From Alphaproteobacteria bacterium (GTDB taxonomy: Bacteria > Pseudomonadota > Alphaproteobacteria > GCA-2731375), in assembly GCA_965225945.1 (NCBI GenBank), contig CBDDBZ010000032.1, positions 160,001 through 224,000 of the forward strand: a stretch of DNA of 64,000 nucleotides, in the 5' to 3' direction. The notes beneath the pieces were generated by a model. It made no database searches, was not told the origin of the DNA, and worked only from the letters and a program-made list of their open reading frames with translations. Position 1 is the stretch's first letter; every line of letters begins with the position of its first letter. The translations under genes were made by a program, and so were the position numbers. This document shows, piece after piece, positions 1 to 64,000 of the stretch.

Positions 1-152
1 AGATCTTCGACGTCGGCCGGCCGGTAGAGCACCTCCGCCGCGCCGCCGACGCGAAACCAGGTCATGTCGGCGAGCGGGACCGCTTCCTCGTAGCGGCCGC
101 GGACCGCCGGCAAGCGCGCCAGCAGGCGGTCGGGGGATGAATGGCGTGCCAT
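1..152 (-). CDS. murB: UDP-N-acetylenolpyruvoylglucosamine reductase, 5' part (runs off window)
   Basis: Own translation [47 protein letters not shown]; TWFRVGG motif; start overlaps murC stop. Confidence 0.9.
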   Translation of the reverse strand, partial: MARHSSPDRLLARLPAVRGRYEEAVPLADMTWFRVGGAAEVLYRPADVED

Positions 153-1588
153 CACGACCGCGCCTCCTTCGCCGGCGCCTCGGCCGCGAGCTGGGCAAGC
201 TCGTCGGGAAGTGCGTTGGCCCACTGGGTGATGGTGCCCGCGCCAAGGCAGACCACCAGATCGCCGGGCTCGGTTTCGCCCGCGACCAAGCGGGCCAGAT
301 CGCCCGGGCCGTCCAAGGGGATCACCCGGCGGTGGCCATGGCGCCGCAGGCCGGCCACCAGGGCATCGCGATCGACACCGGCTATCGGCCCCTCGCCCGC
401 CGCGTGGACCTCGGCCACGATCACCGCGTCGGCGTCGTTGAAGCAGGAGCAGAATTCCTCGAACAGGTGCTCGAGTCGGCTGTAGCGATGCGGTTGCACC
501 ACCGCGACCACGCGCCCGGAGGTAACGGTTAGGGCGGTCTCCAGCACGGCCGTGATCTCCACCGGGTGGTGGCCGTAATCGTCGATCACGGTGACGCCCG
601 CCGCCTTGCCGGTGCGGGTGAACCGCCGCTTGACTCCGCCGAAGGCAGCGAGCGCGTTGCGGATCTCCTCGTCGTCGAGACCGAGTTCGGCGGCGATCGC
701 TACCGCGGCCAGGCTGTTCTGCAGATTGTGCCGGCCCGGCATCGGGAGGCGCAGCTTGTCGATCTGCCTGGCGCCCCCCGGCATCCGGTCCGAGAGCGCG
801 ACGGCGAAGCGGGAGCCGATCGCGTCGGTCTCGATGTCGAGGCCCCGGACGTCGGCCTGCGGGCTGAAGCCGTAGGCGATCACCCGGCGGTCGCCGATCC
901 GGCCGATCATCGCCTGCACTTCGCCATGGTCGATACACATCACCGCCAGGCCGTAGAAGGGAATGTTCTCGATGAAGTCGAGGAAGGCGGCGCGCACGCG
1001 GTCGAAGTCGCCGTAGAAATCCAGGTGCTCGGGATTGATGTTGGTGACCACCACCATGGTCGCCGGCAGCTTGACGAAACTGCCGTCGCTCTCGTCCGCC
1101 TCGACCACCATCCACTCGCCGTCGCCGAGCCGGGCGTTGGTGCCATAGGCGTTGATGATACCGCCGTTGATCACCGTCGGATCGAGGCCCGCCCCGTCCA
1201 ACAGCGCCGCGATCATCGAGGTGGTAGTGGTCTTGCCGTGGGTCCCGCCGACGGCGATCGACCATTTGAGCCGCATCAGTTCCGCGAGCATCTCGGCCCG
1301 GCGGACCACCGGCACCAGGCGGGCGCGGGCCGTCTCAACTTCGGGATTGCCGGCCTTCACGGCGGAGGAGACGACCACAACCTGGGCATCGGCGACGTTG
1401 GCGGCGTCGTGGCCGACGGCGCAGGCGATGCCGAGATCGCGCAGCCGGCGGACGTTGGCGCCGTCGGCCTGGTCCGAGCCCTGCACCCGATAGCCGAGCG
1501 TGTGCATCACCTCGGCGATGCCGCTCATGCCGATGCCGCCGATGCCGACGAAATGGATGACGCCGATGTCGAAGGGAAGCGCTCTCAT
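152..1588 (-). CDS. murC: UDP-N-acetylmuramate--L-alanine ligase
   Basis: [33 protein letters not shown] motifs; dcw position. Confidence 0.97.
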
Positions 1589-2721
1589 GCCGCGGCCCTC
1601 CGCTGGTCCGAGGGTGTCCGGTTGCCGTTGGCGGGCGCAATCGAAAGCACCAGCCGCGCCAGCGCCTCGGCGGCATGCGCGCGGCCAGCATCGTGGCTCC
1701 GCGACGCCATGCGGGCCAACACCTCGGGACGGCGGAACAGCGACTCGAGCCGCGCCGCCAGCTCCTCGGCGGTAAACTCGGCTTCTCGGTAAAAGACGGC
1801 GGCGCCGGCATCGGCCAAGCTCGCCGCGTTCCGAGCCTGCTGGTCGTCGCCATGATGGGGATAGGGAATCAGGATCGCCGGCCGGCCAGCGAGGGTCAGC
1901 TCGGCGCAGGTGGTGGCCCCGGCGCGGCCGATGACCAGATGCGCCTCGGCCAGCCGCATCGCCATGTCGTCGAGGAAGGGGCGCACAATCGCCGGCACGC
2001 CCAGCCTCTCGTAATCGGCGCGGACCGCCTCCTCGTCCTCGCCGCGGCTCTGCTGCACCACCTCGAGCCGGCCTCTGACCGCCGGGTCGAGGCGCTCGAT
2101 CGCCCGCGGCACGATCTCGCCGAAGCGGCGGGCCCCCTGGCTGCCGCCGAAGACGAGCAGTCGAATCGTGCGATCGGGTTCGGGCGGCTGGTAGCCGGCG
2201 TCACGGATTGCCGCGATGGCCTCACGCACCGGATTGCCGGTAACCAGCAGGCGACGACCCCCGGATTCGATCACGCCCTCGGTCGCCTCGAACGAAAGCG
2301 CCAGCGCCGTCGCGCGCGACTGCAACAGGCGGTTGACACGGCCGAGTACGGCGTTTTGCTCGTGCAGCACGACCCGGGCACCGGCGCCGCGTGCGGCCAG
2401 CACCGTGGGCAACGAGGGATAGCCGCCGAAGCCGACCACCACGGGCGCGCGCACTCGGCGCAACAGACGGCGGGCCTGGAAGGCGCCGACGGCGATCTCG
2501 CCGCCTGCCCGGAGCGCGCCGAAGGGGCCTCGCCCGCTCGGCGTCGCGGCCCGGACGACGTGGACCTCGGTGCCGGCGAAATCCCGGGCCCAAGCGGCGC
2601 CGCGCGCGTCGGTGAATAGCGCCGTTGCCCGCCCCGCCCGCGCCAGCTCACCCGCCAGCGCCCGCGCCGGGAACAGATGCCCGCCGGTGCCTCCGGCGGC
2701 GATGACGATCGGCCCGGTCAT
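1585..2721 (-). CDS. murG: Lipid II GlcNAc transferase
   Basis: [29 protein letters not shown]; start [11 protein letters not shown] at 2721 overlaps ftsW stop (the 812-aa track ORF is over-extended). Confidence 0.96.
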
Positions 2722-3842
2722 TCGCGGATCTCGCGGCGGGGCCGGCGGCGTGTCAGCGCGATCACCAGCCCCATGCCGAAGGCGAACCCCAGCAGGGAGG
2801 AGCCGCCGTAAGAGATGAACGGCAGCGTCATCCCCGTGGTCGGCAACAGGCGCAGGTTCACCCCCATGTTGATCACCGCCTGCAGGCCGAACTGGGTCAG
2901 CAGACCGCCCGCCGCCAACATGATGAAGAGGCTGTCCTCGCCCATCAGCCGGCGATATCCCCTGAGCGCTATGAAGGCGAAGAGCGCCACCATCAGGGTG
3001 CAGACGACGAGGCCGAACTCCTCCCCGGCGACGGCGAAGATGAAATCGGTATGGGCGTCGGGCAGCACCCGCTTGCCGATGCCCTCCCCAGGGCCGCGCC
3101 CCATGAGGCCGCCCTTGGCGAACGCCTCGAGCGCGGTCTCGATTTGGTAAGTGTCGCCTCGGGAGGGATCGAGGAAACGATCGATGCGGCTGGTGAAATG
3201 CGGCACCAGCGTGTAGAGCACCAAGGCGGCGCCGACGCCGGCGCTGATCAGCACGCCGACCCAGAGGAACGGCAGCCCGGCCATGAAGACTTGGGCCGAC
3301 CACACCGCGATCACCACGATCGCCATGCCGATGTCGGGTTGTGCCAGCAGCATGGTACCCACCAGGAGCGCGAGCGCAGCGGCGATCATGTTGCCGGGCA
3401 CGCGCTGGCGTTCCTTCTCCGCCGCCAGCATCCAGGCGGTCACCACGATGAAGCAGGGCTTGACGAATTCGGAGGGCTGCAACGACAGGCCGGCGAGTTG
3501 GAGCCAACGCCGCGCACCGCTGATTTCCATCCCGAAGACGAGGGTGAGGGCCAGGAGGGGGAGCGTCAGCACGAAGCCGCAGACGGCGAGTCTGCGAACC
3601 GTTTTGGCGTCGCAGAGCGAGACCGCCAGCAGCACCGCGATGGCCGGAACCAGGAAGACGAACTGGCGGCCGGCGAAATGAAAGGAATCGAGTCCCAGCC
3701 GCTCGGCCACCGCCGGGCTGGCGGCGAGCATCAGCACCGCCCCCAGCAGCACCAGAAGCCCGATCGCCGACAGCATCCAGCGGTCCACGGTCCACCACCA
3801 GCGGCCGACGATGCTCGTATCGGCGCGGGTGAGCGTCAGCAC
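2718..3842 (-). CDS. ftsW: Cell division SEDS protein FtsW
   Basis: WWWTVDR, GARRW, SLQPSEF, LPDAHTDFIF, LPFISYGGSS; GTG start after GGGAGGG. Confidence 0.95.
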   Translation of the reverse strand: MLTLTRADTSIVGRWWWTVDRWMLSAIGLLVLLGAVLMLAASPAVAERLGLDSFHFAGRQFVFLVPAIAVLLAVSLCDAKTVRRLAVCGFVLTLPLLALTLVFGMEISGARRWLQLAGLSLQPSEFVKPCFIVVTAWMLAAEKERQRVPGNMIAAALALLVGTMLLAQPDIGMAIVVIAVWSAQVFMAGLPFLWVGVLISAGVGAALVLYTLVPHFTSRIDRFLDPSRGDTYQIETALEAFAKGGLMGRGPGEGIGKRVLPDAHTDFIFAVAGEEFGLVVCTLMVALFAFIALRGYRRLMGEDSLFIMLAAGGLLTQFGLQAVINMGVNLRLLPTTGMTLPFISYGGSSLLGFAFGMGLVIALTRRRPRREIRE

Positions 3843-5227
3843 GAGCCACCCTCCCATGCCGCCACCAACTCCCGGGCGAGACGGGCGAAGGCCTCGCCTC
3901 GCGCCTCGAAATTGGCGAACTGATCGAAGGAGGCGCAGGCCGGCGACAGCAGGACCACCGCCTCGTCGCGCGCCTCCGTCCGGGCCCTGGCGCCGGCGCG
4001 GGCGACGGCGTGCTCCAGGTCACCGGCGATCTCGTGCGCGACGCGGCCTTCTAGGTCGCGCGCGAAAGCTTCCGCCGCCTCGCCGATCAGATAGGCCGCG
4101 GCGATGTGATCCAGGAGCGGCAGCAGGGGTCGGATGCCCTCGGCCTTGGGCCGCCCGCCGACGATCCAGTGGACCCGGTCGTAGGCCGCGAGCGCGTGGG
4201 CCGTGGCCTCGGCGTTGGTCGCCTTGCTGTCGTTGACGAAGGCGACCCCGGCACCGGCGGCGACCCGCTGCATGCGGTGGGGAAGGCCCGGGAAACTCTC
4301 TAGGCCGGCCCGGAGCTCGGCCGCCGACAATCCGAGGCAATCGGCCACGGCTAGCGCGGCGGCGGCGTTTTGCCAATTGTGCCGCCCGCGCAAGGTCTCG
4401 ATACCCTGGAGGCGGGCGAGCGCGCGCTCCCCATCGGGGCCGACGCGTAGCACCACGCCGTCCTCGACGACGATGCCGTCCTCCGGACGCTCGACCACCG
4501 AGAGGGCGACCACCTCGCGCCCGGCGGCGCGAAGCGCGCCGGCGATTTTCCGCCCGTGGGCATCGTCGATGCCGACGACGGCCAGACCTCGTCCCATCTC
4601 CAGCAACCGCCGCTTGGCGCCGACGTAGCCCGCCATGTCGCCGTGACGGTCCAGATGGTCGGGACTGAGGTTCAACAGCACCGCGATCTCGGGCTCGAGG
4701 CTTCGCGTCAGGTCGATCTGGTAGGAGGAGAGTTCCAGGACATAGACGCCGGGCGCCTCCAAGGGTTCCAGGTCGAGAACGGGACGGCCGAGATTGGCGC
4801 CGAGCTCGACCCGGTGGCCGGCGCCGTTGAGCAAATGGCCGATCAGAGCCGTCGTCGTCGACTTGCCGTTGGTGCCAGTGACGGCGACGACGCGTGCCGC
4901 CGGCCGGGCGCGGGCGAAGAGCTCGATGTCGCCCAGGATCTCCAACTCGAGCTCGCCGGCCAATTCGACCACCGGGTGCGGCGCCGGATGGGTCAGCGGC
5001 ACGCCTGGGCTCAGCACCAGGCCCGAGAGGCCGGCCCAGGCATCCCGGCTCGGCGCCACCGCCTCGATGCCCGCCACGCCGGCTAGAGCATCCAGGCGGG
5101 TCGGGTCGTCGTCCCAGACCCGGACCCGGGCGCCACCGGCGGCGAGCGCCCGCGCACTGACCAGGCCGCTCGCGCCGAGGCCGAAGACGGCCACCGCCTG
5201 GTCCCGAAATGTGGTCACCGCAATCAC
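3836..5227 (-). CDS. murD: UDP-MurNAc-L-Ala--D-glutamate ligase
   Basis: TGTNGKSTT, ELSSYQ, DHLDRH, NDSKATN, SPACASFDQF. Confidence 0.96.
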   Translation of the reverse strand: MIAVTTFRDQAVAVFGLGASGLVSARALAAGGARVRVWDDDPTRLDALAGVAGIEAVAPSRDAWAGLSGLVLSPGVPLTHPAPHPVVELAGELELEILGDIELFARARPAARVVAVTGTNGKSTTTALIGHLLNGAGHRVELGANLGRPVLDLEPLEAPGVYVLELSSYQIDLTRSLEPEIAVLLNLSPDHLDRHGDMAGYVGAKRRLLEMGRGLAVVGIDDAHGRKIAGALRAAGREVVALSVVERPEDGIVVEDGVVLRVGPDGERALARLQGIETLRGRHNWQNAAAALAVADCLGLSAAELRAGLESFPGLPHRMQRVAAGAGVAFVNDSKATNAEATAHALAAYDRVHWIVGGRPKAEGIRPLLPLLDHIAAAYLIGEAAEAFARDLEGRVAHEIAGDLEHAVARAGARARTEARDEAVVLLSPACASFDQFANFEARGEAFARLARELVAAWEGGSC

Positions 5228-5231
5228 CCGC

Positions 5232-6320
5232 TCACCTCAGCTTCAATGTCGCCAGGCCGGCCAGCGCCAGCACCACGGCGATGATCCAGAAGCGGATGAC
5301 TATCGTCGGCTCGGCCCAGCCCTTCTGCTCGAAGTGGTGGTGCAACGGCGCCATGCGGAAAACGCGACGGCCGGTCAACTTGAAGGAGGCGACCTGGACG
5401 ATGACCGAGACGGTTTCCAGAACGAAGAGGCCGCCGATGATCGCCAGCACCAGCTCGTGCTTGGTGATCACGGCGACGGCGCCGATGCCGCCGCCGAGCG
5501 CCAGGCTGCCGGTGTCGCCCATGAAGACCATCGCCGGCGGCGCGTTGAACCAGAGGAAGCCGAGACCCGCGCCGACCAGGGCGCCGCAGAAGATGGCGAG
5601 CTCGCCCGCGCCGGGGACGGACTGGATCTGCAGGTAGTTGGAGAAGACCGCGTTTCCCGCCAGATAGCTGATCAGCAGAAAGGAGCTGGCGGCGATGATC
5701 ACCGGGCCGATCGCCAGGCCGTCCAGGCCGTCGGTGAGATTGACGGCGTTCGAGGCGCCGACGACGACGAAAACCGCGAACGGCAGGAAGAACCAGCCGA
5801 GCGGCAGCAGCACCGCCTTGAAGAAGGGTATCGCCAGACCGGTATCCAGCGGCGACGCCGTCGCGCGGACGACCCAGTACAAGGCGACGAGGGCGATCGC
5901 CACCTCCGCCAGCAGCTTGATCTTGCCCGGCACGCCCTTGCTGTGGACCCGACTCACCTTCGCGTAGTCGTCGGCAAAGCCCACCAAGCCGAAGCCGGTC
6001 GTCACCAACAGCACCGACCAGACGTAAGGATTGGTGAGATCCGCCCAGAGGAGCGTCGAGACCGAGAGCGCCAGCAAGATCAGAAAACCGCCCATGGTGG
6101 GCGTTCCCTGCTTGGTCAAGAAGTGGTGTTCCGGCCCATCTTCGCGGATCGGCTGCCCCTTGCCCTGCTTTTTCTTGAGCCAGCGGATCAGGCTCGGGCC
6201 GAAGACAAAGCTGATCAATAGCGCCGTCAGGATCGCCCCGCCGGTTCGGAAGGTGATGTAGCGGAAGAGATTGAAGCCGAAGAACTGGTCGGTCAGCGGA
6301 TGCAGGAGGTTATAAAGCAT
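5232..6320 (-). CDS. mraY: Phospho-MurNAc-pentapeptide transferase
   Basis: [38 protein letters not shown]. Confidence 0.98.
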
Positions 6321-7737
6321 CGCGACCTCCCCCGCTCCGCAGCCCCGAGGCCGCGCCCCGGGCCCGAAGCGCCTCGACGATCGGTGCCATCGCCATGCCG
6401 AGGGAGCCCTTCACCATCACCACGTCGCCCGGCCGGACCTCGGCCAGTACCAGAGCGAGAAGTTCGCCCGCATCGGCCCGATGCTCAGCCTCCGTCGCCG
6501 CCGTCAGGCACGCCATTTGCGGTCCACAGCTGAAGATCAAGTCGATTCCCGCCTTGGCGATCGGCTCGGCCAGTTCGGCGTGGAACTCCGGGCCTTCCGA
6601 GCCCAGCTCCAGCATGTCGCCGAGGACGGCGATCCGCCGACCGCCCGCGTCGGGGGGCGTGGCGCCGAGAACCGCGAGGGCAGCCCGCATCGAGGCCGGG
6701 TTGGCGTTATAGCTCTCGTCGATCAGGACGAAGGCGCCCGCCTCGGTTTCGACCTCGTGACGCAAGCCGCGGCCGGCGAGCGCCGAGACGTCGGCCAGCG
6801 CCAGGGCGGCGCGGCCGATATCGGCCTCCAGCAGGCGCGTGACCGTCAGCACGGCAAGGCTGTTCATCGCCCAATGCCGCCCGGGCGCGCCGACCTTGTA
6901 GGCCACGGCCTGGCCCATGACATCGGCGGAGACGCAGATGCAGTGGGGATGCTCGACCACCTTGAGCAGGCGGGACTCGGCGGCGCCGTCACGGCCGAAG
7001 CCGACGATGCGGGCGGCGCCCGCCTGGGCCGCCGCCTTCGCCAGGATCTCGTAATGGGGGGCGTCCCGGTTGATCAGCGCGAAGCCACCCGGCGCCAGCC
7101 CCTGAAAGATCTCCGCCTTGGCCCGGGCGATGGCGGCGAGATCGTCGAACATTGCCAGGTGCGCCGGCGCGATGGTGGTGACGAGAGCCACATGGGGCCG
7201 GACCTGCCGGGCCAGAGGGGCGATCTCGCCCGGGTGGTTCATGCCGAGCTCGAAAACGCCATGGGCGCTATCCAGCGGCATCCGCGCCAAGCTCAGTGGC
7301 ACGCCCCAAAGATTATTGTAGCTGGCGGCGCTGGCGTGGGTCGGGGCCGTCGCCGCGAGCGCCTGGCGCAGCGCCTCCTTGGTGCTGGTCTTGCCGGCGC
7401 TGCCGGTGATCGCGACGATGCGGGCCGCCGAGCTCTCGCGGCGCTCGGCGCCGAGCCGCTCGAGGGCGCCGAGGGTGTCGTCGACCCGGATCAGCGGCGC
7501 CTCCGCCGCCACACCCTCCGGCTGGCGCGAGACGACGGCGCCCGCGGCACCCCGGGAAAGCGCGTCGGCGACGAAATCGTGGCCGTCGTGGCTCGGCCCG
7601 GCGATGGCGAAGAAGAGGTCGTCCGGCGCCACGGTCCGGCTGTCGATCGAAACGCCGCGGGCGGACCATTCGCCGCCCCGGCGTCCACCGGTCGCGATCC
7701 GCGCGGCTTCGGCGGTCCAGAGCGCGCGGCCGCTCAT
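6310..7737 (-). CDS. murF: UDP-MurNAc-tripeptide--D-Ala-D-Ala ligase
   Basis: [46 protein letters not shown]; start 7737 (ATGA overlap) or 7746. Confidence 0.96.
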
Positions 7738-9197
7738 GGCGCCCATCCGCCGTGCTCGCGCGCCCGCGCCTGCGCCTGCGCCTCAGCGGCATCGTCGAAA
7801 GGCCGGATCTCCTCGCCGATGTACTGACCCTGCTCGTGCCCCTTGCCGGCGATCACCAACACATCGCCGATGTCCAAAGTCTCGATCGCGACGCGGATGG
7901 CCTCGCCCCGCTCACCGATCTCGCGCGCCTGCGCACAGCCGCGCATCACTTCGGCGCGGATCGCCGCCGGTTCCTCGGTCCGAGGGTTGTCATCGGTGAC
8001 GATGACGCGATCCGCCATTCGCTCGGCGATCCGCCCCATCTCGACGCGCTTGCCCGGGTCCCGGTCGCCGCCACAACCGAAGACGACGACGAGCCGCCCC
8101 CGGGTCGCCGGACGCAGGGCCCTGAGCACGTTCTCCAGCGCCCCCGGCTTGTGGGCGTAGTCGACATAGATCCGAGCGCCGTTGGCCAGTTCTGCGACTC
8201 GTTGCAGGCGGCCCGGAACGCCGTCGAGCGCCGCCAACCCCGCCACCGTCGCCCGGGCGTCCCCGCCGCAGGCCAGCACCAGGCCGACCGCGGCGATCGC
8301 GTTCATCGCCTGAAAGCGTCCCGGAAGCGGTAGGCATACTTCGCTTTCGCGTCCCAGGACCTCGAGCGTCAAGCGCTGCGCCGAGCCCTCCGTGTCGATG
8401 TCGACGAGGCGCAGGTCGGCCTCGCCGGCGCCATAGGTCATGATATCGAGCCCGCGAGCCCGGCAGGCGCCGATCACCCTGCCCGCGACCGTGCAGTCGG
8501 CGTTGATCACGGCCATGCCGCCCGCCGCCATCACGCAATCGAAGAGCCGCAGCTTGGCGGCGAGATAGGCCTCGGTGTCGGCGTGGTAGTCCAGGTGATC
8601 GCGGCTGAAGTTGGTGAAGGCGCCGGCGGCGATGGCCAAACCGTCGAGGCGGCGCTGGTCGAGACCGTGGCTCGAGGCCTCGATCGCCACGCATTCGACG
8701 CCGCCCGCCGCCAGGCGGTCGAGCTCGCGATGCAGCGTCACCGGATCGGGCGTGGTGTGGGCGATCGAGGCCACCTCGTCGTCGGCCAGGACACCGAGGG
8801 TGCCGATGCTGGCGGCGGGCCGCCCGGCCCCTCGCCACAATTGGCGGGTGAAGTCAACGACCGAGGTCTTGCCGCTGGTGCCGGTGACGGCGACCACGGT
8901 CTCGGGCGCGCGACCGTGAAAGCGGGCGGCCATCAGCGCCAGCTGGCGGCGCGGATCCTCCGCCAGCACCACCGGGATCTCGATGTCACCGCGCACGAGC
9001 GTGCTCGGCGCCAGCAGGGCGGCGGCGCCCCGGCATAGCGCGTCGTCGATGAAGCAAGCGCCGTCGGTTCGCGAGCCCGGCAGTGCCGCGAACAGGTAAC
9101 CCGGCGCCACTTCCCGGCTGTCGGCCGTCAGGCCGGTGATCTCCGCGTCGCCGCCGAGCCTGATCGCCTCGTCTCGGATCAGCTCAAAAAGACGCAA
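7734..9197 (-). CDS. murE: UDP-MurNAc-dipeptide--meso-DAP ligase
   Basis: VTGTSGKTS, EASSHGL, DHLDYH, DYAHKP, DNPR (DAP-type), AGKGHE; probable TTG start. Confidence 0.95.
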   Translation of the reverse strand: MRLFELIRDEAIRLGGDAEITGLTADSREVAPGYLFAALPGSRTDGACFIDDALCRGAAALLAPSTLVRGDIEIPVVLAEDPRRQLALMAARFHGRAPETVVAVTGTSGKTSVVDFTRQLWRGAGRPAASIGTLGVLADDEVASIAHTTPDPVTLHRELDRLAAGGVECVAIEASSHGLDQRRLDGLAIAAGAFTNFSRDHLDYHADTEAYLAAKLRLFDCVMAAGGMAVINADCTVAGRVIGACRARGLDIMTYGAGEADLRLVDIDTEGSAQRLTLEVLGRESEVCLPLPGRFQAMNAIAAVGLVLACGGDARATVAGLAALDGVPGRLQRVAELANGARIYVDYAHKPGALENVLRALRPATRGRLVVVFGCGGDRDPGKRVEMGRIAERMADRVIVTDDNPRTEEPAAIRAEVMRGCAQAREIGERGEAIRVAIETLDIGDVLVIAGKGHEQGQYIGEEIRPFDDAAEAQAQARAREHGGWAP

Positions 9198-10923
9198 GAC
9201 GAGTCTTCCCCTTCTCGGGAGCGAGGCGCATCGCCCGTTCGATCTCGACGTCGGTCTCGTCGAGGATCGGCAGGCCGACGATCGGGGCGATACGGGCAAT
9301 CACGCGGCCAGCGGTCGGCGCCGCCGTCCAGCCGGCCGTCGCGAAGCCGTGGGTCGCCACGTTGCCCTGCGGCTCGTCCAGCAGCACGAAGACGACGTAA
9401 CGCGGCGCCGTCATCGGGAAGACGGCGACGAAGGAGGACAGAATCGTGCGACGATCGTAACCACGCGGGCCGATTTTGTCCGCCGTGCCGGTCTTGCCGC
9501 CAACGAGGTAGCCCGGAATGCTCGCCTGCTTGCCGGTGCCTTCGCGCACCACCAGACGCAGCAGGCGACGCATGGTATCCGAGGTGCGCCGGGAGATCAC
9601 CCGGGTGCCCTCGGGCGCTGGCCCGTCGCGCCGGATCAAGGTGGCTGGGTGCAGGATGCCGCCGTTGATCACCGCCGCGGTCGCGCTTGCCACCTGCATC
9701 GGGCTTACCGCCAGGCCATGACCGAAGGCGACCGTCATGGTGTTGATCTCGCGCCAGGGACTGGGGCTCAGCGGGGCGCCCACCTCCGGCAACTCGATCG
9801 CCGAGGGTCGGAGCATGCCGAGGCGGTCCATGAAGGCGCGCTGGCGCTCGGTGCCGACGTCAAGAGCGAGCTTGGCCGAGCCGATGTTGGAGGAATACTT
9901 GAAAATCTCCGGCACGCTGAGCCAGCGCCGCTTCGGGTGGTCGTCGCGAATGGTGAAACGGGCGACGCGGATCGGCCGGCTGGCGTCGTAACCGTCTCGG
10001 AGCGTCACCGTGCCACTCTCCAGGCCCATCGCGGTGTTGAACACCTTGAACACCGAGCCGAGCTCGTAGACGCCGAGCGTCACGCGATTGAAGCGGGCGA
10101 ACTCACTCGCCTCGCCCGGGCGGTTCGGATCGAAGTCCGGCAGGGAAGAGAGGGCCAGGACCTCGCCGTTGCGGGCATCGAGGATGATGCCGGCGGCGCC
10201 CACGGCGCGATAGCGCCGCATCGCCGCCCGCAATTCGTCGCGCAGCGCGTGCTGCAGGCGGGAATCGATGGTGAGGCGGAACGCCCTGTCCCGCCCCTCG
10301 GTCAGCGCCTCGTCGCGCGACTTCTCGATCCCGGCAATGCCGCTGTTGTCGATGTCGACAAATCCGGTGACATGGCTCGCCAGCGATCCCAGCGGATAGA
10401 TCCGCCGTTGCTCGTTTTGAAAGGCGAGGCCGGGAATGCCGAGGGCATTGACGTCGTGCAACTGGCGCGGCGTCAGGTTGCGCTTGACCCAGACGAAGGC
10501 GCGGTCGGATGCGAGCTTGGCTTCGACCGCGGCCGGATCGAGATCCGGCAGCACCCGGACCAGCGCGGCGGCAGCCGCCGCCGGATCGTCGATCACCCGG
10601 GCGTCCGCATGCAACGAGGCCGAGGCGAGATTGGTCGCCAGCAGGACACCGTTGCGGTCGACGATGTCGGCCCGCTCGCTCGGCTTCGGCGCGGCCCGGC
10701 CGGCCGTCACCGCCGGCTCCGCGGCCTGGCGCAGCAACATCACGTGAACCAAGCGGCCACCGATGGTCGCGAAAGCGAGCGCGAACAGCAACGACATGAT
10801 CTGCAGCCGGCCCCGCCCGGTCAGCAACCAGCGGGTATCGGCCGCCTGGATGCCGGTGCCGGCCGGCGGGCTCTCCCGTCGATCGAATAGCGGCAAGCTC
10901 CGGTCGTTGGCGCGATGTCTCAT
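9184..10923 (-). CDS. ftsI: Penicillin-binding protein 3
   Basis: RADIVDRNG, GSVFK (SxxK), SSN, KTGT; ATG at 10923 overlaps ftsL stop. Confidence 0.95.
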   Translation of the reverse strand: MRHRANDRSLPLFDRRESPPAGTGIQAADTRWLLTGRGRLQIMSLLFALAFATIGGRLVHVMLLRQAAEPAVTAGRAAPKPSERADIVDRNGVLLATNLASASLHADARVIDDPAAAAAALVRVLPDLDPAAVEAKLASDRAFVWVKRNLTPRQLHDVNALGIPGLAFQNEQRRIYPLGSLASHVTGFVDIDNSGIAGIEKSRDEALTEGRDRAFRLTIDSRLQHALRDELRAAMRRYRAVGAAGIILDARNGEVLALSSLPDFDPNRPGEASEFARFNRVTLGVYELGSVFKVFNTAMGLESGTVTLRDGYDASRPIRVARFTIRDDHPKRRWLSVPEIFKYSSNIGSAKLALDVGTERQRAFMDRLGMLRPSAIELPEVGAPLSPSPWREINTMTVAFGHGLAVSPMQVASATAAVINGGILHPATLIRRDGPAPEGTRVISRRTSDTMRRLLRLVVREGTGKQASIPGYLVGGKTGTADKIGPRGYDRRTILSSFVAVFPMTAPRYVVFVLLDEPQGNVATHGFATAGWTAAPTAGRVIARIAPIVGLPILDETDVEIERAMRLAPEKGKTRLASF

Positions 10924-11249
10924 CGTCTCGTCCCCGCCTCGCCGCGCCGTGCCGCCACCGGATCCGGACGGGTCGGAAGGCCCTCGAACCCGACGATCTG
11001 ATCGGGCGAAACCGGCGCCAAGGCGATCGCCTCGACATGTTGGGCCGCCAGCGCCTGCAACCGTTCCGGCCGATTCAGATAGCTCCACTCGGCCTCGAGA
11101 ACCTGGATCGCTTGGCGATCCGCCAGCAGCTCCGCCTCGAGCCCAGCAAGCCGGCGCTCGAGTTGTTGCACCTGGTTCTCGATCAGGTAGAGCGCGAGCG
11201 CCAGCGTGAGCGCGAGAATCGACGAGACGACGGTGAGGAGGCGTCTCAT
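10920..11249 (-). CDS. ftsL: Cell division protein FtsL
   Basis: One TM helix, coiled coil, LEAEWSYLNRPERL; between rsmH and ftsI. Confidence 0.88.
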   Translation of the reverse strand: MRRLLTVVSSILALTLALALYLIENQVQQLERRLAGLEAELLADRQAIQVLEAEWSYLNRPERLQALAAQHVEAIALAPVSPDQIVGFEGLPTRPDPVAARRGEAGTRR

Positions 11250-11334
11250 GCCGCGTTCTCGATCAGGTAGAGCGCGAGCGCCAGCGTGAGCGCGAGAATC
11301 GACGAGACGACGGTGAGGAGGCGTCTCATGCCGC
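11175..11334. repeat. Perfect 80-bp tandem duplication covering the ftsL 5' end
   Basis: 11175-11254 identical to 11255-11334. Confidence 0.95.
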
Positions 11335-12276
11335 CATCTCCCGGGCCGGCGCGTCGGTGCGGACGGCGGCCCTGAGGCGGGCCGAGCGGGCCCTGGGGTT
11401 GGACGTGACTTCGGCCTCGCTCGGCCGGCGGGCACCGCGGAAGAGCGGACGGAAGGTGGCGGGGGGGGCCTCGGGCTCCGGCGGTAGGTGGCGAGAACGG
11501 CCCCGCCCGGCGCCCGTGCGATCCTCCAGGAAACGCTTGACTCGCCGATCTTCCAGCGAATGGAAGGCGATCACCGCCAACCGACCTTCGGCCGAGAGCA
11601 ACCGTTCGGCCGCGTCGAGGCCGCGCTCGAGCTCGCCAAGCTCGTCGTTGACGTGCATGCGAAGTGCCTGGAAGGCCCGAGTCGCGGGATGGCGCGGGCC
11701 GCCGCCGCCGACGGCGGCGGCGATGATCTGTGCCAGCTCGCCGGTGCGTCGGATGGGCTGGCGGGCTCGCGCGCGGAGGATCGCCTTGGCGACGGCGCGG
11801 GCGCGGCGCTCCTCGCCGAGGTCACGGATCACCCGGGAGATCTCGGCCTCGCTCGCCTCGTTGACGAAATCGGCGGCGTTCGGCCCATCCTCGCCCATGC
11901 GCATGTCGAGCGGGCCGTCCTCGCGGAAGGAGAAGCCTCGGGCCGCGTCGTCGATCTGGGGGCTGGAGACACCGAGGTCGAGGGCGACGCCGTCGACCGT
12001 CTCGACACCGACCTCCGCCAACAGATGCTCCATGTCGCCGAAGCGCCCGCGAAGCATGATCAGTCGGCCTGGAAACCGGCGGCGCAACGCCTCGCCAGCG
12101 GCGATCGCTTCGGCGTCGCGATCGATCGCGAAGACGAGGCAGTCCGCCGCCTTCAGGATCGCCCGGCTGTGGCCACCACGGCCGAACGTGGCGTCCACCA
12201 AGCGTCCGCCGGCGCGCGGGGACAACGCCTCCAGCATCTCTCGCACCATCACCGGCGCATGCGCGGCCGCGCTCAT
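11326..12276 (-). CDS. rsmH: 16S rRNA m4C1402 methyltransferase
   Basis: HAPVM, DATFGRGGHS, DLGVSSPQID, FHSLEDRRVK, NPRARSARLR. Confidence 0.97.
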   Translation of the reverse strand: MSAAAHAPVMVREMLEALSPRAGGRLVDATFGRGGHSRAILKAADCLVFAIDRDAEAIAAGEALRRRFPGRLIMLRGRFGDMEHLLAEVGVETVDGVALDLGVSSPQIDDAARGFSFREDGPLDMRMGEDGPNAADFVNEASEAEISRVIRDLGEERRARAVAKAILRARARQPIRRTGELAQIIAAAVGGGGPRHPATRAFQALRMHVNDELGELERGLDAAERLLSAEGRLAVIAFHSLEDRRVKRFLEDRTGAGRGRSRHLPPEPEAPPATFRPLFRGARRPSEAEVTSNPRARSARLRAAVRTDAPAREMAA

Positions 12277-12752
12277 GACTCGTCTCCCCGGCGCCGCTCG
12301 GACTGCATCAGCGCCAGCGCCGGCGCCTCCGCGCGGGCCCGCTCAAGCGCCTCGCTCTCGTAGGTCTCGTAGGCTTCGGGTTGCCAGATCTGGAAGGTCG
12401 CGCCGCGACCGGCAAAGGTGGCAATACCCTCGATACCGGCGTATTCGATCAGCCCTTCCGGCAGCACCACCCGGCCCTCGCCGTCGAACGCCAGCGTATG
12501 GCTGCGGGTCAACAGGGCCGCCGCGAAGGCGCCGTGGCTGTCGCTGAAGGGATTGAAGCCGTCGATGCTCTCGGCGAGGCGCTCGTGGCGGTCCATGCCG
12601 CAGGCCTCGACCGAGGCGGTGACCGGCGAGGGATAGGCGACGATGCCTTGGAACGCCTGCTGGGCAATTATCGCGCGCCAACGAGCGGGCACGGAAACCC
12701 GCCCCTTCTTGTCGACCTTGTTGTCGAAGCGCGAGAAAAAGTAACGCTCCAC
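12273..12752 (-). CDS. mraZ: dcw transcriptional regulator MraZ
   Basis: Two DxxGR motifs (DKKGR, DGEGR); GTG start after GGAGA; first gene of cluster. Confidence 0.92.
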   Translation of the reverse strand: MERYFFSRFDNKVDKKGRVSVPARWRAIIAQQAFQGIVAYPSPVTASVEACGMDRHERLAESIDGFNPFSDSHGAFAAALLTRSHTLAFDGEGRVVLPEGLIEYAGIEGIATFAGRGATFQIWQPEAYETYESEALERARAEAPALALMQSERRRGDES

Positions 12753-12829
12753 CGTGCCGATCTCCGCCCTGGGCCGAAGACGCGAGCCGGCGGTTCGTCG
12801 CGGTACGCCGGCGGCTGTCCCGGCCAATT

Positions 12830-12875
12830 ATGGGACGGTATGGGATATCATGGGAAATTATGGGCGTCAATGGTA
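12830..12875 (+). promoter_or_regulatory. MraZ-box array (TGGGN direct repeats, 10-bp period)
   Basis: TGGGA/TGGGA/TGGGA/TGGGC/TGGTA at 12831, 12841, 12851, 12861, 12871, upstream of mraZ. Confidence 0.8.
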
Positions 12876-13011
12876 AATGACCTTAATAATTTGGAAACAT
12901 GTCGATAATCACAAGAAAAATCATGGCCTTGCACGACCACCGCCCCGGCTATTGGTGGGTCGCGACAAGTGGTGTGAGCGACGAATTAGACCGACATTGT
13001 GGCGAGAATTT

Positions 13012-13026
13012 GTTCTTTAAATGTTC
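13012..13026. promoter_or_regulatory. Candidate alphaproteobacterial LexA (SOS) box
   Basis: GTTC-TTTAAAT-GTTC matches GTTC-N7-GTTC in an AT-rich intergenic stretch. Confidence 0.5.
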
Positions 13027-13084
13027 TAATCAGGCCGGGCCAAATTGACGGCGTGATTTCGCCTCGCGCGACTTACGCGCGGGG

Positions 13085-13235
13085 TCTTGTGAAACGCCAT
13101 CGCGAGCCAAGCGCGGCGCCCGAGACGGTGCTTTCGACGCTGGCCGAGCTGCCACCCTTGGACGTGGTGATGGAGGCTTGTGGCGGGGCGCATTACTCGA
13201 GCCGGGAGATCCAGGCGCTGGGGCCCACAAGGTGA
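13085..13235 (+). pseudogene. IS110-family transposase N-terminal relic
   Basis: VLSTLAELPPLDVVMEACGGAHYSSREIQALG resembles the IS110 MEACGGAHxWAR segment; truncated. Confidence 0.75.
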
Positions 13236-13245
13236 GCCGGATCCA

Positions 13246-14535
13246 TCAGATATCGAACAGCAGGCGCTCGGGCGCTTCCACCATCTCCTTGATCCGGACC
13301 AGGAAGGTCACGGCCTCGCGGCCGTCGACGATCCGATGGTCGTATGAGAAAGCTAGGTACATCATCGGCCGGACCTCGACCTTGCCGTCGAGGGCCATCG
13401 GCCGCTGCTGGATCTTGTGCATGCCGAGGATGCCGGACTGCGGCGGGTTGAGGATCGGCATCGAGAGCAGCGAGCCGTAAACGCCGCCGTTGGAGATCGT
13501 GAAAGTGCCGCCTTGCATCTCGTCGATCGTCAGCTTGCCGTCGCGCGCCCGGCGGCCGAAGTCGCCGATGGTCCGCTCGATCTCGGCGAAGCCCATGGTG
13601 TCGGCGTCCTTCAGCACCGGCACCACCAGACCCTGCGGCGTGCCGACCGCGACGCCGATATTGTAGTAGTTCTTGTAAATCAGGCTATCGCCGTCGATCT
13701 CGGCGTTGACCGCCGGCAATTCCTTCAACGCCAGCACCGAGGCGCGCACGAAGAACGACATGAAGCCGAGGCGAACGCCGTGCTTGCGCTCGAAGACGTC
13801 GCGGTAGGAGCTTCGCGCCTCCATGACGCGAGCCATGTCGACCTCGTTGAAGGTAGTGAGCAGGGCCGCCGTGTTCTGCGCCTCCTTCAGCCGCTCGGCG
13901 ATGCGCCGCCGCAGCCGCGTCATCCGGACGACTTCCTCGCGCGCGCTTCCGGGCCTCGGGCCCGGCGGCTGGTCGGAGATCGTGGCCGGCAGCGCGGCGG
14001 GCGTCGGAGCGGGCGCGGCCGGCGGTGGTGACGGCGCCTCCAGGAAGCGCGTGACATCCTCCTTCAACAGCCGGCCGCCCTTGCCGGTGGCCGAAATCTT
14101 GGCGGGATCGAGACCGTGCTCGGCGACCAAGCGACGCACCGCCGGCGAAAGCGGCATCGGTGCCGCCGGGGCCGCGGCGGGGGCTGGCGCCGGAGCGGGC
14201 GCCGGCGCGGCGGCCGCCACCGCCGCGGGGGTCGGAGTAGGTGCTACCTCGGCGGCGGCGGGCGCGGGCGTTGGCGCCACTGTATCCACTGTAGCCGCCG
14301 CGCCCGCCTCGAAGCGGGCCAGCAGGCCGCCCACCTCCAGCGTCGCCCCGACGTCGGCGACGATCTCCACCAACACGCCGTCGGCCGGCGCCGGTATCTC
14401 GACCGCGACCTTGTCGGTCTCCAACTCGCAGAGTGGCTCGTCCCGCGTTACGGCCTCGCCCGGCTGCTTGAACCACTGCGCGACCGAGGCTTCGGTCACG
14501 GACTCGCCCAAGATGGGCACGATGATGTCGACCAT
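13246..14535 (-). CDS. sucB: 2-oxoglutarate dehydrogenase E2
   Basis: Lipoyl ETDKV, Ala/Pro linkers, [22 protein letters not shown]. Confidence 0.97.
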
Positions 14536-14569
14536 TGGGTGCTGCCCCCCAAACCGCGCGTGCCGCGCC

Positions 14570-17479
14570 CTACACGCCGAGCGCCTTGGCGACGATCTTG
14601 TCCTGTTCCTCGCGATGCACGCTCAACAGGCCCGTCGCCGTCGACGCCGTTTCCGGCCGCCCGACGTAGCGCACGCGCTGACACTTGTGCCCCGCCTTGT
14701 CCAGCGCCTGCTCGATGCGCGGCATGACGAACCACCAGGCACCCATGTTCTGCGGCTCCTCCTGGCACCAGAGGATCTCGGCCTTGGGGAAACGCTCGAA
14801 CTCCTGGATCAAGGGTTGCTTGGGGAAGGGATAGAGCTGCTCCAGCCGCATCAGGTAGACGCTCTTGCGTTTCATCTCCTCGCGCTTCTCCAGCAGGTCG
14901 TAGTACACCTTACCCGAGCAGAGCACGAGGCGACGCACCTTGTCCGGCGCCACCAGGCTCTCGTCGCCCGCCATCTCCAGATCGTCGTAGAGCAGGCGGT
15001 GGAAGGTGCTGCCCGGCCCCATCTCGTCCAGCCGGTTGACGCAGCGCTTGTGGCGCAGCAACGACTTCGGCGTCATTAGGATCAACGGCTTGCGGAACTT
15101 GCGGTGGATCTGCCGGCGCAGGATGTGGAAGTAGTTGGACGGCGTGGTGCAGTTGGCGACCTGGATGTTGTCCTCGGCGCAGAGCTGGAGGTAGCGTTCG
15201 AGGCGGGCCGAGGAATGATCCGGCCCCTGGCCCTCGAAGCCGTGCGGCAGCAGCATCACCAGGCCGCTCATCCGGAGCCACTTGCTCTCGGCGCCGGCGA
15301 GGAACTGATCGATGATCATCTGCGCGCCGTTGGCGAAATCGCCGAACTGCGCCTCCCAGATGATCAGGCCCTTGGGCTCGGCCAGGCTGTAACCGTATTC
15401 GAAGCCCAGCACCGCCGCTTCCGAGAGGGCGCTGTTGATCACCTCGAAGCTGGCCTGATCGCGATCCAGGTTGTTGAGCGGGGTGAACTTGCGTTCGTCC
15501 TCCTGATCGACCAGCACGCTGTGGCGCTGGGAGAAGGTGCCGCGGGCCGAATCCTGGCCCGAGAGCCGCACCGGAAAGCCCTCCAGCAGCAGCGAGCCGA
15601 AGGCCAGCGCCTCCGCCGTCGACCAATCGATGCTCTCACCGGCCTCGATGTTGCGCCGCTTCTGCTCCAGCAGGCGGCGGATCGTGCGATGCACGCGGAG
15701 GTCCTTGGGATAGCTGCTGAGCTCGTTGCCGATCCGCGTCAGGGTCTCGAGCTTGACGTCGGTATGGCCGCGCCGGGCCCCGCCCCGGGCGCGTTCCAGG
15801 CCGCTCCAGACACCTTCCAGCCAATCGGCCCTGTTGACCTTGTAGGTCTCCGCCGCCTCCAGGGATTGTTCGAGGCTGGCATGGAAATCGCCGACTTGCT
15901 GGTCCACTTCCTCGCTCGTGAGCACGCCCGCCTCGACCAGGCGATCGGCGTAGATCTGCCGCGTCGTCGGATGCTCGGCGATCTTGGCGTACATATTGGG
16001 CTGCGTGAACCCCGGCTCGTCGCCCTCGTTGTGGCCGTGCCGGCGATAGCAGAACATGTCGATGACCACGTCCTGCTTGAAGCGTTGGCGGAATTCGACC
16101 GCCAGCTCGGCCACCCGGCAAACCGCTTCGGGATCGTCGCCGTTGACGTGAAACACCGGCGCCTGGACCATCTTGGCGACGTCGGAGGCATAGGGCGAGG
16201 AGCGGCTGGCGATCGGGTTGGTGGTGAAGCCGATCTGGTTGTTGACGATGATGTGGACCGTGCCGCCGATCCGGTAGCCCTCGAGATCGGAGAGCGCGAA
16301 GCATTCCGCCACCAGGCCCTGGCCCGCGAAGGCGGCATCGCCGTGCATCAAGACCGCCATCACCTGGGAGCGCGAGGTGTCCTGTCGCTGCGTCTGCTTG
16401 GCCCGTGCCTTGCCGATGACGACGGGATCCACCGCCTCCAGATGCGAGGGATTGGCGGCGAGCGAGAGATGCACCATGTAGCCGCCGAATTCCCGCTCGG
16501 TCGAGGTGCCGAGGTGATATTTGACGTCGCCCGAGCCCTGCACGTCCTCGGGATGGGTGGCGTGGCCTTGGAACTCGGCGAAGATCTGGCTGTAGGGCTT
16601 GGCCATGAAGGTGGCGAGGACGTTCAGCCGGCCGCGATGCGGCATGCCCAGCGAGATCTCCCGGACGCCCAGTTCGGCGCCCCGGGTCACCAAGGATTCC
16701 AGCGCCGGAATGAGCGATTCCGCGCCCTCGAGGCCGAAACGCTTGGTCCCGGTGTACTTCAGGTGCAGAAAGCGCTCGAAACCCTCGCACTCGGTGAGTT
16801 TGCGCAGGATGGCGCGGCATTCGGCCGGTCGGAAGCCCATCTGGTCGTAACGGTTCTCGACCATCTGCTGGATCCAGGCCTTTTCCTCGGGGCCCTGCAT
16901 GTGCATGTACTCGACCCCAATCGAGCCGCAATAGGTGCGAGTGACGATGTCGAGGATCTCGCGCAGCGTCGCCGATTCCAGGCCGAGGGCGTAGTTGATG
17001 AAGATCGGCCGATCCATGGTGCCGTCGTCGAAGCCATAGGACTTGGGATCGAGCTCGGAATGCTCACGGATCGGTGCGAGGCCGAGCGGGTCCAAGTTGG
17101 CCTTCAGATGGCCACGCACCCGGTAGGAACGGATCATCATCAACGCGCGGATCGAATCCAGTGTCGCCTGGCGGGAATGTTGGGCCGAGACGGCGCCGAT
17201 CGCCGCCGGCGCCTGGGTGGCGATGGCATGGATCTCGGACGGATCCTCCAGCAGCTTATAGTTGCGACCGGCCTCGAGCCGCCGCGCATCCTTGGGTGCC
17301 CAACTGGCGCCCTTGAGCTCCGCCTGCACGTCGCCCGTCTCGTCGCCGAGTTCGTCGAAGAAATCGCGCCAACTCGGGTCCAGCGTGCTCGGGCTGGTCA
17401 GATAGCGCTGATAGAGCTCCTCGATGAAGGCGCTGTTGGCGCCATAGAGGAAGGACGTCGCCTCGGCCGATTCGGTCAT
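14570..17479 (-). CDS. sucA: 2-oxoglutarate dehydrogenase E1
   Basis: [40 protein letters not shown]. Confidence 0.98.
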
Positions 17480-17555
17480 ACCTCACCCCCCGCGCGATGC
17501 TCGGGCGCCGCGTATCGTCTGGTGTCTTGTCCCAAGCCGACGATAACCTACCCGA

Positions 17556-18430
<875 letters not shown>

Positions 18431-18431
<1 letters not shown>

Positions 18432-19600
18432 CACGCCGCCGCCTCGACCGCGCGGACGATCTTCGCCGCCGCGTCGCCCAAGTCGTCGGCGGCGGTGATC
18501 GCCAGGCCGGAATCGTCCAGGATCCGCTTGCCGATGTCGACGTTGGTGCCCTCGAGGCGAACCACCAGGGGCACCGAGAGGTTGACCTCCTTGGCCGCCG
18601 CGACGACGCCCTCGGCGATCACGTCGCAGCGCATGATGCCGCCGAAGATGTTGACCAGGATGCCCTTCACCTTGGGATCGCCCAGGATGATCTTGAAGGC
18701 GGTGGTCACCCTCTCCTTGTCGGCGTCGCCGCCGACGTCGAGAAAATTGGCGGGCTCGCCCCCCTCCAGCTTGATGATGTCCATGGTCGCCATCGCCAGG
18801 CCGGCGCCGTTCACCATGCAGCCGATCGAGCCGTCGAGCTTGATGTAGCTGAGCTCGGCCTCCGCTGCCTCCAGCTCGACCGGGTCCTCCTCGGTGGGAT
18901 CGCGCAAGGCAGCGATGTCGCGATGGCGGAAGAGGGCGTTGTCGTCGAAGTTCATCTTGGCGTCGAGGGCGATGATGTCGCCCGAGGCGGTCACCACCAG
19001 GGGATTGATCTCCACCATGGAGGCGTCGGTCGACTGCATCGCGCCATGGAGTGCCGTGATGAAGCCGACGGCCTGCTTGATCTGGTCACCCTCGAGCCCC
19101 AGGGCGAAGGCGAGGCGGCGGGCGTGAAAGGCTTGCAAGCCGGTCGCCGGATCGATCGCGACGGTGACGATCTTCTCCGGTGTCTTGGCCGCCACTTCCT
19201 CGATCTCGACTCCACCCTCGGTCGAGGCCATGATCGCCACCCGGCCGCTGCCACGATCGACCACCGCGCCCAGGTAGATCTCGCGGGCGATGTCGCAGCC
19301 TTCCTCGATATAGAGCCGCCGCACTTCCTTGCCGGCGGGGCCGGTCTGAGGGGTCACCAGGATCTTGCCCAGAATCTCGCCCGCCAGCGCCTCGACCTCG
19401 TCGAGCGAGCGGGCGATCTTGACGCCGCCCGCCTTGCCCCGGCCACCGGCGTGGATCTGCGCCTTGACCACCCAAAGTTCGCCGCCCAGCGCCGCCGCCT
19501 TCTCCCGCGCCTCGGCGATCGTGAAGGCCGCATGGCCGCGCGGCACGGCCACGCCGTGCTTGGCGAGCACCTCCTTGGCCTGATGTTCGTGAATATTCAT
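18431..19600 (-). CDS. sucC: Succinyl-CoA synthetase beta subunit
   Basis: [44 protein letters not shown]. Confidence 0.98.
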
Positions 19601-19648
19601 GGCCTTACCTCTCTGCCGGCATCGCACGCGCCACGCCCCCGAGCGACC

Positions 19649-20770
19649 CTAGTGTCCCGATTCCGAAGTTCGCATGATTTTCGCCTGCTGTTCAGCGATT
19701 TCGATTGTTCGGAGGCAGAAGCGCTGGATGGCGCCGAGGATGTCATCGGCGGATTTGGTCCATTTGAAGGGTTTGGGGTTCTGGTTTGTCGTGTCGATGT
19801 AGTCGAGGATGGTGCGCTCCAGCTCCTTGGTGGAGCGATGGACGCCGCGCCTGATCTGCTTGTCGGTCAGCAGCCCGAACCAGCGCTCGACCTGGTTGAG
19901 CCAGGAGGCGCTGGTGGGTGTGAAATGGGCCTACCAGCGCGGCCGTTTGGCGAACCAGTCGCGGATCGCCTTGGTCTTGTGGGTCCCGTAGTTGTCCATG
20001 ACGATGTGGATGTCGAGATCACCAGGGACGTTCGCCTCGACGAGGTCGAGGAATTTGCGGAACTCTCGGGCCCGATGGCGCGGGAAACATTTGCCGATGA
20101 TCTCTCCCGTGGCGATGTCGAGGGCCGCGAAGAGAGAGGTCGTGCCGTGGCGCTTGTAGTCGTGGCTGCGCCGCTCCGCCTGCCCGGGGCGCATCGGCAA
20201 GAGGGGCTGGGAACGGTCCAGGGCCTGGATCTGGCTCTTTTCGTCGACACAGAGAACCAGGGCACGATCCGGCGGCGCCAAATACAGACCGACGATGTCG
20301 CGGACCTTCTCCACGAAGAAGGGATCGCTCGACAGCTTGAAGGTCTCCGAGCGATGCGGCTGCAAGCCGAAGGCCCGCCAGATGCGATGAATGGTCGAGG
20401 GCGCGTGGCCGCTCGCCCGCGCCATCGAGCGAAGGCTCCAATGGGTCGCGTCCGGCGGCGTCTCTTCCAGCGTCAGCCGGACCGCTTCCGCGATGGCGTC
20501 ATCGCCGATTTGACGCGGCGCGCCGGGGCGGGGTTCGTCGTACAGACCGTCGAGGCCCTCCGCCGCATAGCGGCGACGCCACTTGCCCACGGTGTCCGCG
20601 CTCGCCTCGAGACGAACGGCGATCTCCTTGTTCTCCAACCCTTCCGCCGCCGCCAAGACGATCCGAGCCCGCCGCGCAAGCCCCTGCGACGTCTTGCGAC
20701 GACGAGACAGCGCCTCCAATTCGGCGCGCTCGTCATCGCTCAAAGAGATCGTCACCGCCACTCTCGCCAT
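19649..20770 (-). pseudogene. IS630 transposase with in-frame amber stop at 19931-19933
   Basis: [21 protein letters not shown]; past TAG the same frame reads AHFTPTSASWLNQVERWF...SESGH*. Confidence 0.9.
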
Positions 20771-20832
20771 CAATCGCGCCTCCTGAAAACAAATAGAGAC
20801 ATAATCATATCAATTTATCGATCAGGACACTA
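19650..20832 (-). mobile_element. IS630-family element 1 (coordinates include both TA copies)
   Basis: Ends TAGTGTCCCGAT... and ...ATCAGGACACTA are inverted repeats with TA at both ends. Confidence 0.92.
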
Positions 20833-20905
20833 GCCGCCCCTCCCGGGCCTGGCAACCGGGCCGCATATCGGACCATTATCAGTCCAGACGAGACCAGAGG
20901 GAGAA

Positions 20906-21595
20906 ATGGGGATGGCACTGTTGGGCGCCGGCGTCGCGGCGATCTGGCACAATGTCGCGAAGGAGTCACAGGCCGATTACAACCATTGGCACTGCCACGA
21001 GCACATGGCGGAGCGGGTCGGGATCCCGGGCTTTCGGCGCGGCCGGCGCTATGTGGCGATCGAGGGCGAGCCGGAATTCTTCCATTTTTACGAAACGGAA
21101 TCGCTGGCGACGCTGACCTCGCCCGCCTATCTCGCGCGGCTCGACGATCCGACACCCTGGACTCAGGCAATCGGTCCCCTCATACGCGACAACAACCGCA
21201 CCCTCTCGCAGGTCGTGGCGAGCCGGGGCGTTGGCGTCGGCGCGGCGATCCTGACCGGACGATTCACAGCCCTGGAAGGCCGGGCGGAGGACGCGCGCGC
21301 CTGGCTTGGCGACGATCTCTTCCCCGCGCTCGTGCAGGGCCCGGGTGTCGTGGCGGCACACCTGCTCAGGGGCGATCAAGAGTCGAGCACCGTCGCCAGC
21401 GAGGAGAAGGCAATGCGTGAAGCCCCCGACGACGTCGCCGATTGGGTGTTCCTGATCGAGGCCTTGGAGCCCGACGCGCTGGCGCCGCTCCGCGACGGCG
21501 CCTTCGCCGAGACCGCCCGGGCCAGCCGAGGCATCGGCGCCTGCCATATGGGCCTCTACCGCCTGCACTTCGTGCTCTCCGAGAGCGAGCTGTAG
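20906..21595 (+). CDS. Conserved hypothetical protein (DUF4286/EthD-like)
   Basis: YNHWHCHEHMAERVGIPGF, YLARLDDPTPW; start 20906 or 20912. Confidence 0.7.
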   Translation: MGMALLGAGVAAIWHNVAKESQADYNHWHCHEHMAERVGIPGFRRGRRYVAIEGEPEFFHFYETESLATLTSPAYLARLDDPTPWTQAIGPLIRDNNRTLSQVVASRGVGVGAAILTGRFTALEGRAEDARAWLGDDLFPALVQGPGVVAAHLLRGDQESSTVASEEKAMREAPDDVADWVFLIEALEPDALAPLRDGAFAETARASRGIGACHMGLYRLHFVLSESEL

Positions 21596-21617
21596 CGCCG
21601 AGGGCCGAGTCAGCCAC

Positions 21618-22982
21618 TCAATAGGCCCGTTCGCTATAGACCGGGTCGACCGAGCCGGCCCAGGGGCCGTCGAAGAGTTCCAGCAGGACCTCCGCCTGGG
21701 TGCGGCGCTCGGCGATGATGGGCTCCAGCGGCTCCAGATACTGGGTCTCGTCCAGCCCGCTCGAGGAGAGGTGGCCGCGGGCCCGGAGCCCGGCCCGGGC
21801 GAGCGCCAGAACCTCCGCCGCGATGTCGCCCACGGCGCCGCCCCGGAACGGGGTGGCGAGCGCCTGTTTCGGCGTCTCGACGCGGAGGTATTCCCGCTCT
21901 TCCGCCGTCCAGTCCTTGACCAGGTCCCAGGCCGCGGCAAGCGTCGGTGGATCGTAGAGCAGCCCGACCCAGAGCGCCGGCAGCGCGCAGAGCTGGCCCC
22001 AGGGCCCCGCGTCGGCGCCGCGCATCTCCAGGTAGCGCTTCAACCTGACCTCGGGGAAGATGGTCGTCAGGTGATCCTCCCAGTCCGCCAGGCTCGGCCG
22101 TTCGCCCGGCAGGGCCGGCAGACGGCCGGCCAGGAAGTCGCGGAAGGACTGGCCGGAGGCATCGATATAGGTGGCGTCGCGGTAAACGAAATACATCGGC
22201 ACGTCGAGCGCGTATTCGACATAGGCCTCGAAGCCGAAACCTTGCTCGAAGACGAAGGGCAGCATGCCGCAGCGATCGGGATCGGTGTCGGTCCAGATCA
22301 TGGAGCGGAAGCTGAGATAGCCGTTCGGCCGGTTCTCGGTGAAGGGGGAGTTGGCGAAGATCGCCGTGGCGATCGGCTGCAGGGCCAGCGAGGCGCGGAG
22401 CTTGAGCACCATGTCCGCTTCCGATTCGAAGTCGAGATTGACCTGGACGGTACAGCTCCGGAGCATCATGTCGAGGCCGTGGCCGCCCTTGCTCGGCATG
22501 TAGCGGCGCATGATGTCGTAGCGCCCCTTGGGCATCACGAAGACATCCTCGCGCTGCCACTTCGGGTTGAAGCCGAGGCCGAGGAAGCCGATCCCCAACT
22601 CCCCGGCCACCTCGCGCACCTGGGCGAGATGGACGTGGACCTCGTCGCAGGTCTCGTGCAGCGTCGCGAGGGGGGCGCCCGAGAGCTCGAACTGACCGCC
22701 CGGCTCCAACGAGACCGAGGCGCCGTCCTGGCTCAAGGCGATGACGTTGCCCTGCTCCGTGACCGGTGCCCAGCCGAACCTTCGCAGGCCTTCGAGCATG
22801 GCGCGGACGCCATGGTCCCCATCATAGGGAATGGGGCGGAGCGTTGCCAAATCGAAGCCGAATTTCTCGTGCTCGGAGCCGATCCGCCACTCGGCGCGAG
22901 GCGTGACGCCGGCCTCGATATAAGCGACGAGTTCGCGCACATCCTCGATCGCCGGCGCGGGGGCCTCCGCGAATTCCGCCAT
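21618..22982 (-). CDS. gshA: Glutamate--cysteine ligase (plant/alpha type)
   Basis: [42 protein letters not shown]; start MAEFAEAP. Confidence 0.95.
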
Positions 22983-23213
22983 GCGAGTTGCCTCGTCCTC
23001 AACGTCGCGCGGCGACGCGGCCCCCAAACTCGCGCGCGCCTTCACGCCGCCCGGACGATACGGGCAACGTCGCCCGGCGCGCAAGCCCCGCGACCCGCGT
23101 GGCTGGCATTGCGAGCGGACGCGACAAATCGCCCCGAAACGAGAAAATTCACTGCTTGCGGGCGGCTCGACGAAGCGGCTAAATTCGCCCGCGCAATTCG
23201 CGGGAGCCTGTCG

Positions 23214-23756
23214 ATGGACCTCTTCGAAGCCAACAAATTCCTCGGCGCGTTGTTGGGTGCCGGCCTGCTGGTGATGCTGATCAACGAGGTGGGGAATTTC
23301 GTCGTCCATTCGAGCGTGCCCGCCGAGACGGCGATCGCCGTCGAGACGCCCGAGGCACCAGCCGAGAAGGCGGCCGAGGCCCCGGCGAAGGCGCCGGAGA
23401 TGTCGGCCGTCCGGATGATTGCCAGCGCCGATATCGCGGCTGGCCAGAAGGTGGCCAAGAAGTGCGTAGCCTGTCACACCTTCGACAAGGGCGGAAAGAA
23501 GAAGAGCGGCCCCAACCTCTGGGGCGTGATCGGCCGGGCCAAGGCCGGAAGCGCCGGCTTCCGCTATTCGAGCGCGCTGAAGGGCCTCGGCGGCGCGTGG
23601 AGCTACGCCGACCTGAACGCCTTCCTGATCAGTCCCAAGAAATATGCCAAGGGCACCAAAATGACCTTCGCCGGACTCAAGCGACCCGGCGATCGGGCGG
23701 CCCTCCTCGCCTATCTCCGCCAGGAGCACGACAGCCCGCCGGAAATGCCCGAATAG
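23214..23756 (+). CDS. cycM: Membrane-anchored cytochrome c (CycM-like)
   Basis: MDLFEANK + TM anchor, [19 protein letters not shown]. Confidence 0.9.
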
Positions 23757-23779
23757 CCGGCGTCCGAGGGCCGCTTCGC

Positions 23780-24577
23780 ATGGACTGCCCGGCCGAATTC
23801 CTCGACCTCGCCCAGCGTCTGGCGAACGCCGCCGGGGCCCGGATTCGGACCCATTTCCGCCAACCCATCGCTCTCGAGCACAAGGCGGACGGTAGCTTCG
23901 TCACCATCGCCGATTCCGAGGCGGAGGCGGCGATGCGCGAGATCCTGATGCGCGAGGTGCCCGAGCACGGCATCGAGGGGGAGGAATACGGCATCCACAA
24001 CCCGCAAGCCGAGTGGATTTGGCGGCTGGACCCGATCGACGGCACCAACTCGTTCCTTTCCGGCTCCCCCCTCTTCACCACGCTGATCGCCCTGGTGCAC
24101 CGGGACCGCGCCGTCCTGGGGCTGATCGACCAGCCGATCTTGGGCGAGCGCTGGCTGGCCCACGGCAAGGTGGCGACGACGCTCAACGGCGTGCCCCAGC
24201 AATGCCGCGAATGCGCCTCCCTCGCCGAGGCCATCCACTACACCACCGGCCCGCGCTATTTCGAGGGCGGCCACGAGGCGGCCCTGCAGGCGCTGCTGGA
24301 GGGCACGGCGCTCACCCGTTTCAGCGCCGACGCCTATGCCATCGGCCTGCTGGTCGGCGGCCACTGCGACGTGGTGGTCGAACGTGGCCTCGACCCGCAC
24401 GACTATGCCGCGGCCGTGCCGATCGTCGAAAACGCCGGCGGCGCCTGCGCCAACTGGCGCGGCCAACGCCACGACATGCACAGCGGCGACGACCTGCTGG
24501 CCGTGGGCGACGCCCGGCTGATGCAGCCCGTGCTCGAACTGTTGAACGGGCGGGCGGTTGCTTGGCCGGCGAACTAG
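23780..24577 (+). CDS. Inositol monophosphatase family, HisN-like
   Basis: [29 protein letters not shown]. Confidence 0.85.
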
Positions 24578-24620
24578 GCTACATCATGGGTTCGCCTTGA
24601 CCATTTGGGGACGGTCCGCC

Positions 24621-26444
24621 ATGCGCTTCGCGACTTGCCTGCTGCTCGCCCTCGGGCTCAGCCCCACCGTCCTGGCCGGCGAGACCCGAACGATGCACGG
24701 CATGTCGCTCTTCGGCAGCCTCAAGTACCCGGCCGACTTTCGCCATTACGACTATGTCGATCCGAAGGCGCCCAAGGGCGGCGAGGTGCGCCAGGCGGCG
24801 ATCGGGACGTTCGATTCGTTGAATCAGTTCATCATCAAGGGTTCGCCCGCGGCGAGCCTGGGGCTGATCTACGACACCTTGATGGATGACGCCCGGGACG
24901 AGCCGGCGAGCGAATACGGCCGATTGGCGGAAAGCGTGGAGGTCCCGGACGATCTCTCTTGGGTCGCCTTCACGCTCAGCGAGGAGGCGCGCTGGCACGA
25001 CGGCCAGCCGATCACCCCGGCGGACGTCATATTCACCTTCGAATTGTTGAAGAAGAAGGGGACACCCGGCTTTCGCTATTATTACGCCAACGTCATGAAA
25101 CCCGAGGCGACGGGCCCGCGGACCGTGAAATTCAGCTTCACCGGACCGAAGAACCGTGAGCTGCCGCAGATCGTGGGCCAGATGACGGTGCTGCCGAAAC
25201 ACTACTGGGAAGGCCGCGACTTCGAGGCGACGACTCTCGAGCCGCCACTCGGCAGCGGACCGTACCGGATCGACGGTTTCGAGGCCGGCCGCTGGATCCG
25301 CTATGCCCGGGTGGAGGACTACTGGGCGCGCGACCTGCCGACGATGAAGGGACGGTACAACTTCGACAGCTATCGGATCGACTACTACCGCGAGGATCAG
25401 ATCGCGCTCGAGTCTTTCAAGGCGCGCGGCTTCGATTTCCGCATGGAGAACAACTCCAAGCTCTGGGCCACGAGCTACCGGTTTCCCGCCGTCGAGGACG
25501 GCCGGGTGGTGACGGAGCTGCTCGACCACGAATTGCCGAGCGGCATGCAGGGCTTCGTCTTCAATCTCAGGCGGGCCAAGTTCCGAAGTCCCCAGCTTCG
25601 CCGGGCGCTGGCCCATGCCTTCGATTTCGAGTGGTCGAACCGGACTCTCTTCTATGGTCAGTACACCCGCTCGACCAGCTACTTCTCGAACTCGGACCTC
25701 GCCGCGACGGGCTTGCCGAGCGAAGCGGAGCTCGCCCTGCTGGAACCGCTTCGCGGGCGGATTCCGGACGAAGTCTTCACCGAGACCTACGCGCCGCCGA
25801 AGTCCGACGGCTCCGGCAACATCCGCGCTCAGTTGCGGCAGGCGACGCGGCTGCTGAAGAGCGCCGGCTTCGAGATCCGGGATGGCAAGCTGATCGAGCC
25901 GACGAGCGGCAAGCCGTTCACGATGGAAATCCTGCTCGGCTCGCCCGCGTTCCAGCGCGTGGTCGCGCCGATGGTGGAGAACTTGCGCCGTCTCGGTGTC
26001 GAGGCCAGCATTCGCGTGGTCGATTCCGCCCAGTATCGGCGGCGTCTGGACACCTTCGATTTCGACATGATCGTCTCCACTTTCGGCCAGTCGCTGTCGC
26101 CCGGCAACGAGCAGCGCAACTACTGGGGCTCGGCATCGGCCGACCGCAAGGGGAGCTTCAACTACATCGGCATCAAGGATCCGGCGATCGACGAGCTGAT
26201 CGACCACGTCATTTTCGCCGAGGACCGGGCGACGCTGATCGCGGCCTGCCGGGCGCTGGACCGGGTCCTGCTCTGGGGCCATTACGTCATCCCCAACTGG
26301 CATATCCGGAGCTTCCGGGTCGCCTATTGGAACCGCTTCGCCCGGCCGGCGATCCGACCGAAATACGGTCTCGGCTTCTTCGATACCTGGTGGATCGACC
26401 CGGCGAAGGAGGCGGCGATGCAGGCCGAGGGGACGAGGAAATAG
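24621..26444 (+). CDS. yejA: Peptide ABC transporter substrate-binding protein (YejA-like, copy 1)
   Basis: Signal peptide, APKGG, GTFDSLN, PPLGSGPY, SPGNEQR, C-terminal WW. Confidence 0.9.
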   Translation: MRFATCLLLALGLSPTVLAGETRTMHGMSLFGSLKYPADFRHYDYVDPKAPKGGEVRQAAIGTFDSLNQFIIKGSPAASLGLIYDTLMDDARDEPASEYGRLAESVEVPDDLSWVAFTLSEEARWHDGQPITPADVIFTFELLKKKGTPGFRYYYANVMKPEATGPRTVKFSFTGPKNRELPQIVGQMTVLPKHYWEGRDFEATTLEPPLGSGPYRIDGFEAGRWIRYARVEDYWARDLPTMKGRYNFDSYRIDYYREDQIALESFKARGFDFRMENNSKLWATSYRFPAVEDGRVVTELLDHELPSGMQGFVFNLRRAKFRSPQLRRALAHAFDFEWSNRTLFYGQYTRSTSYFSNSDLAATGLPSEAELALLEPLRGRIPDEVFTETYAPPKSDGSGNIRAQLRQATRLLKSAGFEIRDGKLIEPTSGKPFTMEILLGSPAFQRVVAPMVENLRRLGVEASIRVVDSAQYRRRLDTFDFDMIVSTFGQSLSPGNEQRNYWGSASADRKGSFNYIGIKDPAIDELIDHVIFAEDRATLIAACRALDRVLLWGHYVIPNWHIRSFRVAYWNRFARPAIRPKYGLGFFDTWWIDPAKEAAMQAEGTRK

Positions 26445-26476
26445 CGGGGGCGCGTGGATTCGTGAGGATCGGGGCG

Positions 26477-28318
26477 ATGCGACATGGAATCGTCGGCGCG
26501 GCACTGGCCTGCGTCCTGAGCCTCGGCGCCGGCGCCGAGGAGCGCCACGGCTTCGCGATCCTGGGCACGCTGAAATACGGCCCCGACTTTAAGCATTTCG
26601 ACTATGTCGATCCGCAGGCGCCGAAGGGCGGCACGGTTCGACTCTGGTTCCAGGGCACGTTCGATTCGCTCAACCCCTTCATCCTGAAAGGGGTGCCCGC
26701 GGCGGGCCACAACCCTTTTGCCCCTTCCGGCGGCTTCCTGCTGCCGTTCGAGAACCTGATGGTAGCCTCCGCGGACGAGCCGGATTCGTACTATGGCCTG
26801 GTGGCTCGTTCGGTCGAACTGCCGCCATCGCGCGAGTGGGTGGCGTTCCGCCTTCGCCCGGAGGCGCGCTTCCACGACGGCAGCCGAATCACGGCGGAAG
26901 ACGTGGTTTTCTCGTTCGAAACGCTCAAGACCAACAAGTTCGCCAATCCGAACTACCGCGTGCTCTATGAAGACATCGTCGAGGCGCGGGCGCTTGCCCC
27001 CGATCACGTCCGTTTCACCTTCAAGGCCGGCGCGGTGACCCGCGATCTGGCGAGCCACGTCGCCGTCATGCCGATTCTTTCCAAGGCCTACTACGTTCAG
27101 CACGACTTCGCGAAGGCGAGCCTGGAAGTGCCGCTGTCGAGCGGACCCTACGAGGTCGAGTTGGTCGATCCCGGCCGTTCCATCACCTATCGCCGGGTCA
27201 AGGACCATTGGGCCAAGGACCTTCCCGCCTACCGCGGCCGCTACAACTTCGATCGCCTACAATGGATCTATTTCCGCGAGCGGACGATCGGCCTGCAGGC
27301 GCTCTTCGCCGGCAAGTTGGATTTCCGCGAGGAGTTCACCTCGCGCGACTGGGCCACGCGCTACGACGTGCCGGCGGTGAAGGACGGGCGGATCATCCGC
27401 GAGCTGGTAGCCGACGAGACGCCGTCGGGAAGCCAGGCCTTCTTCCTCAATACCCGGCGAGAGAAGTTCAAGGACCGCCGGGTGCGCAAGGCCCTGGGCC
27501 TGGTCTTCGATTTCGAGTGGACCAACGAGACGATCTTCCATGACGCCTATCTACGCACCAGGTCGATCTTCGAGAATTCCGAGCTCGCGGCCCGCGCCGC
27601 GCCGACGCCGGCGGAGCTGGAACTGCTGAAGCCGGCCCGGGGTAAACTGCCGGATGCCGCCTTCGAGAAACCTTTCCTGCCGCCGGTGAACGGCGGCGTC
27701 CGCGCGCTGCGTCCGAATTTGCGCGCGGCGCGACGGCTGCTGGAAGAAGCCGGCTGGCGCATCGTCGACAAGTTGCTCGTCGATCGTGAGGGAAACCATT
27801 TCCGCATCGAGTTCCTCTCCTTCCTCCAGGGCTTCGAGCGAATCGTCCTGCCCTATACCGAGAACCTGCGTCGGCTCGGCATTGAGGCGACGTTTCGCCT
27901 GGTTGAACCTTCGCAATACCAGCGCCGGCTCATCACCTTCGACTATGACGTCGTCACCTCTCGCTTCGTCAGCTCGCTCACCCCCGGGGTGGGCTTGCGC
28001 AATTTTTGGAGCAGCACATCGGCGAGGGCCGAGGGAAGTCGCAATTTGGCCGGCGTCGCCGATCCGGTGATCGATTCGCTGGTGGAAAACGTCATCGCCG
28101 CGCGCAATCGCGACGAGTTGCGGGTCGCGACCCGGGCGCTCGACCGCATGGTGATGTGGAACCACTATCTGGTGCCGCAGTGGTATCTGGCGAGCCATCG
28201 GATCGCCTATTGGGATGTCTTCGGCCGGCCCGAGAGCAAGCCGAAATACGCCCTCGGCTTCCTCGACACCTGGTGGATCGACCCGGCCAAGCGGGCCCGG
28301 ATCGAGGCAAGCCGATGA
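26477..28318 (+). CDS. yejA: Peptide ABC transporter substrate-binding protein (YejA-like, copy 2)
   Basis: Same motif set (APKGG, GTFDSLNPF, ARFHDG, FDFEW, DTWW); start MRHGIVG. Confidence 0.9.
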   Translation: MRHGIVGAALACVLSLGAGAEERHGFAILGTLKYGPDFKHFDYVDPQAPKGGTVRLWFQGTFDSLNPFILKGVPAAGHNPFAPSGGFLLPFENLMVASADEPDSYYGLVARSVELPPSREWVAFRLRPEARFHDGSRITAEDVVFSFETLKTNKFANPNYRVLYEDIVEARALAPDHVRFTFKAGAVTRDLASHVAVMPILSKAYYVQHDFAKASLEVPLSSGPYEVELVDPGRSITYRRVKDHWAKDLPAYRGRYNFDRLQWIYFRERTIGLQALFAGKLDFREEFTSRDWATRYDVPAVKDGRIIRELVADETPSGSQAFFLNTRREKFKDRRVRKALGLVFDFEWTNETIFHDAYLRTRSIFENSELAARAAPTPAELELLKPARGKLPDAAFEKPFLPPVNGGVRALRPNLRAARRLLEEAGWRIVDKLLVDREGNHFRIEFLSFLQGFERIVLPYTENLRRLGIEATFRLVEPSQYQRRLITFDYDVVTSRFVSSLTPGVGLRNFWSSTSARAEGSRNLAGVADPVIDSLVENVIAARNRDELRVATRALDRMVMWNHYLVPQWYLASHRIAYWDVFGRPESKPKYALGFLDTWWIDPAKRARIEASR

Positions 28319-28352
28319 AGCGACGCGGCCGGGGGCCGAGGGAGCAAGCGCC

Positions 28353-29471
28353 ATGATGGCCTACGTCATCCGTCGCCTGCTGCTGATGATCCCGACCATC
28401 TTCGGGATCATGCTGGTCAACTTCGTGGTCTTGCAGTTCCTGCCGGGCGGCCCGGTGGAACAAGTGATCGCGCAGTTGACCGGCACCGCCGTCGACGTCA
28501 CCGCACGCTACGGCGGGGGAACCGGCGGGGAGATCGACACCAGCGGCCAGGCCGGCAGCGCCGGCGTCGGCGCGGGCCAGATCAACAGCAAGTATCGTGG
28601 CTCCCAGGGCCTCGACCCCGAGCTGCTGCGCGACCTGGAGCGCCAGTTTGGTCTCGACAAGCCGGCGCACGAGCGCTTCGTCACCATGATCGGCAACTAT
28701 CTGCGCTTCGATTTCGGCGAGAGTTTCTTCCGCGATCGGGAGGTCGTCGATCTGGTGATCGACAAACTGCCGGTATCGATCTCGCTGGGGCTGTGGACCA
28801 CGCTGCTGGCCTATCTGATCTCGATCCCGCTCGGCGTCGCCAAGGCGTTGCGGGACGGGTCCAGGTTCGACGTCTGGACCTCGGGCGTGGTCGTCGTCGG
28901 CAACGCCATCCCCGGCTTCCTCTTCGCCGTCTTCTTGATCGTGCTGTTCTCCGGCGGCACCTTCTGGGACGTCTTCCCGCTCCGCGGTCTCACCTCGGAC
29001 AATTGGGAGGAGTTGAGCTGGCCGGCCCGGATCGTCGACTATTTCTGGCACATCACGCTGCCGATTCTCGCTCTCGCGATCGGCGGATTCGCGACCCTGA
29101 CCATGCTGACCAAGAACTCTTTCCTCGACGAGATCTCCAAGCAATACGTGGTGACCGCCCGGGCCAAGGGGTTGAACGAGAACCGCGTGCTTTACGGCCA
29201 CGTCTTCCGCAACGCCATGCTGATCGTAATCGCCGGCTTTCCGGGCGCCTTCGTCAGCGTCTTCTTCACCGGTTCGCTGTTGATCGAAACGATCTTCTCG
29301 CTCGACGGGCTGGGGCTGCTCGCCTTCGAGGCGGTGCTCAATCGCGACTACCCGATCGTCCTCGGCACCCTCTACGTCTTCACCCTGATGGGGCTGGTGA
29401 TCCATCTGATCGGCGATCTCACCTATATGGTGATCGATTCCCGGATCGATTTCGAGAGCCGGGAGGTCTGA
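28353..29471 (+). CDS. yejB: Peptide ABC permease
   Basis: YVIRRLLLMIPT, PGGPVE, YRGSQGLDP, TARAKGL, RDYP. Confidence 0.93.
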   Translation: MMAYVIRRLLLMIPTIFGIMLVNFVVLQFLPGGPVEQVIAQLTGTAVDVTARYGGGTGGEIDTSGQAGSAGVGAGQINSKYRGSQGLDPELLRDLERQFGLDKPAHERFVTMIGNYLRFDFGESFFRDREVVDLVIDKLPVSISLGLWTTLLAYLISIPLGVAKALRDGSRFDVWTSGVVVVGNAIPGFLFAVFLIVLFSGGTFWDVFPLRGLTSDNWEELSWPARIVDYFWHITLPILALAIGGFATLTMLTKNSFLDEISKQYVVTARAKGLNENRVLYGHVFRNAMLIVIAGFPGAFVSVFFTGSLLIETIFSLDGLGLLAFEAVLNRDYPIVLGTLYVFTLMGLVIHLIGDLTYMVIDSRIDFESREV

Positions 29472-29476
29472 GGCGG

Positions 29477-30598
29477 ATGGCTGCGCCGAATCGCTTCCTC
29501 GGCATGCGGATCACGCCGCTGACGCGCCGGCGGCTGGGGAATTTCCGCGCCAACAAGCGCGGCTACTGGTCGGCGGTGATCTTCACCTGCCTCTTCGTCC
29601 TCAGCCTGTTCGCCGAATTTATCGCCAACGACAAGCCGATCCTGGCGCGTTACGACGGCGCCTTCTACATGCCCGTGCTGGTCGCCTATCCCGAGACCGA
29701 TTTCGGCGGCGAGTTCGAGACCGAGGCCGACTACCGCGATCCCTTCGTCCAGGAGCTGATCGAGGAGAAGGGCTGGATGGTCTGGCCGCCGATCCGCTTC
29801 CACTACCGCACCCACGTGAAGGAGGGCCTGCCCACTCCGGCGCCCTCGCCGCCGACGGCACAAAACTGGCTCGGCACCGACGATCAAGCCCGCGACGTCG
29901 CCGCCCGGCTGATCTACGGCGTTCGCATATCGGTGCTGTTCGGCCTCATCCTCACCATCGTCAGCTCCGTCGTCGGCGTCACCGCCGGCGCGGTGCAGGG
30001 CTTCTTCGGCGGCTGGACCGACTTGTTGGGTCAGCGCGCCATCGAGATCTGGTCGGGAATGCCGGTGCTCTACATCCTGATCATCTTCTCGAGCCTGATC
30101 ATCCCCGGGTTCTGGACCCTGTTGATCATCATGCTGCTGTTCAGTTGGATGTCGCTGGTCGGCGTGGTCCGGGCGGAGTTTCTGCGGGCTCGCAACTTGG
30201 ACTATGTTCGCGCCGCCCGCGCGCTCGGCGTCTCCAACGCGGTGATCATGTTCAAGCATCTGCTGCCGAACGCCATGGTGGCCTCGCTCACCTTCCTGCC
30301 GTTCATCCTCTCCGGCTCGATCACGACGCTCACGGCGCTCGACTTTCTCGGCTTCGGCCTGCCGCCGGGCTCCGCTTCCCTCGGCGAGATGTTGCAGCAG
30401 GGCAAGGCCAACCTGCAGGCGCCTTGGCTCGGCATCACCTCCTTCGCCGCCATCTCGATCATGCTGACCCTGCTGATCTTCGTCTTCGAGGGCGTGCGCG
30501 ACGCCTTCGATCCGCGCAAGACCGTGATGGGGCCGGTCGTGGCGGAGGAAACCCGGCCGGGAACGGCGCCCGCCTCGGCGCCGGAGGCGGGGGAATGA
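29477..30598 (+). CDS. yejE: Peptide ABC permease
   Basis: FRANKRG, ANDKP, LGTDDQARDV, EGVRDAFDPRK. Confidence 0.93.
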   Translation: MAAPNRFLGMRITPLTRRRLGNFRANKRGYWSAVIFTCLFVLSLFAEFIANDKPILARYDGAFYMPVLVAYPETDFGGEFETEADYRDPFVQELIEEKGWMVWPPIRFHYRTHVKEGLPTPAPSPPTAQNWLGTDDQARDVAARLIYGVRISVLFGLILTIVSSVVGVTAGAVQGFFGGWTDLLGQRAIEIWSGMPVLYILIIFSSLIIPGFWTLLIIMLLFSWMSLVGVVRAEFLRARNLDYVRAARALGVSNAVIMFKHLLPNAMVASLTFLPFILSGSITTLTALDFLGFGLPPGSASLGEMLQQGKANLQAPWLGITSFAAISIMLTLLIFVFEGVRDAFDPRKTVMGPVVAEETRPGTAPASAPEAGE

Positions 30599-32223
30599 GC
30601 GCGCCGCTGCTGGAGATTTCCGGCCTCCGGGTCGCCTTCCGGGGCGAGGCCGGCTGGAACGAAGTGGTGCGCGGCGTCTCGCTCACCATCGAGGAGGGCC
30701 AGACCGTGGCACTCGTGGGCGAGAGCGGCTCCGGCAAGTCGGTGACGGCGCTCTCGGTTTTGCAACTGCTGCCGGCGGGTGTGGCCCGCCATCCGGGCGG
30801 CTCGGTCCGCTTCCAGGGTGAGGAGTTGCTCGGCGCCACGCCGGACACGCTGGCGGGAGTGCGCGGCAACCGGATCTCGATGATCTTTCAGGAGCCGATG
30901 ACCTCCCTCAACCCGTTGCACACGGTGGAGAAGCAGATCAACGAAGTCCTGCTGCTGCACAAGCGGATGAGCCAGGCCCGCGCGCGCGAGAGGACTCTCG
31001 AACTTCTGCGCATGGTCCGAATCCCCGATCCCGAACAGCGGCTACAGAGCTGGCCGCATCAGCTTTCGGGCGGCCAGCGCCAGCGGGTGATGATCGCGAT
31101 GGCGCTGGCCAACGAGCCCGACCTGTTGATCGCCGACGAGCCGACCACCGCTCTCGACGTCACCATCCAGGCACAGATCCTGCAATTGATGGCCGATCTG
31201 CAGCGCCAGTTGGGGATGGCGATGCTGCTGATCACCCACGACCTGGCCGTCGTGCGCAAGGTCGCCGAACGGGTCCACGTGATGACGGCCGGCGAGATCG
31301 TCGAGACCGGCGAGACCGCCCGGGTGTTCGCCGCGCCCAGCCACGACTACACCCGCCACCTGCTCCAGGCCGAGCCCCGGGGCACCCCGCGCGCGCCCGA
31401 GGCCGACGCGCCCGAGGTCGTCCGCGCCGAGGACGTCAAGGTGTATTTTCCGGTCAAACGCGGCGTCCTGCGGCGGACGGTCGACCATATCCGCGCCGTC
31501 GACGGGATCTCGCTCACGGCCCGCGCGGGCGAGACCGTCGGCGTCGTCGGCGAGAGCGGCTCGGGCAAAACCACGCTCGGCCTGGCACTCCTGCGGCTGA
31601 TTTCCAGCCAGGGCGAGATCCACTTCGGCCCGCATCGGCTCGATTTGATGAAGACGCGCGAGCTTCGCCCGCTCCGGCGCGAGATGCAGATCGTCTTTCA
31701 GGACCCCTACGGCTCGCTCTCTCCCCGCCTCTCGGTGCAGCAGATCGTAGAGGAAGGCCTGCGGGTACACGGCCTCGGCGGCGATTACGAGGCACGCCGG
31801 CGGCTCATAGCCGAGGCCTTGGCCGAGGTCGACCTGCCGGCCGAGGCGATGGATCGCTATCCGCACGAGTTTTCCGGCGGGCAGCGCCAGCGCATCGCGA
31901 TCGCCCGCGCGCTGGTCTTGAAACCCCGGTTCCTGGTGCTGGACGAACCCACCAGCGCCCTCGACATGTCGGTTCAGGCGCAGATCGTCGAGCTGCTAAG
32001 GGCACTGCAGCACCGCCATGGCCTCGCCTACATGTTCATCAGTCACGATCTGAAGGTGGTGCGCGCGATGGCCAACAAGGTGATCGTGATGCGCGAGGGC
32101 AAGGTCGTCGAACAGGGGACGGCGGAGCGGATTTTCGAGGACCCGAGGACGGACTACACCCGGGCCTTGATGGCGGCGGCGTTCGATCTAGAGGCGACCG
32201 AGAGCGGCGCCGTCAGTACCTGA
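30595..32223 (+). CDS. yejF: Peptide ABC ATPase with two fused NBDs
   Basis: Two GESGSGK Walker A and two SGGQRQR signatures. Confidence 0.93.
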
Positions 32224-32261
32224 GCCAAGGCCCGAGAACCTCGGCCGCCCCGGACACGACC

Positions 32262-32441
32262 TCAGAGCACCAGCTTGAGCAACTCATACGGCCAGAGGAT
32301 GCCGGCGATCGCCGCTTCCTCGAAGGTCTGCATGTTCGACCACGAGGTCTTGCGAACTTCCAAGAATTTTATCAAGAACGTGCCCAACGCGCCGAGCAAG
32401 TAGCAAAAACCCCCAATCAGCCATCTCGTCGTGTTGTCCAT
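32262..32441 (-). CDS. Small hypothetical membrane protein (59 aa)
   Basis: MDNTTRWLIGGFCYLLG...WPYELLKLVL; hydrophobic, AGGA upstream. Confidence 0.55.
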   Translation of the reverse strand: MDNTTRWLIGGFCYLLGALGTFLIKFLEVRKTSWSNMQTFEEAAIAGILWPYELLKLVL

Positions 32442-32609
32442 GTCCGATCCTCGTGCTACCTCGACTCCACGACGAATTTCCGAGGCGCGATCATGGGCCG
32501 ATACAGCGCGGAGCCATCGCGCCGTCGGCGGCGCCACGCGGTCATCGAAAAGTCCGTGGGGAACGGCAAGGGGGCGAGGACACGGCCCGTCGACGACTCT
32601 ATGACCATG

Positions 32610-33086
32610 CTAGTTCCCTCTGATCACGTCTTCCAGGATATCTAGCACAATTCCGGTCGCGGTTTCGACCAGAAGGACGTTCGCGTCGACGACGAACCGT
32701 TCGGTGCCGTGGGGTGGCGGGCCGAGGCGACCGCTGAGGCCGGGCGGCAACTGGCGCTTGTCCAGGCCCGGCGGCAACGTCTTACGCTTGGCCAGGCCGG
32801 GGGGAAGGGAACCTCGCTTGGCGAGGCCCGGCGGCAGCCCCTTCTGCCTGCCTTTCCCCTTGCCTTTGTGCTTGCCCTTGTACGAGGTTCGCTCCCGCAG
32901 CTCGATGCCGAAATAATCCTCGATGACGCGCCGCTCCACCGTGGAGAAGACGACATCGAGCGCGTCGCGTTGCGCCAATGTGACAGACGATCCCTGAGCC
33001 GCCACCGGCGCGGCGACGAGCGAGCCCAGGGCGAGACAGGCGGCGGCTAGCAGGGCCGCAGAGTTTATCGGAAAATATCTCATCAT
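32610..33086 (-). CDS. Exported LPPGL-repeat protein (CigR/RcnB-like)
   Basis: Signal peptide, basic KGKHKGKGK tract, four LPPGL repeats. Confidence 0.7.
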   Translation of the reverse strand: MMRYFPINSAALLAAACLALGSLVAAPVAAQGSSVTLAQRDALDVVFSTVERRVIEDYFGIELRERTSYKGKHKGKGKGRQKGLPPGLAKRGSLPPGLAKRKTLPPGLDKRQLPPGLSGRLGPPPHGTERFVVDANVLLVETATGIVLDILEDVIRGN

Positions 33087-33281
33087 CGCTAACCTCGCAC
33101 TTCGACTCTGATGATAATATAGTCTAAATTGCCCCGTCACGCTGTGTCGACGATCACTCGCGCCCTCCGCGTTTGCCGAGCGTGAGTGAAACCATGCCAC
33201 CTTTGGCAACCGCCCAGGGGCACGACTTCCGCGCCGCCATGCGGAGGTGCCTGCCGCCTGGGTCGAGCGAGTGCGCCCGGC

Positions 33282-34376
33282 CTACTGGTCGGCGCCGACC
33301 ATGGCGTCGATCTCTGATTGCGTCAGGCCGACGGCTCTCGCCGTGTCGAGGATCGCCCGCCACGCGCCCTCGGAGAGGGGAATGCCGTCGCGGCGACGCT
33401 CTGCTTCCAATCGACGTTCCGGCTCGCCCGGGACCAGCACCTCGCCGTCCGGGGCTACTGGCCGGCTGCTCTTCACGAAGTCGACATAGTCCCGCACCAC
33501 GCCGGTGACGCCGTGGCCGTCGTCGAAGCTCGCCACCATCAGATAGATCGACAGCATGCCGTTGGCGACCGGCCGCGCCTCGGGACCGGAGCAGCCCGAC
33601 CCGGTCAAGGCGCCGGCCAGCAATTCGCAGATCAGTGCCAGGCCCGAGCCCTTGTGATCGCCCATGGCGCGAAGCGCGCCCGGCCCCTGTCGCGGATCGG
33701 GGGCACCGCCGCTCGCCTCGGCGCCGTAAAGCAACAGCGGATCGCCGGACACCGTCCCGTCGGGGCCTACCAGGCTGTCCTCCGGCAGTGGCGTGCCACC
33801 GTTGTAGGCGACCAGCGCCTTGCCTTCGGCGATCACCGAGGTGGCGAAATCGAGGATAATCGGGGGTCCGTCGGCCGACGGCACGCCGACGGCGAAGGGG
33901 GCGGTGGAGAAGCGCCGGTCGACGCCGCCGAAGGGCGCCACCAGGCGGGCGCCGGCGACGTTGACGAAATGGACCGAGATCAAGCCCGCCTCGGCGGCGC
34001 GGCGCGGGTAGTCGCCGATGCGGCCGAGATGTCCGGCGTTTCTGAGCGCGACCACGCCGACGCCGCCCCGGGCCGCCCGTTCCATGCCCAGCCGTGCCGC
34101 CTTAGGTCCGACTGTCTGGCCGAAACCGAAATTGCCATCGACCAGCACGAAGGCGTCCGACTCGGCGACGACGTCGATGTCGGCGCCCGGCGTAAGCTTG
34201 CCGTCGTCGATGTAGCGGACGTAGCGGGGTACCCGGATCACGCCGTGGCTGTCGTGACCGGCGAGGTTGGCGTCGACTAGGGATTCGGCGATTCGCGCCG
34301 CCTCGTCGGCTGGGCAGCCCTTGCGGGCGAACACGGCTTCAACCAGACGACTCAACGGGCCGGTTTGGATACGCAC
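33282..34376 (-). CDS. Ldh_2 (malate/lactate/ureidoglycolate) dehydrogenase family
   Basis: GHDSHG, VDGNFGFGQ, HLGRIG, GDHKGSGL, VPGEPE. Confidence 0.9.
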   Translation of the reverse strand: MRIQTGPLSRLVEAVFARKGCPADEAARIAESLVDANLAGHDSHGVIRVPRYVRYIDDGKLTPGADIDVVAESDAFVLVDGNFGFGQTVGPKAARLGMERAARGGVGVVALRNAGHLGRIGDYPRRAAEAGLISVHFVNVAGARLVAPFGGVDRRFSTAPFAVGVPSADGPPIILDFATSVIAEGKALVAYNGGTPLPEDSLVGPDGTVSGDPLLLYGAEASGGAPDPRQGPGALRAMGDHKGSGLALICELLAGALTGSGCSGPEARPVANGMLSIYLMVASFDDGHGVTGVVRDYVDFVKSSRPVAPDGEVLVPGEPERRLEAERRRDGIPLSEGAWRAILDTARAVGLTQSEIDAMVGADQ

Positions 34377-34530
34377 GACATCGACCTCCCAGCTTGGAGC
34401 GTTGCCCGACTCGGGCGATTGTGCGGATGCGGATTACGCCATGACGACACCTTTTCGGCGCGGCCGCTGATAGCATGTCGCAAGCGGCGGCGCCATTGAT
34501 CAGGGCGCGGGGGAGCGGAGGGAAGAAAGC

Positions 34531-35325
34531 ATGAGCGATCGCCACGAAATCGAAGCGGTTCGAACGCCGAGCTTCGCGCTTCATGGACAGACGGCGCTGG
34601 TCACCGGCGCGGGGCGCGGCCTCGGCGCCGGGGCGGCGATTGCGCTGGCCGAGGCGGGTGCCGATCTGGTGCTGCTGAGCCGCACCGCCAGCGAGCTCGA
34701 GATCGTCGCCGAGCGGGTCCGGCGGGAGGGCCGCGAGGCCCGCCAGGTGGTCTGCGATGTCACCGACACGGCCGCCTTGGAGACCGCCTTCGGCGATCTC
34801 GACGAGCTCGACATCGTGGTCAACAACGCCGGCACGAACTTTCCGGGGCCCTTCCTGGAGCTGCCGATCGAACGGCTGGACATGATGCTCGATCTCAACC
34901 TGCGCGCAGCGCTGATGGTCGCCCGCCTGGCGGTCGATCGCATGCTGCGGGCGCCCGACCGGCGGGAGCGCGGCGGCGCCATCATCAACATGAGCTCGCA
35001 GATGGGCCACGTCGGGGCGCCCAACCGCGTCGTCTACTGTACCACCAAGCATGGTCTGGAGGGGATGACCAAGGCGCTCGCCCTGGAACTGGCGAAAACG
35101 GGGATTCGGGTCAATTCGATCGGGCCGACCTTCTTCGAATCTCCCCTCGCGCGGCCGATGCTCGCGGACCCGGAATTCCGCCGCGACGTGCTCGGGCGCA
35201 TCGCCCTCGGCCGTCTCGGCAAGACCGAGGACCTGATGGGCGCGATCGTCTTTTTGGCCTCCCCCGCCGCCGCCATGATCACCGGTACCAGCTTGCTGGT
35301 CGACGGAGGTTGGACCGCGCGCTGA
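34531..35325 (+). CDS. SDR family oxidoreductase
   Basis: TGAGRGLG, NNAG, YCTTK. Confidence 0.92.
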   Translation: MSDRHEIEAVRTPSFALHGQTALVTGAGRGLGAGAAIALAEAGADLVLLSRTASELEIVAERVRREGREARQVVCDVTDTAALETAFGDLDELDIVVNNAGTNFPGPFLELPIERLDMMLDLNLRAALMVARLAVDRMLRAPDRRERGGAIINMSSQMGHVGAPNRVVYCTTKHGLEGMTKALALELAKTGIRVNSIGPTFFESPLARPMLADPEFRRDVLGRIALGRLGKTEDLMGAIVFLASPAAAMITGTSLLVDGGWTAR

Positions 35326-35337
35326 AGCGGCTCCGAC

Positions 35338-36429
35338 CTAGCGACGGCGGATCCGGGTGACGTGACCCATCTTGCGGCCTTCCCGGACGTCCTCCTTGCC
35401 GTAAAGATGGAGGTGGTTTTCCGGGTCGGTCAGCAACTCCCGCCAGCCATTCACCTCGTCGCCGATCAGATTTGTCATCACGGCTTCGCCGAGGCTCGTC
35501 GTGTCGCCGAGCGGCAGACCCAAAATGGCGCGAATATGCTGCTCGAATTGCGAAGTGACCGCACCCTCGATGGTCCAATGGCCCGAATTGTGGACCCGCG
35601 GCGCGATCTCGTTCAACAGCAAGGCGCCCGACGGCAAGTGGAACAGCTCGATGCCCATCACACCGACATAGTTCAGGCCTTCCAGCAGCCGGGTCGCGAT
35701 CTCCCGCGCCCGCGCCGCCGTCTCGGCCGAAATTGCGGCCGGCGCGATGCTGGTCCTGAGGATGTGGTCTCGATGCCGGTTCTCTACCGCCTCGTAGCAA
35801 GCGACGGCGCCGTCGCGACCCCTGGCGGCGATGACCGAGATCTCCCGCTCGAAGGCGACGAAGCCTTCCAGGATCGCCGGCGCGCCGGCCAGCGCGGCGG
35901 CAGCGACCTCGACATCCGCCGGCGACGCGAGCCGGACCTGCCCCTTGCCGTCGTAGCCGAGACGGCGTGTCTTCAATACCGCCGGCGCGCCGATCTCGGC
36001 GAACGCCCCGGCCAACCCGGAGGCGTCGTCGACGGCGCGGAACGGCGCCGTCTCGATCCCCAGCTCAGCCACGAAGCGCTTCTCCGCCAAGCGATCCTGG
36101 GTCGTCGCCAGCGCCTCGGGGCCGGGGTGGACCGGCACGCGCTCGGCCAGGCGCCGCGCCGCCGCCAAGGGTACGTTCTCGAACTCGTAGGTCACGACGT
36201 CGACCCTCTCGGCGAAGCGGTCGAGCGCGCCGGAATCGTCGTAGAGCGCAACCGTTTCCCGGGCGGCGACTTGCGTCCCGGGCCCGCCCGCCTCGGGGCT
36301 GTAAACGTGCGTGACAACGCCGAGGCGCGCGGCGGCCAGGGCCAGCATGCGGCCCAGCTGACCACCGCCGAGGATACCGACGACGGCGCCGGGGCCGGCC
36401 TCTCTCGGCCCGACCGTCCGGCTAGTCAT
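35338..36429 (-). CDS. purK: N5-CAIR synthetase
   Basis: [37 protein letters not shown]. Confidence 0.96.
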
Positions 36430-36916
36430 CCACGGGCGAATCGGGAACCTGCTCGGTCTGCCGCCGTCGCCAGCCGGCCAGCGCCTCGGCGACCGCCTCG
36501 TCTTCCAAGGCCACGATCTGGGCCGCCAGGAGACCGGCGTTGACCGCGCCGGCGCGGCCGATGGCGAGGGTCGCGACCGGGATGCCGGCGGGCATCTGCA
36601 CGATCGAGAGCAGGCTGTCGAGACCGGAGAGGATGCGGCTCTCGATCGGGACGCCGAGCACGGGAAGCGAGGTCATGGAGGCGGCCATGCCCGGCAGATG
36701 CGCCGCCCCGCCGGCCCCGGCGATGATCGCCCTGAGGCCCCTCTCGGCGGCGGAGCGCGCGTAGGCGTAAAGCCGGTCCGGGGTCCGATGGGCGGAGACG
36801 ACGCGCCGTTCGTGGGCGACGCCGAGTTCGTCCAGCATCGCGCTGGCGTGACACATGGTTTCCCAGTCCGAGCGGCTGCCCATGATCACGCCGACCTTGG
36901 GTGTCGATGTCTCCAT
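36422..36916 (-). CDS. purE: N5-CAIR mutase
   Basis: [29 protein letters not shown]. Confidence 0.97.
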
Positions 36917-37112
36917 GCTTTCCTCCCGGCGACGGTCCGGAATTATAGGCGGCTGGCCGGCGGCGCCGCAATTTCCGTTCAACTGATTGAGAAGATTTGG
37001 TAATCTTTTCGTGCCCAGGTAAGTTGCGAGCTTTATCCTCGGCGCTGGCTCGGGCCGGAAAAGGCCGCGCCCGGGGCTCGACGCGAGATCGATCGTCTGG
37101 GAAACGGACGGT

Positions 37113-37871
37113 ATGAAAATCGGCGACAACAGACCACTCGGCAGTCCCAGCGCGGCCCGCACGGGCGCGCGGGACGCCGCGCGCGCTTACGCCGGCACGG
37201 AAGCCTCCGCGCCGCGCGCGACGGAAGACAGCACCACCATTCTCGGCATTCCCGAGTCGGAACTGACGCCCAAGGTGCGCGAGGCGATCATGAAATTGAT
37301 GCACGAAGTGGAGACACTTCGTCGCGAGCTCGATCGCACCCATGAGCGCCTGAATCACATGGAGAAGCTGGCCGATCTGGACCCCCTGGCACCGATCGCC
37401 AATCGGCGCGCCTTCGTGCGCGAACTCACCCGCGCGATTTCCTTCGCCGAACGCAATCAGAGCCCGCCGAGCTTGGTTTATTTCGACGTCAACGGCTTCA
37501 AGGCGATCAACGACAATTACGGCCACGCGGCGGGCGACAAGGCGTTATTGCACGTGGCGAGCGTCCTGCTGGAGCGGGTGCGCGAATCGGACGTCGTCGG
37601 TCGCTTGGGCGGCGACGAGTTCGGTGTCATCCTGGCCCAGACGAGTGAGACGCGCGCGCGCGAAAAAGCCCAGACGAGTGAGACGCGCGCGCGCGAAAAA
37701 GCGATGCAACTGGCCGAGGCGATCGAAAACGAACCGGTGGCGTGGGAAGGCACCGATCTGCTGATAAAGGTCGCCTACGGGATCACCACCTTTCAGGGCG
37801 GAGAAGATGCCCTGGCGGCGGCCGACCGGGAGATGTACGAGCGCAAGGCCAGCATGAAATCCGAGGGCTGA
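37113..37871 (+). CDS. Diguanylate cyclase
   Basis: [25 protein letters not shown]-site, GGDEF. Confidence 0.92.
37635..37700. repeat. Perfect in-frame 33-bp tandem duplication ([11 protein letters not shown] x2)
   Basis: 37635-37667 = 37668-37700. Confidence 0.95.
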
Positions 37872-37959
37872 ATTCTCGGCCCGGCCCGGCGTGAGCCCGA
37901 GTCATGGCGACGGCCCCGGCGGGGGACGTCCGGACCGCTCCGCTCATTGGTGCACCCTT

Positions 37960-38235
37960 TGATCGGTGAGCGTTGCGAATCGGCGTACCGTGCACCATCC
38001 GAGCGTCCGCCGCGACGGCCTGCTCCGCTTGCCGCTCGCCGGCCAGGGGGAGACCCGCCGCGCGGCGGTGCACCACCCGAGCGTCCGCCGCGACGGCCTG
38101 CTCCGCTTGCCGCTCGCCGGCCAGGGGGAGACCCGCCGCGCGGCGGCCGGGAGCGTTGAACGGACCACAGGGTGTTGCGCCAAGGCCTCTCGGCCAGAGC
38201 GCCGGTCAATGAGCGATCCGCGCAGGCTCCCAGCT
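37960..38235 (+). ncRNA. Bridge RNA with two target-binding loops and one donor-binding loop (ends approximate)
   Basis: LTG GCTCCGCT 38022/38100, RTG AGGGGGAG 38045/38123, LDG CACAGGGTGT 38166, RDG CAATGAG 38207; closing stems CCGCCGCG/CGCGGCGG and GGGAGC/GCTCCC. Confidence 0.85.
37990..38145. repeat. 78-bp tandem repeat x2, one mismatch
   Basis: Units start at 37990 and 38068; CACCATCC versus CACCACCC. Confidence 0.95.
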
Positions 38236-38270
38236 CGGGACAACTTATCGCAATCGAGGAGGTAGGGAAC

Positions 38271-39485
38271 ATGGGATATTGTGTGGGAATAGATTGGGGT
38301 GGCCTCGCACATGCCGTTTGCGTCGTCGACGACGCAAACGGCATGTGCGTCGAAAATTTCGAGGTGGCCCACGGCGCCGCCGGGATAGCCGAGCTGCTCG
38401 CCCGCCTGGCCCGCATCGCGCCGCCGGAGGAAATGCCGATCGCCATCGAGCGACCTTCCGGCCTGCTGGTCGAGAGCTTGATCGAGGCCGGCCATCCGGT
38501 GATCCCGATCCACCCCAACGTCGTCAAGGCCTGCCGCCCGCGCTACCGCGCCGCCGGCGGCAAAAGCGATCCGGGCGATGCCTACATGATCGCCGATATC
38601 CTGCGAACCGATGGCCATCGCTTCCGCGCCCTCACACCGTGCTCCGACGAGATCGAGGCCTTGAGCGCTCTGGTCCGCACCCGCGACGACCTGGTCGCCA
38701 AGCGCGTCGCCATCGCCAATCAGCTGCGCGGCCTGCTCGACGGCTTCTGGCCCGGCGCCGGCGCCGTCTTCGCCGATATCGACAGCAAGATCGCGCTCGC
38801 CTTCCTCGAACGCTATCCCACCCCCGACAGCGCCCGGAGCCTCGGCGAGAAACGCCTGGCCGCTTTCCTCGCCCGAAACCACTACAGCGGCGGCCGGAGC
38901 CCCCGCCAGCTGCTCGATCGCCTCGGGGCCGCCGCCCGCGGACGCGCCGGCCCCGCCGAAGTCGAGATGAAAGGCGAACTGGTGCGTGCCCTCGTCGCCG
39001 TCCTCCGCCCGCTGGTCGAGCGCCTCGGTGAACTCAGCCGACGCCTCGAGCGAGAGGTCGCCGCGCTTCCCGATGGACGGATCATCATGTCCTTTCCCCG
39101 CGCCGGCCGTGTCTGCGCGGCTCAGATCCTGGCCGAACTCGGTGACGTCAGGGAACGATACCTCTCCGCCGATCACCTCGCCGCCGAGGCCGGCGCCTGC
39201 CCCGTCACTCACGCGTCCGGAAAATCCAGGGGCGTCAAATTCCGATGGGCCTGCAATCATCGCCTGAGGCGCGCGATCACGACCTTCGCCGATAACTCCA
39301 GGCACGAATCCCAGTGGGCACAAGACATCTATCTCGCCGCCAAGAAGCGCGGATGTCGCCACGCCCATGCCATCAGAATCCTCGCCCGCGCGTGGATCAG
39401 GGTCATCTGGAGAGCATGGACCGACGGAAAACCCTACGACCCGCAAAAACATCGAGCCGCAATGCGCGCCACCGAGATAGGTTGA
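38271..39485 (+). CDS. IS110 DEDD recombinase (404 aa)
   Basis: GIDWG, IAIE, KSDPGDA (DEDD), AGACPVTHASG serine; RBS GAGGAGG. Confidence 0.95.
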   Translation: MGYCVGIDWGGLAHAVCVVDDANGMCVENFEVAHGAAGIAELLARLARIAPPEEMPIAIERPSGLLVESLIEAGHPVIPIHPNVVKACRPRYRAAGGKSDPGDAYMIADILRTDGHRFRALTPCSDEIEALSALVRTRDDLVAKRVAIANQLRGLLDGFWPGAGAVFADIDSKIALAFLERYPTPDSARSLGEKRLAAFLARNHYSGGRSPRQLLDRLGAAARGRAGPAEVEMKGELVRALVAVLRPLVERLGELSRRLEREVAALPDGRIIMSFPRAGRVCAAQILAELGDVRERYLSADHLAAEAGACPVTHASGKSRGVKFRWACNHRLRRAITTFADNSRHESQWAQDIYLAAKKRGCRHAHAIRILARAWIRVIWRAWTDGKPYDPQKHRAAMRATEIG

Positions 39486-39495
39486 CACAGGGTGT

Positions 39496-39570
39496 CTCCC
39501 CCTCCGGGCCGCCCGGAAAAGCTCCCCTCAATGGGTGGCCCGGAGGGGTCCCGGAGGGGGAGCGGAGCGG
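39496..39570. repeat. Remainder of REP-like palindrome interrupted by the IS110
   Basis: 39550-39570 is the exact reverse complement of the reconstructed empty site CCGCTCCGCTCCCCCTCCGGG. Confidence 0.85.
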
Positions 39571-39590
39571 CCGAGACTTATGTCCATCGC

Positions 39591-40813
39591 CACAGTACAC
39601 GACTCGTTCATGCTGGCTTTGGCCTGGGCACCTGGACTGGTGGTTTTCCGGGGACGAGGAAACGAATCAGCTCAATGGCTTGACGCCTGTCGATAGGATT
39701 GACGAGCTGTCGCCTTATCCACTCGAAACCGTATCGGAAGATGGATTTTGCCATCCTTTTGTGGGTTTTGAGGCGGATCGGCTCGGCCTCGTGGAGCCAA
39801 TCGCCGACTTTGTGCGCCCAGCAGAAGGTGATGGAAAGGACGGCGGTGAGCTTGGAGATGCGCTCCGGGTCGGTCATGTGGGTGTCTTCGAGGTTGAAGC
39901 CACGGGTTTTCAAGGCGGCGAAGAGGGTCTCGATTTGCCAGCGCTGGGCGTAGATGGCCAAGGCCTCCTCGGGCGCGTCGTTGGTCACGACGATCAACAG
40001 TTCGCCGGTCTTGAGATGGAGCGCGGCGACGAAGACGGGCCTGGCCTTGGGTTTTCTGGCCTCCGAGAGGCGCCTGGCGTTGGAGAGGATGCGGCTTTCC
40101 CCGGGTTTGAGGTCGCGAAACAGCTCCCTCGCCTTGACCATGCGACCACGCGTGTTGGCGATCTTGATGTTGGATCGGATGCGGATGTGAAAGGGGATGG
40201 CCTTTTCCTGCAACCATGCCAGCCAGGCGTCGCCGATGAATTCCCGGTCGGCCAGGAGGCTGGCGATCTTGTCGACCCCGAAGAGCCGGAGGACGTGTTC
40301 GAGGATCGCGATCCGCTCCTTGGTATTGGAATTGCCCGCCTTGTCGAGCACCCGCCAGCACACGGGAATGGCGATGGCGCGGTTGACGATGCCGATCATC
40401 AAGATGTTGACGTCGCGGCGACCCAGCCGCCAGTTGGTCCGGTCCATGGTCAGCCGCCACGGCCCCGCCTGGAGCCCCATCATCGCGACCAGGAACTCGG
40501 CGAGGCGATCGTAATCGAAATCGACTTGCTCGAAAAACCGTTGCAGGCGCCGATAGTTGGAGCTGGATCGCGCGCGCCCCGGAAAGTGGCAGGCCAAGTG
40601 AGAGAGGTTCACCGTCCGGGCGACGAACACGCCGAAGACCAAGACGCAAAGGCTCTCCAGACGGCTCTTGCGAAAGGCGAAGCCGCATCGTAGCGTCTCA
40701 CGCAGGGCGTTGATCGGGTTGTCTCGCATGATTTCCCTCTTGACTCGTCGTGGAGTGAATCGGGAATCCTACAACCTTTTCAACGTCCTACGTAAATGCC
40801 GTCGTGTACCATG
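39591..40813 (-). mobile_element. IS4-family element with 9-bp target duplication
   Basis: IRs CACAGTACACGAC / GTCGTGTACCATG; GTCCATCGC at 39582-39590 and 40814-40822. Confidence 0.92.
39608..40729 (-). CDS. IS4-family DDE transposase
   Basis: MDRTNW, ADREF, YAQRWQIETLFAALK (YREK motif). Confidence 0.93.
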   Translation of the reverse strand: MRDNPINALRETLRCGFAFRKSRLESLCVLVFGVFVARTVNLSHLACHFPGRARSSSNYRRLQRFFEQVDFDYDRLAEFLVAMMGLQAGPWRLTMDRTNWRLGRRDVNILMIGIVNRAIAIPVCWRVLDKAGNSNTKERIAILEHVLRLFGVDKIASLLADREFIGDAWLAWLQEKAIPFHIRIRSNIKIANTRGRMVKARELFRDLKPGESRILSNARRLSEARKPKARPVFVAALHLKTGELLIVVTNDAPEEALAIYAQRWQIETLFAALKTRGFNLEDTHMTDPERISKLTAVLSITFCWAHKVGDWLHEAEPIRLKTHKRMAKSIFRYGFEWIRRQLVNPIDRRQAIELIRFLVPGKPPVQVPRPKPA

Positions 40814-40824
40814 GTCCATCGCTA

Positions 40825-41112
40825 TCAGTCGGGCCGTTCGACGATGACGCGGCCCCGGCCGCGACGCAGCACATAGCCGCCCCTCGGAATGGAGAGTTTT
40901 CCCGCCTCGATCAGCGTCCGCAACGCATCTTGAATTCGTACCGCGTTACGATCGACCTGCGTCTTCGTCGGCGCGGGCTTGCGCGCCAGCCATTCGGCAA
41001 ACGTCCTGTTCGCGATGTCGTCGCCGAGCGATTTTCTGAGCGCGTTGAGTTTCCGCACCTCCATGCGAGTCAGCGCGCCTTCGTCGATTGCACCCTTGGA
41101 ACCTTTGGCCAT
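40825..41112 (-). CDS. Small basic hypothetical protein (95 aa)
   Basis: ATG-started ORF ending RGGYVLRRGRGRVIVE; preceded by AT-rich intergenic region. Confidence 0.7.
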   Translation of the reverse strand: MAKGSKGAIDEGALTRMEVRKLNALRKSLGDDIANRTFAEWLARKPAPTKTQVDRNAVRIQDALRTLIEAGKLSIPRGGYVLRRGRGRVIVERPD

Positions 41113-41481
41113 GTTACCCTAATTCCCTAACCGAAAACGACACCACTTAGCTGGTGCCGATGACCAAAATAGTTCAAATGCAACCCTGGTCAAGGAATTC
41201 GTGGGAATGATTTGGTAAGCTCGGCGAGAATCATTTTCGAAGTCACGCATTTGATGTGGTTCCACGAGCCGATTGCGATATACATGCAGCCTCTACTGGG
41301 AATCCGTCGATCCACGACCACGGTATGGCGAGTTGCTTGGCCATGCGCGTTCGGTTTTCGATTATTTCGCCTATATTGCCGAGCGTGCCGCGTCGGGCCG
41401 GACAAGGCGCTAGAGCGCTTCAAGTTTGCAGCGAATCGCCGGGCCGGGGGAGTGGGCGGCCTCGACCAGGCTTGAAACGTG

Positions 41482-43403
41482 CTAGCGGAACTGAGCGCAG
41501 TCGTAGATATGAAAGCGCCTGACCGAGCGCCGCTCGGGACCGCCGCCGCGCGAAACTTCGTCGACCCGCGCCAACGGCGCGGTCCAGGTCCGATGTCGGA
41601 CATCGGCCAATTCCGCGTCCAACACCAACAGGTCGAGATCGGGAAGCTTCTGCAGGCATGGGCGAGCCGTTCACCCGGCTCGCCCTCCGCCATCCGGCGC
41701 GCCTCGGAGCGGCGGGGTCGACAGACCGAGACGCCCCGGAACTCCGCCAATTCCATGGCCGCGAGCACAGCGTGACGACGACCGTAGGCGATGGCCAGAT
41801 CACGATTGAAAATCGATGCACTGCCCTGCACGCAGGAGAGATAGCTGGCACGGCCGAGCGCGAACCAGAGAAAGGTGACACCGCTTTCCCAATAGACGCT
41901 CCGGCCCTCCGGCAGCAGGCGGCGGAGTTCCGCGTCGACCTCACGAGTCGCGTGGTAGCGCATCCAATCGCTGCGCCGATCGGCGATTCCCAGCGCCAGC
42001 GCGAGGACGACCACACCGCCCACGACGCTTGCGACACGCCGGCGGGGCGCCAGCACCGCGACCAGGAGGACGACGGCGGCCGGCGCCATGACCGTCATCT
42101 CGCGCACGAAGATGGTATCGAGGTCGAGCACCGGGGCGATGAAGAACAGGCTCCCAACCGTCCCCACCGCCGCCAGCGCGGATCCCACCACGCAGAGCGC
42201 GAGCAGCACCCGCGCCAGCATTCGGAGCCCCCCGCCCATCAGTCGCTCTCGGGCCAAAATCGCAAGTCCCGCCGCCGACAATGCCACGACGGTCATCACG
42301 CCGCCGACGTGGAAGAAGCGGTCGAGAAACCACACCAGCAGCGCGCCGAGGTAGAGCGCGAGAGTCCAGCGCTCGCCCTCCGAACTGCCCGACCAGAGGC
42401 CGAGCAGGATCCGCGCCGCGCTCAGGTTGGCGATGACCGTCAACAGCCAGACCGCCCGCCACGGCTGCGCGTTGATCACCAGCAGGTCCCGCAAGCCCTC
42501 GCCGAGAGCCCAGGAGGCCGCGAAGCCGCCGGCGACCACCCCCAGCAACACCGCGCCCAAGCGGCGCTCGTTGCCTGAGACGAAGCGGCGGGCCAGCAGG
42601 ACGAAAAGCGTCAGGGCGACGGGTCGGGCGTATTCGTCGAAGTTCCAATTGCCGACCAGCGCATAGGCGTCGCGATGCTCGACGACGGCGTACCAAGCCT
42701 CGTCCATGACCTCGAAAAGACGCGAGAAAGGCGCCACGCCCGCGAGCGCCAGGACGATCGGCAACGTCGCCGCCGCCGCCACCGCGAGCCACCAGCGCCA
42801 GCGCGCACGCCCGGGGCGGCTCGCCTCGAACAGCAGCGCCACCCCGGCGCCCGGCCAAGCGATCAAGGGATGGAGAACAAGCGCCGCCGCCAGGGCGAGA
42901 CCGGCGAGGAGACGGCGTCGCCCGAGCAAGAGGGCGAGGCCCAGCAACACCATCGCCTCGGCGAAGAGACGCGGCGTCGCATAGGGCTCGGCGTAAGCGA
43001 AGATCCGGTTGGCTCCGTATTCCCCCGGCAGCGCGGCGAGCGCCAGCAGCAGGATCCACCGCGCGCTCGGCGCGGCCACCATCACCCCTATCAGGGCGAG
43101 CGCGCCGATCAGCCACGAGGCCTGTCCCAGGACGTAGAGGGTGAAGGTGGCGCCCTCCAGGCCCAAGGCGGCGGCGAGGCTCCCGTAGAGCGCCGGAAAG
43201 ACCGTGAAACGCCCCTGAAAGCCGTGGGCGAAGAGAATATCGTCGTCGAGGAACCCCGGGTCGAGCCAACGCAACGCTTCCGCCGCGTAGAAGGGGCCGT
43301 CGTGATCGATCCCGAAATAGGGATGCCCGGCGAGCCAGATCGCCGCCAGCAGCACGGCGAACGTCAGCGTCCAAAGACCACCATCCCTGACGCTATCTCG
43401 CAT
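41482..43403 (-). pseudogene. Polytopic membrane protein (possibly GT-C glycosyltransferase-like) with frameshift near 41650
   Basis: Many TM helices, HPYFGIDHDG, FAYAEPYATPR; alternative frame gives KLPDLDLLVLDAEL...FHIYDCAQFR* ending 41482. Confidence 0.65.
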
Positions 43404-43437
43404 GACGGCGTCCCGGCCGGCGTCGCCGCGCCCCGGG

Positions 43438-44592
43438 TCAGGCCTTGGCGAGGGCTTGGTCGAGGTCGGCGATGATGTCTTCCACGTCCTCGATGCCGAC
43501 GGAGAGGCGCACCAGCCCATCGGAGAGACCGCGGGTGTGGCGTTCCTCGGCCGGCACCTCGGCGTGCGTCATCGTCGCCGGATGGGTGATCATGGTCTCG
43601 ACCGCGCCCAGGCTCTCGGCGAGGCCGCAGAGCTCGACCCCGTTCATCACCGCCCGACCGGCGGGAAGGCCGCCCGTCAACTCGAACGAGATCATGCCGC
43701 TGTAGCCGGACATCTGGGCCTTGGCGATCTCGTGGCGCGGATGGGATTCGAGACCCGGATAGATCACGCTCGCCACCTTTGAATGGTCTTCCAGGTATTC
43801 CGCCACCTTCTGCGCGTTCTCGGCGTGCCGCGCCATGCGCAGATGCAGCGTCTTCACGCCCGCCAGCGTCAGCCAGCAGTCGAAGGGGCTCGGTACCGCG
43901 CCGATGGTCTTCTGCAGGAACTTGAACTCGTCGTGAATGTCCTCTCGGTCGGTCACCACCACGCCGCCGATGATCTGGTTGTGGCCGCTCAGATACTTGG
44001 TGGTGCTGTGCATCACGATGTCGGCGCCAAATTCCAGCGGGCGCAGGAACACCGGCGTCGCGAAGGTGCTGTCGACGGCGTAGATCAGGTCGTGCTCCTC
44101 GGCGATCACGGCCATCGCCTCCAGGTCGGTCACCTTCAGCAGCGGATTGGTCGGGGTCTCGATCCAGAGCATCTTGGTCTCCGGCCTGATGGCTTGGCGG
44201 ACGATGTCGGCATCCGAGGTGTCGACGTAAGTGAAGTTCATGCCGTAGCGCGGCGTGAGCACCCGATTGAAGTAGCGGGTGACGCCGCCATAGACGTCCT
44301 CGGAGCAGACCACGTGGTCGCCGCTGGAGAGAATCTGCAGGCAGGTGCTGATCGCCGCCATGCCACTGGCGTAGCAGACAGCGTACTTGCCGCCCTCGAT
44401 ATGGGCGAGGTTGCTTTCCAGCACCTGACGGGTCGGGTTGGTGGATCGGGTGTAATCGAAGCCCTTGTCGCGGCCGACTTCCTCGAGCACGTAGGTCGCG
44501 GTCTCGTAGATCGGCGGCACGATCGAGCCGGTGGTCGGATCGGGCTCGATACCTGCGCGCACGACGGTGGTGTCGAACTTCACGGGCGGCAT
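43438..44592 (-). CDS. Cys/Met metabolism PLP enzyme (cystathionine gamma-synthase/lyase)
   Basis: YTRSTNPT, ASGMAA, ETPTNP, HSTTKYLSGH, AESLG, RLSVGIE. Confidence 0.92.
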   Translation of the reverse strand: MPPVKFDTTVVRAGIEPDPTTGSIVPPIYETATYVLEEVGRDKGFDYTRSTNPTRQVLESNLAHIEGGKYAVCYASGMAAISTCLQILSSGDHVVCSEDVYGGVTRYFNRVLTPRYGMNFTYVDTSDADIVRQAIRPETKMLWIETPTNPLLKVTDLEAMAVIAEEHDLIYAVDSTFATPVFLRPLEFGADIVMHSTTKYLSGHNQIIGGVVVTDREDIHDEFKFLQKTIGAVPSPFDCWLTLAGVKTLHLRMARHAENAQKVAEYLEDHSKVASVIYPGLESHPRHEIAKAQMSGYSGMISFELTGGLPAGRAVMNGVELCGLAESLGAVETMITHPATMTHAEVPAEERHTRGLSDGLVRLSVGIEDVEDIIADLDQALAKA

Positions 44593-44745
44593 TCCTTCTG
44601 CTGGGCGAGCACGGCGCCAACATAATGAAGCCGGCGGGAGATGTATATGATCGGCGCGCGCGCCTCGGTCGGACTCGGAGCGGTTTTCCGGCGCCGTTGC
44701 CGCGAGGTACTTTTCCCGGGGTCTCGAGCGCCCTATATCCCGGCC

Positions 44746-45252
44746 ATGAACGTCGCGCTTCCAAACCCTCGAGTCAGCGCCTGGCTGCTTCTGGCGGCAA
44801 GCGTCATGGCGCTCGCCGGCGCCTTCGCGGCACAGTACGGCCTCGATCTGGAGCCCTGTGTGCTCTGCATCTATCAGCGCTGGCCACATGCGGTGGTGAT
44901 CGCGCTGGCCGCCCTCGCGCTGGCGGCGCCAGACGGCCCGGCCCGGATCGGGCTACTGGGCCTGGCGGGACTGGCGCTGCTGCTCGGCGCGGGCGTCGCC
45001 GGATATCACGTCGGCGTCGAGCAGCATTGGTGGCGGGGAAGCCAGGCCTGCACGGCAAATATCGGCGGCGCGGCGAGCCTGGAAGAGTTGAAGGCCCAAA
45101 TCATGGCGGCGCCGATCGTTCGCTGCGACGAAATCGCCTGGTCGTTCCTGGGAGTCTCCATGGCGGGCTATAATTTCCTCCTCTCGATGGGCGCGGGCGG
45201 CTTCGCCCTGCTGGCGGCGGGACGGTTGGCGCGAACGCGGAGAGCGGCATGA
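44746..45252 (+). CDS. dsbB: Disulfide bond formation protein B
   Basis: PCVLCIYQR, YHVGVE, second Cys pair (C...RCD). Confidence 0.9.
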   Translation: MNVALPNPRVSAWLLLAASVMALAGAFAAQYGLDLEPCVLCIYQRWPHAVVIALAALALAAPDGPARIGLLGLAGLALLLGAGVAGYHVGVEQHWWRGSQACTANIGGAASLEELKAQIMAAPIVRCDEIAWSFLGVSMAGYNFLLSMGAGGFALLAAGRLARTRRAA

Positions 45253-45854
45253 GCAAGCCTTCGGGGCCCCGCCGGCGACGGCCGACGAGCGGCACCACGC
45301 CGCCGCCCCGACCGGCGGAGGCCCGCCTGCCGGGCGATCTCGCCGCCGAGGCGGAGCTCCACCGGATGATCCGGGTCGACCACGCGGGCGAATTCGGCGC
45401 CGCCCGGATCTACGATGGCCAACTGGCGATCCTCGGCGGCACCAAGGCCGGCGCGGCGATCGCCCTCATGGCGGCGGCCGAGCGGGAGCATCTGCGGACC
45501 TTCGAGGAGTTGGTGCTGGCCCAAGGCGTCCGCCCGACGGTGCTGTCGCCGCTTTGGCATCTCGCGGGCTTCGCGCTGGGCGCCGGCACGGCGTTGATGG
45601 GTCCGCGTCACGCCATGGCCTGCACCGAGGCGGTGGAGGAGGTGATCGACCAGCACTATCGCCGCCAGGTGGAGCGGCTGGGCGCGGCGGAGCCCGAACT
45701 GAGGCGGACGCTGGAGGCCTTTCGCGCCGACGAGCGGGGCCACCGCGACACCGCGATCGCCGAGGGCGCGCGCGAGGCGCCGGGCCACCGGCCGCTCACC
45801 CGCGCCGTCAAGGCCGGCACCCGCCTCGCCATCTGGCTCTCGGAACGGATCTGA
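45249..45854 (+). CDS. coq7: Demethoxyubiquinone hydroxylase
   Basis: RVDHAGEFGA, EREH, CTEAVEEVIDQHY, DERGH di-iron motifs. Confidence 0.92.
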   Translation: MSKPSGPRRRRPTSGTTPPPRPAEARLPGDLAAEAELHRMIRVDHAGEFGAARIYDGQLAILGGTKAGAAIALMAAAEREHLRTFEELVLAQGVRPTVLSPLWHLAGFALGAGTALMGPRHAMACTEAVEEVIDQHYRRQVERLGAAEPELRRTLEAFRADERGHRDTAIAEGAREAPGHRPLTRAVKAGTRLAIWLSERI

Positions 45855-45904
45855 GGCGCCGCCGATCTTTGACCGCCCATCCGAGGCGCCGTAAGCTCGG
45901 CGCC

Positions 45905-46594
45905 ATGGCGAATGTCATGATCACCGGGGCGAGTCGGGGTCTCGGCCTCGAGTTCGCCCGCCAATACGCCGCCGACGGCTGGCGCGTTCTCGCCTGCTGT
46001 CGCGATCCGTCCGGCGCCGAAAGCCTCGCGAGCCTCGTCGAAGGGAGTGGCGGCGCCATCACCTCCCACCCGCTGGACGTCGACGACGATGCCTCGGTCG
46101 CCCGCTGCCGGGACGAAATCGACACAGCCATCGACGTCTTGCTCAACAACGCGGGCGTCATGGAGGGCCGTGACGCCGGCCTCGGCGACATGGACTACCC
46201 GGCCTTCGAGCGGTCGCTGCGAACCAACGTCTTGGGGCCGATGCGGGTGGCGGAGGCGTTCCACGATCTCGTCGCGCGGGGGGCTGAGCGGAAGCTCGTC
46301 ACCATATCGTCGCGCATGGGCTCGATCGAGGAGGCGGCGCCCAACGCCATCATCTACCGCACCAGCAAGGCGGCGGTGAACATGGTGGTACGCTGCATCT
46401 CGCAAATCCTGGAACGCGACGGCATCATCAGCGTCGTGCTCCACCCCGGTTGGGTCCGGACCGACATGGGCGGTCCCGCCGCCGCCCTTTCGCCCGAGGA
46501 GAGCGCCACTGCGCTTCGCCGCGTCGTCGCCGGCCTCGGCGCCGGCGACAACGGCGGCTTCTTCAACTACGACGGCACGCCCATCCCCTGGTGA
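45905..46594 (+). CDS. SDR oxidoreductase (CsgA/C-factor-like)
   Basis: TGASRGLG, NNAG, YRTSK, HPGWVRTDMGG. Confidence 0.9.
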   Translation: MANVMITGASRGLGLEFARQYAADGWRVLACCRDPSGAESLASLVEGSGGAITSHPLDVDDDASVARCRDEIDTAIDVLLNNAGVMEGRDAGLGDMDYPAFERSLRTNVLGPMRVAEAFHDLVARGAERKLVTISSRMGSIEEAAPNAIIYRTSKAAVNMVVRCISQILERDGIISVVLHPGWVRTDMGGPAAALSPEESATALRRVVAGLGAGDNGGFFNYDGTPIPW

Positions 46595-46604
46595 GGCGCC
46601 GCCG

Positions 46605-47225
46605 TCAATCGGGCCGGTCCATCGAGAAGACGCGCTCGACGGCCGAGTAATCCATGTAGCCGAGCCGGGCGATCGGGCGCATGGCCAAGACGTCGACCCG
46701 GCCGTCGACGATCAGCCGATCGTCGACGTGGATGCCGACGACCTGGCCCAGCACCATGTAGTTGCCGTGGCCCTCGCGATGGCTGGGGAGCGTCATCGTC
46801 TGCAAATACTTGCACTCCAGATGCGCCGGGCTTTCCTTCACCCGGGGCGGCGCCACCTTGACCGACGCGACGGCGGTGAGGCCGACCTCGGCCATCTCGT
46901 CGACGCTCCTCGGCATGTGGGCCGAGGTGGCGTTCATCGCCTCGCGCAAGTCCCAAGTCGAGAGGTTGCAGACGAATTCGCCGGTCTCCTGAACGTTGCG
47001 CAGCGAATCCTTGATCCCGCCGTCGGGGTGGCTGCCGTTGGGGCAGTACATCACGCAATGCGGCTCGTCGCAGACCGCGTTGAAATAGCTGAAGGGCGCC
47101 AGGTTGAGCGCGCCGGAGGACGCAATCGTGGTGACCCAGCCGATCGGCCGGGGCGCCACCAGGGCCTTGAAGGGATCGCGGGTCAGCGGCGCGGGCCGCG
47201 GGTCCACGTCGGGATCGATAAACAT
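46605..47225 (-). CDS. Flavin reductase family protein
   Basis: VAPRPIGW, NLAPFSYFN, KDSLRN, ARLGYMDY. Confidence 0.9.
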   Translation of the reverse strand: MFIDPDVDPRPAPLTRDPFKALVAPRPIGWVTTIASSGALNLAPFSYFNAVCDEPHCVMYCPNGSHPDGGIKDSLRNVQETGEFVCNLSTWDLREAMNATSAHMPRSVDEMAEVGLTAVASVKVAPPRVKESPAHLECKYLQTMTLPSHREGHGNYMVLGQVVGIHVDDRLIVDGRVDVLAMRPIARLGYMDYSAVERVFSMDRPD

Positions 47226-47234
47226 GCGCGCTCC

Positions 47235-48149
47235 TCAGATCGGGTCCCAGTCGAAGTATTCGCCGGTGTCGTCGAGCGCCAGCAGGTCGTTGCGCAAGCT
47301 CGGCACCAGCATCGCCGCCAGGTCGGCGGGCGACCAGCCGTCGCCCTTGTGGAGGGTGCGGATGGGGCGCGGCTGGCTCATCAGATAGATCTCGTTGCCG
47401 CGCACGCCGAAGACCTGGCCGCTCACCCCCGCCGACGTATCGCTGGTGAGATAGACCACCATCGGCGCCATGTGCGCCGCCGTGGAGCCGACGCGGAACT
47501 TCTCGAAGGCTTTGGCCATCTCCTCGCTCTGCACGGGGATCGATTCGATCATCCGGGTCCAGGCGAAGGGTGCGACGCAGTTCGACCGAATGGCGTAACG
47601 CTTGCCCTCCAGCGCGATCACCCGGCTCAAGCCGACAATCCCCATCTTGGCGGCGGCGTAGTTGGCCTGGCCGATGTTGCCGTTGAGGCCGGAGGTCGAG
47701 GTGAAGTGGACGAAGGCGCCCGACGCCTGCTCGCGCATATGCGGCAAGGCCGCGCGGCTGGTGAAATAGCTGCCGTTCAGATGCACTTCGATGACGGCGC
47801 GCCATTCCGCCTCGGTCATCTTGTGCATCATCGAATCGCGCAGAATTCCCGCGATATTGACCACCGCGTCGATGCGGCCGAAGTCCGAGACCGCCTGGGC
47901 CACCATGCGTGTCGCGCCGTCGGCCTCGGCGACGCTGTCGGTATTGGCGCTCGCGCGCCCGCCCTCCGCCTCGATTTCGCCGACGACGTCGCCCGCCGGG
48001 CCCTCGTCCCGGCCCTCGCCGCCGAGCCCGGCGCCGAGATCGTTCACCACCACGCGCGCACCCTCGCGCGCCAGCAGCAGCGCCACCTCGCGCCCGATAC
48101 CCCGCCCGGCGCCGGTCACCAGCGCCACCTTGCCGTCCATCACGCCCAT
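47235..48149 (-). CDS. SDR oxidoreductase (3-hydroxyacyl-CoA dehydrogenase-like)
   Basis: TGAGRGIG, VNDLG, AGILRD, YAAAK. Confidence 0.92.
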   Translation of the reverse strand: MGVMDGKVALVTGAGRGIGREVALLLAREGARVVVNDLGAGLGGEGRDEGPAGDVVGEIEAEGGRASANTDSVAEADGATRMVAQAVSDFGRIDAVVNIAGILRDSMMHKMTEAEWRAVIEVHLNGSYFTSRAALPHMREQASGAFVHFTSTSGLNGNIGQANYAAAKMGIVGLSRVIALEGKRYAIRSNCVAPFAWTRMIESIPVQSEEMAKAFEKFRVGSTAAHMAPMVVYLTSDTSAGVSGQVFGVRGNEIYLMSQPRPIRTLHKGDGWSPADLAAMLVPSLRNDLLALDDTGEYFDWDPI

Positions 48150-48252
48150 GTTTCCTCTCCCTGGTTCCGAAGCGTCGGCACGCTATCGCATTATCCGCCG
48201 ACGCGACACCAGGCAGCGACCAGCGGCCACCCCATGACCGCGCCGCCTTCCG

Positions 48253-48546
48253 TCATTCGAAACTCTCGGGCCAGAGACGGGCGCCGTGTATCACCGCGGC
48301 GACCTCGATCTCACGGCGCGAGCGGTGGAAGCGGTAGGCGACGGTGTAAGGCGTACCGGATATGACCAGTTCACGCGTGCCCACGGCCTTGCCGGGCCGC
48401 CCCATGTGAGGATGAACCCTCAGCTCTTCGAGCCGGTCTCTAATTCGGTCTCTAATTCGATAACCGGCATCCGGATTTCGTTCCGCGATATATTGGAAAA
48501 TGTCCCGCAGTTGGCGCTGGGCACGCGACGACCAAAAGACTCTCAT
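48253..48546 (-). CDS. RelE/ParE family toxin, copy 1
   Basis: HPHMGRPG, GTRELV, YTVAYR, HGARLWP. Confidence 0.9.
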   Translation of the reverse strand: MRVFWSSRAQRQLRDIFQYIAERNPDAGYRIRDRIRDRLEELRVHPHMGRPGKAVGTRELVISGTPYTVAYRFHRSRREIEVAAVIHGARLWPESFE

Positions 48547-48794
48547 CAGGTACGGGCTTTTGCCGCGTCCAGGATCGCTGTCATTTCAGCCATCACCTCT
48601 TCATGCGAGACCCGATTGCCGCGATCGAGATCTTCCAACCCGGCGCGGACCTCGGCGAGCCACTCCCGCTCCTCTCGGAGGTAGCGCTCCAGGGCATCCG
48701 TGACGACCCAAGTCCGCGAGCGGTCGACGGCGCTGGCGATCTCGTCGACCTCGGCCGCGACTTCATCACTAACCCTGACGGTGATGGACGGCAT
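48546..48794 (-). CDS. RHH/CopG antitoxin, copy 1
   Basis: MPSITVRV..DRSRTWVV..ALERYL; acidic tail SHEEVM; stop overlaps toxin start. Confidence 0.88.
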   Translation of the reverse strand: MPSITVRVSDEVAAEVDEIASAVDRSRTWVVTDALERYLREEREWLAEVRAGLEDLDRGNRVSHEEVMAEMTAILDAAKART

Positions 48795-48860
48795 GAGACA
48801 ATCCCTCGAAATCATCGTAAGACAACGAAAGCATAGCATTTCTCATGGGCTCCGGCACGA

Positions 48861-49154
48861 TTATTCGAAGCTCTCCGGCCAGAGACGGGCGCCGTGGACG
48901 ACGGCGAGAATTTGGATCTTCGGCGAGGTAGCCTCGATTCGATAAGCGATGATGAAAGGCTCGCCTGGCACGACGAGTTCCCTTGTACCGGCGATACGGC
49001 CCGGTCGGCCCCTATTCGGATGGTCCGTCAAATCGGCCGCGCGCTGGCGGATATCCTCATGAATCCTTCGCGCGGCGCGAGGATCATGATCATGGATGTA
49101 TTGGTAGATCCCTTCGAGATTTCGAAGCGCGCGATCGGACCAATCTATCCTCAC
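48861..49154 (-). CDS. RelE/ParE family toxin, copy 2
   Basis: HPNRGRPG, GTRELV, FIIAYR, HGARLWP. Confidence 0.9.
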   Translation of the reverse strand: MRIDWSDRALRNLEGIYQYIHDHDPRAARRIHEDIRQRAADLTDHPNRGRPGRIAGTRELVVPGEPFIIAYRIEATSPKIQILAVVHGARLWPESFE

Positions 49155-49157
49155 CGC

Positions 49158-49409
49158 TCATTCGGCCTTCGCGTCGAGCGCGTTCAAATGAGCCTCGAGC
49201 CGTGCCATGGCCTCATCGTGGGGAATGCCTTCACCCCGGTCGTGATCGGCGATGCCGGCGCGGATTTCGTCGATCCAGTGTTTCTCGTCTCGTAGGTAGC
49301 GCCTCAACGCGGTCCCGGCGATCCAGGATCGCGAACGATCCATGATGCCCGCCAGTTCGTCGACCTCTTTCGCGGTATCCTCGTCGAGACGAATGGTGAT
49401 TGATGGCAT
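49158..49409 (-). CDS. RHH/CopG antitoxin, copy 2
   Basis: MPSITIRL..DRSRSWI..ALRRYL; PHDEAM. Confidence 0.88.
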   Translation of the reverse strand: MPSITIRLDEDTAKEVDELAGIMDRSRSWIAGTALRRYLRDEKHWIDEIRAGIADHDRGEGIPHDEAMARLEAHLNALDAKAE

Positions 49410-49528
49410 GGCGGCGTCCGTTTTCATTTGAATCAGATGATTTCAATAATGTCGTACAATATTCGTTCTCCCGCCAACCGTCAAAGACTGGCGCCCGATC
49501 GCGCGACTCGGGCACCTTTCTTCGACCG

Positions 49529-51028
49529 TTAGCGCGCCGCGCCGACGCCCGTCCGCGCGTTGAAGTCGTCGATCAGCTCGTCCCACAGCGAGGGGTAGGC
49601 CAGGAGATCACGCCAGAAATCAGGCGCACGGCGGGCATCGAAATCGGCTTGGCGGACACCCTGCTGCTCGACCCAGGTGTAGTAGCCGAGGTTGAAGATC
49701 CGCTCCCGCCCGGTTCGGTCCAGTTCCTCCAGATGGTCGACACCGATGTCGGCGAGGTGGCGGGCGAAAACGGCGCCCGCCGCCATCTCGTCGAAGCCGT
49801 CGGGGAAACAGCGCTGGATCGTGCGCGCCCGTTCGCTGTCGTAGAGCTCGGCCCCGTCGGTCGCCACGGTGAGAATTGCGTCGTCGGCGCCGAGGTCGAG
49901 CCGCTTGGCGAGCTTGATCGACGCCACCACGTTGCAGATGCTCGACAATCCGAGGTGCGACAGGCGCGCCACCCCTTCGGGATCGAGGCCCCGGCGCGCC
50001 ACCAGATGGCGGCGGCCGATATCGCTGTTGAAAAGGACGTTCAGGCTGTCGGTCGCGCGGTCGGAGACGGCGATCACCGCGTCCATGTTCATCACGTTCT
50101 GAATCAGCGGGATGTGCTTGTCGCCGATCCCCTGGATGTTGTGCGCGCCATAGCCGTTGTAGAGCATGGTCGGACATTCGAGCGCCTCGACCGCGGCGAT
50201 CCGGGCACCGTGCCGGGCCTTCAGATAGTCGCCCGCCGCGAGCGTGCCGGCCGAACCGGTCGCGGCGACGAAGGCGGCGAGGCGCAACGCGGGCTGGCTT
50301 TCGCGCCGCTGCTCGAAGACCCGCTCCAGCGCGCGGCCGGTCACGAAATGGTGCGCGACGTAGTTCCCAAATTCGGCGAACTGGTTCAGGATGACGGCGT
50401 CGGGCAGCGCCGCGAGCTCGGCGCAGGCGTCGTAGATTTCCTTGACGTTGCTCTCGGAACCCGGCGTGCGGTGGATGTCGTCGGGCGAGCCGACCCAGGC
50501 CTCGAGCCAGCGGAAGCGCTCGGCGCTCATCTCTTCCGGCAGGACCGCGACGCTCCTGCAGCCGATGATCCGCGAGATCGCGACCCCACCCCGGCAGTAG
50601 TTGCCGGTGGACGGCCAGACGGCGCGATGGCGGCCCGGATCGAAGCGGCCGGTGACGATGCGGGGCACCAGGCAGGCCATTGCCGCCAGCACCTTGTGCG
50701 CGCCGATCAAGGGAAAACGATCGCCGAGCACGACGAGGATCTTTGCCGCCACGCCGCTCAAGGCCTCGGGCAAGAGCAGATGCATCGGCACCGCGACTAG
50801 GCCACGGCGATCCGGACCGTTGTGCCAGGTGACGCGAAAGAGATTGCGAGGATCGGCCTCGTCCGGCCCGACGCCTCGGAGCCCCGCTGGAATCGCTTCG
50901 GGCATGGTGGCTGGATCGGCCAGTTCGGAGAACCTGGGCAGCCGCACGCCCGCGTCGCGCAATCGGGCGACCGCTCGGTCGCGCGTCTCGACGTCGACCA
51001 CGTCGCGTTCGAGCGTCGATTGGCTCAC
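49529..51028 (-). CDS. PLP-dependent fold-type II enzyme (cysteine synthase-like)
   Basis: [29 protein letters not shown]. Confidence 0.82.
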
Positions 51029-51148
51029 CGTCGGTCCTTCCCGCGCGCTTTCAGGGCCCGCCGGTCCCGGCCTGCCTCGACACGGCGAGGCGCGAGCGCT
51101 CCGGCGCCGAGCGATGCCCTCGGTGGATCCATGCCGGTGCGTGGTCGA

Positions 51149-51235
51149 TGGTGCGAGCGGTGAGACTCGAACTCACACTCCCTTACAGGAAATGGCTTTT
51201 GAGGCCATCGCGTCTACCGATTCCGCCACGCTCGC
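51149..51235 (-). tRNA. tRNA-Leu(CAA)
   Basis: GCGAGCG acceptor stem, GGTAGA D-loop, ATGGC-CTCAAAA-GCCAT anticodon arm, long variable arm, GTTCGAG, encoded CCA. Confidence 0.96.
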
Positions 51236-51408
51236 CCCGACCGCCACCTGAATAGACGACGGCGCCGGGCAAGGCAACCGCGCGTCCAGGGCGGCGCCGG
51301 CCGGCGAGCGCGAGACGCCTCGTCGAGATGGTGAAAACTCGACTGGCGGCGCCTTCCCGGCGCCCGTAACATCGTTTCCGTCAGGCCGAACCGGGCGGGA
51401 GGAAGCGC

Positions 51409-52911
51409 ATGAGTGTCCAGCCGATCAAAAACGCCGCCGCGCACGTCGCGAGCCTCCGGGACGGCCGCTCGGTCCATCTCGACGGGCGGCGGATCGACGA
51501 CGTCACCACCCACCCCGCCTTCCGCAACGCGGTCGAGACGGCGGCGGGGCTTTACGACTTTCAGGCCGATCCGGCGAACGCAGAGCTGATGACGTTCGAA
51601 TCGCCGACGAGCGGGCGGCGGGTCAACCGCGCCTGGCAGATGCCCGAGAGTTACGACGAGCTGGTGCTGCGGCGCCGGGCACTGGTCGCCTGGGCGGAAT
51701 GCCACGCGGGCTTCTTGGGCCGCTCGCCGGATCATCTGGCCTCGGCCGTGACCGGCCAGTTGATGGGCCTCGACATCTTCGAGGCGCACGATCCGGCCCG
51801 CGCCAAGGCCTACTGGAACTATTACGTCGACGCCCGCGACAGCGACCTCTACCTCACCTACGTCATCATCAACCCGCAGGTCGACCGCTCGAAATCCGCA
51901 GCTGAGTTGGACCGCGACGATCCCATGCTCAAAATCGTCGACGAGGACTCGCGCGGCGTGACGGTTCGGGGCGCCAAGATGCTCGGCACCAGCTCGATCA
52001 TGGCGAACGAGGTCTTCGTCGCGCATTTGCAACCCCTGCGGCCGGACGAGGTGGACTACGCCATCTGCTTCGCGCTGCCGATGGGAACGAAGGGGCTGGA
52101 GGTGCTGTCGCGCCGGTCCTACGAGGCCCGCGCGGTCTCGGATTTCGACGATCCCCTCGCCGCGCGCTACGACGAGAACGACGCCCTGCTCTATTTCGAC
52201 GATGTCCAGGTCCCCTGGGAACGGGTCTTCGTCCACCGCGACCCGGAGATGTGCCGGCGCCAGTTCCACGACACGCCGGGCCACATCTATCAGAACTACC
52301 AGGCGCAGATCCGGCTCACGGTGAAGCTCAAGTTCCTGGTCGGCCTCGCCCGACAAATCACCGAGATCATCGGCACGGTGAAGATCCCCTCGGTGGTCGA
52401 ATCGCTCGGCCGGATGGCGGCCCGCGCGGCCCAGGTCGAAAGCATGCTCTGGGGCATGGAGGCGAAGGGGGGCCACTGGGGCAAGTATTTCGTGCCCGAT
52501 CGCCATTCGGTCTACGCCGCCCAGACGCTGACCCAAGAGCTCTATCCGGAGATGATCACGACGCTCCGCGAGCTCGCCGGAGGTGCCTTGGTGATGCTGC
52601 CGTCGTCGGCCGCCGACTTCGCCGATCGCAAGCTCGCCCGTATTCTCAAGAGCGTCCAGACCTCCGCCGACGGCCGCTCGGACCGAGAGCGGGTGAAGCT
52701 GTTGAAACTGGCGTGGGACGCCGTCGGCTCCGAGTTCGCCGGCCGCCACGTGCAGTATGAGATGTTCTATGCGGGCGCCCCGTTCGTGACCCGCGGCCAC
52801 AGCTTCCGCACCTACGACTGGGCCGGCGCCGAGCGCCTGGTCGCCACCATCGCCGAGCGCTACGACCTGGCCGGATCGATCCGGGAATTGGCCGAGCCGG
52901 CGGCGGAGTGA
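51409..52911 (+). CDS. 4-hydroxyphenylacetate 3-hydroxylase family flavin monooxygenase (HpaB-like)
   Basis: SLRDGR, HPAF, GRSPD, RGAKMLGT, YDENDA, VPWERVF, YEMFYAG. Confidence 0.9.
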   Translation: MSVQPIKNAAAHVASLRDGRSVHLDGRRIDDVTTHPAFRNAVETAAGLYDFQADPANAELMTFESPTSGRRVNRAWQMPESYDELVLRRRALVAWAECHAGFLGRSPDHLASAVTGQLMGLDIFEAHDPARAKAYWNYYVDARDSDLYLTYVIINPQVDRSKSAAELDRDDPMLKIVDEDSRGVTVRGAKMLGTSSIMANEVFVAHLQPLRPDEVDYAICFALPMGTKGLEVLSRRSYEARAVSDFDDPLAARYDENDALLYFDDVQVPWERVFVHRDPEMCRRQFHDTPGHIYQNYQAQIRLTVKLKFLVGLARQITEIIGTVKIPSVVESLGRMAARAAQVESMLWGMEAKGGHWGKYFVPDRHSVYAAQTLTQELYPEMITTLRELAGGALVMLPSSAADFADRKLARILKSVQTSADGRSDRERVKLLKLAWDAVGSEFAGRHVQYEMFYAGAPFVTRGHSFRTYDWAGAERLVATIAERYDLAGSIRELAEPAAE

Positions 52912-52959
52912 GCCGGTGGCACGCGGTTCGAGCCCGGGGCTGCGCCGGGACGGGAAATG

Positions 52960-52978
52960 ATGTAATAACCTTTTACAT
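52960..52978. promoter_or_regulatory. Palindromic operator overlapping TetR start
   Basis: ATGTAA-N7-TTACAT. Confidence 0.65.
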
Positions 52979-53621
52979 GAAGCGGACGGACAAGGGGCGC
53001 AAGCGGCGAGGCTATCACCACGGTAATTTGCGCGAGACCCTGGTGCAGGCGGCCTTGGCCTTGATCGGCGACAAGGGGTCGGCCGGCTTCACTTTCGCCG
53101 ATGCCGCGCGGTGGGCCGGCGTCAGCCCGGCCGCGCCCTACCGACACTTTCGCGACCGCGACGAGCTGATGGCCGATGTCGCCAAGCGAGGCTTCGAGCG
53201 GTTCACGGCGCATCTGGCGAAGGCCTGGAACGAGGGACGGCCGGAACCATACCGGGCCTTCGAAAACATCGGACGCGCCTATCTCTCCTTCGCCCGGAAC
53301 GAGACCGCATATTACGCCGCGATGTTCGAATCCCGGTTGCCCCTGGATTTGAGCCCCGAGTTGGCGGCGGCCGGCGACGAGGCCTTCGCCGTGCTGCGCC
53401 GGGCGACAGAGGCGCTCTGCAACTTGATGCCCGAAGACGAGCGTCCGCCCGTATTGATGATGAGCCTGCATTTCTGGTCGCTCCTGCACGGCATCGCCTC
53501 GCTCTTCGCCCGCGGCGACGCGGCCCGACGCCCGCTCCCGATGCCGCCCGAGGAACTGCTGGAGTCCGCCCTCCTGGTCTACCTCGGCGGCCTCGGCCCG
53601 CCGGGCGATGGCAAGCCCTGA
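52977..53621 (+). CDS. TetR/AcrR regulator
   Basis: YHHGNLRE, AARWAGVSPAAPYRHF, WSLLHG. Confidence 0.93.
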   Translation: MKRTDKGRKRRGYHHGNLRETLVQAALALIGDKGSAGFTFADAARWAGVSPAAPYRHFRDRDELMADVAKRGFERFTAHLAKAWNEGRPEPYRAFENIGRAYLSFARNETAYYAAMFESRLPLDLSPELAAAGDEAFAVLRRATEALCNLMPEDERPPVLMMSLHFWSLLHGIASLFARGDAARRPLPMPPEELLESALLVYLGGLGPPGDGKP

Positions 53622-53658
53622 CGCGGCCATTTTTTCGCCGCCGTCCACCATCGGGTGC

Positions 53659-53710
53659 TTGACACCTCGAGGTTTCGGCCCATTTATGTTAATGTAAAAA
53701 ACATTCACAT
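53659..53710 (+). promoter_or_regulatory. Promoter plus second operator copy upstream of DUF2852 gene
   Basis: TTGACA at 53659, AT-rich -10 region near 53681, ATGTAA-N7-TCACAT at 53692-53710. Confidence 0.65.
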
Positions 53711-53719
53711 GAGGGTGTG

Positions 53720-54130
53720 ATGGAACTAGCCGCGAGAGTGGACGATTACGGCAAGCCGGCCTGGATCGCGTTGACGATCCTCGGCTTCGTCATTTACTGG
53801 CCCTTGGGCTTGGCCCTTCTGGCCTACCTGATATGGAGTGGACGAATGGGATGTTGGAACGGCCGTGGCTCGAACTACCGGCGCAATTTCGACGGCGCGC
53901 GCGAACGGTTTCGGGACGTCTGGTGGAGCGGCGTGCGTCGCCGCGCGCCGTCCAGCGGAAACAGTGCCTTCGACGAATACCGCGACGAGATGCTGCGCCG
54001 GCTGGACGAGGAGCAGCGGGAGTACAAGGCCTTCCTCGCGCGCTTGCGCCACGCCAAGGACAAGGCCGAGTTCGACCAGTTCATGGCCGAGCGCCGGAGT
54101 TCGGGCGCGACGGACGGGCCCACGGCCTGA
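53720..54130 (+). CDS. DUF2852-like membrane protein
   Basis: WPLGLALLAYLIWSGRM, SSGNSAFDEYR, AKDKAEFDQFMAER. Confidence 0.85.
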   Translation: MELAARVDDYGKPAWIALTILGFVIYWPLGLALLAYLIWSGRMGCWNGRGSNYRRNFDGARERFRDVWWSGVRRRAPSSGNSAFDEYRDEMLRRLDEEQREYKAFLARLRHAKDKAEFDQFMAERRSSGATDGPTA

Positions 54131-54182
54131 GCCGAAACCGGGGCACATGCCGGCGCCGGGCGCCACGCCCGGCGCCGTCTCG

Positions 54183-54941
54183 TTATTCGAGGCCCTGGGC
54201 CAGCGTCTCGACGGTGGCGAGTAGGCGGGCGATGTCGGCGGGCTCCGACAGCCGGTGGTCGCCCGACTTGACGAAGGTGACCTCGACGTCGTCGCTGGCG
54301 AGCAATTCGACGATGTCGAGGGAGCCTCGCCAGGGGACGTCCGGATCGGCCATGCCGTGGAGGATGCGGAGCGGACAGCGGATCGCCATCGGCGCCTGGT
54401 CCAGCACCAGGTGCCGGCGGCCGTCCTCGATCAGGTTCATGGTGATCTCGTAGGGCTCGTCGCTGTATTCCGAGGGGCGGCGGTAGACGCCCTCGCTCTC
54501 CAGCTCGCGGCGAATTTCGGGGCCGAAGCTCTCCCACATGCGCTCCACGAAATCCGGCGCCGGCGCGATGCCGACCAGACCCGCCACCCGCTCCGGCCGG
54601 GCCAGCGCGACCAGCAGCATGATCCAGCCGCCCATGGAGGAGCCGACCACGACCTGCGGTCCCTCGCACACCTCGTCCAGGAGGTGAATCGCGTCCTCGG
54701 CCCAAAGTCCGATGGTGCCGTCGGCGAAGCGGCCGGAGGAGCGGCCGTGGCCGCGATAGTCGAAGCGGGTGAAGGCGCGGCCGACCTCGCCGCAATGGGC
54801 CTCCAGCGCCACCGCCTTGGTGCCGCTCATATCCGACATGAAACCGCCGCAGAAGAGCACCCCGGGCCCTCGGCCGGGCGTTCGGTGGTAGGCGATCGTC
54901 GTGCCGTCGGGGCGGTTCAGGATCTTCTCGGGCGGGCTCAT
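54183..54941 (-). CDS. Alpha/beta hydrolase
   Basis: GGFMSDM, FDYRGHG, GSSMGG, GDHRLS; start MSPPEK. Confidence 0.92.
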   Translation of the reverse strand: MSPPEKILNRPDGTTIAYHRTPGRGPGVLFCGGFMSDMSGTKAVALEAHCGEVGRAFTRFDYRGHGRSSGRFADGTIGLWAEDAIHLLDEVCEGPQVVVGSSMGGWIMLLVALARPERVAGLVGIAPAPDFVERMWESFGPEIRRELESEGVYRRPSEYSDEPYEITMNLIEDGRRHLVLDQAPMAIRCPLRILHGMADPDVPWRGSLDIVELLASDDVEVTFVKSGDHRLSEPADIARLLATVETLAQGLE

Positions 54942-55086
54942 GGCCGGTTCTCCCAGCGTTCGCGAAACGGGCGGCGACCATCCCATCGCCCGACCGGCGC
55001 GAGCTATTCCGTCTTCTCGGGTGCCGGCATCTCGGCGCAGATCGCCTTCAAGGCCCGCCATTCCTCCCGGCTTGTCAGCGCTCTGG

Positions 55087-55948
55087 GAATTAGGTGCACT
55101 GTCACCGTAATTCATTTGGTCCTTTCGACAAAAAGGCAAGAACATCCCTATCCATCGAATCCTTAGAATCGACCAACCACCCTCTGTCAAACGAAATCTA
55201 GACCGTCAGCGCCCCAAACCCACAAAATCTGCCCCCAGAGACCCAATCCGCAGCCTCATCGAAATCAGCTACCTGGGTAGTTACCTTTCCCCTATACTTC
55301 TCATGGCGGAGTACGGGAGCGAGGGGACGGGGGCTGTCAAGGCCGAGGCCGCGAAGCGGGGAGCCGGAGGCTCAGCCTTTACAGCCCTCGGCGCCTCGCT
55401 CACCATTGAAGGTGAGAAGGATTGGTGCCACCAGGCTCGAGCGTTCGAGTTCCGGTTGTCTAACTGAGTTTTGTCCTACCGGTCGAGGAGACCGGCCTAG
55501 TTGATTATCAGGCCTCTGATGTTGAATTGGCTCGGGCTTCCCATGCCTTGATTACCTTCAATTCATCATTCAAAGGGTGACCCCACGTTCGCGCAGACGC
55601 AGACCACCGCCACCCCTCTCTCTCGCAGTCCATGGAAGAGGAGGCTCGAGAGCGGGCCGGTCTCAAGCACTGCCCGGACCAGCGAGGCCGTCAGCTTCGC
55701 CGTGTGTTTGGCCAGGGTCTTGGCGATCACCACGGGATCGGTTGCGCAGCGCCCGCGCTAGAGCACCTCTCCGGCGCCGTCGACCAGGCAAATGTGGATC
55801 TGCTTGTCGGAAACGCCCAAACCGGCATAGACTTCACGCATGGGTCATCTTCCTTCTCGAAGCCGCCCGATGGACATCAGACCAGGGCGGGCTTCGTGGT
55901 TGTTGGGAGGATGACCCTAACTCAATTACGGCGTGTCACCGTAATTCA
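55087..55948. repeat. Two short palindromes sharing a 15-bp direct repeat TGTCACCGTAATTCA
   Basis: Copies at 55100-55114 and 55934-55948, each the 3' arm of a hairpin. Confidence 0.75.
55580..55841 (-). pseudogene. IS110-family transposase N-terminal relic
   Basis: MREVYAGLGVSDKQIHICLVDGAGEVL*...AVLETGPLS..FHGLRERGVAVVCV; first catalytic D appears as G, internal stop, truncated. Confidence 0.8.
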
Positions 55949-56311
55949 GAAGACACGACGCATCATGTTGTCAATAGATAAGTTCGTGATTGTCAAAAGT
56001 TTTGTGGTGCAGTTACAATGGCCCCGTTATTTCTCGGTTACGAAGGTTTGACTGAAATCACTGGGCGAAGGGATTCGATCATGATTCTGCCTAAGAGAGA
56101 AAGGGGACTGATTAATACGGTGATCCTGTTGCTAATGCTAAGCGCATGTGTGACCCAAACGGCTAGTCATAAAAAACAGACAGCGCAGGTTTGTAGTAAA
56201 TACTTCTTCAGTGCTGCCAGAGTTGAAAATTGCGCAGCCAGTGAAAGAGCACCTCAAGATGTTGAAATTGCATACGCGCTATCTCAAGTTTATAGGAAGG
56301 GGAAATATTGG

Positions 56312-57453
56312 TATACCCCGACTCCCCGCAGACCCGAAAAAGTTCTGGCAATCCGGCTGCGGATCGATTCTTCTCGCGGTCATGATTCGCGGTGGATTTC
56401 TGAGCATCGAGGAACGCGCGGCCCTGGAGGCGGTGATGGGGCATCCGAGCGAGACCCACGGGGTGGCGCGCCGCGCGAACGCCGTTCTGCTCTTGGATGA
56501 CGGCTTGAGCTGCGTCGAGGTGGCGAAGGTGCTCTACCTCGACGACGACACGGTGCGGACGTGGCTGAAGCGCTACCGTGCGGGCGGCCTGGATGAAATG
56601 ACGCTGTTCGACTGGCATGGCCGGTCGGGCCATCTGAGCCGGGAGCAAGAGGCGGAGCTTTCGGCCCATCTGAGCCAACGGCTTTACCGCGATACCGGCG
56701 AGGTGGCGGCCCATATCAAGGCGACCTACGGAGTGATCTACAGCCATTCGGGCTGCATCAAGGTGATGCATCGCCTGGGCTTCGAATACAAGCGCCCGAA
56801 AAGCCTGCCGGCTCAGGCCGATGAGGCCGAGCAGGCCGCCTTTATCGAGGCCTATGATAAGTTGCTCAACGGCTTGGCCGCCGACGAGGTGGTCTACTTC
56901 GCCGATGCGGTGCACCCGGAATTCCAGTCCCGCCCAGTCCATGGCTGGGTCAAGAAGGGCGACAAAGTGGCGTTACGCCGGACCTCGGGGCGCCAGCGCA
57001 TCAATCTCCACGGCGCGCTCAACCTGGAAAACTTCCACTGCCCCTTGGTCCAGGCCGAGAGGATCAACGCCGCCTCGACGATCGCGCTGTTCGAGATGCT
57101 GGAGGCCACCAATCCCGGCAAGTCGCGGATCTATGTCTTCGCCGACAATGCCCGCTATCACCACGCCCGCCTGGTCCGACAATGGCTGGAGAGACCGGGT
57201 TGCCGCATCAAGCTCATCTTCCAACCGTCCTACGCTCCCCACCTCAACGCCATCGAGCGATTATGGGGCGTCATGCATCGCGAGGTGACCCACAACAGCT
57301 TCTACGCCAGCTTCGCCCTCTTCACCGAAGCCATCGACGATTTCTTCCGCCGACGACTGCCACGAGAGTGGACGACGTGGCGCGACACCATCACCGACAA
57401 TTTCCGAATCATCTCGCACAAGGATTTTCGGGCTCTGGGGTGAGGCGAGTATA
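56312..57453 (+). mobile_element. IS630-family element 2 (coordinates include both TA copies)
   Basis: Ends TATACCCCGACTC... / ...TGAGGCGAGTATA; removing it restores the host frame (WYKGD). Confidence 0.93.
56382..57443 (+). CDS. IS630 transposase, intact
   Basis: RRANAVLLL HTH, FADAVHP, DNARYH, PSYAPHLNAIERLW. Confidence 0.93.
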   Translation: MIRGGFLSIEERAALEAVMGHPSETHGVARRANAVLLLDDGLSCVEVAKVLYLDDDTVRTWLKRYRAGGLDEMTLFDWHGRSGHLSREQEAELSAHLSQRLYRDTGEVAAHIKATYGVIYSHSGCIKVMHRLGFEYKRPKSLPAQADEAEQAAFIEAYDKLLNGLAADEVVYFADAVHPEFQSRPVHGWVKKGDKVALRRTSGRQRINLHGALNLENFHCPLVQAERINAASTIALFEMLEATNPGKSRIYVFADNARYHHARLVRQWLERPGCRIKLIFQPSYAPHLNAIERLWGVMHREVTHNSFYASFALFTEAIDDFFRRRLPREWTTWRDTITDNFRIISHKDFRALG

Positions 57454-58615
57454 TAAGGGAGATAGTGCCAAAAAGGATGATGCAAAGTACTTCTATTGGC
57501 TAAAGAAATCGGCAAGCTTGGGGCATTCCAAAGCAGCCAAACGGGTTTTCGATTCTTATGAAAGGGGTCGAGGTGTCGTGCCTGAGGACAAGTTGACAGC
57601 TTCAAAATATCTAAAAATTTACTCAGATCGCCGAATGCACTGGGCTCAAATTCTATTAGCATCAAAAATTTGGGATAACGAGCCCGATAAATCAGTTTCC
57701 TTGATAAAATCTGATGCGATCTCAGGAACTGCTGCGATCTCAGAAAACTGTCATGCTCAGGCTTTTTTTGGCCAAGATATATTTTGATGGTAGGTATACA
57801 GAGAAGAACTGGTCAAAAGCATTCTTCTGGTCTCTTCTGGCTCGAGTTGGCGGTATAGATCGACGATCAGAATTTCATTTTTCCACTTCCCGGCCTTTGG
57901 CCGTAGGAGATAAAAGTGGTTTCAGTATAAGTGGGTTCGATGAGCGCTGCACCAGACATGGTTACGGGATGGCAGGAACAGTTAAGAGAAAGATCGAAGA
58001 TGTTCTTCCAAAGAAAATCATTGCATTAGCATCGAAAGAAGCAGGTTCCTGGAGCGCTGGCATACCAGAACCGAACCTTGAAGTGCCATCTGAAAGTGAT
58101 ATGGCTGCTTTACAACAACCGAAAGAGAAAGGGAAGAGAATAGCATTCAGCAAAAAGAATGATGGAGCTATCAAATTCAAGAAAGATAAGCCAAGATTGG
58201 ATAATCCTAAAAAGATGGCGCGACCACCGTTACCGAAGCCGAGACCAGAATACCGGGACAAGAAGAAGAGGCCAACTGTATTGGACTTAGCTTTACCACC
58301 TTGGTTACCCACTTCAATTTCTTCTGGTGCAAGTTCAAGCAATGAACCATTGCGCCCGGACGAGTTTTTCTCCTTAGTTAATGATTACGTTTGGATCATC
58401 TTAGCGTATAGTGAGAATGGCTTGGCACAAGGCTCGGCGGTCGCCATAAAATCTGATATTTTATTAACGAACTGTCATATTATAAGCCAAAGAAATAATA
58501 TTCTCATTCAATCTGGGAAAAAGAAATATTCAGCTTCTATTGTAGCTGCAGATACTGAGACGGATAGATGCATTGTGAAAGTACGTCACAAGAGCTTGGA
58601 TTACATCAAGGGTAT

Positions 58616-59790
58616 TATACCAATTGGCCTTGAGGGAGACTCACTTTGAGGATTCCCATGGTGGATGATTTCTGACTCAATTCCGGTGATTCGGAGTTGA
58701 GGAGGTTCACCATGGGAGCGGCGATCGGGTTACGAGAGGATTTCGATGCGGCGGAGCTGCGTCGCTTGGCGAAGCTTTCCAAGGATGCCGGCCAGAGCCG
58801 CCGGCTCTTGGCTCTCGCGGTGATCTATGACGGTGGGCGGCGGACGGATGCGGCACGGACCGGCCACGTGGGGCTTCAGGTGATCCGAGATTGGGTGTTG
58901 CATTTCAACGCCGAGGGCCCGGACGGCTTGATCGATCGCAAGGCGCCCGGTGCGGTGGCGAAGCTCGACGATGCACAACGCCAGGCGCTGGGGGCACGCG
59001 TCGATGCGGGGCCGAACCCGGCGGTCGACGGCGTGGTGCGCTGGCGGCTGAAGGATCTGGCGGGCTGGATCCGGGATATGTTCGCGATCTCGCTCGACGA
59101 GACCACGGTGAGCCGGGAATTGAAGGCGACGGGCTTCACGAAGATGACGGCGCGTCCGCGCCACCATGCCCAGGAGGAGGGCGTCATCGAGGATTTTAAA
59201 AAAAATTCCCCGAGCTGGTGGCGCAAGCTCGCCGGCGCCTGCCCGACGGCACCGAGATAGAAATCTGGTGGCAGGACGAAGCCCGTGTCGGCCAGAAGAA
59301 CAAGATCACTCGGCGCTGGGCGCGGCGCGGAACCCGGCCCCGCGCACCGCATGACCAGCGCACCAAATCAGCCTATATCTTCGGCGCCATCTGTCCCGAA
59401 CGCGGCGTCGGCGCCGCCCTCGTGCTCCCCCACTGCGACACCCAGGCCATGCAGCTGCATCTGGAGGAGATCTCCTCCCGGGTAGGCGCGCGCGCGCATG
59501 CCCTCCTGCTCCTCGATCAGGCGGGTTGGCACACCACGGACAAGCTGAAGATCCCCGCCAACGTTACCCTCCTGCCCCTGCCACCACGCTCGCCGGAGCT
59601 CAATCCGACCGAAAACATCTGGCAGTTCATGCGCGACAACTGGCTGTCCAACTTGGTCTTCCAATCCGACGAGCAGATCATCACCTCCTGCTGCGAAGCC
59701 TGGAACAAGCTCATCGATCAACCATGGAACATCACGTCCATCGGGCGGCGTAAATGGGCGCATGAGTTCTGATTAATGCCGATTGGTATA
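58616..59790 (+). mobile_element. IS630-family element 3 (coordinates include both TA copies)
   Basis: IRs TATACCAATTGGC / GCCGATTGGTATA. Confidence 0.93.
58712..59772 (+). CDS. IS630 transposase, two ORFs joined by probable programmed -1 frameshift
   Basis: orfA ends FKKN at TTTT-A8 (59194-59205); orfB in -1 frame with WQDEAR, LDQAGWH, SPELNPTE. Confidence 0.88.
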
Positions 59791-60794
59791 AGACGCTATA
59801 AAAGTCTCAAGGTAGGCGAGCGAGTCTTTTCTGTCGGCTCACCAAGAGGCCTAGAGAACACGCTTGGCGAGGGCTTAATATCGGGACTGCGGACGTCGAA
59901 TAATGTTGAGTTAATTCAAACTACGGCACCCATATCATCCGGCTACTCAGGAGGCGGTCTTTTTGACGAGAATGGAAATCTAGTCGGCATTACTACCTTC
60001 CGTATCAAGAATTCAGAGTCTCTTAATTTCGCGATATCCGTAGATAGTTTCCTAAGATGAAGGTTCGCGGGTCAGGTCTTGCTTATTGAATTGGCCAAAA
60101 ACTAGTCATTGAACTTTTCCCGAACACATCGTGAGCCATGGCCCGCCCTTCGTCTCATGGTAGGGGTCGCCCGGGCCGCCCGTCGGGGCATCCCGTATTC
60201 GAGGAGAAGCCCGAGCCCAGAGTACGGGCGGCGACGGTTCGAGGGCGAGGGCTCGGATACGGGAGCGGCACGTCGGCCGAGATGCGAAGGTTCGCGATAC
60301 TCGCCCAGCCGGGCGATTCGATGAGAACAACAACCCGCGCGCGACCCAAAAATAATTTCTAGATATACAGTAATAATATAATACTTCCGAAAATGGCCGA
60401 TTTTGCAAAACGAAATCCCGTCATGCCAGGGCGAAGCCCGAACGGCGTTGGCCATCAAGCCTTTGCTTGTCTCACGCATATTCAGACCTTGAGATGTATG
60501 CGTTCGGGAACGTCGTCTTGGCGCGCGAATCGCCGATTTTCGTGAGGGTTCGCCGCGCGCGAACGTCCCAAACCGGGCGCGAACCGGGGGATCGCACGAT
60601 CGCGGAGCGAGGGGTCACCAATTTTGCATACGCTCTTCCCTCCCATGCCTCGATGATCTTGGAGTCGGAGCCATGGTGGCGGCCTACCTCGTCCAAGATC
60701 CTTTCGCCCCCTGGGCTCGGGCGGGCTCATGGCCGGGCCTCCCAGCGTCTTCGCGAAAAGCGCGGCGATCGTAGCATCGGCCGACGAGCGCGAG

Positions 60795-61946
60795 CTATTC
60801 CACCTTTCCGGGCGCCGGCTTCTGGCCGCAGATCGCCTTCAAGGCGCGCCATTCCTCCGGGCTCAACACCGGCCTCGGGTTCCGGACCCGGGCCTCGCGG
60901 GCGCGGCGCTCGCGTTCGGCCAGGACCGGATGGGTGCTGAGATAGGCCAGCAGCGAGAAGCCTTTATCCTCGCCCTTCTTCTCGCCCTTCTTCTCGTCCT
61001 GTTTCTCGCCCTTGTCCTTGGCCTTGTCGAGGCGGGCGAAGAAACGCGCCAGGCCCACCGGGTCGATGCCGACCTCGGCCAGCATGGCGACGGCGACGGC
61101 GTCCGCCTCCGCCTCCGCCTTGCGGCTGTGCGAGAGCAGGAGCAGCAAGCCGCCGGCCTCGCCCAACACTTCCAGCAGGGTGGCGCCGTCGCCCATGACG
61201 ATGTCGATCAGCGTGGTGACGCCCAGCACGCGAATGAAGTTTTCGGTCGGGTGATACTTCAGCACGTGGCCCAGCTCGTGCGCCAGGACGCCGGCCACTT
61301 CCTCGGCCGTCTCCGCCTTCTCGATCAGGCCGCGCAGCAGCAGCACGCGCCCGCCGGGCGCGGCGAAGGCGTTCACCATCGCGTGGTCCACCACCTTCAC
61401 CCGGAGCTGTCTATCCCAAACGTAGCCCGGCGCCAGGCGTGTCAGCATCTTGTCGAGCGCCCGGCGACCCGCCGGATCCTCGCAACGCTTGCCCCGGAAC
61501 AGGAAATGGTTCTCGAAGCTCCGGCCGAGTTCGTCCTCCCAACCGTGCGGTATCACGCGGGCGCCGATATGGGCGAGCGAGGGGATGCCGTAGACCAGGG
61601 CGAGACCCAGGGCCGCCACCACGGCGATGGCGAGCCCGGCTTCCTTGCCGATCCGCCAGACCCGGCCCCGGCTGGAGACGACGCCCGGCGCGACACGGGC
61701 CAGGTCTTCGGCGAAGCTCGCCGACTCGACGACCAGTTGCGCCTCCGCCATGGTCTTGGACGACAGCCGGAAGGCGTCGACGCCGGGGATCGCCTCGGGG
61801 CTGGTCAGATCCTCGTAGCGCCAGAGGTGGAACCGCCGGCTCTCGGTCTCGTCGATCCGGATGCCCTGCGCCGTCAAGGTGACGGTGGCGGTGCGTCGGG
61901 CGGCGGACTTGCCGTCGTGGAAGGTCGCGGCGTGGCGGAGGTTCAT
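60795..61946 (-). CDS. M48 family metallopeptidase
   Basis: NAFAAPGG, AHELGH, EAEAD, YLSTHP; start overlaps upstream stop. Confidence 0.9.
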   Translation of the reverse strand: MNLRHAATFHDGKSAARRTATVTLTAQGIRIDETESRRFHLWRYEDLTSPEAIPGVDAFRLSSKTMAEAQLVVESASFAEDLARVAPGVVSSRGRVWRIGKEAGLAIAVVAALGLALVYGIPSLAHIGARVIPHGWEDELGRSFENHFLFRGKRCEDPAGRRALDKMLTRLAPGYVWDRQLRVKVVDHAMVNAFAAPGGRVLLLRGLIEKAETAEEVAGVLAHELGHVLKYHPTENFIRVLGVTTLIDIVMGDGATLLEVLGEAGGLLLLLSHSRKAEAEADAVAVAMLAEVGIDPVGLARFFARLDKAKDKGEKQDEKKGEKKGEDKGFSLLAYLSTHPVLAERERRAREARVRNPRPVLSPEEWRALKAICGQKPAPGKVE

Positions 61947-63082
61947 CAGATCGAGGCGACGTCGAAGGCGTCGGCCAAGCCCTCGCCGCTCCTGGGCCGC
62001 TCCCTGGCGCTCTGTTGGATCGCCTCGAAGTCGATCTCGCCCACGATTTCCAGCCGTCCGCAGACATAGCGGAAGAGCCGAAGCTGCGCGAACGCGCGAC
62101 CGAGCGTGAGTGTGAATAGCAAAATCAAGGCGTTCCCCAAGATGAGCCAGAGGAAGCTCCAATAGGTCGCTCCGAGGCGGAACGACAGCCCCTCGTAACT
62201 CAGGCATTCGACGAAATATTCATACTCCCTCTGCTTGTAGATCACCCAGAGCGGCAGCAGCGCCAGAAGCGAGAGAGGCAAGAGTAGGCCCGCGATCACA
62301 TACCATGCGCCGGCCTCGCCAAATTCGCCGTCGGCGGGGGAGAGCGCCGCCAATCCGCTCGCCAGCGTGACGCCGAGGACTATCGCGAGGATGCCTGCCG
62401 GAACGCTGAGCAGCCAGCAGAGGGCGAAGCGGGGGTATAGCACGCCCGCCGTGCCCTCGAATCGGAAGCGGCGGTCGCCGAATTCGGTCGCCGACATCAT
62501 CTGGCGAAAGAGCCGCATTCGGCCCCAGGGATAGGTCCAGCCGAGGGTGGCGCCACTCAGCAGATAGATCGCGGCGTAGAGCAGGCCGTAGAGCCAGGAG
62601 GAGCCGTCGAGGGCCGGGCGGATACCTCGCCAACGAGTCCGCGACAGACGGTAGCGCTGGGCCCGATACGTCGCGACGCCGATCAGATAGAGGATCAGCA
62701 GATAGAGCGGCGAGGTGATCGCGCCGGCCAGCAGCGGATTTTCCATCCCGATGTAGCTATCAACCGCCAATTTAAAGCCGGCCAACGGCACCAAGACGAC
62801 GACGACGACGATCACGAAGCCGATCAGCAATTCGAGACCGGTGCCGGTGTATTCGGGCCGATCGCCCTCGACCACGGTGCCGGCCCAGAGCATGCGGCGG
62901 ATCCGGGTCTTCGCCCAGAAGCGGTAGAAGGTGAGGGTCAGGATGCTGAGCACGATGTTGACCAGCACCACCGGCACCATCGCGCCGATCCCGAGGTCGT
63001 GATCGATCGAGAGGCGTCGTGACGGCGGGGGCTCGCCCTCGGGCGCCCCGGGATCGAGTGCGGCCGCTTCGCTGTCGGACAT
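61946..63082 (-). CDS. YjgN/DUF898 membrane protein
   Basis: LSILTLTFYRFWAKT, YTGTGLEL, YRLSRTRWRGIR, GEGLADAFD. Confidence 0.88.
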   Translation of the reverse strand: MSDSEAAALDPGAPEGEPPPSRRLSIDHDLGIGAMVPVVLVNIVLSILTLTFYRFWAKTRIRRMLWAGTVVEGDRPEYTGTGLELLIGFVIVVVVVLVPLAGFKLAVDSYIGMENPLLAGAITSPLYLLILYLIGVATYRAQRYRLSRTRWRGIRPALDGSSWLYGLLYAAIYLLSGATLGWTYPWGRMRLFRQMMSATEFGDRRFRFEGTAGVLYPRFALCWLLSVPAGILAIVLGVTLASGLAALSPADGEFGEAGAWYVIAGLLLPLSLLALLPLWVIYKQREYEYFVECLSYEGLSFRLGATYWSFLWLILGNALILLFTLTLGRAFAQLRLFRYVCGRLEIVGEIDFEAIQQSARERPRSGEGLADAFDVASI

Positions 63083-63375
63083 GCCCCTGGATGCTCCCGA
63101 ATCGCGCTGCCACGACCCCACTCTAGGAGCCGCCTCCGGCCACGTGCAAGGCAGGGGATCGCCGAACGCCGGCGCCGGCTGGCCGGAGCGATGCCCGCGA
63201 AGGTATATCGCGAAAGATGCCCCCGATGGCCTCAATGATGGTATATAGAGTTCTTGGAAGGGGCCGCTCAAGAGCCCCTCCATATGCTACGCGCACCGAG
63301 CGGGCGGCCCATGGCGGCGAGGGAAGTCCAGATTGCGAGGGCGTCGCGGACGACACTTCGACGGGACGTGAATAA

Positions 63376-63666
63376 ATGGACACCGGTTGGGAACGCGGCT
63401 TGTTCTGGTTCTGGCTCACCGGCACCATAGCCTGGCTCGGCGGAATCGGCTTCTACATCTATCTGGAAACGGTCGGCTTTTCGCTGCACCTGACGGGGAA
63501 AGAATGGGTGCCCCATCTTCTCGTCTGGTTTTTGCCACCGATCATCACCTTCGGCGTCTTCATCTTCGTGCGGGCGGTCGGCCGCAAACTGCTCGACGAC
63601 GGCGTCAAGGAGTGGGAGCGCGACGACTACGAAAATCCGGGCAGCCGTTTTCGCCGTCGCGGGTAA
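63376..63666 (+). CDS. Small hypothetical two-TM protein
   Basis: 96-aa ORF with two hydrophobic segments. Confidence 0.65.
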   Translation: MDTGWERGLFWFWLTGTIAWLGGIGFYIYLETVGFSLHLTGKEWVPHLLVWFLPPIITFGVFIFVRAVGRKLLDDGVKEWERDDYENPGSRFRRRG

Positions 63667-63714
63667 CGGTGGCGCCCGCCGCTTGACCCGGGCCCTCGCC
63701 GTCATGCGGTCGCC

Positions 63715-64000
63715 ATGATGGGCGAGCTTCTTTTCGTCTTCGTCCCCGGCGGCCTCCTCCTCTTCGTCTTTTGCGGCGCCATTGCGGCTTTCGTCGCGAT
63801 CGCGCGGATCAACCGGCTGACCCTTCAAATCGTGCGCCTGGAGCGGGCGCGGCTGACCGACGCCGGCGCACTCGCCCCGCCGCCGGCCGTGCCACAACCA
63901 CCACCACCGTCCGCCGGTCCGGAGGTCGCGCCGCCCGAGCTCGAGAGGCGAGAGGCGGTGGAGGACATCGCGCCGGCGGAAAACGCGGCGCCTTCCGAGC
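63715..64000 (+). CDS. Membrane protein 5' part (possibly DUF2339-like), runs off window
   Basis: Own translation MMGELLFVFVPGGLLLFVFCGAIAAFVAIARINRL... then a Pro-rich linker; open to the edge. Confidence 0.55.
   Translation, partial: MMGELLFVFVPGGLLLFVFCGAIAAFVAIARINRLTLQIVRLERARLTDAGALAPPPAVPQPPPPSAGPEVAPPELERREAVEDIAPAENAAPSE

Follow-up and report, generated by a model that had tools for sequence, protein, structure and literature searches.

Does the IS110-group element at 37945 to 39497 of this window (the whole stretch of 64,000 nucleotides analyzed here) carry a bridge RNA with two target-binding loops (TBLs), and, if so, is the second loop a natural design, a chance duplication, or an error of assembly? 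An initial annotation, made from the letters of the sequence, had proposed a natural two-loop bridge RNA. All of the motifs that it named were found where it had placed them. Protein domains, covariation, and guide matches also agreed with its description: an IS110-group element whose 5′ bridge RNA follows the LTG/RTG/LDG/RDG layout. The features of the locus are as follows.

37935 to 37944, plus strand: left target half (…GCTCCG) and CT core, in the left arm of a palindrome split by the element; from the sequence.
37945 to 39497, plus strand: IS110-group element, with CT on both sides and guides matching its ends and flanks.
37990 to 38067, plus strand: repeat unit 1, TBL copy 1 (model match, 38007 to 38068; LTG, 38022 to 38029; RTG, 38045 to 38052).
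38068 to 38145, plus strand: repeat unit 2, TBL copy 2, in the canonical place beside the donor-binding loop (DBL) (model match, 38085 to 38146; LTG, 38100 to 38107; RTG, 38123 to 38130).
38076 to 38082, plus strand: 5′ strand of the outer helix, CCCGAGC, enclosing TBL and DBL; from the consensus fold and pair probabilities.
38149 to 38231, plus strand: DBL, with basal helix GGGAGC/GCTCCC (probability, 0.96), LDG, and RDG.
38233 to 38239, plus strand: 3′ strand of the outer helix, GCTCGGG; from the consensus fold and pair probabilities.
38271 to 39485, plus strand: recombinase coding sequence, 404 amino acids; from Pfam.
39482 to 39487, plus strand: TTGACA in the right end, a possible −35 element of a promoter that would be complete solely at the circle junction; from the sequence and the IS621 precedent.
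39486 to 39503, plus strand: right end (LD, CACAGGGTGT), CT core (39496 to 39497), and right target half CCCCCT; from the sequence.
39550 to 39570, minus strand: second palindrome arm, with the genome's sole intact 14-nt target (39555 to 39568, minus strand); from a genome search.

The guides of the bridge RNA account for both ends of the element and for both flanks. The LTG GCTCCGCT, present in both repeat units, is identical to the left flank plus core at 37937 to 37944 (8/8 positions), and the RTG AGGGGGAG, likewise in both units, is the reverse complement of CTCCCCCT, the core plus right flank, at 39496 to 39503 (8/8). The LDG CACAGGGTGT at 38166 to 38175 repeats the element right end at 39486 to 39495 (10/10), while the RDG CAATGAG at 38207 to 38213 is the reverse complement of the left end CTCATTG at 37943 to 37949 (7/7). 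The 2-nt CT core could be assigned to either end, so that 37943 to 39495 is an equally valid span. The target of the element, GCTCCG-CT-CCCCCT, is fully readable. It lies in a palindrome with 21-nt arms, one of which is split by the element. The intact 21-mer and 14-mer are found at one further genomic site only, the other palindrome arm (minus strand), 58 nt from the element. A REP-type target was considered and rejected because that single further copy of the 14-mer falls within the same palindrome. The palindrome is outside the neighboring multicopy IS, which starts at about 39590. A search of the element's own genome returned one full copy and one truncated, degenerate copy on contig C5.

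The predicted recombinase matched DEDD_Tnp_IS110 (PF01548) over residues 5 to 161 (E = 9.3e-33; profile positions 1 to 155 of 155) and Transposase_20 (PF02371) over residues 270 to 354 (E = 5.5e-15), at nearly full profile length. Counted by hand, the key residues are D8, E60, D100, D103, and S316-G317, with D8 and E60 assigned from motifs only. KSDPGD of the recombinase aligns with KTDAVD of ISCro4 (D-x-x-D), and ASGKS aligns with ESGSS of ISCro4 (Ser-Gly); for the serine's role, we follow the literature. The full-length Pfam matches and these alignments bear out the earlier view that the DEDD residues and the C-terminal serine look intact. Judged by its sequence, 37945 to 39497 is an apparently intact IS110-group element encoding a bridge recombinase.

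The element shares its overall plan with IS621 and ISCro4 (IS622) (PMC11208160, PMC11208158). In all of them, a noncoding RNA lies 5′ of a recombinase with DEDD and Tnp domains, and the core is CT. A short hairpin separates LTG from RTG in the TBL, and LDG and RDG lie in the DBL; LTG is in the sense orientation of left flank and core, and RTG is the reverse complement of core and right flank. In contrast with those systems, the recombinase here is only distantly similar to that of ISCro4 (E = 3.8e-5, Tnp domain only), an outer helix around both loops is a feature of the present clade, the target is a genome-unique palindrome rather than a multicopy REP, and the TBL module is doubled. The TTGACA of the right end, at the place of the junction-promoter −35 of IS621, recurs in the right ends of relatives L010, L021, L023, and L017. 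Across the circle junction, the hexamers at spacers of 16 to 18 are TGCACC, GCACCC, and CACCCT. A scan of 37850 to 38300 gave no promoter-like and no terminator-like sites, and we therefore propose no promoter for the integrated state.

Relatives of the element allowed the RNA structure to be assessed by covariation. The closest found are on an Acetobacteraceae MAG contig (L010; 71% at the amino acid level), on metagenome contigs L021 (71%) and L023 (62%), and on Mesorhizobium plasmids pMLa and MesoLj131b2 (65%). The closest relatives have the same bridge RNA framework, right end GTTGACACAGGGTGT, and CT core, and their guides match their own flanks. Unlike the present element, each has one TBL and about 5 nt of linker between TBL and DBL, and L010 has about 200 nt more between stop codon and right end. 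Of the 34 pairs in the consensus fold of 18 bridge RNAs, 27 showed compensatory changes; the covariation check proposed in the annotation thus favored the bridge RNA structure. The TBL closing helix CCGCCGCG/CGCGGCGG and the GCCG/CGGC hairpin are present here, and both covary in relatives. TBL helices were 89.2% paired, compared with 66.4% in shuffles (0 of 500 shuffles reached the observed value) and 38 to 53% in slid controls, and 13 of 16 pairs had changed on both sides. The outer helix also showed compensatory changes (columns 21 to 27 paired with 192 to 198 of the consensus fold), and the unit 1 counterpart of its 5′ strand is TCCGAGC at 37998 to 38004. Since single-sequence fold z-scores were weak (two-unit RNA, −1.49; one-unit RNA, −1.40), the case for structure is built on covariation and not on folding energy. 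A search of Rfam 15 gave no match to a bridge RNA family; the sole match was a chance snoRNA (E = 0.59) outside the element.

Guide matching extended to the relatives. In 7 of 12 elements, the LTG agreed with the element's own left flank at 7/8 or more positions, a level reached by 5 of 132 non-self pairs, and the RTG reached at least 7/8 positions against its own flank in 3 of 4 relatives. The RDG covaries with the left end (CAATGAG/CTCATTG here, CAGTGAG/CTCACTG in L010 and L021), and the RDG motif found the left end in 14 of 17 sequences (this element and 13 of 16 relatives). A search of the degenerate C5 copy with the same motif gave no left-end match. When the 5′ region was searched as DNA against a sample of 60 relatives, only 32- to 44-nt matches were returned (E of about 1e-4, in 3 genomes), and these were treated as chance. 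The recombinase protein was not found in a sample of 32 other genomes of the same order (E ≤ 1e-40) or in a sample of 400 other genomes of the same class (E ≤ 1e-60).

The doubling itself is clear in the assembly. Tandem Repeats Finder reported a repeat at 37990 to 38146 with a period of 78, 2.0 copies, and 98% matches. As described in the annotation, the two units differ at a single base (T 37998 versus C 38076), outside the guides. A TBL covariance model gave two matches in this element, at 61 bits each, which confirmed that the 78-bp unit holds one whole target loop. The model was trained on the relatives and unit 2; since unit 1, absent from the training set, scored 61 bits (E = 3.6e-13), its TBL is not a chance match. 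Both loops carry identical LTG and RTG, and the RNA therefore has no second specificity. The suggestion that one loop is free to acquire a new specificity, as a route to guide arrays, was speculative and found no support here. Compared with the one-unit form, the locus does not show a clean 78-bp duplication; a 76-nt copy takes the place of a single C, which makes the locus 75 nt longer. This replacement leaves 2 nt of linker between TBL and DBL, where the one-unit form has 5 nt and 17 other aligned sequences have about 5 nt. The new unit junction, between GCGCGGCGGT and GCACC, shows GT microhomology only and no CT core.

Everything compared with this locus had one loop. The C5 copy from the same genome has one unit, and for 19 other elements the covariance model found a single TBL apiece, with no second TBL in any of the 19 at E ≤ 0.1. 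The tandem repeat was present in 1 of 20 upstream regions, that of this element. The comparison with other copies and homologues, proposed in the annotation as a check, thus went against a two-loop design. Four public runs were also compared, three of them DNA-like and from three studies and one a metatranscriptome. In all four, a contig joined 38069 to 38146 via C, which is the one-unit form, and the two-unit form was seen in none of the four sets of Logan contigs (not raw reads), which can drop variants and which come from runs not known to be the source sample. The one-unit contigs read C at 37998 and were otherwise letter identical over 37940 to 38335, so they are not the C5 copy. The metatranscriptome contig joined the one-unit form to the same insertion site. 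It spans 37867 to 38244, with no contig over the coding sequence, and is only a hint of RNA; contigs of an RNA run cannot show RNA ends or level. Stretches without cover in that run, and contig depth, which is too coarse a gauge of unit copy number, were left out of the evidence. The best run in the index contained 0.67 of the sampled words, roughly the value expected if only the two-unit-specific words were missing.

The annotation had named reads with only one 78-bp unit as the result that would count against it. That result was nearly obtained: all four runs had the one-unit form, but as contigs of other samples and not as source reads. A natural two-loop bridge RNA was not found beyond the one assembly, and the two-loop design as a natural conserved architecture is not supported.

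These comparisons also bear on whether the second loop functions. A functional two-loop RNA would have both TBLs transcribed and each loading a recombinase dimer, with more target capture and one loop free to drift. In its favor, the covariance model recognizes a complete TBL in each unit, and a second target, intact, is close by in the other palindrome arm. In a synaptic complex of IS621, TBL and DBL are described as contributed by two distinct RNA molecules, and recombination in vitro is reported with the two loops supplied as individual RNAs (PMC11208158); the mechanism should therefore tolerate an extra TBL. About 45% of the predicted ensemble of the two-unit RNA has two separate TBLs and an intact DBL, but about 51% is cross-paired between units. 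The identical guides, the shortened linker, and the one-unit form in the C5 copy, in 19/19 elements, and in 4/4 runs speak against function of the second loop, as does the report that IS621 does not support target-target recombination (PMC11208158). There is only one full genomic copy and thus no sign of raised activity. We consider a functional two-loop RNA very unlikely. An extension of the idea, that the two-unit allele is real and makes one transcript in which both loops load dimers, as the first step towards a multi-guide RNA caught in the act, seems to us a long shot; if true, it would offer a natural template for bridge RNAs addressing two targets per transcript.

The main rival to a real duplication is an assembly or consensus artefact, in which the real locus is one unit and the extra 76 nt, a 3-nt loss, and T 37998 are long-read assembly errors. 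The two-unit junction occurred in no independent data (0/4 runs), and the best index share of words was the 0.67 given above. Run X6 was letter identical to the assembly in the flank (37700 to 37973) and in the element body (38416 to 38700) and yet had one unit. All differences from the run contigs fall inside the repeat. More than 60 copies of a 1.22-kb IS, nearly identical to one another, are resolved within contigs of the assembly; this suggests that long reads were used. Three differences (the duplication, the 3-nt loss, and C>T) lie within 160 nt, and the remaining ~300 nt compared are identical. Such clustering would be odd for independent neutral events and fits one complex event or an assembly error equally well. 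Counting against an artefact, assemblers seldom create a tandem copy of 76 nt whose junction is unique, and k-mer methods take junction words from reads; moreover, the compared runs are not known to be the source sample.

Similar duplications elsewhere in the genome bear on the same question. With a period of 30 to 337 and at least 95% identity, the 6.27-Mb assembly holds 55 two-copy tandem duplications, three of them within the window. An 800-kb sample of a same-genus genome had 2, versus 7.0 expected, so that the density in the source assembly is about 3.5-fold higher. For 9 of the 32 duplications whose period is not divisible by 3, collapse to one copy extends an open frame by 100 amino acids or more, in an open-span comparison that is noisy at 66% G+C. 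The raised density of exact two-copy duplications, some breaking long open frames, could indicate an artefact-prone assembly. Against this, the same-genus genome likewise has such duplications, which argues that they are a real feature of these genomes. Pfam searches covered open reading frames next to two of three duplications on other contigs, and three such frames beside the 80-bp duplication in the window; they gave no clearly essential broken gene. The matches beside the duplications were a PG_binding frame adjoining a TerB frame, and two frames had no family. The 80-bp duplication is flanked by mraW and ftsI, with a spanning frame without a family, and the single frame scanned at the third of the other-contig loci (L035) had no family either. 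Taking both sides together, we regard an artefact as unlikely, though a serious candidate.

The element's own recombinase could also have duplicated the TBL, by half-match recombination resolved in place. This mechanism is proposed in a preprint for tandem noncoding repeat units beside IS110 transposases (10.64898/2026.08.14.744561), which describes the surveyed unit boundaries as enriched for left-donor-only matches; half-match recombination is reported as demonstrated for IS621. The repeat here (78 bp, 98%, 2.0 copies) falls within the definition in the preprint's text, namely, two or more adjacent same-strand copies of a unit ≥50 bp long, with ≥95% identity, and, like the surveyed repeats, it is noncoding and adjoins the transposase gene. 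Its boundary is unlike theirs. The junction between GCGCGGCGGT and GCACC has no CT core and, by eye, matches the left donor CACAGGGTGT at 4/10 positions. In addition, like duplications occur chromosome-wide, away from any IS110 element. Duplication by the element's own recombinase thus appears very unlikely. The text of the preprint does not state that the repeated unit is a whole guide loop. Our literature search found no description of a two-target-loop bridge RNA in the texts covered; supplements and figures, for example, those of 10.64898/2026.08.14.744561 and 10.64898/2026.10.21.760802, could hold cases.

We favor, with modest confidence, an intact IS110 bridge element in which the TBL doubling is a private, recent, and generic duplication that left the guides unchanged. 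The bridge RNA of the clade consists of one TBL and one DBL, both enclosed by the outer helix. Each half of the target would be recognized through pairing with a TBL guide and each end of the element through pairing with a DBL guide, and the recombinase, by analogy with IS621, would exchange strands at the CT core. In the present allele, a 76-nt copy of the TBL module stands in place of one C, probably through an ordinary microhomology- or slippage-type tandem duplication, among the 55 of this kind counted in the assembly. The extra loop may be neutral or, because of the predicted fold ambiguity and the shortened TBL-DBL linker, mildly harmful.

The annotation had also compared the locus with TIGR-Tas arrays, and a link between IS110 and TIGR-Tas is already in print (Faure 2025, PMC12045711). 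TIGR-Tas systems use guide-RNA units with two strand-specific spacers. The RNA-binding Nop domain of Tas is structurally related to the IS110 C-terminal domain, and bridge RNA is described as resembling a fusion of two tigRNAs, although bridge RNAs are stated to be a single two-stem unit and not arrays (PMC12045711). In contrast with TIGR-Tas, the locus here has two identical copies, no variable spacers, and no Tas protein. The hallmarks of a TIGR-like guide array were not found; the two units are identical, and their neighbor is a recombinase with DEDD and Tnp domains.

On present evidence, the doubled loop is a one-off allele with identical guides, uncorroborated by other data sets. For these reasons, and because noncoding tandem repeats next to IS110 transposases have already been surveyed in print, it should not be called a natural multiplexed guide array. 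The element is a previously uncharacterized member of the bridge-recombinase family. Because it is apparently intact, has a readable target, and belongs to a clade whose RNA has an extra enclosing helix, it is a reasonable candidate for recombination assays. If the doubled loop is real, it would provide a natural test of TBL modularity, that is, of whether a second loop helps, hurts, or does nothing, and of whether a duplicated guide module can begin to diverge.

The initial annotation had described an IS110-group insertion sequence whose bridge RNA carries two target-binding loops (TBLs, with guides LTG and RTG) and one donor-binding loop (DBL, with guides LDG and RDG). The element occupies 37945-39497, or 37943-39495, since the 2-nt CT core is ambiguous. 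All motifs of the annotation were found in place when the sequence was read directly; they are listed with a neighboring insertion sequence.

Guide motifs of the bridge RNA and the adjacent insertion sequence
38022 and 38100: LTG, GCTCCGCT, identical to left flank plus core (37937-37944)
38045 and 38123: RTG, AGGGGGAG, reverse complement of core plus right flank (39496-39503)
38166: LDG, CACAGGGTGT, identical to the element right end (39486-39495)
38207: RDG, CAATGAG, reverse complement of the left end (37943-37949)
about 39590-40813: DDE_Tnp_1 insertion sequence, 1.22 kb, present more than 60 times in the assembly in nearly identical form

Tandem Repeats Finder reported a repeat at 37990-38146 (period 78, 2.0 copies, 98% matches), and the only mismatch between unit 1 (37990-38067) and unit 2 (38068-38145) was T at 37998 versus C at 38076. 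The element interrupts one of the two 21-nt arms of a palindrome. An intact 14-nt target remains on the minus strand of the uninterrupted arm (39550-39570), the only other copy in the 6.27-Mb assembly. This palindrome does not belong to the neighboring 1.22-kb element, with which the genome is heavily loaded.

The recombinase open reading frame (38271-39485, 404 aa) matched the Pfam families DEDD_Tnp_IS110 (E 9.3e-33, full profile) and Transposase_20 (E 5.5e-15). Its only match among solved structures was the ISCro4 transposase (E 3.8e-5), whose DEDD-motif D-x-x-D aligned with KSDPGD and whose Ser-Gly loop aligned with ASGKS; PMC11208158 describes the roles of these residues in IS621 catalysis. 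Domain matches and motif alignment agree that the DEDD residues and C-terminal serine are apparently intact, as annotated, and the protein appears from its sequence to be an intact, distant IS110-family member. A perfect 44-nt palindrome (38306-38349, codons about 12 to 26) lies within the coding sequence, both here on contig C32 and in a second copy on contig C5 of the same genome. The relative L010, on an Acetobacteraceae MAG contig, is not palindromic at this position, and its protein diverges directly after VVDD. The palindrome suggests an inverted-duplication (template-switch) event, and the Pfam match spans the whole domain despite it.

Since the 5′ noncoding region had no Rfam match, it was compared with relatives from a species-per-genome collection (4 loci), plasmids (16 records, 6 fetched), and metagenome contigs (12 loci). 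In an alignment of 18 upstream regions (213 columns), the consensus fold had 34 pairs, 27 of which were kept through changes on both sides. The consensus TBL comprises two helices, the basal one followed by an invariant bulged A, then an internal loop that contains LTG and RTG, and a short hairpin at the distal end; the linker to the DBL, which has the same design, is short, and an outer helix (CCCGAGC, 38076-38082, with GCTCGGG, 38233-38239) encloses both loops. For a hand-written TBL structure, 89.2% of cells were paired, compared with 66.4% in shuffles (0 of 500 as high) and 38 to 53% when partners were slid by 1 to 3 columns; 13 of 16 pairs changed on both sides. RDG covaried with the left end (CAATGAG/CTCATTG in the window, CAGTGAG/CTCACTG in L010 and the metagenomic L021). 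In 7 of 12 elements, at least 7 of the 8 LTG positions agreed with the element's own left flank and core, compared with 5 of 132 non-self pairings; the misses were L011 (3/8), L013, L020, and L021 (5/8 each), and L019 (6/8). RTG agreed equally well with its own right flank (at least 7 of 8 positions) in three of the four elements with a right flank available. Because the fold covaries and the guides behave as guides, the annotated bridge RNA with its LTG/RTG/LDG/RDG layout is well supported.

To count loops, a TBL covariance model (62 positions, 16 pairs) was searched against the window and 23 loci (121,516 bases). Both units matched (38007-38068 and 38085-38146, 61 bits each), bearing out the annotation of the 78-bp repeat unit as one whole target loop. 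Exactly one match was found in each of 19 other elements (48 to 77 bits), none in the four loci lacking the 5′ region, and no further match better than E 0.2 anywhere in this search. Eighteen of the matched sequences had been used in training, so that their matches follow by construction; unit 1, L016, and L027 lay outside training. An upstream tandem repeat occurred in 1 of 20 regions, the window's only; the 21-nt repeat of L011 falls outside that element. The degenerate C5 copy (locus L002, G000:C5:16242-19622, minus strand, about 1935-1500) carries a single 78-bp unit; RTG and LDG each contain one change, and ATG is replaced by ACG. After about 500 nt this copy is cut off by another mobile element, whose transposase is presumably IS1595-like. 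The poor match of its left flank (…ACCCCGTT) to LTG may reflect later decay, or an insertion made off target or at a half-match.

Public sequencing runs gave the same count. In an index of such runs, the best contained 0.67 of the sampled words of 37880-38300. Four runs, all in the form of Logan contigs, were compared with the window: the metatranscriptome X7 and, from three studies, X1, X4, and X6. In all four, 38069 was joined to 38146 by a single C, giving a one-unit form with a junction, GGTCGCCGGGAG, common to the run contigs, the C5 copy, and relatives; position 37998 was C. These contigs were otherwise identical to the window over 37940-38335 and therefore do not derive from the C5 copy, whose own junctions formed separate loose ends in the contigs of X1, X4, and X6. 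Both in the flank (37700-37973) and over 38416-38700, X6 was letter-identical to the window. X1 and X4 differed by A>C at 38664 and by a 9-nt insertion, TCGGTGAAC, behind 37805, an in-frame strain difference in the 3′ part of a GGDEF gene in which X6 is as the window. Since a single X7 contig starts in the chromosomal flank (37867) and continues across the one-unit form as far as 38244, that form occupies the same insertion site. The unit 1-to-unit 2 junction was in no contig of the four runs, although contigs can drop variants and the runs may come from samples other than the assembly source. The X7 contig spans the complete one-unit bridge RNA as well as the left end, stopping 5 nt past the outer helix, and no X7 contig covers the recombinase coding sequence; these contigs, from one study, weakly hint at a higher RNA abundance for the bridge RNA region than for the coding sequence.

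Relative to the one-unit form, a 76-nt copy replaces one C in the window (equivalently, a 78-bp duplication plus a 3-nt loss), with C>T at 37998. This replacement leaves a linker of 2 nt between the second TBL and the DBL, versus about 5 nt in 17 other aligned sequences. Duplication by the element's own recombinase is very unlikely: its signature was not found at the junction, which shares only GT, lacks a CT core, and agrees with the left donor in 4 of 10 positions. The assembly (G000) holds 55 two-copy tandem duplications (period 30 to 337, at least 95% identity, most 100%), three of them in the window (11175-11334, 37635-37702, and the bridge RNA repeat). Thirty-two are not a multiple of 3, and for 9, removing one copy gave an open frame at least 100 aa longer; at 66% G+C, this measure is noisy. 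In 800 kb sampled from a same-genus genome there were 2, versus 7.0 expected at the G000 density, which is about 3.5 times that of the sample; some G000 duplications break long open frames. Their presence in both, at lower number in the sample, indicates a real feature of these genomes that is over-represented in G000, through either unusually frequent duplication in the strain or an artefact-prone assembly. An assembly artefact, toward which the G000 excess and the one-unit runs would point and against which the related genome's duplications would speak, is a possible but rather unlikely source of the doubled loop. We consider it probable, with some reserve, that the second loop arose by a recent tandem duplication of a generic kind and is neutral or slightly harmful.

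Two further duplications were observed in the window. A perfect 33-bp one (37635-37702, 2.1 copies), about 290 bp from the bridge RNA duplication, repeats 11 residues in frame within a GGDEF diguanylate cyclase gene (37113-37871). A perfect 80-bp one (11175-11334) lies between mraW/rsmH-like (11326-12276, minus) and ftsI-like penicillin-binding protein (9184-11088, minus) genes, at what we take to be the expected ftsL position; a 171-aa open reading frame there had no Pfam match.

The doubled loop is private to one assembly and is contradicted as an architecture by all else examined. Of the proposed natural two-loop bridge RNA, the observation is confirmed and the bridge-RNA annotation is supported; the architecture is not supported, with one TBL in the C5 copy, in 19 of 19 elements, and in 4 of 4 runs. 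Nor is there a second specificity, as the guides of both units are identical. No two-target-loop bridge RNA was found in the literature text searched. The accessible text of a survey of bridge RNA variants describes longer guides, not extra loops, and that of a preprint on tandem units beside IS110 transposases (bioRxiv 10.64898/2026.08.14.744561) does not state a whole guide loop as the repeat unit. The suggested resemblance to TIGR-Tas arrays holds for the published relation of the IS110 RNA-binding domain to Tas proteins; bridge RNAs are there a single two-stem unit, not arrays.

By analogy, the element would work like IS621 and ISCro4, in line with every membership test run. The IS621 bridge RNA has a promoter whose −35 box is located in the right end and which is therefore complete only in the circle; PMC13626964 reports weak expression from integrated copies. 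The window element has TTGACA at 39482-39487, kept in four relatives; hexamers at spacers of 16 to 18 across the circle junction were poor −10 boxes (best, CACCCT), and no promoter-like site was found in the integrated state. In the predicted ensemble of the two-unit RNA (37965-38250), about 45% had two separate TBLs with a canonical unit 2-DBL module and about 51% paired the unit 1 5′ strand with the unit 2 3′ strand, the DBL being intact in both (0.96). These figures reflect thermodynamics only, and cotranscriptional folding may favor two separate TBLs. A functional two-loop RNA, compatible with such folding, is nonetheless very unlikely given the single loop elsewhere. According to PMC11208158, an IS621 synaptic complex takes its TBL from one RNA molecule and its DBL from another, TBL and DBL supplied as separate RNAs support recombination in vitro, and donor-donor recombination occurs whereas target-target recombination does not. 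From these findings, an additional TBL whose guides are unchanged could bind both a recombinase dimer and the same target, and it would bring neither added specificity nor target-target exchange.
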